This document shows positions 1-20,822 of a stretch of 20,822 nucleotides of DNA, one piece after another. A model generated the notes under the pieces. The model saw nothing but the letters and a program-made list of their open reading frames with translations, had not been told where the DNA came from and did not search any database. The translations under genes and the position numbers were made by a program. Numbering within the stretch: the stretch's first letter is position 1; each line of letters begins with the position of its first letter. The stretch covers positions 62,001 to 82,822 of IMG/VR virus record IMGVR_UViG_3300045999_010308. The stretch is one strand, 5' to 3'. The DNA is from an uncultured virus (IMG/VR IMGVR_UViG_3300045999_010308) (Duplodnaviria > Heunggongvirae > Uroviricota > Caudoviricetes).

Positions 1-315
1 GGCGGGAACATCTGTCACCGTCCCATCGTTACGCTCTATTTGATACCCTTCATGGACAAGAGCGGCATGATCAGCCGTGTAACCGATTACTTTATAGGTA
101 TCCGATACATCTTCAATAAATTGGCTATTTTTTAGCTCACCTGTATCTACAATGTCCCGGGGTGAGCCAACTACACCGCCATTTTTTCGTACAGTCTCCC
201 GTGGCCAGTTCCATTTAGTATCTTTTATCTGAAAGTTAATCTCTTGGGCAAATTCGCCCACCATTTCATTAAAAGACTCAATGGCTAATTGTCTTCCTAG
301 ATTCCAGTTAATCAT
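1..315 (-). CDS. Phage virion morphogenesis protein, HK97 gp10-like (partial, runs off the window edge)
   Basis: Manual translation MINWNLGRQ...SPRDIVDTGELKNSQ...GYTADHAALVHEGY...DVPA; the DTGxLxxS and AxxVHEG motifs are typical of gp10-like neck/tail-completion proteins. Not in the ORF track because it is truncated. Confidence 0.6.
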   Translation of the reverse strand, partial: MINWNLGRQLAIESFNEMVGEFAQEINFQIKDTKWNWPRETVRKNGGVVGSPRDIVDTGELKNSQFIEDVSDTYKVIGYTADHAALVHEGYQIERNDGTVTDVPA

Positions 316-316
316 T

Positions 317-349
317 AAAAAATAGCTGTAAGGATAACTTACAGCTATT
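317..349 (-). terminator. Intrinsic terminator
   Basis: Perfect stem AATAGCTGTAAG-GATAA-CTTACAGCTATT with a U-tract on the minus strand, directly upstream of the gp10-like ATG. Confidence 0.6.
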
Positions 350-408
350 ATAGCAACTTTAGACTAACCGATTACGGATAGTCAACTCTTATGTCTCGTG
401 GTGAGATA

Positions 409-777
409 TTAATTTATCATTAAAGACTCAAACAATTCTTTAAATTTAACGTTTCTCCATCCTTTTTGAATTTTAAAAAAAACTTGTAACTCACCGTTAA
501 TACATTCTGTGGTTTGTTTACCAATAGTTTCTATGCCTTGAGTTAAAGAATCCGAAAAAGTGTTACATTCTTGCGTGTAAGTTTTTTGAATAAACCACTG
601 CCCGCAATTGCAGTTTTTCTCGTCTATTATGTATCTTACCTGAAAAGATACATATTCTACGCCATGATAATTAATATCTGCCGAGAAACTTGAGCAACTT
701 TTCCAAAACTTACATTCTCTTTCACTTGGACTAAGAACGTTCAAAACTTGTTCTTGAAACTCTTGAAATGATAGCAT
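409..777 (-). CDS. Hypothetical protein (~122 aa)
   Basis: Likely start MLSFQEF at 777 after GGGAG; the longer 948 start overlaps the FGE gene and heptamer repeats. Confidence 0.6.
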   Translation of the reverse strand: MLSFQEFQEQVLNVLSPSERECKFWKSCSSFSADINYHGVEYVSFQVRYIIDEKNCNCGQWFIQKTYTQECNTFSDSLTQGIETIGKQTTECINGELQVFFKIQKGWRNVKFKELFESLMIN

Positions 778-800
778 AATTACTCCCGTTGATTCGTTGC

Positions 801-826
801 TGACAACTGATAACTGATAACTGACT
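801..826. repeat. (CTGATAA)n heptamer tandem repeat, STRR-like; other copies near 2820-2845, 3082-3098, 9012-9030, 15913-15931, 16420-16435, 17186-17203, 19763-19775
   Basis: Seen directly as ctgataactgataactga in intergenic gaps; such heptamer runs are characteristic of Microcystis and related cyanobacteria. Confidence 0.75.
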
Positions 827-1460
827 AATTGTCGCAGACAACTCGAAAACCGAGGCTGAAGTTGAAGCGGAAGCCGGGGAAGAGCCAGAAACGAACCGCA
901 CTGCGACAGTACCTCGGATTGATGAACCAAGAACCGCCGCGCAGACAACTATCTTCGCACCACTCCCAAACATTACCACTCATGTCATACAGTCCCCAAC
1001 CATTGGGCTTTTTCTGTCCTACGGGATGAGTTGTGTCATTAGAATTTTCGCTATACCAAGCATAATCTCTTAACTGATTAGCATCATCACCAAAATAATA
1101 TGTAGTAGTTGTACCTGCTCGACAAGCATATTCCCATTCCGCTTCTGTGGGTAGGCGATAGGTTTTACCGGTTATTCGACTCAATTTCTGACAAAAAGCT
1201 CTAGCATCGTCCCAACTAACCTGTTCTACCGGATTTTGGGGATTATTTTTAAAGTGAGAGGGATTGGTTCCCATTACTGCTTGATATTGTTCCTGAGTCA
1301 CCGGATATTTGCCAATCGCAAAACTGTTGACTTTAACTTGGTGTGAAGGCTTTTGATGATTTTGAACATCGGGATCACTATCAGGAGAGCCTATGAGAAA
1401 CTCACCTGCTGGTAAGTTCACCATTTCTAATGCGACTTGATTGGGTAGTTTTTCGGTCAT
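825..1460 (-). CDS. Formylglycine-generating enzyme (FGE-sulfatase/SUMF1, C-type lectin fold) domain protein; probable DGR target
   Basis: Motifs F-x-IGKYPVTQEQY, PVEQVSWDDA, RLPTEAEWEYACRAG, NGWGLYDMSGNVWEWC, RGGSW...CRSA.R...GFRVV. Confidence 0.93.
   Translation of the reverse strand: MTEKLPNQVALEMVNLPAGEFLIGSPDSDPDVQNHQKPSHQVKVNSFAIGKYPVTQEQYQAVMGTNPSHFKNNPQNPVEQVSWDDARAFCQKLSRITGKTYRLPTEAEWEYACRAGTTTTYYFGDDANQLRDYAWYSENSNDTTHPVGQKKPNGWGLYDMSGNVWEWCEDSCLRGGSWFINPRYCRSAVRFWLFPGFRFNFSLGFRVVCDN
828..945 (-). other. Putative DGR variable region (VR)
   Basis: GC-rich 3' end with 11 consecutive C-ending codons (CTC TTC CCC GGC TTC CGC TTC AAC TTC AGC CTC), as expected from adenine mutagenesis of AAC codons. 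Confidence 0.7.
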
Positions 1461-1462
1461 CG

Positions 1463-1522
1463 TGAACTCCTTTGGTTTTTTGGTATATACCTATAATGAC
1501 AGGTATATGTTTGTATGTCAAG
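1463..1522 (-). promoter_or_regulatory. Family A promoter/operator, copy 1
   Basis: TTGACA-N17-CATTAT; inverted repeat ATATACCT-N8-AGGTATAT over the -10; GGAG RBS. 58/60 identical to 2633-2692. Confidence 0.8.
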
Positions 1523-1715
1523 TGTTTTTTTGTTTTTTTTTCAGCCGATAACGACGACATCTTTCGGCGTTAGTCATTGAATCAGGGTGGGAGGGTTTTC
1601 CTGCCGGATTACCAGTAAAATGATGATTGCAATCCTTACATCGGTATCTCTGTTTTCCTGACACAGAGAACCCTTTTTTAGAGATTCTCTGTGATTGGCA
1701 TTTAGGACATTGCAT
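1518..1715 (-). CDS. Small zinc-ribbon (IS1 InsA-like) protein with basic C-terminal helix; putative DNA-binding regulator
   Basis: CPKC...GKQRYRCKDC plus MTNAERCRRYR tail; no InsB/DDE gene or IS ends nearby. Confidence 0.7.
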   Translation of the reverse strand: MQCPKCQSQRISKKGFSVSGKQRYRCKDCNHHFTGNPAGKPSHPDSMTNAERCRRYRLKKKQKNT

Positions 1716-1878
1716 TAATTAAGGCTTCCATTTTTTCAATTTCAGACAAAATCAAGTCTCTTTCTTTTTTGTATTTACCAGGATTTCGGTGTTTTCTAAT
1801 TTGTAATTCAACTACAGAAAGTCTTTGTTTTTTGTATTCAATTTGTATTTCTATTGTACGTTTTTTTCTGTTAAGCAT
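1702..1878 (-). CDS. Hypothetical helical protein (58 aa)
   Basis: Manual translation MLNRKKRTIEIQIEYKKQRLSVVELQIRKHRNPGKYKKERDLILSEIEKMEALINAMS; AGGAG RBS and promoter upstream; below the ORF-track cutoff. Confidence 0.65.
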   Translation of the reverse strand: MLNRKKRTIEIQIEYKKQRLSVVELQIRKHRNPGKYKKERDLILSEIEKMEALINAMS

Positions 1879-1886
1879 CTGCTTAT

Positions 1887-1950
1887 CTCCTTTGTGTTTG
1901 TTTCTCTATATCCCCATTGTAGGGGATATGTTTGTATGTTGTCAAGGGGT
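1887..1950 (-). promoter_or_regulatory. Family A promoter/operator, copy 2 (variant)
   Basis: TTGACA-N18-TACAAT with inverted repeat ATATCCCC-N6-GGGGATAT over the -10. Confidence 0.75.
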
Positions 1951-1964
1951 TTGGAAAATATTTT

Positions 1965-2630
1965 TCAAATAACCCCGTAGTCTGACAATGCAAATACTGA
2001 CTCCATGTCTCCTTTTTTTGCTTTTGCTTTTGCTTCTGCTATTGCTTGACGATCTTCCTCGTTCTGTTTTCTTGTTTTGTCATCCATTTTGCGATAGGCT
2101 TTTTCGGCTTCTTTGAAACTTTTAAAGACCGAAATGCTACCCCATACTTCGGTCTGATAGCGATCTTGAAAGAGTCTAGACTGCAAATCTTTTTTAATTT
2201 TAAAGATAATTCTCTCGAAAATGGTGTCGGTAACAGCACCCTCAAAACCGACTACATAAAAGGATTTTCCGTTAACAGATAAATGTGCTATACAAGCGGC
2301 GCGTCCAGTATTGACACAACCTAACGATTCCGAACCAACCACATAACTTAGGTGGCGAGATAACTTGTGTTGTAAAGACTGTTCTTTACTGGTCGTCGCT
2401 TGTTTTTTGACAGTCTTAACTTGATTGACATTGACTGTGACTTTATATGTCTGTAGTTTTTCCATATATTTTTCTGACCAAGCCTTAGCCGCTTCATAGC
2501 TACGGCGGTAAGATACTTTATCATCAGGAAAATAACAGAACCACTTATCTTGATCAATTCCCACACCTTTTTTGATTTCTACATTTCCTGCTACATAGTG
2601 ACCGGGTGCTTGTCGTTTAAACTTTAACAT
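1965..2630 (-). CDS. Hypothetical phage protein (221 aa)
   Basis: Long ORF with RBS and family A promoter; no recognisable domain. Confidence 0.8.
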   Translation of the reverse strand: MLKFKRQAPGHYVAGNVEIKKGVGIDQDKWFCYFPDDKVSYRRSYEAAKAWSEKYMEKLQTYKVTVNVNQVKTVKKQATTSKEQSLQHKLSRHLSYVVGSESLGCVNTGRAACIAHLSVNGKSFYVVGFEGAVTDTIFERIIFKIKKDLQSRLFQDRYQTEVWGSISVFKSFKEAEKAYRKMDDKTRKQNEEDRQAIAEAKAKAKKGDMESVFALSDYGVI

Positions 2631-2632
2631 TT

Positions 2633-2692
2633 TGAACTCCTTTGGTGTTTTGGTATATACCTATAATGACAGGTATATGTTTATATGTCAAG
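2633..2692 (-). promoter_or_regulatory. Family A promoter/operator, copy 3
   Basis: TTGACA-N17-CATTAT; near-identical to 1463-1522. Confidence 0.8.
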
Positions 2693-2842
2693 GGGTTTGT
2701 CAAACTTTTTTATTATCTTTTTGTAGTTTGTAGATTTACCTATGGTTACACTGATCGCAGGACTGCCAAAAATCTCGGAAAATCAAGCTAATAAAGCAAT
2801 CACACACTTTTTGACGGATGACAACTGATAACTAATAACTGA

Positions 2843-2986
2843 TTACAGCGTCGGATATTTGCCTAGCACTGTTTGTGCTTCCTGATTTAGAGATTGAGTT
2901 ATTTGCTCAATCTCTTTGCAGAAAATTCGAGCTTTTTTAATTTCAGAAATTTGTGTTGTTTCGATTGGTTGTTTAGCGTTATCCAT
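2843..2986 (-). CDS. Hypothetical protein (47 aa)
   Basis: Manual translation MDNAKQPIETTQISEIKKARIFCKEIEQITQSLNQEAQTVLGKYPTL, directly behind a family B promoter. Confidence 0.55.
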   Translation of the reverse strand: MDNAKQPIETTQISEIKKARIFCKEIEQITQSLNQEAQTVLGKYPTL

Positions 2987-2999
2987 AATCTTGTTTTTC

Positions 3000-3082
3000 T
3001 GTGTTTTGGTTACTTTCTATTATGGATCGTTCTCCCAGTAATGTCAACTATCTGGGAGAATCTTTTCTGAACAAGTGTACTA
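3000..3082 (-). promoter_or_regulatory. Family B promoter/operator, copy 1
   Basis: TTGACA-N17-CATAAT; inverted repeat TTCTCCCAG...CTGGGAGAA straddling the -35. Confidence 0.8.
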
Positions 3083-3103
3083 CTGATAACTGATAACTAG
3101 AAA

Positions 3104-4216
3104 CTAACTAATCTCTATGTCGTTAGCGTCAGCGAAGTCGTTGACATCCATGAACCAGTCTTCCCATTCATCAGGGTCGGATAGATTGACTTTATCGACT
3201 GTCCAGGCTGCACCAGACTGCAAATATAGCCCTGCTTTCCACTTGTCAGGATATGGATGCTTTGCTTTTTCGGTATCGTTGGGAGTAAGAATAAACTGGA
3301 GAATGTCTTTTCCCCATTTACCTTTTTTGATATTGTAAAAACAGGATAAGGCATCAATTAAGTCGTCGCACTCTTGCTGGTAGTCAGCAAAGTTTTCTGG
3401 CAGTTTAAACTTAGATTTTTTAGCCGTCGGTTTTTTATCTGATTTAGGTTTTGGTTCGGCTTCCAATTGACTGTTTTTTAGTTGCTTATTTTCCTGTTCA
3501 AGTTGATAAATACGAGCATGCAGCTGAGTAACAGATTCGTTTAGAACTGTTATTTGATTTGTTTCTCTTTGCAGTGGATAAACTGTAGATTCTAGGTCGT
3601 GAACTTGTTGCTTTAAGTTTTCAATCCATGCTTCATTGTACTCTTTGCCCTGTTTTAATTCATGAATACTAGCCGTCAAGTGGTTAATAATCTCAGATCC
3701 TTCTTTATTTTCACGCTGTCTGAGATTGTGCATCTCTTGAATAGATTGAGTCAATTCAAGATTTTCCCATTCTAAGTTTTGAACTAAATTAGTTAATTGC
3801 CGATTTTTTCCCCATAGTTCCTCATTTGAAATAGAGGTCTTAGTAATTGCATCTTCACCTAACAACATATCAACAAGCGCAACTTGTCGTTTTTCAAAGA
3901 AAGATAACTCGTTATCAGTCTTTAGTTGGTTGTCAATTTCTTGATCCTCTTGTGGGATGTATTTGCAATTATCAAGAGAATCCCACAAATTATCAAATTT
4001 AACACAGTCATCTTGATCATAGTTTTCTAGTGCGTCCCAAAGCTTTTGGATGTCATAATTTGCAACAAATAACCCTTGCGTTTTGACCGTAACATAATCA
4101 CCGTTATCAGTGACTGACAATTTTTCTCCAAAACACTCTTGGTTAATTTGATTGAGGGTGCTTTGGAGCAACCTGATAATTGTGGTTTTTTCGTAAAGTT
4201 CGATATTTGAAGTCAT
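3104..4216 (-). CDS. Hypothetical coiled-coil protein (370 aa)
   Basis: Long ORF with central heptad/Q-E-L-rich region. Confidence 0.8.
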   Translation of the reverse strand: MTSNIELYEKTTIIRLLQSTLNQINQECFGEKLSVTDNGDYVTVKTQGLFVANYDIQKLWDALENYDQDDCVKFDNLWDSLDNCKYIPQEDQEIDNQLKTDNELSFFEKRQVALVDMLLGEDAITKTSISNEELWGKNRQLTNLVQNLEWENLELTQSIQEMHNLRQRENKEGSEIINHLTASIHELKQGKEYNEAWIENLKQQVHDLESTVYPLQRETNQITVLNESVTQLHARIYQLEQENKQLKNSQLEAEPKPKSDKKPTAKKSKFKLPENFADYQQECDDLIDALSCFYNIKKGKWGKDILQFILTPNDTEKAKHPYPDKWKAGLYLQSGAAWTVDKVNLSDPDEWEDWFMDVNDFADANDIEIS

Positions 4217-4229
4217 TTTTTTGTCCTCT

Positions 4230-4313
4230 TGTGTTTTGTTTACTTTTCTATATTAGATCGTTCTCCCAATAAAGTCAAGTATATGGGAAAACTATTTTTG
4301 AGCATTTGTACTA
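4230..4313 (-). promoter_or_regulatory. Family B promoter/operator, copy 2
   Basis: TTGACT-N17-TAATAT; same ~80-bp frame (GTGTTTTGTTTAC...GATCGTTCTCCCA...TGGGA...TGAGCATTTGTAC on +). Confidence 0.8.
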
Positions 4314-4672
4314 CGTCTTTGTTTGTAACGTTGGTGTTGATCCTGTTTTCGTTTAGGATCGAGTTCTCGGTGTTCCAAGCAGTACCCAGATTTGTTTCGG
4401 GCATTAAGTGCCGTAAATTTACCCAAAACTAAGCAGGCATCACAATATTTAGTTTCAGGGATAATTGCTTCTGTAGAAAAGTTGATTCCTTTTTTTGCAA
4501 TTATCTGAGGAGGCTTATCACAGATTAAAGCTACTCTTGTCAAACCTATGCCCGATAAAGAGTAATCTTGTAGCTTAACAAGACTTAAGTTAGTGTCAAT
4601 GTTGTCGATTTTCTGAATAGAAGATTTTAAAACTTCAAAATCTTCCAATTCAAGAGATAAGATTAAGATCAT
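4292..4672 (-). CDS. Hypothetical protein with C-terminal Cys/His zinc-binding motif and basic helix; putative regulator
   Basis: Likely start MILIL at 4672; CDAC...GYCLEH followed by KRKQDQHQRYKQRR. Confidence 0.6.
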   Translation of the reverse strand: MILILSLELEDFEVLKSSIQKIDNIDTNLSLVKLQDYSLSGIGLTRVALICDKPPQIIAKKGINFSTEAIIPETKYCDACLVLGKFTALNARNKSGYCLEHRELDPKRKQDQHQRYKQRRSTNAQK

Positions 4673-4734
4673 AGTGGTTTTTGTTAGTGTTAATATGAAA
4701 TGGGGAATTATCCCCATTTTGACTTAGTTGCTTA

Positions 4735-5121
4735 TTACCAAATGCTATAAAAGTGATAACCGCCTTTTATAGCCTCTACGCCGATGAAATGGGCGTTATT
4801 GTGTTTGTAAGCGGCGTATATCTCTTTTTCCGTCGGCAACTCTAGGGACAAATCAACTAAAGCCGTCACGCTGTAGAGTGTGTCGTGACATCCGCGAGCT
4901 AAACCTCCCGCAGGAACCTTAACTAGCTCCGAGACATAGATAGTGGTGTAATTTAGAACGTCAGTCATATTATGGCCGTGTTTTGTCTGAATAGCTTTTG
5001 CTATAAAACTAGCAATTGCGTGACTTTCCCAGTACCATCCGTGGGGACCGATGTAACCATCTTCGTAAATACGAAGTCTGTTGGCTTTAAACTTTTTAAA
5101 TCCAGTTTGTTCTGTGTTCAT
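4735..5121 (-). CDS. Hypothetical protein (128 aa)
   Basis: ORF with GGAG RBS behind a family B promoter. Confidence 0.75.
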   Translation of the reverse strand: MNTEQTGFKKFKANRLRIYEDGYIGPHGWYWESHAIASFIAKAIQTKHGHNMTDVLNYTTIYVSELVKVPAGGLARGCHDTLYSVTALVDLSLELPTEKEIYAAYKHNNAHFIGVEAIKGGYHFYSIW

Positions 5122-5136
5122 GATTGTTACTTCTCC

Positions 5137-5217
5137 GTGTTTTGTTTACATTTCTATCATAGATCGTTCTCCCAGTAATGTCAATAAATTGGGAGAATCT
5201 TTTCTGAGCATTTGTAC
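5137..5217 (-). promoter_or_regulatory. Family B promoter/operator, copy 3
   Basis: TTGACA-N17-TATGAT with TTCTCCCA/TGGGAGAA inverted repeat. Confidence 0.8.
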
Positions 5218-5277
5218 CAATAAAAAACGCTTAACTAAGCTAAGTGTTTTTTATTGCTGACTAAGCGATAAGTGTAC

Positions 5278-6531
5278 TCATGAAGCTTTAGCCTTGTCAT
5301 CAAAAGCATCTATGATGTTTTGCCCTATTTTTGCTTTTTCAATTGCGCTATACTTATTCCATTCTAAGTAAGAACCTGGAATGTCAATGTTAGCGGCGAC
5401 TAACTTTTTGACAGCTAACCTAGCCGCTTCTTTTTCGCTTAGATTTTCATACTTAACTGGGTTTCTAGTTTTAAATCCTACACTAGACATTATTTCTAAT
5501 CCTGTTGGGATGTGATAAATGCAGTAAGCGTCATTTCCTCCCGCAGAAATCAGATAATCGCCCAAAGCTTCTCCTTTTACTTTTCTAGTTTCACCTTCTC
5601 TGTTTAGAATAGATATGGTCTGTTTGGTAAATTTTGTGTTATCGATTACTTCTTGAAACTTATTTACGCATGGCATCTCACCGAAAAGATTTAATTCTAA
5701 TTGTTTGGTTCTGAGTTCAATTGCTTGAGTTTCGGTTATATTGATTTGAGTATCCTTAGATTTATTAATTGTCTTTTCTGGTTTCCGATAAAATTCGTCT
5801 TTAAATGCTTGTTTTTTCTCGATCCATAGACAGTATTTTTCTGTTAATCCCCTTTTATCCATTTCTTGCTGGTATTGATCAACCCAATAAACTACCTGTA
5901 GAAGGAGATGGCGATCTCCCCATTGAATATCTTTTTGTGTTCTAAGGTCTCTTTGCATTGATTGGGCAGCCAAAGAATACTTCCATCCGTCAATAATTTC
6001 TTTGTCTGTCAGTTTAGAAGATGGTACGTTGCAGCAGTGTTTTTTAAGGGTAGAAACACTAACAGGGATTTTAACAATTATATCTTTTACCTTTATTTCT
6101 TTTTCTTTGACTTCTGATGGTTCCTCTTGAATTAATTCTAATTTACTAACTCTTTCTCTTAAAAGTCTGTATTTATTTGATCTTTTCTCTGATCTTTTTA
6201 TAGAAGCCTCGCTAGGCCTTTTCCAAAGCCCTTTCCCAGTACACTTATCTCGATATTCTTCACGTTCTAAGTCTTCTAATTCTTCAACTATCTTTAATAG
6301 CTGTTTTTTAGATTCTTCTGTTAATTTACTAAAAATAAATTGTCCTCCCGTCAGTGCGTTCAACGATCTTTGTTGTTCCCATGTTAGGGTAATTTGTTTT
6401 TTGGGCTTTAACTGCTCAATAGCTGATTCTACTTTTAGAATTTCTATGACAATTTTAGCTTTGGCACGATTGCCTTTTGTAATCTTAAGTTGAGATTTCA
6501 ATCGAGCTAATCTAGTTTGCAAAGTGTTCAT
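5278..6531 (-). CDS. Hypothetical protein (417 aa), N-terminus shared with 9454-9921
   Basis: Long ORF behind a family B promoter. Confidence 0.8.
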   Translation of the reverse strand: MNTLQTRLARLKSQLKITKGNRAKAKIVIEILKVESAIEQLKPKKQITLTWEQQRSLNALTGGQFIFSKLTEESKKQLLKIVEELEDLEREEYRDKCTGKGLWKRPSEASIKRSEKRSNKYRLLRERVSKLELIQEEPSEVKEKEIKVKDIIVKIPVSVSTLKKHCCNVPSSKLTDKEIIDGWKYSLAAQSMQRDLRTQKDIQWGDRHLLLQVVYWVDQYQQEMDKRGLTEKYCLWIEKKQAFKDEFYRKPEKTINKSKDTQINITETQAIELRTKQLELNLFGEMPCVNKFQEVIDNTKFTKQTISILNREGETRKVKGEALGDYLISAGGNDAYCIYHIPTGLEIMSSVGFKTRNPVKYENLSEKEAARLAVKKLVAANIDIPGSYLEWNKYSAIEKAKIGQNIIDAFDDKAKAS

Positions 6532-6541
6532 GTCGTTGTTC

Positions 6542-6625
6542 TGTGTTTTGTTTACTCTTTTATATTAGATCATTCTCCCAATAAAGTCAAGTATATGGGT
6601 CAATCTTTTCTGAGCGTTTGTACTA
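6542..6625 (-). promoter_or_regulatory. Family B promoter/operator, copy 4
   Basis: TTGACT-N17-TAATAT; closely similar to 4230-4313. Confidence 0.8.
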
Positions 6626-6644
6626 AGTATATCTACTTGTTATC

Positions 6645-7080
6645 ATTGTAGATACATTGTAGATAGGGTGATCGACAACCGAAACCGTTACCCTGTAAAG
6701 GTTCTAGACTTTGTTGATAATGTCGATGTCTTATGGGAGGAGAAAAAGATAAAAGAATAAACCAGACTGGACAATAAAAAACTGTAGAGTAAAAAAAAGC
6801 AAACAAGGTCAACAGCAAGGCTGTTGGATTGTGATTCGATTGTTAATAAGGTTATTTACAATCGAAATCCTTATAGGGTATAGGTTTCAAGGTTTGTTTA
6901 TCTTGTCGACACTCTATACAGAGAGAGAAAAAATAGGGAGAGATAAACGAACTGGACAATAAGAAAAGGATAAAAAATCTTGACACAGGGAAATAGAGTA
7001 ACAATATAAACAAAGTCTAGAACCTATATATATCAATGCTTTTTATTGTTGATCACCTTATCTACAATCTATTTACAAAC
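6645..7080. repeat. Cluster of three ~80-bp iteron-like elements (6645-6728 +, 6838-6911 +, 6999-7080 -)
   Basis: Each has TTGT(A/T/C)(G/A/T)AT boxes in direct and inverted orientation around a GAAA..TTT core; homologous to 19842-20506. Confidence 0.7.
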
Positions 7081-7090
7081 CAACAAACTA

Positions 7091-7120
7091 TAAACCCCCT
7101 ATGAGTCCATAGGGGGTTTA
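7091..7120. terminator. Hairpin terminator downstream of antirepressor-like gene 1
   Basis: Perfect stem TAAACCCCCTATG-AGTC-CATAGGGGGTTTA. Confidence 0.65.
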
Positions 7121-7130
7121 TCTTGAATGT

Positions 7131-7169
7131 CGGGGTAAAGACCCTCGCTTTTAGCGACGGGAGTGTCAA
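7131..7169 (+). mobile_element. Possible IS200/IS605-family (tnpB) right-end remnant
   Basis: AAGACCCTCGCTTTTAGCGACGGGAGTGTCAA resembles the subterminal hairpin plus GGAGTGTCAA end of cyanobacterial IS605/IS607-type elements; no transposase present. Confidence 0.4.
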
Positions 7170-7185
7170 ATGGGTTTAGGTATTT

Positions 7186-7890
7186 TTACCGTTTTTTGTC
7201 GTTTCTCATAAGCATTCGACCGCCTCGCCATCCCCGTGCTTTTTCTCGTTCGGTTTCGAGGAGGTTAAATTTAGCTATATCGCGCTCTTTTTCGGCGTGT
7301 AATTCTTCGATCACTAGCCGCTTATAGTCAAGCATCGAGTTTTTACTGCTAAAGTCAGCGATCATAGTCTTTTGAGTTTTGATCAACTCCTCTAGTATTT
7401 GCTTCTCTTCGCTTAGTTTGACGATTTGGCTCTCAAGTTGCCTTACCTCTGTAATTGCCTCGCTCTTGACGCGAAAACCAGCTAATGTGTGAAGGAATAA
7501 TCGGACTCCTAGCTTAAGCACTTGAGAGGCTAACTCAGGATTATCCTTTGGCAACCACTTACAGATTAGGTCTTCTGGGATTAGATAAACCCCTTGCAAC
7601 CCGCCCTCTGTTTGAATTTGAGCCTGTTTTAGCAATCCTAATCCTAACCCCATTGTGTTACCCCCTTGTAACCCGCTCCCTGTTTGAATTTGAGGGTGAT
7701 TTGGAGATTCAGAAGTTACCCCCTTGCTATTTTCTTTAGATAGCCGGTTTAATCGCATGGTGATAGCGTTGGAGCTTTTCCCAGACATACGAGCATATCC
7801 TTTGATTGAGGCAAAGCTTTCACCGGTCTGAGTGTCGATAATTAGCTCGATGCCGTCGTGATCAAAACGTTGTAAAATTAGATCAGCCAT
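7186..7890 (-). CDS. Phage antirepressor-like DNA-binding protein (KilA-N/Bro-N-like N-terminus plus coiled coil), paralog 1
   Basis: LQRFDHDGIELIIDTQTGESFASIKGYARMSG...LIPEDLICKWL; paralogous to 19191-19715. Confidence 0.65.
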   Translation of the reverse strand: MADLILQRFDHDGIELIIDTQTGESFASIKGYARMSGKSSNAITMRLNRLSKENSKGVTSESPNHPQIQTGSGLQGGNTMGLGLGLLKQAQIQTEGGLQGVYLIPEDLICKWLPKDNPELASQVLKLGVRLFLHTLAGFRVKSEAITEVRQLESQIVKLSEEKQILEELIKTQKTMIADFSSKNSMLDYKRLVIEELHAEKERDIAKFNLLETEREKARGWRGGRMLMRNDKKR

Positions 7891-8014
7891 GTTAGCCTCT
7901 ACAGTAGGTTGACTTAGTTAGTCCCTCGCGTCAACGAGGGCATATTAATATTGTACTACATTAAATAATCAATTATTCCCCAATATAGAAAATTCTATAT
8001 TGGGGAATCTGGAC

Positions 8015-8100
8015 ACAGTAGCAACAAACTAATAAAACGTATATATATCAATACTTTCTACTGTTAATACACTGTTAACAGATTGTTAGCAGTGTATTAA
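8015..8100 (-). repeat. Diverged copy of the ~80-bp iteron-like element
   Basis: Core GAAAGTATTGATATATATA shared with 19986-20093, flanked by (C/T)TGTTAA boxes. Confidence 0.5.
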
Positions 8101-8102
8101 CT

Positions 8103-8130
8103 AAAAACCCGTCAATTAATTGACGGGTTT
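8103..8130. terminator. Bidirectional intrinsic terminator
   Basis: AAAACCCGTCAATTAATTGACGGGTTTT perfect palindrome just after the 8134 stop. Confidence 0.75.
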
Positions 8131-8133
8131 TGA

Positions 8134-8415
8134 TTAATTAAATTTTTTGTACTCTTGTAGTATTATTTGGGTTGCCTCCTCAATTTGGGTTCCTTTTGAT
8201 AGCAGTTCAAGGACTTTAGCTAAAACTTGTCTGACTCGTTCTTTACCTATTCCTAATTCTGCTGTAGTTGATGCCACTTTAAAGCGATAGTTCCGATGAC
8301 GGGAAGTAACAGGCACTGGGTCAAGATTATTGTTTTTTGCCCACACCAGATAGATGTAGGCTTGTCTAGAAGTTATCACTTTTGTTTTTCTAGTCTTAAT
8401 TTTTGAAAACATCAA
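8134..8415 (-). CDS. Small HTH protein (sigma region 4-like), last gene of the operon; possible Aca-like regulator
   Basis: ASTTAELGIGKERVRQVLAKV helix-turn-helix pattern. Confidence 0.55.
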   Translation of the reverse strand: MMFSKIKTRKTKVITSRQAYIYLVWAKNNNLDPVPVTSRHRNYRFKVASTTAELGIGKERVRQVLAKVLELLSKGTQIEEATQIILQEYKKFN

Positions 8416-8947
8416 TCATCTGGTATTCTTTGATTAAATCAAGGGAATATACACTCCAAATATGAGCGTCTAAAAAGTTAATTCCCGCATTTTTTGCCGC
8501 TAGTTTATCTTCTTCTCGATCTCCTACCATTAAAATATCGATAGGTTCTTTGGCGAAGGCTCTTAAAGCAGCAAAAATCATCCCAGGATTAGGCTTTCTG
8601 AATTGCTCAATAAGATCGGGGTACAGTTCATCAATTTGCACGCAGGAACATTTTCTCACGCGAAAACATTCCCGTCCTTTAAAATCAGGGCAAAAATAAA
8701 TGCAAGAAAGCCGGGGAAATATTTCTAAAGTTTTTAGCTGTTCTTCAATTGCACTTTTTAAGGATTTATGTCCAGCAGCTACTCCGCCCTGATTAGTGAT
8801 TCCTATCATCGTCCATCCCTCTTGATGGTAAATTTCCATAGCTTTTATCGCCCCTTCGATTGGTTCCTGATCGTTTGGATCTTCGATGAATTTTCCGTTG
8901 GTAGATTGGCGGATCGTGCCATCAAGATCGAGCAATAAAGCTTTCAT
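8396..8947 (-). CDS. HAD-superfamily IIIA phosphatase (GmhB/histidinol-phosphatase/polynucleotide 3'-phosphatase-like)
   Basis: DLDGT motif I, ITNQGG motif II, RKPNPGM motif III, MVGDREED motif IV. Confidence 0.9.
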   Translation of the reverse strand: MKALLLDLDGTIRQSTNGKFIEDPNDQEPIEGAIKAMEIYHQEGWTMIGITNQGGVAAGHKSLKSAIEEQLKTLEIFPRLSCIYFCPDFKGRECFRVRKCSCVQIDELYPDLIEQFRKPNPGMIFAALRAFAKEPIDILMVGDREEDKLAAKNAGINFLDAHIWSVYSLDLIKEYQMIDVFKN

Positions 8948-8955
8948 TTTTTCAA

Positions 8956-8998
8956 ATTTTCCCCTACTTAAGCTTCAGGGCATCCCTAATAGGGATTA
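8956..8998 (-). repeat. 43-bp leader repeat containing a CRISPR-repeat hairpin (copy 2)
   Basis: Minus strand TAATCCCTATTAGGGATGCCCTGAAGCTTAAGTAGGGGAAAAT; differs from 9291-9334 by 2 substitutions and 1 indel. Confidence 0.85.
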
Positions 8999-9040
8999 AG
9001 CGAATAATCAAGACAACTGATAACTGACAACCAATTCAAC

Positions 9041-9277
9041 CTATCTAGTGTTGCATCCCAAAATTCCATAAGGATCGCCGTCTTCCTCCACATCTATACT
9101 ATTCCATCGCTGAATAATTTCTTCAGCAAAAGCCTTAGTTAGCAGGGAACCTGGACGATAATATGATCTTCTGTAATGGGCTACTTCTGCGGCAGTTAAA
9201 ATTTCAGAAGTAGTAGCCCGGGAGTTGATGTAGTTAGCAAATTCTTGAGCAGTCATTACCTTTTTGGAATTAGCCAT
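9041..9277 (-). CDS. Small hypothetical protein (78 aa) bracketed by CRISPR-like hairpins; anti-CRISPR candidate
   Basis: ORF with purine-rich leader; function inferred from context only. Confidence 0.65.
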   Translation of the reverse strand: MANSKKVMTAQEFANYINSRATTSEILTAAEVAHYRRSYYRPGSLLTKAFAEEIIQRWNSIDVEEDGDPYGILGCNTR

Positions 9278-9290
9278 TGCCTTCTTGATG

Positions 9291-9404
9291 ATTTTCCCCC
9301 TACTTAAGCTTCGGGGTATCCCTAATAGGGATTAGATAAAGCGCACGCAACTACGACTATAGTTCATAGTTTCAATTCCTAATAGGAGTTCTTTGTGCAG
9401 CTAC
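9291..9404 (-). CRISPR. Solitary CRISPR-like unit: repeat (9369-9404), spacer (9335-9368), degenerate repeat/leader (9291-9334); no cas genes
   Basis: GTAGCTGCACAAAGAACTCCTATTAGGAATTGAAAC (36 nt, GT...ATTGAAAC, hairpin TCCT-ATT-AGGA), then TATGAACTATAGTCGTAGTTGCGTGCGCTTTATC, then TAATCCCTATTAGGGAT. Confidence 0.7.
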
Positions 9405-9470
9405 CTTAAGTAAATCACTTAATTCTTGATAGGTGTTGGCGAAGCGTGCCGCTTTAGGCACTGGCACGCT
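9405..9470 (-). promoter_or_regulatory. Family C promoter/operator, copy 1 (upstream of the CRISPR-like unit)
   Basis: TCTTGATAGGTGTTGGCGAAG shared with the 9968-9988 copy; inverted repeat AGCGTGCC-N12-GGCACGCT. Confidence 0.6.
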
Positions 9471-9921
9471 GAGAAAAGCGGTAGCATACTTCTTGATAGG
9501 AGATGCTCTGGATTTCCCCTTTGACATTTTCAAATACCCAATAATCGCCATCGCTATCTTGATAAATAGCATTAGCATTTAAATCAATAGGAATCTCAAA
9601 AGTTGCAGATGTTTCGCCTTTTTTACCTTCAAATTTTCGACTTACAGGCTCGATAAACTTCTTAGTGAATCCACCGTGCTTAATATCTTTTTCGGGTGAG
9701 ATTTTCGCTACCCATGCTCTCCAAGCGCGGCGAGGAGTTTCTAAAATAAGAGTGCGAGTTTTAGGCAATCTTTTAAAAGCCACGATATTATTTTTTTGAA
9801 GCTGTTCAATTGCGGCTTCTACCGCTAAGATTTTTTCAATTAGTTTACGCTGGTTTTGCCGTCCTCTACTGATTGCTAGTTGAGCGTTTAGTCGAGCCAG
9901 TTTAGATTGTAGGTTATTCAT
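9454..9921 (-). CDS. Hypothetical protein (155 aa), N-terminus shared with 5278-6531
   Basis: ORF behind a family C promoter. Confidence 0.8.
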   Translation of the reverse strand: MNNLQSKLARLNAQLAISRGRQNQRKLIEKILAVEAAIEQLQKNNIVAFKRLPKTRTLILETPRRAWRAWVAKISPEKDIKHGGFTKKFIEPVSRKFEGKKGETSATFEIPIDLNANAIYQDSDGDYWVFENVKGEIQSISYQEVCYRFSQRASA

Positions 9922-9933
9922 GATCTGCGATGC

Positions 9934-10012
9934 GTGTTTTGCTTACATTTCTAATATAGATCGATCCTCTTGATAAGTGTTGGCGAAGTGTGACACTTGA
10001 TAAACTGCCACT
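9934..10012 (-). promoter_or_regulatory. Family C promoter/operator, copy 2 (with family B-type -10/leader)
   Basis: GATC-TATATT-AGAAATG -10 context as in family B; no TTGACA, but GTGAC-N12-GCCAC inverted repeat upstream. Confidence 0.65.
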
Positions 10013-10039
10013 AGAATAACTAAGAATCTATTTAAAGTA

Positions 10040-10225
10040 ATAAGCACTAGACCAAGTGCGTGCGTCAGCCGACTACTATTTCAAATCGGTTACTGGACTT
10101 ACACCAGCAAGCTTAAAACGACTCATTAACTAGTCTCACCAGCCGACTACTATTTCAAGTCGGTTACTGATCTGCCCAGTAGCTTATGGAGGCTCTAATT
10201 AATGGATGCACTCGGTTTCGCACCT
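10040..10225 (-). ncRNA. Putative structured ncRNA with two tandem ~74-nt units
   Basis: 30-bp direct repeats 10066-10095 and 10140-10169 (29/30 identical) forming a CCGA(C/T)T-loop-AGTCGG hairpin; own promoter upstream; no ORF; terminal hairpin GCACT-TGGTCT-AGTGC. Confidence 0.55.
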
Positions 10226-10292
10226 TATATTTTAAATATATCATGATAATTTTCAGATAGTTGGCAAAGTGTGACAGTTTATCAAGTGTCAC
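10226..10292 (-). promoter_or_regulatory. Family C promoter/operator, copy 3
   Basis: GTTGGCAAAGTGTGAC-N12-GTCAC; TATATT/TAAAAT -10 candidates. Confidence 0.6.
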
Positions 10293-10312
10293 TGTAGATA
10301 CTTTTGTACTGA

Positions 10313-11362
10313 TTATTCTGTAAACCACTGTAAATAAATCTGATGCGCTATCTGTGCAGTCATTACAGGAGGCACGCTCATTCCTATTAAATACTTTGGA
10401 TCGATATTTTTAAAGTTGTAATCGAGTGGATAGCTACCAATTAGGCAAGTTGCTTTATTTGATATATAATTATTTAAGTTACTGTGTATTAGCTTCTTGT
10501 TGCTTGCTATTACTGTTAAAGGCGTTTGATTTTCTAAGCAAACAAAAGTAAATCCAATGCTGCCGATTTTGCCATTTAAACTTTTTTTATGTGTTTGTAA
10601 CACACCTGTTGATGTTATAGGGTTTTTTAAAAGTTTTTTTATATAATTATGTTTAATTGCTTCTCCAATTTCATTTGTTCCAAATTCACCAAACAAAATT
10701 GGCTCTTCATTAAAATTTAACTCTAGATTTTTAAAGTTTAAATCATTCCTTTGACAAATAAAGAACACTCGCTCACGTTTTTAAGGCACTCCCATGCTTG
10801 CGGCGTTCAAAAGAAATAACTGTACTTTATATCCTGCTTTTTCAAATTCATCTTTTATTCGCTTTACATACGCTTTGGCATTACCTTGAATAATTCCTTT
10901 AACATTTTCAGCGATAACGACCTTTGGCTGTAGTTTTTTTGCTAATCGTATGTAATCAAAGAAAAGGTCATCAAGCCGCTGTTTAGCCTGACCTTCCCTA
11001 AATACTTTTTCTTTCCCCCAGTCTTTTTCTCTATTTCCTGCTATGCTAAATGAAGAGCAGGGAGGTGAGCCGTCTAAAATATCTAGGTTATAAAGTTCAT
11101 TAGGAAAGATTGTACGATCAGCAAAATCTCTTATATCTTCAATAAATAAATATTTAGGATTGTGGTTAACTTTATATACATCAGCTACCTGCGAGTCTAT
11201 TTCAACACCTCCTAAATGGTCAAAACCTGCTAACTTGTAACCCATAGTCGAACCACCGCCACAGATAAAAGTACCAAATACTTTTAACCCATGTTTTTCA
11301 ATTCCAGGTGCTGGGTATCCATCTGACAAATTCCACTTATATGCAAATTTATGTTTAGTCAT
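10313..11362 (-). pseudogene. C5 DNA cytosine methyltransferase interrupted by a single in-frame TAA (10781-10783)
   Basis: Motifs FICGGG (I), GSPPCSSFS (IV), ENV (VI), GVP*KRERVFF (VIII; normally GVPQxRxR), IGMSVPP (X); both ORF halves are in the same frame. Confidence 0.88.
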
Positions 11363-12059
11363 TACCTAAAAGCTTCCATACCGCTTGTTCGGGTGTCAAT
11401 GCTATTTTACTTAATTGTTCTTTTACTTGCCAGTATTCATTTTCTGTATAACTTAATTTAATTATCATTTGCCCATCCATACCCTCGATGTCAATTTCTT
11501 TGTTTTTTCCCGAAAAATTATCTGTTATATTTGATTCAAAATTATCAGAATTATCTAAATTATCTGAAGTATTTAAAGCTTCTAGGATTGAATTTAAATC
11601 GCCGATTACTCCTAAATTCTCCCCTTCTTCATCAAGGTATTCAGCCTGGCTAATTAGTAAGTCAGTATCAAAAAGCTTTAATTCCGTAGCAAGGTCAAGC
11701 CCTGCCCCGTGAATCGTAGAATGGTTGTGAATAATCGAGTATTTTATAGCTTGAGCCTCATTTTTAGCGTAAACTCCTACTAAAACAGGAACCATCCACT
11801 CCCCATCGTTGTCAATATCTATACCTCTAGGTCGATCTATTTTGCGCTTTTTAATTGCTAATAGTGCGGCACACCGATCATGACCCTCAGTAATCCCCCC
11901 TTTTCCGCCGTTTAAGCTTGGATCGTAGCCAATTGGATCTTTAAATCCCAACTCCAATATTGAAGCTATTGTGTTTTCAGTGGCGTGTTTTTTGGAATTA
12001 CCCTTTAGTTGTTTTAGGTCGCAAAGCCGTCGATACTCAATTTCTAATTTATCTGTCAT
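11355..12059 (-). CDS. ParB/Srx-like N-terminal domain protein (phage DNA-modification associated)
   Basis: NSKKH...IASILELGFKDPI...ITEGHDRCAAL pattern; overlaps the MTase start; likely start MTDKLEI. Confidence 0.7.
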   Translation of the reverse strand: MTDKLEIEYRRLCDLKQLKGNSKKHATENTIASILELGFKDPIGYDPSLNGGKGGITEGHDRCAALLAIKKRKIDRPRGIDIDNDGEWMVPVLVGVYAKNEAQAIKYSIIHNHSTIHGAGLDLATELKLFDTDLLISQAEYLDEEGENLGVIGDLNSILEALNTSDNLDNSDNFESNITDNFSGKNKEIDIEGMDGQMIIKLSYTENEYWQVKEQLSKIALTPEQAVWKLLGND

Positions 12060-12100
12060 GATTGATGTAAGATTAAGTAACTCTACTACTATAATAACCA

Positions 12101-12865
12101 ATGGTTGTCACTAATCGAGGCAGAAAGCGTACATACTCTATTCATGAAGAGGTAATCGAGTTTACCAAATATCCTATCTGGGAACAGCAAGAACTAGAAA
12201 CCCCTGATTGGTTTGAAAGATTTCAGATTTTTTACCTTCCTATTCCTTCAGGCTATCGCACTTTAAATCGAGCCTACGGTAACTGCGGGGAAGCTTCTGG
12301 GGAACAGATAGAGAAGACTAAATTTAAACGAGCTAAAACTGTCCCCGATGACTGGCAGTTAGCGCATAAAAACTATCGATGGGAAGAGCGGGCGAAAGCC
12401 TATTGGCTTTTAAAGATTCAAGAGCAGCAAGCTTACACTGATAGCATTTTACGAGAAATCCGAGAGAAGACTCTAAAGATTACTCTAAAAAACCTCGAAA
12501 AGATTGAACAGATGACTAATTATCCGATTTCTCGCCGTCGGATAGATTCTGTAGATGAATCGGGCCGGCCGATTGCCATAACAATTGAACCTAACGGAAA
12601 TTGGAATCATAGAGACGCAGTGACTATGGCTAAAACGTTGACTGATACCTTTGAAAAAGTTTTAGGTTTTGACACCATCGAGTACGCAATTAATATTGTT
12701 CAAAAGCACGGATTAGCTGTTATTGACCCTGACGGAAAACTTATAGGACATTCTGGCATAGAGAAACTCGACGACGGACTGACCTCGATTATTCGTGATA
12801 GTGCAGAATTTGATGATGATGTAATGATTCCCACTAGGATAAGCGATGACGATGAAAGCGAGTAA
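12101..12865 (+). CDS. Putative terminase small subunit
   Basis: Overlaps and precedes terL; WEQQELET..WF..F...W...YRWEERAKAY pattern seen in TerS-position proteins. Confidence 0.55.
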   Translation: MVVTNRGRKRTYSIHEEVIEFTKYPIWEQQELETPDWFERFQIFYLPIPSGYRTLNRAYGNCGEASGEQIEKTKFKRAKTVPDDWQLAHKNYRWEERAKAYWLLKIQEQQAYTDSILREIREKTLKITLKNLEKIEQMTNYPISRRRIDSVDESGRPIAITIEPNGNWNHRDAVTMAKTLTDTFEKVLGFDTIEYAINIVQKHGLAVIDPDGKLIGHSGIEKLDDGLTSIIRDSAEFDDDVMIPTRISDDDESE

Positions 12866-14501
12866 ATTATCATTAAAAAATCTCTCAAAGATAAAAACAG
12901 CGACCGAAAAATATCGACTTGTTAACACCAAAGAAGAAATTGTTTTTCCTCAATTACAAGAGGGAAAACAAGCTTTATTTGGAAAAATTGACGCTGATGT
13001 AATTATATTCGGTGGAGCCGCAGGAGCAGGAAAGACCAGAGCCTTATTAACTGATTTTGTTCGTCAAGAATATATTGACAATCCTGATTACCGGGCTGTC
13101 ATGTTTCGCCGGACTTATCCTGAATTTACTCAAGCTGGGGGATTAGTAGATGAAAGTCGTAAAATCTATTATCCTATCAAGGGTACTTTTATAGAAAAGC
13201 CTAGTCTTGAATGGCGGTTTCCTAGTGGTGCTAGGGTATCTTTTAGGCATTTACAGCATGAAAAAACCGTGCATATTTATCAAGGCTCTCAGATTACTAG
13301 GATCGGTTTTGACGAACTAACCCATTTTACGCGGGAACAGTTTTTCTATCTTCTCTCTAGAAACCGGTCTGTATCAGGAATTAAACCCTCTGTTAGAGCA
13401 ACCTGTAACCCCGACGCTGATTCATGGGTAGCTAGTTTTATCTCTTGGTGGATCAACCCAAAAGACGGTTATGCTATTGAAGAAAGGTCGGGAATAGTTC
13501 GATACTTTATTAGGCAGGGAGATACGGTTTATTGGGCTGATAATAAACAAGAATTAATTGATAAATTTAGTCTTAAAGATAAGCTTTTTGAAATGATTCC
13601 TAATGATATTCAAAAAAAGTTTTTATTAAATGAAGAAATAAGCATTAAACCAGAAGACTTAATCAAGAGTTTTACTTTTATTCCTGCCACGATTTTTGAT
13701 AATAGAGAACTGATAAAAGTTAACCCTACCTACTTAGCTAACCTTTATTCACTTCATCAAGTTGAACGAGAAAGACTTCTTAGAGGTAATTGGAAGATTA
13801 AATACGAAGCTGGTACAGTATTTGATCGGACTTGGTTTGAGATTCTCGATAAAGTACCCGATGATTGGAAGTTAATAGGTAAAGTGAGGTTCTGGGATTT
13901 AGCGGCAACTGCTAAAGAAAATGCTGAAAACTATCACTGTTACACGAGTGGGACTCTTGTTTATAAATACCAAAGAATTAAGAATACACTACCAGATTTA
14001 ACTGAAATCAAGGAATTTGCCTATGTAATTGCTGACAATATCTGTGAGCAGAAAAAGGTAGGGGAAGTTGAGTTAATGCTTAAAAATACTGCTGAATTGG
14101 ACGGGAAAACTGTAGCTGTAAGATGGGAGCAGGAAGGGGGGTCAAGCGGTAAATTTGTTGAGAATACCATTACTAATGTAATTAAAGAAAATCATCCGAA
14201 TCATGATATTAGAGCGATAGCACCTCAAGGGGATAAACTAACGCGGGCTTTACCCGTAGCCACGGCAGCTAGTCGGGGACAAATCTTTATCTTAAGAGAT
14301 GGGACATGGAACACTCGGTTTTTAAATGCCTGCCAGGGTTTTGATGGTAGCAAAAAAACACCCCCGACTAATGACATTGTAGATAGTCTATCAGGGGCAT
14401 TTTATTCCCTTGAAAATGAGTTTCAGGGACATGAAAAGGTTATTGGCACGATTGTTACTTCTGCTCCTGTTAATCGGTTTAGAAGCGGTTTTAGGGGTTA
14501 G
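12846..14501 (+). CDS. terL: Terminase large subunit (Terminase_6-type ATPase plus RNase H-like nuclease)
   Basis: Walker A GGAAGAGKT, Walker B IGFDELTHF, RATCNP coupling motif, FWDLAAT and NDIVDSLSGA nuclease motifs. Confidence 0.93.
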   Translation: MTMKASKLSLKNLSKIKTATEKYRLVNTKEEIVFPQLQEGKQALFGKIDADVIIFGGAAGAGKTRALLTDFVRQEYIDNPDYRAVMFRRTYPEFTQAGGLVDESRKIYYPIKGTFIEKPSLEWRFPSGARVSFRHLQHEKTVHIYQGSQITRIGFDELTHFTREQFFYLLSRNRSVSGIKPSVRATCNPDADSWVASFISWWINPKDGYAIEERSGIVRYFIRQGDTVYWADNKQELIDKFSLKDKLFEMIPNDIQKKFLLNEEISIKPEDLIKSFTFIPATIFDNRELIKVNPTYLANLYSLHQVERERLLRGNWKIKYEAGTVFDRTWFEILDKVPDDWKLIGKVRFWDLAATAKENAENYHCYTSGTLVYKYQRIKNTLPDLTEIKEFAYVIADNICEQKKVGEVELMLKNTAELDGKTVAVRWEQEGGSSGKFVENTITNVIKENHPNHDIRAIAPQGDKLTRALPVATAASRGQIFILRDGTWNTRFLNACQGFDGSKKTPPTNDIVDSLSGAFYSLENEFQGHEKVIGTIVTSAPVNRFRSGFRG

Positions 14502-14685
14502 TGGTAGTCCATCCACATTTCCAAACGATACCAGAAGTATTAATGTTAATACGCTCTATTTCGATTGGATTGTCATTTTTGCCGCTAAAATATTTACACC
14601 AATGCCAGATAGCCTCTGGCTCTGATTTTGATGCGATAAGAAGGTTAAATGATGTAACTGAATCTTTAATTAAGTACAAATTCAT
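14491..14685 (-). CDS. Hypothetical protein (64 aa)
   Basis: Overlaps the upstream stop (ATGA coupling); convergent with terL. Confidence 0.55.
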   Translation of the reverse strand: MNLYLIKDSVTSFNLLIASKSEPEAIWHWCKYFSGKNDNPIEIERININTSGIVWKCGWTTTNP

Positions 14686-14969
14686 AAATCCTCGTCAATT
14701 TGATTTATTAGAGACTCTCGATAAAGTCTTTCGCGCTCTATCCAGAAACGAGCAGAAGGTACGCCTAAAGCTAATTCTATTTTATAAGCAGTACGAACAG
14801 TAATTTCTGCTTTACCCTTTATAAGTTGATTAATAGTCTTTTTCGGCAACTTCATGCGACTAGCAAATTCAGTTCTAGTTATTTTTCTTTTTTTTAGGAT
14901 TTCAGCAAGGGTTTCTCCCGGCGGAGAAACAAAATCTGGTGCGTATGTGTTCTCGGTAGTATTAGTCAT
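14682..14969 (-). CDS. HigA-like XRE HTH antitoxin (orphan)
   Basis: YAPDFVSPPGETLAEIL...TEFASRM...INQLIKGKAEIT..TAYKIELALGVPSARFW, a typical HigA pattern; no HigB recognisable. Confidence 0.8.
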   Translation of the reverse strand: MTNTTENTYAPDFVSPPGETLAEILKKRKITRTEFASRMKLPKKTINQLIKGKAEITVRTAYKIELALGVPSARFWIERERLYRESLINQIDEDL

Positions 14970-14983
14970 AGATTTTCGTTAAA

Positions 14984-15349
14984 CTACATATTTTTCCATA
15001 TTCCAGGCGGAATTAAACATTTTTGAACACCCCATAAAGCGCATTGTTCTTCTTCGTCATCGTCAATCATATCTTTGGCTATATCCCATCCCGTATGCTG
15101 ATAGAAAAAGAACATAAACTTAGGTTGAGTCGAAATATTAAATTTTTTTAAAATTACCGTCGTATAATCATTTACTATTTCAGTTTTTAGTAAAAGTTTT
15201 TTAGCAATTTCTTTGTTATCAAACCCACAAAGAAAATAAAAACAGACCTTTTTCTCTAGAAGAGATAATTGATACCAGCAAAGCCAAAAATGACGATGGC
15301 TTGGAGTCATACATTCTTCAATTTCTTCTTCCATTGTTTTACTCCTCAT
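14984..15349 (-). CDS. LuxR/NarL-type HTH regulator
   Basis: LSLLEKKV...GFDNKEIAKKLLLKTEIVNDYTTVILKKFNI. Confidence 0.7.
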   Translation of the reverse strand: MRSKTMEEEIEECMTPSHRHFWLCWYQLSLLEKKVCFYFLCGFDNKEIAKKLLLKTEIVNDYTTVILKKFNISTQPKFMFFFYQHTGWDIAKDMIDDDEEEQCALWGVQKCLIPPGIWKNM

Positions 15350-15887
15350 TGATTACAAAAAAATCGTGAACAAAATAATTGACAACCTTGACCGCTTCCT
15401 TGGCTCTTGGAATAAAGTCAATATCTAAGTTAATAAACATAAAAGGGTCTTCTGTTTTTTTTGTGTTTTCTAGCTTATGGTAGCAGGATGTATTTAGTAA
15501 TAAAATATCTCCCGATTTTACTATTAGTCTTTGAGTGTCTTTTCTGCAAACTAACAGATTATCTATCCGCTTATTAATACTGCTAAAGTAATCTGTTTTT
15601 AGAAGTTTTTCTAAAGTATTATTATCTATTGTAGAAGCGTAAAGTTCATAATTGTCGCTTTGAACAACTAAAATAATTGAATATTTTTTATCTTCATCAA
15701 TGTCGTCAGTGTGCCATTCTACCCCCAACGTCCACCATAGAGAATAAGGATCAAACAAGTCTAAAGGATTGTTAATCCAATTGTGTTTTGCTCTTGCAGA
15801 AAAGGTAGTAGAATCATAAATCAATTCTACTATTTTGTTTAACTTGTCTAAATTGTGATATTTGCCTAATTTATACAGAGGGTTCAT
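15339..15887 (-). CDS. Putative 2OG-Fe(II) oxygenase/cupin-fold protein
   Basis: WHTD (HxD) ... GDILLLNTSCYH (distal His) facial-triad pattern. Confidence 0.55.
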   Translation of the reverse strand: MNPLYKLGKYHNLDKLNKIVELIYDSTTFSARAKHNWINNPLDLFDPYSLWWTLGVEWHTDDIDEDKKYSIILVVQSDNYELYASTIDNNTLEKLLKTDYFSSINKRIDNLLVCRKDTQRLIVKSGDILLLNTSCYHKLENTKKTEDPFMFINLDIDFIPRAKEAVKVVNYFVHDFFVINEE

Positions 15888-15939
15888 TTTTTTGTTTGGT
15901 TGATGATTGTTGACTGATAACTAATAACTGATCGATAAA

Positions 15940-16395
15940 CTAAGTAAATAATCTTGATGCAATACTAAGTAAATATATCCATTCTTTTTCAAGCATTAAT
16001 TCCGTTTTGGAACCGGCTATATCGAACAAACAAAAGTTAACTTCGTCTATGGGATTACCATCGTAGAATAACTCAATATCAGTATATGGGAATACTGTCA
16101 TAAAGCTAAACTTAAAGTCGGCATTTTGGCGATTTTCGCAGGTTAGTGTAGCAGAATGATCTGAATTTAGTTTTAGTTTCCAGTCAATAACTGAGGGAAA
16201 GTTTTCTTTAAAATGTTCTTCCTTTACCCATTTAGCAATTTCGTCGATTACCCATTCTTGATCTTTTTGGATAAAGTAGTGAATGCCTTCCGAGTATTTA
16301 AAAGGATAAATTAACTTTGTTTCGTACTACTTTAACTTAAAGTCTTGTGGCTCTGAGTTAATCTTAGGGAATTGTCCTATATTTATCATTGTCAT
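15940..16395 (-). pseudogene. DUF6876-like protein with an in-frame TAG at codon 23 (16327-16329)
   Basis: Manual translation MTMINIGQF...FKLK*YETK...YSEGIHYF...WVIDEIAKW...WKLKLNSDHSATLTCEN...FPYTDI...LMLEKEW; AGGAG RBS; open for 151 codons apart from one stop. Confidence 0.65.
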
Positions 16396-16445
16396 TGTTT
16401 TACTCCTAAATAATTTGTTTACTGATAACTGATACCTAGCTAAAA

Positions 16446-16661
16446 TTAATCAAAAATTGAGCAGATTATTTCTTTCATTTCTTCCGTGTAATTACATACA
16501 GGACGGCAATTTAATTGTTTATGGCAAAGATCGTAAAATTCAGCTTTACTGCCTGCTTTTTCCCATATCCAATTAATCATCTCACCGTCAATTCCTTGAT
16601 TATATGCCCACATTTGGGCTTTGCCTGTCCAGTCAGAATTGTTTTGATTGTCAGAGGTCAT
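16446..16661 (-). CDS. Hypothetical protein (71 aa)
   Basis: ORF behind family B copy 5. Confidence 0.6.
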   Translation of the reverse strand: MTSDNQNNSDWTGKAQMWAYNQGIDGEMINWIWEKAGSKAEFYDLCHKQLNCRPVCNYTEEMKEIICSIFD

Positions 16662-16673
16662 AGCTTGTTACTT

Positions 16674-16759
16674 TGTGCTTTTGCTTGCTTGATTTTATCT
16701 TGCATCATTCTCCCAGTAAAATTAACTATCTGGGAGAATAATTTCTGAACGTTTGTACT
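16674..16759 (-). promoter_or_regulatory. Family B promoter/operator, copy 5 (degenerate -35/-10, intact operator)
   Basis: ATTCTCCCAG-TAAAATTAACTAT-CTGGGAGAAT...TTTCTGAACGTTTGTACT. Confidence 0.65.
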
Positions 16760-16773
16760 GCTTGATAACTAAT

Positions 16774-17157
16774 TTAAGGCTTTTGCAAGAACAAGCACCC
16801 TAGAACGTTCGAGGGATTAGACTCATCCCGGACGATTGCACCAGGGGCAAGGCAGTCTGTGCGTCCTATCTTAGCGGCTGCCGCTGCCACTAATCCTGAC
16901 ACAATATAGTACACCTCCTCCTGATACTCAGGGAGTCCCTCGATCTCCCCGTAGATAACGGTTTCTACTGGGATACCGTCAATGGGTTCTGCGGGTTCGT
17001 TGGACATTTTGACCCGCGGGAGAATCCCGGATGCTGGGATTTCCTTGAGAACCACAATCGCCTCTTTGTTTCCCAGAAACTGTTTTTTTTCATCTTGGGT
17101 GATGCCAGCCTTGTTTAATATGGTGATGTTGTGGGGGGTAGCGTTGATAATAGTCAT
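16774..17157 (-). CDS. Conserved phage protein with N-terminal NxTPH motif; possible Crn4-like ring nuclease
   Basis: INATPHNI...IPASG..PRV...IDGIPV...EGLPE...YYIVSGLVA...RTD.LAPG..VRD...LGC pattern. Confidence 0.5.
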   Translation of the reverse strand: MTIINATPHNITILNKAGITQDEKKQFLGNKEAIVVLKEIPASGILPRVKMSNEPAEPIDGIPVETVIYGEIEGLPEYQEEVYYIVSGLVAAAAAKIGRTDCLAPGAIVRDESNPSNVLGCLFLQKP

Positions 17158-17206
17158 GGTTTTTACTCTTAATAGGTTGCTGTTTACTGATAACTGATAA
17201 CTGGTA

Positions 17207-17683
17207 TCAAAACTCTTGCCATGTCATCGGGTCGGTCATTGGCTCACAGTACCGACTTAAATCCGACGGCTCGGTATCATCATAAATAAAATCGTCTGTA
17301 GGTTCGTTACTAGGAATCTCATAGTAGCGTCCGCCACAATTTACAAGTCCCATCGTAGGGGAAATAACAAAAGATTTTTTGACGGGTTCAAATTCGATTG
17401 CGGGTAATTCGCAGCTAGGAAGTTTCCCGTCGGGGCTGAAACCACGACTTAACTTACCATTAAAAGTATCGAAAAACCATTCTTTACCAGTTTGCTGGCA
17501 CGTTACTCGGAGAGTGGTAATTTGACCCTTTCCCCATACTTCAAGGGAAACCCAGTGCTTTTGTCCTTTGGCGATCATAGTGAAATTGCCAGACATGACG
17601 GGAACGCGGTTAAATTTGACAGAAACAGGATTAGATGTTAACATGACTTTTGACCTGATAAGGGTTGACGGAAAGGCGATCAC
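17207..17683 (-). CDS. Hypothetical protein
   Basis: ORF behind the promoter at 17725-17755; start could be 17644. Confidence 0.7.
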   Translation of the reverse strand: MIAFPSTLIRSKVMLTSNPVSVKFNRVPVMSGNFTMIAKGQKHWVSLEVWGKGQITTLRVTCQQTGKEWFFDTFNGKLSRGFSPDGKLPSCELPAIEFEPVKKSFVISPTMGLVNCGGRYYEIPSNEPTDDFIYDDTEPSDLSRYCEPMTDPMTWQEF

Positions 17684-17724
17684 ACTAATTTGCAGTTGGG
17701 AGTGGTCGTCTTTCTCTATATCTG

Positions 17725-17755
17725 TATATTACCGCGAAGTTAGTAATATTGTCAA
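17725..17755 (-). promoter_or_regulatory. Promoter/operator divergent from the XRE repressor
   Basis: TTGACA-N18-TAATAT with inverted repeat ATATTAC-N10-GTAATAT. Confidence 0.65.
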
Positions 17756-17807
17756 GCATTATTCCAAAAAAAGTTATAATAAATATATTGAGTGTAAAAC
17801 TAATACA

Positions 17808-18011
17808 ATGGTACTAAAAAACAGGGTCAAGGAATTTACAGAATCTAGAGGCATCACAATCTATAAATTTGTTCAGCAAACAGGCATTGCGATGTCCACG
17901 GGGTACAAGCTATCTCAGAATCCTAATCACTTACCATCTATCACAGTTTTGCAGGCAATCTGTGATAGGTACGAGATACAGCCTAACGAAATTGTCTATT
18001 GGATTGATTGA
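17808..18011 (+). CDS. Cro/C1-type XRE HTH regulator (67 aa)
   Basis: MVLKNRVKEF..SRGITIYKFVQQTGIAMSTGYKL...PSITVLQAICDRYEIQPNEI; ATG at 17808 after TATAAT. Confidence 0.85.
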   Translation: MVLKNRVKEFTESRGITIYKFVQQTGIAMSTGYKLSQNPNHLPSITVLQAICDRYEIQPNEIVYWID

Positions 18012-18046
18012 AAAGCTAGAATTAAGGAAAATGTAGGCTAGGATAA

Positions 18047-18715
18047 ATGAAGCAAATTACGGCAATATTTAACACTTATCTGAAAAAAACTCCAGACTCA
18101 GCGTCTGATTTGAAAAAAGATGAGTTGATTTTTGTAGAAAAAAATCGAAATTATCCTGTAGATAAAGTTTTATCTGAATATGGATTACACATTCAAGTAA
18201 AACTTAGCTACGGCGCAGGTGATTGGTGGGTATTCAAACCACATTGGGATTTATCTGATTTACCTAATACTTCACTGGTAACAGCCATTTTTAAGTTTCC
18301 TGTAAGTCGATCTCCTAAGTTGATTGAAGGAATTCTGCAATTTTGTCGAGGAGATAATAAGGAAATTGAAGTAGTGGCTACCAGTGGCGCAATTGGGTAT
18401 CAATACCGAGGTGCCGAAAAAATTGTAGGTAAGGGGCAAATACCGGAAGGAAACCATTGGGAAATCAATACTAAAGGATATTGGTTAGATACAAAAGGTG
18501 TTGAAGGGATGTTTTTTCATATTACGCCTGATCCTTACAAAGGATTAGGGTTTTTTCGATCAGAACTTGGATTACATCGAGATGCTAATGTACCTGGAAG
18601 CGCAGGCTGTATTGTAGTTAGAAATAGTCAAATTTTTAACAACCAAATAGTTAGCTATTTGACTGGGTTAAGTCGGGAACAAAAAACAGTGAACTTATTA
18701 GTACAATACACTTGA
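18047..18715 (+). CDS. Putative endolysin / L,D-transpeptidase-like (Tlde1/YkuD-like) protein
   Basis: C-terminal LGLHRDANVPGSAGCIV (H...SxGC) motif; the N-terminal TYLKK....S domain resembles those of cyanobacterial cell-wall hydrolases. Confidence 0.6.
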   Translation: MKQITAIFNTYLKKTPDSASDLKKDELIFVEKNRNYPVDKVLSEYGLHIQVKLSYGAGDWWVFKPHWDLSDLPNTSLVTAIFKFPVSRSPKLIEGILQFCRGDNKEIEVVATSGAIGYQYRGAEKIVGKGQIPEGNHWEINTKGYWLDTKGVEGMFFHITPDPYKGLGFFRSELGLHRDANVPGSAGCIVVRNSQIFNNQIVSYLTGLSREQKTVNLLVQYT

Positions 18716-18741
18716 CATTCTATTTTTTGATGCGCTAATAT
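18712..18741 (+). promoter_or_regulatory. Promoter of the tRNA gene
   Basis: TTGACA-N18-TAATAT immediately 5' of the tRNA. Confidence 0.6.
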
Positions 18742-18745
18742 AAAA

Positions 18746-18818
18746 GCGGGGTGAGTGAAATGGTTTCCACATAGGCCTCATAAGCCTAAAACACTAGGTT
18801 CGACTCCTAGACCCCACA
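18746..18818 (+). tRNA. tRNA with CAT anticodon (elongator Met or Ile2)
   Basis: Acceptor GCGGGGT/ACCCCAC (one C:A mismatch), D arm GTG/CAC, anticodon arm TAGGC-CTCATAA-GCCTA, T arm CTAGG-TTCGACT-CCTAG; CCA not encoded. Confidence 0.88.
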
Positions 18819-18822
18819 CTAA

Positions 18823-19116
18823 TCAAGCAAAATTCCAATTAAGAGAATTATCAAATCCTTGAATATCGGCAAGGGCTTTTTCTCCTGATTGGGTAAGTCG
18901 ATAGTATCTTTTTTTAGCACCGGCTCTATCGTTAGATCGCTCGGTTCCCCATCGAGATTTAATGAGTCCTTTTTCCTCTAATTTCTGAAATACAGGGTAA
19001 AACGAGCCAATATCAAGGCTTCTACCTTTAGTATTGGCTATAGATTCAATTATCTGCAATCCTGACAATTCTTTATTGTAGAGAGTCCGCAAAACAAGGA
19101 TTTCTTTAGGGATCAT
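18823..19116 (-). CDS. PadR-family transcriptional regulator
   Basis: LSGLQII...IGSFYPVFQKLEEKGLIKSRW...KRYYRLTQSGEKAL. Confidence 0.9.
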   Translation of the reverse strand: MIPKEILVLRTLYNKELSGLQIIESIANTKGRSLDIGSFYPVFQKLEEKGLIKSRWGTERSNDRAGAKKRYYRLTQSGEKALADIQGFDNSLNWNFA

Positions 19117-19190
19117 TTAAATATGGTATAATATTGATACGCCCCCGCGTTAACGGGGGACTAATCACAATTACTATTACAGAGTAAATC

Positions 19191-19715
19191 ATGACTAATC
19201 CTAGTTTACAGCGTTTTGATCACGATGGTATTGAATTAATTATCAATACCGAGACTGGTGAAAGCTTTGCCTCAATTAGTGGATATGCCCGGATGTCAGG
19301 GAAAATACCTTCAACTATTTCTCGCCGTTTGACTATGAGGGGTTTGCGTGAAAAGGGTCTTGATCAAGCTCAAATCGAGACAGCAGGCGGATTACAAGGT
19401 GTTGCATTGATCCCAGAAGATTTAATCTGTCAGTGGTTAATTAAAGACAATCACGAACTAGCCCTAAAAGTAATGCAGTTGGGCGTTCGCTTATTCCTTC
19501 ACACCTTAGCCGGTTTTCAGGTCAAAAGTGAGGCAATTGAGACTAACAAGCAACTTGAGAGCCAAGTCGCTGAATTGACTGCCAAAATCGACAAATTGGA
19601 TTATCGAGAAGTTGACTATATCGATGAAATCCTCGGCTTAAAAGACCGAATTAAAAAGCTTGAGAGCGAGAACTCTACTCTAGAGGAACAAATCGAGTTA
19701 ATGGGGGGATATTAG
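19191..19715 (+). CDS. Phage antirepressor-like DNA-binding protein, paralog 2
   Basis: LQRFDHDGIELIINTETGESFASISGYARMSG...; paralog of 7186-7890 with a different coiled-coil tail. Confidence 0.65.
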   Translation: MTNPSLQRFDHDGIELIINTETGESFASISGYARMSGKIPSTISRRLTMRGLREKGLDQAQIETAGGLQGVALIPEDLICQWLIKDNHELALKVMQLGVRLFLHTLAGFQVKSEAIETNKQLESQVAELTAKIDKLDYREVDYIDEILGLKDRIKKLESENSTLEEQIELMGGY

Positions 19716-19779
19716 GTGAAAAGCAGTAAATAAGGTTACTTACTGCTAAAATAAAAAACAATTGATAACTGATAAAGCT

Positions 19780-19808
19780 AACCCCTGTAATCTCTACAGG
19801 GGTTTTTT
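19780..19808 (+). terminator. Intrinsic terminator
   Basis: AACCCCTGTA-ATCTC-TACAGGGGTT followed by a T-tract. Confidence 0.75.
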
Positions 19809-19841
19809 GTTGTCTAATGTTCGGAGATTGGCTAGTTGTTA

Positions 19842-20506
19842 GATTGTTAATAGATTGTAAACAAAGCTATTAACAATGGAATCCTTGATATATATAGATT
19901 TCAGACTTTGTTTATATTGTTAGCCTTGTTCCCGTGTCAGAATTTTTTATGTTTTTATTGCTGACCTCGATTAATTAGATTGTTAGTTTGTAAATAGATT
20001 GTAAATAAGAGTATTTACAAAGATAGAAAAGATGAAAGTATTGATATATATAGCTTTCATTATTTTTGTACTTCTTTGTTGATATTGTTGATGATTACCC
20101 CGTGTGTATTTTTTGCCTTATTGTTGAGTCTGTTTCTTTTTATTGTTGACCTTGTTTGTTTTCTTTATCTTTTTTCTCTCTATAGAGCATCAACAATATC
20201 TACAAAGCCTAAAACCTAGTCGGGGTAAGGGTTTTGATTGTAGATAACCTTATTAACAATTGAATTACAAAAAGAACAAATTAGAGATAAAGCACTTCTC
20301 GCTTTTAAAATTCTCTGATTAGCCGAAAATACGGCATTTTGTCAATAGAGTCAGTTTTGCGTTTAATCACTTTTATTGCTGACTTTGCTGTATATCTTCT
20401 TTTCTCTCTTTTCCTCTATAAGGCATCGACAATATCTACAAAGTCTAAAGCCTATACTCAGCAAGGGTTTCGATTGTCGATAACCTTATTAACAATCTAT
20501 CTACAA
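19842..20506. repeat. Cluster of four ~80-bp iteron-like elements (19842-19922 +, 19986-20093 +, 20188-20261 -, 20424-20506 -)
   Basis: The reverse complement of 20424-20506 aligns along its length with 6645-6728; same TTGTnnAT box layout. Confidence 0.7.
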
Positions 20507-20769
20507 CCTAACAACCGCTCTGTAGTATTTGTAGTATATGTAATACGGATAGATAAAAAAAATACCGCTCCCTCGTAGGGCGGTAATCCAAGTCAATCTT
20601 TAAAAAAATTCTCTCATAGTCTTAATAGAATTGTCAAGACAAAAAAATAAACGCGCTCCCGGGTGCGGTATAAAAGAGCGCGGCGGTGTAAATATGTTTT
20701 CCTTTTAATTATATCTCAAAAAAGAAAATTCAAGATATAATAATACAAGAAACAGTACGCACCTCATCG

Positions 20770-20822
20770 ATGGCTCAAAAAGTCCTTACTGGTAACTATT
20801 TTCTTAAAGGGCAATCGTATCC
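20770..20822 (+). CDS. Start of an unidentified gene (partial)
   Basis: MAQKVLTGNYFLKGQSY.. open to the window edge, with TATAAT upstream. Confidence 0.35.
   Translation, partial: MAQKVLTGNYFLKGQSY

Follow-up and report, generated by a model that had tools for sequence, protein, structure and literature searches.

A portable 5' leader module probably derived from the subtype I-D CRISPR repeat in a lineage of Microcystis phages

Introduction

Single CRISPR repeats carried outside of arrays are known from phages, where they have been described as RNA anti-CRISPRs. The available text of PMC10651486 reports binding of Cas proteins and inhibition of immunity by solitary repeats, the same effect for a non-targeting crRNA, and one solitary-repeat element (RacrIC1) on the same transcript as an acr gene, AcrIC5. 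The same source lists subtype I-D solitary repeats in IMG/VR viral contigs (48 rows in supplement file 3), and no RNA anti-CRISPR tested for subtype I-D was found in that text. The repeat family in Microcystis known as DR1 is of subtype I-D, as stated in the accessible part of PMC4428289. Passages from two further sources report that the repeat of a cas-less phage array of this family is cleaved by the host I-D Cas6 (bioRxiv 10.1101/2020.04.14.041012) and that a Cas6 of the same repeat type cuts at G29^A30 and requires a stable hairpin (PMC5741207).

This study concerns a stretch of 20,822 nucleotides, called the window here, which is the end of an 82,822-base uncultured virus record. The record is a phage contig rather than a demonstrated prophage. 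A preliminary description of the window had pointed out Cas6-type hairpins ahead of two genes and stated that no described system like this was known, which is too strong, as solitary repeat units, RNA anti-CRISPRs and viral crRNA-like RNAs have all been published. No natural Cas6 site in mRNA leaders was found in the published literature searched. Engineered Csy4/Cas6f hairpins were reportedly placed in 5' UTRs and between cistrons by Qi, Haurwitz, Arkin and colleagues in 2012.

Results

The repeat search of the window recovered the pair of repeats (family D19, 8957-8998 and 9293-9334) as 42 nt with 93% identity and a spacing of 336. The copies end 8 and 13 nt before the two ATGs, so the preliminary description was correct that the same hairpin is present in the leaders of two consecutive genes and that the 78-aa gene lies between the two copies; a 336-nt insertion/deletion bounded by both copies exists in nature. 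On the minus strand both copies read ATCCCT-ATT-AGGGAT-(G/A)CCC(T/C)-GAAGCTTAAGT-AGGGG(G)-AAAAT. A short GC hairpin directly follows the stem-loop, and the RBS is the 3' arm of this GC hairpin. The copies and their parts are as follows.

8956..8998, minus strand: leader module copy 1 (B1, unit B alone), ending 8 nt before the ATG of the HAD-IIIA phosphatase gene
8996-8982, 8980-8977 and 8965-8961, minus strand: hairpin 1, the 5' arm of hairpin 2 (CCCT) and the RBS-like AGGGG of B1
9291..9334, minus strand: leader module copy 2 (B2, unit B), ending 13 nt before the ATG of the 78-aa gene
9332-9318, 9316-9313 and 9301-9296, minus strand: hairpin 1, CCCC and AGGGGG of B2

The 15-nt core ATCCCTATTAGGGAT has exactly 2 copies in the whole 82,822-base phage record, and when up to 2 mismatches were allowed, only the B1 and B2 sites were found in the window, compared to 0.04 expected from shuffles. 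Other repeated intergenic modules (families D1, D10 and D15/D20) are abundant in the window.

The first 17-19 nt of unit B are the exact stem-loop half of the cyanobacterial subtype I-D repeat. The string TAATCCCTATTAGGGAT is letter for letter the stem-loop portion of 37-nt repeats in at least 122 cyanobacterial loci, which supports the earlier assignment of the element as a CRISPR/Cas6-type hairpin. The 18-nt 3' part, CYTATTAGGGATTGAAAC, has matches at at least 122 cyanobacterial loci, most of them with a periodicity of ~72 nt, and ATCCCTATTAGGGAT or a near variant is common to 62 distinct array repeats.

A covariance model built from array repeats was used to scan the whole phage with filters off. 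The matches of B1 (8982-8996) and B2 (9318-9332) reach 20.2 bits each over positions 17-31 of 37 only, and are borderline when taken singly (E about 0.1, rough calibration). At these positions both copies equal the consensus, which is the I-D stem-loop CCCTATTAGGG with flanking A/T pairs; the alignment is local to this part, and both copies lack the 8-nt 3' handle ATTGAAAC and the 16-nt 5' part (GTTNCAAT...). With 15-19 of 37 nt covered, unit B would probably fail the coverage rule of solitary-repeat finders. The phage also carries its own I-D-type array, with 6 repeats and 5 spacers, outside the window at about 44460-44860 of the record (G000). Three repeats of this array head the ranking of the scan (40.1, 27.4 and 23.3 bits), followed by B1 and B2, then by a further element described below as unit A (18.7 bits), and two more array repeats rank below all of these (18.4 and 12.6 bits). 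A covariance-model match at 9423-9455 of L003 lies within a coding region on the opposite strand and was taken as chance. The leader modules did not show the regular ~72-nt repeat-spacer periodicity with several unique spacers.

Unit A, like the array, was overlooked in the preliminary description. It is a degenerate unit with the true repeat handle, is located on the minus strand at 9390-9369, 36 nt upstream of B2, and is followed by a spacer-like stretch and preceded by a candidate promoter element.

9369..9401, minus strand: unit A, a degenerate CRISPR repeat (...GCACAAAGAACTCCTATTAGGAATTGAAAC) that retains a hairpin (TCCT/AGGA) and the 8-nt handle ATTGAAAC
9333..9368, minus strand: spacer-like stretch of 36 nt between unit A and B2
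9403..9408, minus strand: candidate -10 element TAAGGT, ~7 nt before the conserved GCACAAAG, found by eye from the alignment

The covariance-model match of unit A (9369-9390) covers model positions 16-37, its 5' part is weak, and one compensatory pair (U-A to C-G) is present in 2 of 22 sequences. The order in the window is therefore A, 36 nt, B (with hairpin starts 57 nt apart) and then 336 nt to the next B. Nearly all relatives have one B copy 34-54 nt behind a degenerate, handle-bearing repeat near a promoter-like site, and this psiR-psiS-psiR layout was found in 26 distinct sequences. The candidate -10 element reads TAAAGT or TAGAGT in relatives, a conserved TAnnGT when read by eye; a consensus sigma-70 promoter scan of the window found no promoter and did not flag it. 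In diverged relatives the same place is taken by TTGACA-17-TAAGAT (L154) or TTGACA-17-TAGTAT, and consensus promoters were found upstream of the unit in L154, L183 and L150. The A and B units are intergenic and far from the TnpB-like genes of the phage. Dependence on the TnpB/Cas12f-like genes of the phage was considered and is unlikely, given a complete relative (G022) that has the module and no such gene.

The genes behind the module form an operon.

9041..9277, minus strand: 78-aa ORF, flanked by both B copies and missing in many relatives
8396..8947, minus strand: HAD-IIIA family phosphatase gene, GmhB/histidinol-phosphatase-like, with a weak DNA 3'-phosphatase match
8134..8415, minus strand: 93-aa last gene of the operon, with a sigma-70 region-4-like helix-turn-helix (Sigma70_r4, E 0.043, under the cut-off)
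8104-8131: hairpin and T-run after the 93-aa gene, seen by eye; the terminator is absent from the scan output

The earlier annotation of the HAD phosphatase stands, with a HAD-IIIA match (TIGR01662) of 56.8 bits that exceeds the cut-off of 44.6 and a Pfam match as well. The 78-aa, 155-aa, 126-aa, 120-aa and 91-aa proteins had no family in Pfam, PHROGs or NCBIfam, and the 70 homologues of the 126-aa protein are all without a name.

The host is Microcystis. Few organisms are as rich in defence systems as Microcystis, and phage spacers abound in its I-D arrays. In the I-D arrays analysed here, 14 of 28 and 6 of 32 spacers match the phage at up to 3 mismatches, with GTN 5' of 12 of the 14 protospacers of the first array, and genes for Cas6, Cas1, Csc2 and a Cas3-like protein adjoin the arrays; the Cas6 is a protein of 278 aa (for example at L357:14918-15754). 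The host thus possesses the matching CRISPR-Cas subtype, with Cas6 and anti-phage spacers. The III-B arrays of Microcystis also target the phage (6 of 35 and 2 of 9 spacers at the same threshold), and no mimic of the III-B repeat was found in the phage, where the only match was one 18-mer with 3 mismatches. Phages with matching protospacers, such as Ma-LMM01, still infect spacer-bearing Microcystis according to the portion of PMC5780444 available.

Among relatives, 23 distinct modules were found upstream of the HAD gene (7), the 78-aa gene (8), the 126-aa family (5) and three other genes, so that at least 6 different first genes are preceded by the module. Contigs with one copy and contigs with two copies both occur. 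In the window the additional copy, B1, has no unit A of its own, lies between the 78-aa and HAD genes and marks the gain or loss of a cassette; a co-occurring variant skips 336 nt (8960>9297), with 16 nt ambiguous at the joint. Most sequences of the family were retrieved through the hairpin itself, and covariation is uninformative for the B stem because this stem is invariant within the family. A set of 36 loci retrieved via the spacer-like stretch was obtained independently of unit B. Of these, 28 have the canonical B core, 4 carry a loop change, 3 a C>U with the pairing preserved as G.U, and 1 has lost the core; none of the changes disrupts the stem. Unit A in the same set has a further wobble-keeping C>U in 2 loci. 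The GC-rich and otherwise unrelated contigs L192 and L154 contain ATCCCTATTAGGGATACCCCGAA and AGTAGGGGAAA exactly and differ in the loop and the spacer-like stretch. The same 15-mer is also present in the 5' UTR of L150, L175 and L200, each time followed by a different GC hairpin, and is a lead only because a 15-mer can recur by chance in a large collection.

A blastn comparison of the region and the leader to cultured phage genomes gave no match, and even the best TerL relatives share less than 60% identity, which leaves the phage with no close relative in culture. The cultured Microcystis phage MaMV-CH01, grown on M. aeruginosa FACHB-524, has full solitary repeats from 12 to about 60 nt before three consecutive genes.

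RNA data cover the region in four metatranscriptome runs from three studies as assembled contigs, and because only assembled contigs are available, these libraries give neither strand nor true ends. B1 is spanned uncut by X16 (8793-9290) and X17 (8740-9005), and B2 by X15 (9117-9358), though all of these may be DNA carry-over. RNA contigs both bridge the B copies and stop nearby, and the stop at 9290 coincides with a branch to the co-occurring variant. In the library of X15, no contig covered 9359-9399 (unit A).

The preliminary description proposed a translational switch in which hairpin 1 excludes an AGGG:CCCY helix, CCCY in turn pairs with the RBS, and translation depends on Cas6 binding or cleavage. 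In one 75-nt context the alternative fold of B1 is nearly as stable as the main fold (-14.3 compared to -14.7 kcal/mol; p 0.40 and 0.55), and pairing of the RBS with CCCC has a p of at least 0.7 in 11 of 25 leaders. However, the alternative fold of B2 has a p of 0.001 with a penalty of 3.3 kcal/mol, and the alternative AGGG:CCCU helix does not exceed 0.18 in any of 25 distinct homologous leaders in a 90-nt context. The closing A-U pair that completes this helix is present in only 4 of 23 distinct rows, so the two conserved, mutually exclusive helices of an RBS-sequestering switch were not found. Where a leader has AGAGG or AGGAG, hairpin 2 is lost without a change that would compensate for it. 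Both the minimum-energy and the centroid fold contain hairpin 1 together with the CCCC/GGGG hairpin rather than one or the other, and the RBS is equally paired after a simulated cut at the base of the hairpin, against the claim that cleavage changes its accessibility. Folding energies were no better than those of shuffles (z -0.30 and +0.08). One fold contained an additional helix that joined sequence 5' of unit A to the conserved 3' part of the spacer-like stretch. This closing helix was dropped, as its 5' strand probably precedes the start of transcription and the helix was absent from the RNAalifold result.

Discussion

The repeat in this window is a portable 5' leader module of a Microcystis phage lineage that is derived from a CRISPR repeat. 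Because unit B follows a handle-bearing degenerate repeat and a promoter-like site in relatives, the leader resembles a shortened final repeat from a mini-array with one spacer, joined to an operon whose first gene varies.

Among the described systems, the module is like Racr (Camara-Wilpert et al. 2023) in being a phage-borne repeat copy outside of a cas locus that has the subtype of the host, lies near a promoter-like site and would share a transcript with protein genes, like RacrIC1 with AcrIC5. It differs in that only the stem-loop (15-19 of 37 nt) is copied and a second hairpin, which contains the RBS, takes the place of the handle, and in that most copies are paired with a second, degenerate repeat. 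The element is found 8-13 nt before the start codons of several genes and therefore belongs to an mRNA leader rather than being a small RNA on its own. The succession of a degenerate repeat, a short spacer-like stretch and another degenerate repeat carried by a phage also recalls Cracr and the host CreA/CreR. However, the module has no partial match to a cas or toxin promoter in the sequences searched (no seed of at least 10 nt around four I-D loci, and fewer 18-mer matches in 17 genomes than for the control), the unit is fused to an operon, and it belongs to subtype I-D and to cyanobacteria; the types and phyla given in the accessible text of bioRxiv 10.1101/2024.10.29.618823 include neither. 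The cas-less mini-arrays of cyanophages share the repeat family and, putatively, the reliance on host Cas6, as far as described for Nostoc phage N-1 in the available part of PMC4916379, and the array of the present phage is of this type. The leader module differs in its single spacer-like stretch without a match, in the truncation of its last repeat and in being fused to coding genes. The engineered Csy4/Cas6f leaders likewise have a Cas6-type hairpin just ahead of the RBS, and cleavage gives each gene a standard 5' end, but they are a synthetic device.

With about even confidence, we favor the interpretation that the leader is an RNA of the Racr or solitary-repeat kind that putatively binds, or is cut by, host Cas6. 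In this model the module would be transcribed as the head of the operon RNA, and the I-D Cas6 of the host would bind its hairpins, probably cutting at the G^A behind them; for unit B, Cas6 would have to accept a hairpin with AT(A/G)CCC after it in place of ATTGAAAC. Cas6 would thereby be tied up, and a non-targeting crRNA-like RNA consisting of the handle, 36 nt and the hairpin may compete with anti-phage crRNAs, a scheme patterned on the solitary-repeat RNA anti-CRISPRs. Cleavage at this site would also release the mRNA downstream, headed by a hairpin at its 5' end. A decoy role and a role in mRNA maturation are not separable here. The phage's own 5-spacer I-D-type array is more in keeping with a phage that exploits the host system than with one that shuts it down, which speaks against the favored interpretation.

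One alternative is that the module is the relic of a decayed mini-array whose last hairpin is merely part of an ordinary leader, the block being kept as a supply of RBSs and a patch of homology for cassette exchange. The promoter-stem-loop cassettes of T4-type phages offer a comparison. The 336-nt indel bounded by both copies with its ambiguous joint, the existence of both one-copy and two-copy contigs, the richness of the window in other repeated intergenic modules (D1, D10, D15/D20) and the ordinary folding energies all agree with such a scar. However, the hairpin and the CCCC...GGGG block are exact in the GC-rich contigs L192 and L154 despite divergence of their flanks and proteins, changes in the loop are frequent and those in the stem all preserve pairing, and full solitary repeats are similarly placed in unrelated cultured Microcystis phages. 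A relic is therefore considered unlikely.

It is also improbable that unit A, the stretch and unit B form a crRNA-like RNA with a variable 5' part that guides the I-D Cascade of the host to one of the host's promoters (for instance of a cas or defence gene) or to a rival phage. The psiR-psiS-psiR layout behind a promoter-like site suggests such a guide, and viral crRNA-like RNAs of the same layout are described for types V-A, I-B, I-C, I-E and I-F in the accessible text of bioRxiv 10.1101/2024.10.29.618823. There are at least 5 variants of the stretch with different 5' parts (17-23 nt) between constant flanking units, and MaMV-CH01 carries a repeat-spacer-repeat with 90% complementarity between the spacer and its own promoter. 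However, the searches for targets point the other way. The stretch has no other match in the phage's own genome, its first 18 nt at up to 3 mismatches gave 12 matches in 17 Microcystis genomes compared to 111 for the reversed control, and no seed of at least 10 nt from any of 14 variants was found in 112 kb around four Microcystis I-D cas loci. All 36 exact 20-21-nt matches in IMG/VR lie within the modules themselves (31 of 31 and 5 of 5 for two variants, with 0 matches for a third). In addition, the 3' ~16 nt of the stretch are conserved across lineages, so that its 3' third behaves like a structural part.

The palindrome could instead be bound as DNA by a phage regulator such as the 93-aa protein, after the model of Aca control of acr operons, in which case the likeness to CRISPR would be historical only. 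An operon composed of variable small genes and then a conserved small HTH-like gene is what such control would look like, a dimer would fit the 6-bp arms and their 3-bp gap, and the element is near the operon start. The three stem changes are nevertheless C>T on the sense strand, which keep G.U pairs in RNA and break the symmetry in DNA. B1 is internal to the operon, 43 nt past a stop codon and with no promoter found, and unit A retains a single-stranded handle, ATTGAAAC, that a DNA operator does not need. The HTH assignment of the 93-aa protein is below threshold (E 0.043), and an L007-type relative has the module while the 93-aa gene was not found within 2.6 kb. Taken together, an operator appears quite improbable. 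The translational switch, on the folding results above, is very unlikely.

A stronger form of the favored interpretation, which is speculative and which we consider unlikely, is that at least 2 unrelated lineages of Microcystis phages, the present 65-90-kb group and the cultured Ma-LMM01-like MaMV phages, purposely put I-D Cas6 hairpins ahead of accessory or counter-defence genes, with Cas6 both maturing the mRNAs and being titrated from crRNA production. Maturation by Cas6 would give a 5'-OH end followed by a protective hairpin, and expression of the cassettes would therefore be coupled to an active CRISPR system. If this is true, the leaders would be the first natural Cas6 site built into mRNA leaders and a natural counterpart of the synthetic Csy4 insulator, and they would offer a possible reason why Ma-LMM01 infects hosts with matching spacers. 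A repeat-hairpin leader that is common to uncultured and cultured Microcystis phages is a testable candidate for RNA-based counter-defence against subtype I-D, and the module illustrates how accessory genes of phages are swapped as cassettes between conserved leaders.

Leader repeats and the subtype I-D CRISPR repeat

The two leader copies (unit B; B1 before the HAD gene, B2 before the 78-aa gene) and the features next to them are:

8957-8998 and 9293-9334, - strand: leader repeat pair (repeat search, family D19; 42 nt, 93% identity, spacing 336 nt)
8396-8947, - strand: HAD-IIIA phosphatase ORF (TIGR01662, 56.8 bits versus a cut-off of 44.6)
9041-9277: 78-aa ORF, no protein family matched
9390-9369, same strand: unit A, a degenerate CRISPR repeat with its handle kept
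8104-8131: hairpin and T-run 3' of a 93-aa gene, read by eye and not flagged by the scan

On the - strand both copies read TAATCCCTATTAGGGAT-(G/A)CCC(T/C)-GAAGCTTAAGT-AGGGG(G)-AAAAT, ending 8 nt before the ATG of the phosphatase and 13 nt before that of the 78-aa ORF. The preliminary description had reported this pattern before two ATGs and a HAD phosphatase behind one of them, and both observations hold. Across the complete 82,822-base record there are exactly two occurrences of the 15-nt core, and with up to two mismatches these two sites alone were found in the window versus 0.04 expected. The phosphatase also gave weak matches to PNK3P (E 1e-6) and TIGR01664 (E 7e-5), which are polynucleotide or DNA 3'-phosphatase models; a connection with healing nuclease-made RNA ends is only a thought.

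The hairpin had been called Cas6-type, and its stem-loop is indeed identical to that of the I-D CRISPR repeat. CRISPR repeats of 37 nt have CYTATTAGGGATTGAAAC as their 3' end at no fewer than 122 cyanobacterial loci. The 62 distinct array repeats aligned without gaps, with ATCCCTATTAGGGAT in most; because this set was picked on the last 18 nt, the absence of variation in those columns follows from the selection. Unit B consists of the I-D stem-loop with at most 4 flanking bases, lacks the 16-nt 5' part of the repeat, and continues after the stem-loop as AT(A/G)CCC(C/T)GAAGC versus ATTGAAAC in the I-D repeat. When the whole phage was scanned, filters off, with a covariance model trained on these repeats, the top ranks were three repeats of the phage's own array (40.1, 27.4 and 23.3 bits), followed by B1 and B2 (20.2 bits each, E ~0.12, model positions 17-31 only), unit A (AACTCCTATTAGGAATTGAAAC, 18.7 bits, positions 16-37) and two more array repeats (18.4 and 12.6 bits). 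A single leader match is borderline, but three same-strand matches within 410 nt, ranked right after the best array repeats, are beyond borderline.

The phage's own I-D-type array lies outside the window (G000:C1 ~42262-46842; L003 2262-6842, - strand) and has 6 heterogeneous repeats and 5 spacers, none of which matched cultured phages. Its leader has GAACCTTGAAAAC in common with the leaders of host I-D arrays. The array is flanked by two TnpB/Cas12f-like genes (629 and 561 aa; OrfB_IS605 and Cas12f1-like TNB), and the best solved relatives of their products are Cas12f, Cas12p and TnpB.

Module architecture in relatives

The 31-nt leader pattern was found exactly in 17 IMG/VR loci and the 15-mer in 85, about half of the latter being unrelated coding or chance matches. 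In three IMG/VR contigs (L150, L175, L200) the 15-mer lies in a 5' UTR and is followed directly by a second GC hairpin of differing sequence (GTCC/GGAC, TGCCTG/CAGGCA and GCCC/GGGC); in L150 it stands 13 nt downstream of TTGACA-17-TAATAT. A class of leaders with two hairpins could include these cases, or they could be due to chance.

Nearly all homologous copies (26 distinct sequences) have the layout of a mini-array: a -10-like site (TAAGGT/TAAAGT/TAGAGT), GCACAAAG, unit A, a stretch of 34-54 nt and unit B, with CCCC, a 10-12 nt loop, AGGGG and the ATG on its 3' side. Among diverged, GC-rich loci, L154 has a consensus promoter (TTGACA-17-TAAGAT) at the position of the -10-like site, and L183 and L211 have a promoter and a complete repeat-spacer-repeat; the scan detected no consensus promoter in the window. 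The module is used before different genes, the first gene after 23 distinct modules being HAD (7), the 78-aa gene (8), a 126-aa family (5) or one of three others. Wherever present, the 93-aa gene closes the operon; its product has a sigma-70 region-4-like motif below threshold (E 0.043). The region was present as contigs in metatranscriptome assemblies from three studies, some bridging the units and some stopping nearby.

The variable stretch between units A and B looks like an exchangeable guide in its sequence (at least 5 versions, the 5' 17-23 nt variable and the 3' ~16 nt conserved), and its targets were therefore searched for. None was found in the phage itself or in 17 Microcystis genomes, where 12 query matches compared with 111 for the reversed control. 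Seeds of at least 10 nt were absent from 112 kb around four I-D cas loci, and IMG/VR held no target, all 36 exact matches falling within the modules themselves. A guide RNA is improbable.

The second B copy, without unit A, was seen only where the 78-aa gene precedes HAD, which applies to the window and to four further viral and two metagenome contigs, and one RNA-library contig from a co-occurring variant skips 8961-9296 exactly, the joint being ambiguous by 16 nt. The 78-aa gene, likened in the preliminary description to a giant spacer, is therefore a cassette gained or lost through recombination at the module. Such exchange would also fit a relic or recombination patch, a reading given the same low probability as the guide; no broken B stem was found among 36 loci whose retrieval relied on the spacer-like stretch and did not depend on unit B.

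Hairpin conservation and folding

In those 36 loci the B core was canonical in 28, had loop changes in 4 and a C>U change keeping a G.U pair in 3, and was deleted in 1. Unit A showed one further C>U with the wobble kept and, in 2 of 22 sequences, a compensatory change from U-A to C-G. These stem-preserving changes, although few events, point to an RNA hairpin rather than a DNA palindrome. A DNA operator, for which the palindrome itself could serve, is rated slightly below the guide and the relic.

In both leaders, the minimum-energy and the centroid fold from RNAfold contain the Cas6-type stem-loop (hairpin 1) and, next to it, the CCCC/GGGG hairpin that includes the RBS (hairpin 2); the energies do not improve on those of shuffled sequences (z -0.30 and +0.08). 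The mutually exclusive pairing proposed earlier reached p 0.40 in copy 1 (75-nt context) and 0.001 in copy 2. Across 25 distinct leaders in 90-nt context it stayed at p <=0.18 in every one, with hairpin 1 above 0.8 in 21 and hairpin 2 at least 0.7 in 11. In an alignment of 23 distinct rows, hairpin 1 never varied, hairpin 2 was 95.7% paired with zero compensatory changes, and the alternative helix had its closing pair in only 4 rows. A cut behind hairpin 1 in silico left the RBS equally paired. Because the folds coexist, the alternative is rare and the simulated cut is without effect on the RBS, the toggle is not a conserved feature, and a switch in which Cas6 alters RBS accessibility is the least probable reading.

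Host and CRISPR pressure

The window covers the final 20.8 kb of the IMG/VR virus record, which is linear (completeness estimate 91%) and encodes a T4-type large terminase with less than 60% identity to every match, so no close cultured relative was found; blastn of the region gave no match. Microcystis is the host, and 17/17 Microcystis genomes had matches to the phage. In excised arrays, 14/28 and 6/32 spacers of two subtype I-D arrays and 6/35 and 2/9 of two III-B arrays matched it with up to 3 mismatches; I-D arrays L284 and L286 (0/33 and 0/10) are uninformative, their repeat extraction being incomplete. For the first I-D array, GTN stood 5' of 12 of 14 protospacers, and genes for Cas6 (278 aa), Cas1, Csc2 and a Cas3-like protein adjoin these I-D arrays. 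Table 3 of PMC4428289 links the repeat GTTCCAATTAATCTTAAACCCTATTAGGGATTGAAAC to subtype I-D in 12/14 M. aeruginosa strains. The mimicry is specific, the phage having no copy of the Microcystis III-B repeat.

One 35-nt spacer in a host-type I-D array at metagenome locus L314 (contig VYLM01000028.1) consists of the leader itself, of the L178 type (end of the spacer-like stretch, hairpin, ACCCCGAAGC); the host thus samples the leader element. A crRNA from this spacer would hold an internal Cas6 hairpin.

Other elements of the window

2999-3085, 4230-4316, 5136-5222, 6542-6628, 16677-16763: repeated intergenic modules (family D1) before - strand genes

Family D1 shows, by eye on the - strand, TTGACT-17-TAATAT within an inverted repeat TTCTCCCA...TGGGAGAA. 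Families D8, D10/D11 and D15/D20 likewise precede - strand genes, and promoter-operator cassettes seem to be reused across the region. A C5 cytosine DNA methylase is split (10313-10768 and 10781-11362, - strand; 151 and 193 aa), likewise in L018, and is one ORF of 348-357 aa in relatives. The formylglycine-generating-enzyme/sulfatase-modifying-factor gene at 825-1460 (- strand) looks host-derived from its 84% DNA identity to a Microcystis gene. All 17 of the searched Microcystis genomes have many copies of the 46-nt element at 7117-7162, with identity of up to 98%; the element is not a CRISPR spacer and is possibly a mobile-element end.

A candidate role for the leader

The explanation given about an even chance is that the leader, derived from a CRISPR repeat, is transcribed, and that host I-D Cas6 would bind its hairpin and probably cut it. 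The RNA would then act as a decoy or competitor resembling a Racr (solitary-repeat RNA anti-CRISPR); in addition, cleavage would serve to mature the mRNA. The analysis shows the sequence identity with the repeat hairpin, the mini-array layout, the modular use ahead of various genes, the cassette indel, and the host with its CRISPR pressure, whereas transcription, action by Cas6 and any consequence for immunity are inferred. According to PMC10651486, solitary repeat units on phages act as RNA anti-CRISPRs, often located immediately 3' of promoters and in the vicinity of acr genes; RacrIC1 and acrIC5 share a transcript, and a non-targeting crRNA also lowers interference. In supplement file 3 of that paper, subtype I-D units from IMG/VR3 take up 48 rows and are full-length repeats, whereas unit B is hairpin-only. 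For types V-A, I-B, I-C, I-E and I-F, viral crRNA-like RNAs have been described in three phyla, cyanobacteria not among them (bioRxiv 10.1101/2024.10.29.618823). Cas6 for this repeat type cuts at G29^A30 and requires a stable hairpin (PMC5741207), and host I-D Cas6 cleaves the repeat of the cas-less array carried by Nostoc phage N-1 (bioRxiv 10.1101/2020.04.14.041012).

The cultured Microcystis phage MaMV-CH01 (Fukuivirus; PP681321.1 ~152650-153160; L269 745-1241) has three solitary I-D-type repeats in the leaders of consecutive genes 184L, 185L and 186R, at 12 nt, ~60 nt and ~40 nt before them, the first ending 12 nt before the ATG. In the present phage, the 184L homologue comes immediately after the final repeat of the phage array. 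Placement of an I-D repeat ahead of a gene thus extends beyond the present lineage. MaMV-CH01 also has a promoter-driven repeat-spacer-repeat (PP681321.1 40275-40438; L397 976-1139) whose two I-D repeats are perfect (54.7 bits each). The 39-nt spacer shows 90% complementarity to the 39 nt containing the element's own TTGACA...TATAAT promoter; the element could be a guide directed at itself or else a long hairpin.

No published report of repeat hairpins in cyanophage mRNA leaders was found, with subscription journals and non-text supplements outside the search, and the literature consulted reported no RNA anti-CRISPR test for subtype I-D and this cyanobacterial host group. Within an already known kind of element, what is new here is a hairpin-only repeat copy that is fused with an RBS and serves repeatedly as a leader.

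Follow-up and report, generated by a model that had tools for sequence, protein, structure and literature searches.

The window analysed here is a stretch of 20,822 nucleotides, bases 62001-82822 of an 82,822-base virus record (IMG/VR record IMGVR_UViG_3300045999_010308). It encodes a large terminase, DNA methyltransferases, several HTH regulators and many small ORFs without an assigned function. A tRNA was its sole Rfam match at the gathering score, and a family search of the window ORFs detected no cas families. The terminase was at most 44% identical to any record of the phage collection. No DNA match of this phage was found in that collection, and no cultured relative was found.

A cassette of repeat-like elements on the minus strand lies in the 176-nt gap between two ORFs of 155 and 78 aa (Table 1). 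It is made up of a repeat-like unit (R1) with a hairpin and a handle, a spacer-like stretch (psiS), a truncated repeat (R') and a stem-loop (hp2). This is the arrangement that the original prediction had described as a repeat, a 34-nt stretch and a second unit, and it is not a product of chance. The sequence TAATCCCTATTAGGGAT occurs exactly twice in the window (9318-9334 and 8982-8998), and none of 100 shuffles contained two matches.

Table 1. Features of the cassette, of its surroundings and of the distant CRISPR array of the same phage (G000). Positions are those of the window, except for the array.
Feature	Position	Strand	Remarks
Upstream ORF, 155 aa	9454-9921	-	no family match; same strand as the cassette
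Upstream module: GTGCC..GGCAC inverted repeat spanning the stop codon of the 155-aa ORF, followed by CTTCGCCAACACCTATCAAGA	9424-9467	-	repeat families D15 and D20
TAAGGT (TAnnnT box)	9403-9408	-	near-invariant alignment columns
R1, repeat-like unit GTAGCTGCACAAAGAACTCCTATTAGGAATTGAAAC	9404-9369	-	conserved core 9398-9369
R1 hairpin TCCT-ATT-AGGA	9387-9377	-	part of R1
R1 8-nt handle ATTGAAAC	9376-9369	-	part of R1
psiS, 34-nt spacer-like stretch TATGAAC...TTTATC	9368-9335	-	between R1 and R'
R', truncated repeat TAATCCCTATTAGGGAT	9334-9318	-	TGAAAC end of the handle replaced
R' hairpin TCCCT-ATT-AGGGA	9331-9319	-	exact host-type hairpin, 5' flank TAA
hp2, stem-loop CCCC-GAAGCTTAAGTA-GGGG	9316-9297	-	12-nt loop; directly after R'
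Downstream ORF, 78 aa	9041-9277	-	no family match; ATG 19 nt after hp2
Second copy of R'+hp2	8957-8998	-	93% identical, without R1 and psiS; repeat family D19
HAD/polynucleotide-3'-phosphatase-like ORF	8396-8947	-	directly downstream of the second R'+hp2 copy
CRISPR array of the phage	G000:C1:44,440-44,860	-	outside the window, 27 kb from the cassette

The upstream module has a further copy at 9968-10011 and a partial one at 10260-10293. It differs among the relatives in our alignment and is deleted in one of them (L196). The module is possibly an operator or promoter, and we treat it as a candidate for such a role. The loop and 3' arm of hp2 resemble the repeat of the distant phage array (AAGCTTAAG..TAGGGG), with 6 nt missing, and from this resemblance hp2 could be the decayed remains of a third repeat. 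The unit as a whole had an unremarkable folding energy (z = -1.44). A predicted stem inside psiS was weakened, not compensated, by two linked variants.

Similarity to host CRISPR repeats

The hairpin-plus-handle pattern was searched for in prokaryotes, with each species represented by one genome, and at least 122 stretches matched. Among the matches listed, nearly all were in filamentous cyanobacteria, for example Nostoc, Scytonema, Calothrix, Fischerella, Anabaena and Microcoleus. We fetched 80 of these loci, and 58 arrays with three or more repeats were found among them. The 19-nt 3' end CCCTATTAGGGATTGAAAC was common to 57 of the 58 arrays, and the 5' halves differed freely. Since only the 3' end is shared, divergence in the 5' half, as in R1, is usual among repeats of this family. 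The hallmarks of a class 1 repeat that had been read from the sequence, a hairpin followed by the 8-nt handle, match the 3' end of the host arrays.

Alignment with host repeats was one of the checks proposed for the original prediction. The host consensus 20-mer TCCCTATTAGGGATTGAAAC, allowing up to three mismatches, matched the window once, at 9369-9388 on the minus strand, and matched none of 100 shuffles. The 3' 20 nt of R1 agree with it at 17 of 20 positions and differ at three. Two of these changes exchange the second stem pair, which is C:G in the host and T:A in R1, and the compensatory stem change claimed earlier is therefore real. The third abolishes the outermost pair. R' reproduces the host hairpin and its 5' flank exactly, with TGAAAC replaced. 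The virus thus encodes a mimic of the host CRISPR repeat in both sequence and hairpin. R1 had no match to the Rfam CRISPR-DR families at E-values up to 1.

Flanks of 6 kb were examined for ten of the host arrays. One array (L023) lies directly after Csc2, Csc1, Cas6, Cas4 and Cas1d, which form a type I-D operon, and no cas genes were found within 6 kb of the other nine. Csc2 was present in 71 of the 91 sampled genomes of the host cyanobacterial family. The original prediction had compared the unit with the type I-D repeat of Microcystis. The type I-D part of this comparison agrees with the operon beside L023, and the repeat end that it gave was found in other viral contigs. However, the arrays in sequenced genomes belong to filamentous cyanobacteria and not specifically to Microcystis. 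Judged by repeat similarity alone, the host of this phage is probably a filamentous cyanobacterium.

The two hairpins, of R1 and of R', are spaced with a period of 57 nt, compared with 64-88 nt (median 72) in 1404 host periods. It is also below the minimum of 69 nt in 98 viral array periods. With a period about 15 nt too short, the cassette is not a normal array unit. The spacer-like stretch is shorter than canonical spacers, as had been anticipated for the guide.

Conservation, alleles and mobility of the cassette

The hairpin-plus-handle pattern matched 70 stretches in IMG/VR, 23 of which were this cassette including psiS. A search of the same database with the 23-nt core of psiS gave 29 matches, all of them the cassette itself. 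The original prediction expected the motif to be conserved in related prophages; the cassette, psiS included, was found in at least 29 related viral contigs, where it stands beside different genes. An alignment of the window and 15 distinct loci showed an almost invariant block between about 9415 and 9296. The context upstream of the cassette differed in three of the loci, and four different genes were found downstream. The cassette is mobile between gene contexts and consists of degenerate repeats around a spacer-like stretch, in a phage and outside a CRISPR-cas locus. Its conserved core begins at GCACAAAG (9398), and the preceding bases vary among relatives; the boundary drawn earlier (36 nt with a GT start) was thus arbitrary.

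Diversity was computed among eight phages that share both flanking genes. It was 0.030 in R1, 0.022 in psiS, 0.015 in R' and 0.047 in hp2, compared with 0.10-0.11 in the flanking ORFs (0.07 at second and 0.14-0.17 at third codon positions) and 0.18 in the upstream non-coding DNA. Every part of the cassette is under constraint, psiS included, and its variability is 3-7 times below that of the flanks.

The stems are also preserved, as had been proposed. Over 22 variants, the R1 stem (helix 1) was paired in 88 of 88 cells and the R' stem (helix 2) in 110 of 110. Changes in these two stems were only to G-U, while the loops varied (ATT, ACT, AAT or ATC in R'). The hp2 stem (helix 3) was paired in 95.5% of cells, with 4 of 88 unpaired. 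Two-sided covariation was not found within the phage set of 22 variants, and the evidence for structure is therefore the preserved stems together with the one compensatory change relative to the host.

The R'+hp2 module was represented by 41 copies in 37 IMG/VR loci, and 30 of these copies follow R1 and psiS as they do in the window. The remaining 11 lack the R1 and psiS of this form (allele 1). Four of them are the second copy before the HAD gene, three are in small contigs of about 18 kb, and four belong to a second allele of the cassette. In one contig of about 18 kb (L259), a nearly full-length repeat with a different type of 5' half stands before R'+hp2. Allele 2 keeps R1, R' and hp2, has a handle ending in T, and differs entirely from allele 1 in the first 17 nt or so of psiS. 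Searching IMG/VR for allele 2 gave five matches, all of them cassettes and including a fifth copy. The same downstream gene was found with either psiS allele. Thus, psiS behaves like an exchangeable spacer and not like a regulator of one gene.

The cassette could instead be the decaying and functionless remnant of a captured or phage mini-array, owing its conserved look to recent spread by recombination. Such an origin would account for the resemblance of R' and hp2 to truncated repeats. Recombination between R'+hp2 copies is seen in a contig from an RNA library (run X12) that joins 8960 to 9297. The joint is the arrangement of relatives without the 78-aa ORF, in which the cassette stands directly before the HAD gene. 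A deletion in another relative (L153) takes out R'. However, a remnant would not be expected to show diversity 3-7 times below its flanks, and below their second codon positions, in phages that are about 10% apart. Nor does it fit with the presence of the cassette in at least 29 contigs and several gene contexts, or with stems that are kept while loops vary. We regard a remnant as very improbable.

A protein-coding or protein-binding element would be another source of constraint. The cassette contains a candidate 11-codon leader ORF (MNYSRSCVRFI, with its ATG at 9365), and an AGGA resembling a Shine-Dalgarno sequence lies 9 nt upstream of that ATG, which is a good spacing. Alternatively, the cassette could be an operator for a phage regulator, and the HTH regulators of the window would be candidates for binding it. 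However, all four variable positions of the short ORF alter the residue and allele 2 has no such ORF, and we rejected the ORF as the cause of the conservation. Similarity to the host repeat would be left unexplained by either version. An element of this kind is extremely improbable.

Position in a message leader

No match to a sigma-70-type promoter was found on the minus strand around the cassette, the upstream module included. No terminator was predicted around it either, including between the upstream ORF and the cassette. For these two reasons we interpret the cassette as the leader of the next gene and not as a stand-alone small-RNA gene, and the promoter of its own that the original prediction had given it was not recovered. 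The TAnnnT box (TAAGGT, or TAGAGT in L152-type relatives) lies 4 nt upstream of the invariant block and fails the criteria of the promoter scan. A TATATT box is located upstream in the L152-type relatives. TAAGGT is a candidate -10 element, and with these two weak signs a transcription start just before R1 is plausible.

The cassette stretch was present in RNA-library contigs of three studies, at a depth like that of the neighbouring genes, and such contigs show presence only. Contig breaks at 9358/9400 (run X16) and 9329/9368 (run X17) were considered as RNA ends and rejected, because contigs give neither ends nor strand.

The location raises the alternative that the cassette is a cis-acting mRNA leader. 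R'+hp2 would then be a portable 5'-UTR, with or without R1 and psiS, which would be cut or bound by host Cas6, or by another RNase or RNA-binding protein able to recognise the hairpin. The resulting 5' end, capped by hp2, would set the stability or translation of the downstream message, and any effect on CRISPR would be secondary. The distance from the end of the cassette to a ribosome binding site and ATG is always 15-25 nt, with no terminator between them, and other solitary repeats in cyanophage contigs lie 5-8 nt before an ATG. The 11 of 41 R'+hp2 copies without the R1 and psiS of allele 1 agree with this view as well. An end with a 5'-OH made by Cas6 is reported to be stabler than a primary 5' end (PMC10651486). 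However, a plain leader leaves three observations unexplained: the constraint on psiS, which equals that on the hairpins, the swap of the seed half of psiS as a unit, and the full 8-nt handle kept in R1. The 4 of 88 cells with a broken hp2 stem also count against it. Finally, one downstream gene occurs with both alleles and four genes follow allele 1, which speaks against psiS as a gene-specific regulator. We consider a leader without a primary CRISPR role, the main alternative, unlikely.

Search for targets of psiS

Target searches were made for psiS in the phage itself, in other viruses, in metagenomes and in cyanobacteria. The best match in the genome of this phage was 21 of 34 positions, which is inside the range of shuffles, and no psiS words of 11 nt or longer were found elsewhere in it. 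The 18-nt seed of psiS had 12 matches in IMG/VR, about the number expected by chance, and none of them could be extended. Two scans of JGI metagenome contigs gave no psiS matches outside the cassette context. Thus, no spacer match to other viruses was found in IMG/VR or in the JGI metagenome contigs.

Among 401 cyanobacterial genomes of one order, searched with up to three mismatches, psiS had one match, compared with five for a reversed control. Handle plus seed gave about 200 matches in 389 cyanobacterial genomes of one family, which is the level of the control. We inspected the six of these with an exact handle and the longest seed, looking for a host crRNA-like unit with the psiS seed, and none of the six had a repeat hairpin upstream. 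Seed words of both psiS alleles were at chance level in 21 host type I-D loci (350 kb). Likewise, neither a host cas or toxin promoter nor the psiS of a CreA or CreR was found to match nine or more PAM-proximal nt in the genomes searched. The guide target looked for on the strength of the original prediction was therefore not found in the phage, IMG/VR, the JGI metagenomes, the 401 and 389 cyanobacterial genomes and the 21 type I-D loci. A seed-length match in an unsampled host is possible. The reverse comparison, of 1401 host spacers with this phage, detected no protospacer; the matches were of 14-20 nt and at chance level.

Proposed function

We suggest that the cassette is a phage-encoded crRNA mimic for the Cas6-dependent class 1 CRISPR system of the host, of the Racr or Cracr kind, fused to an mRNA leader. 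As a prediction from sequence features, we give this explanation about an even chance. The system targeted would be type I-D, and possibly also type III, of a filamentous cyanobacterium. Transcription on the minus strand would place the cassette in the leader of an mRNA for an early gene. Host Cas6 would bind both hairpins and cut R1 8 nt from its end and R' at its base. A short crRNA-like RNA would be released, made up of the 8-nt tag AUUGAAAC at the 5' end, about 37 nt and the host-type hairpin. We infer the transcription start, the binding and cleavage by Cas6 and the effect on immunity from the features described above.

The released RNA could act in two ways. It may occupy Cas6 and the backbone subunits as a decoy, like a Racr RNA, or it may load the host complex as a shortened regulatory guide, like Cracr or CreR. 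The constraint on psiS, which a pure decoy leaves unexplained, and its replacement as an allele favour a guide. Conversely, the lack of any target found for psiS favours the decoy. A solitary repeat unit or regulatory guide, as in the original prediction, remains the best-fitting class, with the difference that no target was found and that the cassette is the leader of the next gene instead of a separate unit.

A more elaborate version combines the crRNA mimic with the leader role. The host Cas6 hairpin (R'+hp2) would be a portable block of mRNA leaders in cyanophages of several host groups, to which this phage family adds a full handle and a short guide with alleles. Cas6 would be drained from immunity and would mature phage messages; guided by the short crRNA, the type I-D complex would reach a target recognisable by a partial match of seed length. 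We hold this version to be doubtful. If it is true, the cassette would be the first type I-D and cyanobacterial viral regulatory guide, and the first mimic to form part of a message leader.

Phages have recently been recognised to disarm or redirect host immunity with RNAs that mimic CRISPR repeats. In the reports cited here, the known cases come from other bacterial phyla and other CRISPR types. A mobile and strongly conserved example aimed at type I-D/III repeats would extend the idea to bloom-forming filamentous cyanobacteria, which are ecologically important. With about 110 nt and two spacer alleles that occur naturally, the cassette is compact and open to testing. It also raises the question whether phages shape their own messages by Cas6 sites.

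Comparison with known systems

Solitary repeats, Racr RNAs and viral regulatory mini-arrays are already in print. A literature search gave no type I-D or cyanophage case of such mimics, and supplementary tables of the published surveys may list candidates. The unusual aspect of the cassette is that the predicted crRNA mimic is fused to a message leader.

Racr RNAs are reported as solitary repeat units that are bound and cut by Cas6 (PMC10651486, Camara-Wilpert et al. 2023). By analogy, the cassette is similar to them as a virus-borne hairpin and handle of the host repeat away from cas genes, with binding and cleavage by Cas6 predicted. Unlike Racr RNAs, the cassette continues after R1 with a conserved spacer-like stretch and the truncated repeat R', and it is fused to an mRNA leader without a terminator. 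A Racr consists of a single repeat, whereas the cassette comprises a repeat, a spacer-like stretch and a truncated repeat, and the phage has a Cas12-like locus 27 kb away. A Racr also has a promoter immediately upstream; the cassette has the conserved TAnnnT box at this position but no sigma-70-type match. Its type would be I-D and cyanobacterial, and the main text of PMC10651486 contains 'I-D' and 'cyano' once each, the occurrence shown being in the title of a reference.

The regulatory crRNA-like RNAs of viruses (Cracr) are closer in layout, and a shortened psiS is a described trait of theirs (bioRxiv 10.1101/2024.10.29.618823). They share with the cassette a psiR-psiS-psiR arrangement with degenerate repeats in a phage, a short psiS and psiS alleles on a constant scaffold. 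However, the defining match of at least 9 PAM-proximal nt to a host promoter or to CreA or CreR was sought for the cassette and not found. The Cracr cases described belong to types V-A, I-F, I-E, I-C and I-B from three other phyla, and the main text of that report has neither 'I-D' nor 'cyano'. Viral mini-arrays that copy host CreR or CreA are reported elsewhere, together with mini-arrays near cas3 in host type I-D loci (bioRxiv 10.1101/2023.03.03.530964).

Processing by host enzymes has a precedent in cyanophage N-1, which carries an array without cas genes. The repeat of this array is reported to be processed by Cas6 enzymes of Anabaena 7120, and the mature crRNAs to begin with an 8-nt tag (bioRxiv 10.1101/2020.04.14.041012). 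By analogy, the cassette would also provide host-like repeats that host Cas6 can process, in a phage of a Nostocales host. In contrast to the regular array of N-1 with its variable spacers, the cassette is a single unit of reduced length, in which the second repeat is truncated and the spacer conserved.

Virus-borne mini-CRISPR arrays in inter-virus conflict reportedly carry spacers that match related viruses. The cassette is similar to them in having one spacer between two repeats in a viral genome, with no cas genes nearby. Unlike those arrays, its psiS had no protospacer in IMG/VR or in the JGI metagenome contigs.

The TnpB/Cas12-like locus of the phage

The absence of cas genes, noted in the original prediction, holds within the window; outside it, the phage has a TnpB/Cas12-like gene and a CRISPR array. 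Five repeats of the array are good and a sixth is degenerate, and its spacers are about 33-37 nt long. It is flanked by ORFs of 629 aa and 561 aa, both with OrfB_IS605 and Cas12f1-like TNB domains, and the best solved relatives of the two proteins are Cas12f, TnpB and Cas12p. The array repeat ends in TTATTAGGG[G/A]TTGAAAC and possesses a host-type hairpin (with a G-U pair) and handle. Its score with Rfam CRISPR-DR5, 32.9 bits, fell short of the gathering threshold of 40.

This locus suggests a further alternative, namely that the cassette serves as a distant guide for the TnpB/Cas12-like (type V-U2-like) effector of the phage itself. The repeat linked to the effector has nearly the same 3' end as R1, and an array of 2-24 repeats is found about 120 nt after the 629-aa gene in 13 viral loci. 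The hp2 loop shares AAGCTTAAG with the array repeat, and a homologue of the effector was present in four of the five large records with the cassette. However, one record (G410, 64.5 kb, 100% complete by CheckV) has the cassette and no homologue. The homologue was found in none of the five other records with R'+hp2, all of which are fragments, 47-88% complete. For both R1 and R', the host repeat is a nearer match than the array repeat is; the last 22 nt of R1 have three differences from the former and four from the latter, and its 5' half is unlike the array repeat. No psiS target was found in the phage itself. A guide for the phage's own effector is thus improbable, and a mimic of the host repeat is the explanation that we prefer.

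A TnpB-like type V-U2 system is known from the cyanophage vB_AphaS-CL131, which infects a filamentous cyanobacterium (PMC6293099). Both phages have a TnpB-like effector beside a CRISPR array, although in the present phage this holds for the distant locus and not for the cassette. The repeats of CL131 are reported to be unlike those of its host (PMC6293099), whereas the array repeat found here shares the hairpin and handle of the host. In four loci, the paralogue of the 629-aa gene has either a single repeat or a one-spacer unit after it. With the cassette and a TnpB/Cas12-like system whose array has the host-type handle in one genome, the phage family is a good model for cross-talk between host and viral CRISPR parts.

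Genes around and behind the cassette

The gene most frequently found behind the cassette, ORF 8396-8947 in the window, encodes a HAD domain resembling that of polynucleotide kinase 3'-phosphatase. Enzymes of this kind act on RNA ends of the type left by Cas6-type nucleases, which may point to a link. In a contig from an RNA library (run X12), window position 8960 was connected straight to 9297, showing that a variant without the 78-aa ORF directly downstream of the cassette co-occurs. Recombination between both copies of the truncated host-type repeat with its stem-loop would be expected to give such a variant.

CRISPR-like elements elsewhere in the phage, in other cyanophages and in hosts

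Outside the window, the phage carries a CRISPR array enclosed by two TnpB/Cas12-like proteins of its own (629 and 561 aa). The array comprised five good repeats and a sixth, degenerate one, and its repeat combined the host-type hairpin with the ATTGAAAC handle. The order of gene followed by array was conserved across 13 viral loci, with 2-24 repeats per array and differing spacers. The gene pair and array are similar to the type V-U2 system reported for cyanophage vB_AphaS-CL131 (PMC6293099).

Further families of solitary host-type repeats were found in IMG/VR cyanophage contigs (loci L132/L151/L159/L167, L135/L142/L170/L171/L191/L192 and L137/L184). Several of these repeats stop 5-8 nt short of the ATG of an ORF, and in one family the repeat is followed by a terminator-like hairpin.

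On the host side, a crRNA-like mini-unit (locus L329) consisted of a degenerate repeat, 43 nt, a truncated hairpin and a terminator. Over its initial 11 nt, the spacer-like stretch of this unit matched a site about 95 nt upstream that has GTC in front of it, and the unit looks like a self-regulatory guide of the CreA/CreR type. A seed match was also sought near similar isolated units in host loci L315, L320 and L325, and none was detected nearby.

Repeated motifs and other genes

Read on the minus strand, the 87-nt repeats contain TTGACA, 17 nt and CATAAT, enclosed in an inverted repeat (TTCTCCCAG..CTGGGAGAA); they are probably the main early promoters of the phage, together with an operator. 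Copies of the TGATAACTGATAACTG-type motif sit in short intergenic gaps, for instance directly past the stop codon of ORF 9041-9277. ORF 7186-7890 (minus strand) and ORF 19191-19715 (plus strand) run in opposite orientations and resemble paralogues that have diverged; each is adjoined by arrays of ~40-nt direct repeats.

Features of the phage record (G000) and of a host locus
Feature	Position	Details
87-nt repeat family	window 2999-3085, 4230-4316, 5136-5222, 6542-6628, 16677-16763	upstream of minus-strand genes
TGATAACTGATAACTG-type motif	window 801-828, 2819-2846, 3084-3111, 9011-9038, 15908-15935, 16416-16443, 17188-17215	7 copies
Long inverted repeats joining two regions	window 6646-7907 and 19174-20532	arms 108-174 nt, 70-78% complementary
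tRNA gene	window 18746-18818	plus strand; Rfam, 52.2 bits
TnpB/Cas12-like gene pair and CRISPR array	G000:C1:42264-46841	loci L002, L005
crRNA-like mini-unit	L329 4930-5115	Anabaena-type host genome, adjoining type I-D genes

One ORF of 3251 aa (G000:C1:49500-59252), likewise outside the window, combines domains of the tape-measure, peptidase M23 and lytic transglycosylase types.

Follow-up and report, generated by a model that had tools for sequence, protein, structure and literature searches.

An accessory structured RNA gene of an uncultured phage and its partial complementarity to a Microcystis CRISPR repeat

Phage-encoded counter-defence RNAs and the locus compared with them

Known RNA-based counter-defence consists of mimicry, as practised by Racrs, viral guide mimics and pseudo-antitoxins. 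In the account of Camara-Wilpert et al. (2023; PMC10651486), Racrs are RNA-based anti-CRISPRs that viruses encode as solitary repeat units. As two preprints present them, rAcrIIA1 and vsgRNA are phage guide-mimic RNAs in Cas9 systems (bioRxiv 10.64898/2026.06.03.729762 and 10.64898/2026.06.01.729453).

The locus set beside these systems here lies in the final 20.8 kb of a virus record in IMG/VR that is 82.8 kb long; this whole stretch of phage DNA, 20,822 nt in length, is termed the window. On its minus strand the locus carries a self-contained accessory gene, which has a promoter/operator of its own and specifies a trans-acting structured RNA of ~190 nt (~280 nt in a three-unit form). On the best reading it works most like an RNA anti-CRISPR. 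As in a Racr, a small, stand-alone, virus-encoded ncRNA with its own promoter is related to a repeat of the probable host and sits in an accessory region; moreover, a true DR1-like solitary repeat with a promoter of the same family lies ~600 nt away. Racrs, as described, copy the repeat in sense and act through binding of Cas proteins, whereas the RNA here is antisense to the repeat, and only in part (two 13-bp stretches), inside a 190-nt multi-helix fold. Compared with seven Microcystis repeat types, its minus strand has sense matches of 7 nt at most. The locus is therefore not a Racr: its transcript runs antisense to the repeat.

With tracrRNAs, rAcrIIA1 and vsgRNA, the phage versions of which are described as subverting CRISPR, the RNA shares a repeat-complementary stretch followed by structured hairpins. 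Those RNAs, in the same descriptions, adjoin a Cas9 effector or copy its guide, whereas here the repeat is of type III-B and no effector is adjacent. Complementarity to an array takes the form of two 13-bp, G-U-tolerant helices with the repeat DR5, which is short for an anti-repeat, and the gene does not lie beside an array and a type II or type V effector in the window, Cas12-like genes being ~25 kb off. Since no effector or array adjoins it and the matched repeat is of type III-B, the locus does not read as a tracrRNA gene either.

ToxI, CptI and TenpI are short, equivalent tandem repeats of ~34-45 nt that are cut apart by a linked toxin. Phage PhiTE reportedly carries a pseudo-ToxI repeat expansion, and such a phage copy is said to be able to serve as counter-defence. 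Tandem structured repeats of variable copy number are common to these RNAs and the present one. Its units, in contrast, measure 74 or 90 nt, are unequal outside a 30-nt hairpin block, are tied together by helices between them and lack a linked toxin; units that are unequal and interlocked, together with the missing toxin, set the locus apart from type III antitoxins. Nor does it read as a CRISPR array: the would-be spacers are mutually homologous, stay conserved over 16 distinct variants and supply the helices P2 and P5 of the RNA.

Structure, presence in RNA libraries and distribution of the RNA gene

The region of the RNA gene is accessory and mosaic, with methylases and a polynucleotide-kinase-phosphatase-like gene, and HTH and PadR regulators are also encoded in the window. 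Other features of the window include the following.

10313-11362: C5 DNA methylase, split over two ORFs
12846-14501: large terminase, a phage gene
18746-18818: tRNA, the sole above-threshold Rfam match in the window

The phage very probably infects Microcystis, to judge from two lines of sequence evidence. Short stretches of other genes in the window match Microcystis MaMV phages at 75-90%, and a contig in RNA run X7 carries phage sequence ~11205-11242 flanked on both sides by the Microcystis repeat DR7 (type from PMC4428289 Table 3), which marks the match as a host spacer directed against the phage.

A repeat search of the window places two 30-nt repeats at 10066-10095 and 10140-10169, in agreement with an earlier sequence-only reading of the locus, and with the 74-nt start-to-start distance given there. 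On the plus strand the first reads CAGCCGACTACTATTTCAAATCGGTTACTG, from which the second differs at one position (A/G); the reverse complement of the two is CAGTAACCGA(C/T)TTGAAATAGTAGTCGGCTG. The single difference keeps pairing, as had been claimed, since on the minus strand it exchanges C-G for U-G in a stem, and the same pair varies across 13 distinct relatives (CG in 8 and UG in 5 for one hairpin, UG in 11 and CG in 2 for the other). The 42-44-nt linkers do share GTG, TTAAT..GAG and TAAGCT..CTGG. The absence of a coding frame was likewise borne out: the ORFs that overlap the RNA region measure 54 aa at most, none of them spans both repeats, and the 54-aa ORF is disrupted by a 1-nt indel among relatives. 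The 21-nt repeat core occurs at one locus only in the 82.8-kb record, and inverted 22-nt arms on both sides of the RNA locus emerged from the repeat search. The gene and its parts, all on the minus strand and numbered within the window, are as follows.

10240..10292: promoter/operator module, a promoter-like site with a nearly invariant flank
10271-10292: palindrome GTGACAGTTTATCAAGTGTCAC, part of the promoter/operator module
10267-10262 and 10245-10240: promoter-like site, TTGCCA, a 16-nt gap and CATGAT
10040..10232: structured ncRNA gene of ~193 nt, from consensus fold, covariance model and RNA-library contigs
10208..10228: P1, 5' strand, pairing with 10040-10059
10040..10059: P1, 3' strand, of which 10044-10059 alternatively forms a local terminator-like hairpin
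10195..10204: P2, 5' strand, CAUUAAUUAG, in the first linker, pairing with 10124-10133
10124..10133: P2, 3' strand, CUAGUUAAUG, in the inter-repeat linker
10165-10170 with 10176-10181: P3, taking the first bases of the 5' repeat copy
10140..10169: 30-nt repeat, 5' copy in the RNA, holding P4
10158-10162 with 10144-10148: P4 stem, with the 9-nt loop UGAAAUAGU
10117..10122: P5, 5' strand, pairing with 10060-10066 and closing domain B
10090-10096 with 10104-10110: P6, taking the first bases of the 3' repeat copy
10066..10095: 30-nt repeat, 3' copy in the RNA, holding P7
10084-10089 with 10069-10074: P7 stem, with a loop identical to that of P4

A covariance model matches 10040-10232 on the minus strand with 219.6 bits. 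The RNA is taken to start ~7 nt past the -10 hexamer and to end with the closing helix and a U-rich tail. A terminator-like hairpin at 10059-10044 is followed by TTATTACTTT, a T-rich tail, and in the two relatives that diverge most, a strong hairpin with a T-run is present on the minus strand only. The promoter belongs to a family with two further copies in the window (9968-10011 and 9424-9467); all three were aligned. Its flank hardly varies among the 22 distinct flank sequences, whereas the opposite flank and the neighbouring genes are mosaic. A plus-strand promoter-like site at 9990-10017 also exists and is not conserved in relatives. The upstream promoter and closing hairpin of the sequence-only reading can thus both be located, and a separately promoted minus-strand RNA with conserved hairpins is upheld by the near-invariant promoter module, the terminator-like hairpin and the conserved fold.

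RNAalifold, applied to the minus strand of 13 distinct two-unit sequences, yields a consensus fold of 67 pairs in which a 19-pair closing helix, P1, encloses two homologous domains. Domain A is made up of P2, P2b, the short hairpin P3 and the hairpin P4, and domain B of P5, the short hairpin P6 and the hairpin P7. Each contains a closing stem, a short hairpin and a 6-bp hairpin with the invariant loop UGAAAUAGU; these domain-tip hairpins, P4 and P7, are the cores of the 30-nt repeats. Their two identical loops are the most conserved parts of the RNA and have no role in the anti-repeat model discussed below. Because P2 joins the two linkers, the linkers are helix strands and not spacers. The multi-unit ncRNA proposed earlier therefore survives as a structured RNA with conserved hairpins, while its independent 74-nt units give way to a single fold of which the linkers are strands.

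Across the 13 distinct sequences, 98.5% of 871 cells are standard pairs, compared with 23-43% in slid controls. Shuffles reached the observed pairing values in 0/500 cases for four of five measures and in 10/500 for further pair types. P1 is paired in 96.8% of cells over its 19 pairs, with six one-sided changes that keep pairing and one two-sided change; P2 is paired in 97.7% over 10 pairs, three of which alternate one-sidedly between U-A and U-G; and P5 is paired in 100% over six pairs, with two one-sided changes that keep pairing. The structural covariation that the sequence-only reading had named as a check is thus present: four pairs changed on both sides and 13 on one side with pairing kept (wobble-compatible), with few lineages contributing the changes. 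A single swap in P7 of the L064 lineage (CCGAUU/AGUCGG to CUAUCU/AGAUAG), which leaves the loop untouched, accounts for three of the four double changes. The mirrored plus-strand fold pairs in 86.5% of cells, fewer since G-U makes up many of the minus-strand pairs; for five one-sided changes it is instead the plus strand that would have the wobble pair. Folded singly, the sequence is moderately more stable than its shuffles (z -2.47, 3/200 as good), and the three-unit form gives z -4.5. Rfam 15, searched by E-value with the whole window on both strands, returned no match in 10000-10300, so the suggested Infernal/Rfam comparison assigns the RNA to no known family there, and ARAGORN found no tRNA-like gene at the locus.

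Parts of the stretch are contained in 20 metatranscriptome rows from nine studies. Four runs from four studies were compared over 9000-11500 through their assembled contigs, which give no strand, no ends and a rough depth. Contigs cover the RNA gene in all four, so that the transcript check proposed earlier is answered at the level of assembled, strandless sequence. In X7, contigs over 10066-10168 reach depths of 126 and 233, against 5-20 on neighbouring phage genes, and in X2 the summed depth over the same interval is 39.5 against ~5. A 100%-identical contig in X1 spans 9400-10219, ending 14 nt before the inferred RNA start; one divergent-type contig in X7 reaches 10294 and then continues into unlike sequence. 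The three-unit form was seen in run X6, and the L064-type compensatory stem in X7. No cover was found over 10344-11015 in any of the four runs; since this part differs among relatives, the gap does not indicate silence. The RNA-contig cover supports transcription, with DNA carry-over possible.

An exact-pattern scan found the locus in 24 related IMG/VR contigs of the same phage group. Two units 74 nt apart occur in 17 of them and three units, spaced by 74 and 90 nt, in three; one contig, cut at its end, has two matches 90 nt apart, and the remaining three have one match each (one cut at the contig end, two with a variant in the other unit). Homologs with differing unit number, looked for on the advice of the sequence-only reading, therefore exist, and the third unit is a 90-nt duplication that includes one whole domain. 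A metagenome scan added seven contigs of the same phage group. Removal of duplicates left 16 distinct RNA sequences, 13 with two units and three with three. When the covariance model was run on 80 TerL-relative loci, the RNA appeared only in part of the 98% and ~85% TerL clades and in none of the 44-63% TerL clades; neither these loci nor the whole genome held a distant homologue or second copy. This patchy presence among TerL relatives marks the RNA gene as an accessory cassette. The locus is unmatched among GenBank phages, whose TerL relatives are at most 44% identical.

Searches with the loop were also made. A looser pattern gave four extra identical matches in viral contigs (L028, L033, L034 and L045), which were rejected as chance matches in coding sequence. 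In metagenomes, the tandem-loop pattern recovered the same phage group, chance matches and a genuine CRISPR array, L080. The repeat of this array and the hairpin loop have 14 nt in common; since the search was seeded with 12 of these 14 bases, the likeness was treated as coincidence. Among the genomes of 185,579 species, the tandem loop motif was found only in an unrelated CRISPR array of one Candidatus Fischerbacteria MAG. No fixed protein neighbour accompanies the RNA gene across the 24 loci, and the downstream gene varies. A 155-aa ORF family adjoins it in 6/24 loci, in either orientation, and has no match in Pfam, PHROGs or PADLOC and no ESM Atlas lead. Taken together, it is highly likely that this is a real, conserved, structured accessory RNA gene that is present in RNA libraries.

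Complementarity to DR5 and competing explanations

The RNA was compared with the seven Microcystis repeat types of PMC4428289 Table 3. In that source, DR5 is the repeat with the end TAATTAATGGAAAC, and the account given there reports no adjoining cas genes for it. DR5 alone among the seven types is an exact antisense match to the minus-strand RNA over 11 nt and forms with it two separate helices of 13 bp, G-U pairs allowed, at the following sites.

10194..10206, minus strand: anti-repeat site 1, UCCAUUAAUUAGA, complementing DR5 nt 20-32 over 13 bp with one G-U
10104..10116, minus strand: anti-repeat site 2, UUAAGCUUGCUGG, complementing DR5 nt 12-24 over 13 bp with G-U

Both sites are only 13 bp long, AT-rich and include G-U pairs. 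Predicted duplex energies with DR5 are -18.2 kcal/mol for site 2, extended via a bulge, and -15.8 kcal/mol for site 1. In the fold, P2 and P6 partly bury the two sites, and the predicted net gain on binding is small: co-folding with DR5 forms 17 intermolecular pairs and gives a ddG of -4.8 kcal/mol after refolding, a better result than for any other of the seven types. No co-variation with DR5 is visible, as neither site varies.

A single 13-bp helix with some repeat type is not rare, being found in 37/400 dinucleotide shuffles. Two such helices to one repeat were found in 0/400 (seven types in two orientations), and a helix sum of 24 was reached by 1/400. In minus-strand transcripts of the whole 82.8-kb genome there are four DR5 helices of at least 13 bp, two of them in the RNA gene. 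The sequence-only reading had noted a complementarity to a Microcystis repeat ending in TAATTAATGGAAAC and judged an 11-nt AT-rich match weak; the complementarity is real, the repeat is DR5, which alone of the seven host types stands out, and together with the second site the match exceeds chance. Furthermore, unit A aligns with the reverse complement of DR5 at 18/22 identities and unit B at 10/11, a likeness that looks like common origin, and a DR5 repeat taken together with its spacer (31-48 nt) matches the 74-nt period in length.

Plasmid p1 of M. aeruginosa NIES-2481 (NZ_CP025929.1) carries 42 DR5 copies, two of which are single-base variants, in an array broken by two inserts of ~1.2-1.3 kb. 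The array lies a few kb from cmr3, cmr4, cas10/cmr2 and cas1, which identifies DR5 as a type III-B repeat. Its 39 spacers of ordinary length gave only chance matches of 12-17 nt to the phage and the relative loci. The 22-nt DR5 core had no match in viral contigs, and 12-mers of the seven repeat types gave only scattered 12-13-mers in 80 relative loci, mainly in the DR1-like hairpin.

The phage has CRISPR-like elements of its own. The DR1-like solitary repeat lies at 9395-9362 and is followed by a 35-nt spacer-like stretch and a degenerate repeat. For the co-regulation with the CRISPR-like unit that the sequence-only reading had suggested, what speaks is the sequence common to the promoter family. 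Outside the window, at ~44470-44860 of the genome, an array of six DR1-like repeats and five spacers sits between two genes for Cas12u2/Cas12f-model proteins (E 1e-126 and 1e-166; Pfam OrfB_IS605 and Cas12f1-like_TNB). No cas gene was found in the window, and to the solitary repeat or the array of the phage itself the RNA is complementary over no more than a 10-bp palindrome.

The explanation that best accommodates these data, with a probability of roughly 35%, is that the RNA acts against the defence of the host by pairing with DR5 CRISPR transcripts. Each domain would retain a stretch resembling the reverse complement of this type III-B repeat, giving two anti-repeat sites, and three in some relatives, that could pair with DR5 pre-crRNA. 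Such pairing would span the DR5 hairpin and the expected Cas6 cleavage site and, with the phage RNA abundant, might block or misdirect crRNA maturation. As far as sequence likeness goes, the cassette probably originated as an inverted, duplicated piece of a DR5-type array. A more specific claim, advanced tentatively, is that such a piece of a type III-B array, carried in a stable and highly expressed scaffold, shuts down crRNA production and so represents the first antisense 'anti-repeat' RNA anti-CRISPR. In the literature text covered by a full-text search, no description of an antisense repeat RNA from a phage was found.

The main alternative, only somewhat less probable, is that the RNA is a protein decoy or scaffold, in which the hairpins with the UGAAAUAGU loop bind a host or phage RNA-binding protein, for example to sequester a defence nuclease, and the likeness to DR5 is a trace of origin or chance. 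The hairpins are indeed the most conserved element, and the L064 lineage swaps three stem pairs with the loop intact, which indicates that shape and loop are what is kept. The two or three hairpin-bearing domains, the high depth in RNA libraries and the position among methylases and the polynucleotide-kinase-phosphatase-like gene also suit a decoy. However, no partner gene is consistently adjacent (the 155-aa ORF family reaches 6/24 loci), the loop matches the seven Microcystis repeat types over 6-7 nt at most, and two independent complementarities to one host repeat would be left unexplained.

It is improbable that the RNA resembles a tracrRNA or single guide, with the P2 duplex and the anti-repeats imitating a repeat:anti-repeat and thereby loading or hijacking a Cas12-type effector of phage or host. 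Type III-B, the genes of which go with DR5, uses no tracrRNA, and typical tracrRNA anti-repeats are longer than 13 bp. Two Cas12u2/Cas12f-model (TnpB-like) proteins of the phage do flank a CRISPR-like array, and phage RNAs copying whole Cas9 guides are reported in the 2026 preprints, as these describe them; the RNA gene, however, is ~25 kb from the Cas12-like genes, no second copy lies near them, and the 10-bp palindromic stretch is its only complementarity to the phage array.

A mimic of a type III antitoxin, of the kind the sequence-only reading had suggested, would be cut into units that neutralise a host endoribonuclease toxin. Tandem hairpin repeats of variable copy number in a phage recall pseudo-ToxI, but this too is very unlikely: the 74- and 90-nt units are non-equivalent and interlocked in one closed structure, Pfam, PHROGs and PADLOC reveal no toxin-like neighbour, the downstream gene varies over the 24 loci, and the loop motif, apart from one unrelated CRISPR array, lacks tandem copies in the 185,579 species' genomes. 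There is similarly little to be said for the opposite strand, on which a sense CRISPR mimic, either a Racr or a mini-array in which a recurring 'spacer' accompanies degenerate DR5-like repeats, could be read. The plus strand does contain the DR5-like TAATTAATGGA and AGCAAGCTTAA and the promoter-like site at 9990-10017, with a period equal to DR5 repeat plus spacer; yet identity to DR5 is partial, its 3' end GAAAC is absent, the 'spacers' would be one and the same hairpin, for which viral contigs contain no target elsewhere, relatives conserve the minus-strand module and not the plus-strand site, and wobble pairing speaks for the minus strand, on which 98.5% of cells pair, compared with 86.5% on the plus strand.

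That the RNA is a cis-acting leader or attenuator of the downstream gene is scarcely probable. The X1 contig at 9400-10219 spans both the RNA gene and the 155-aa ORF, but a contig over two genes is not one transcript, the RNA ends in a terminator-like hairpin, and the downstream gene varies in relatives and has its own promoter module. Least probable of all is that no RNA is made and that the locus is a DNA-level site (a signal for packaging or replication, or inverted repeats bound by a protein), a MITE or a decayed duplication of coding sequence. The terminase gene is ~2.6 kb away and inverted 22-nt arms flank the locus, but the thirteen one-sided changes allow G-U pairing on just one of the strands, unlike in DNA duplex sites, two hairpins of one phage combine different stems with the same loop, the cassette is absent from close kin and hence no essential packaging site, the dispersed copies and terminal inverted repeats of a MITE are missing (one locus per genome, its arms being promoter/operator copies), and a coding origin is opposed by the lack of an ORF and the 1-nt indel among relatives; the MITE or decayed coding duplication that the sequence-only reading had set against itself is thereby very unlikely.

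Meaning for Microcystis phages and their hosts

If the anti-repeat reading is true, the mechanism would be distinct from protein Acrs and from repeat-mimicking Racrs, and pairing with repeat transcripts would add a new principle to a counter-defence otherwise built on mimicry. With its DR1-like solitary repeat, its six-repeat array and its two Cas12-like genes, the phage is a compact case of CRISPR-centred conflict. Even if the proposed mechanism is wrong, the locus defines a structured RNA family with domain duplication that is present in lake RNA libraries. The clean on/off distribution of the cassette in close phages makes its function testable through natural variants. An RNA that pairs with DR5 transcripts would make type III-B immunity more tractable in Microcystis, the main former of freshwater blooms, whose resistance to phages shapes the dynamics of those blooms.

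A solitary repeat unit near the phage RNA gene

Close to the minus-strand gene for the structured phage RNA lies a single repeat unit resembling DR1, a Microcystis CRISPR repeat type (here type I-D).

9293-9395, minus: solitary DR1-like repeat unit (promoter module, 9424-9467)

Its repeat contains ..AAGAACTCCTATTAGGAATTGAAAC and is directly preceded by a promoter of family C, the promoter/operator family shared with the RNA gene; on the 3ʹ side come a spacer-like stretch of 35 nt and then a degenerate repeat, AATCCCTATTAGGGATACCCC. The unit looks like an RNA anti-CRISPR encoded as a viral solitary repeat unit (Racr) or a mini-array, and it is probably the "CRISPR-like unit" to which the sequence-only reading had referred. 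A pair of copies, 93% identical and situated between small minus-strand genes, also has sequence in common with DR1: both include CCCTAATAGGGAT, with 13 nt shared.

8957-8998 and 9293-9334: two 42-nt copies

In metatranscriptome run X2, a joint runs from 9334 back to 9000, which suggests that the copy number of this 42-nt-repeat cassette varies.

A phage-borne array and other CRISPR matches

Outside the window, the same virus genome (stretch L091) carries an array with five spacers of 33-37 nt each, whose six repeats resemble GAAGCAATTAAGCTTAAGCCTTATTAGGGGTTGAAAC and come close to DR1 of Microcystis; two genes for Cas12-like proteins flank it.

Genome 44470-44860 (L091:4470-4860), minus: CRISPR-like array
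L091:4952-6841 and L091:2261-3946, both minus: Cas12-like protein genes

Against the PADLOC Cas12u2/Cas12f models, the 629-aa and 561-aa proteins give E-values of 1e-166 and 1e-126, and their Pfam matches are OrfB_IS605 and Cas12f1-like_TNB. The arrangement may represent a type V-U-like system of the phage or, alternatively, a pair of TnpB elements. Contigs L080/L085, from a Candidatus Fischerbacteria MAG, hold a CRISPR array of 28 repeats, each 37 nt long, having 14 nt (TTGAAATAGTAGTC) in common with the loop and stem of the hairpin in the phage RNA; this likeness was judged a coincidence of the seeded search.

Other repeats and genes of the window

8396-8947, minus: HAD-family protein, 183 aa (PF08645, phrog_415)
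2999-3085, 4230-4316, 5136-5222, 6542-6628 and 16677-16763: five 87-nt repeats
6646-7907 versus 19174-20532: long inverted duplications
10313-10768 and 10781-11362, minus: C5 DNA methylase, split into two ORFs

The HAD-family gene shares its accessory region with the phage RNA gene, and its product, matching polynucleotide kinase 3ʹ-phosphatase, may function in RNA repair. The 87-nt repeats, which are 66-87% identical to the reference copy, are found upstream of minus-strand genes; each contains an inner palindrome (TCTCCCA..TGGGAGA), and they are probably a further promoter/operator family. Arms of the inverted duplications, 108-174 nt long and complementary at 70-78%, take in parts of 234-aa and 174-aa ORFs together with AT-rich repeats.

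In the window and in the related viral contig L022, the methylase is divided between two ORFs (193 and 151 aa); most relatives carry it as one ORF of 348-357 aa. A contig from metatranscriptome run X7 carries the phage stretch ~11205-11242 with a repeat of the Microcystis type DR7 on either side; it is the transcript of a host CRISPR spacer against the phage methylase gene.
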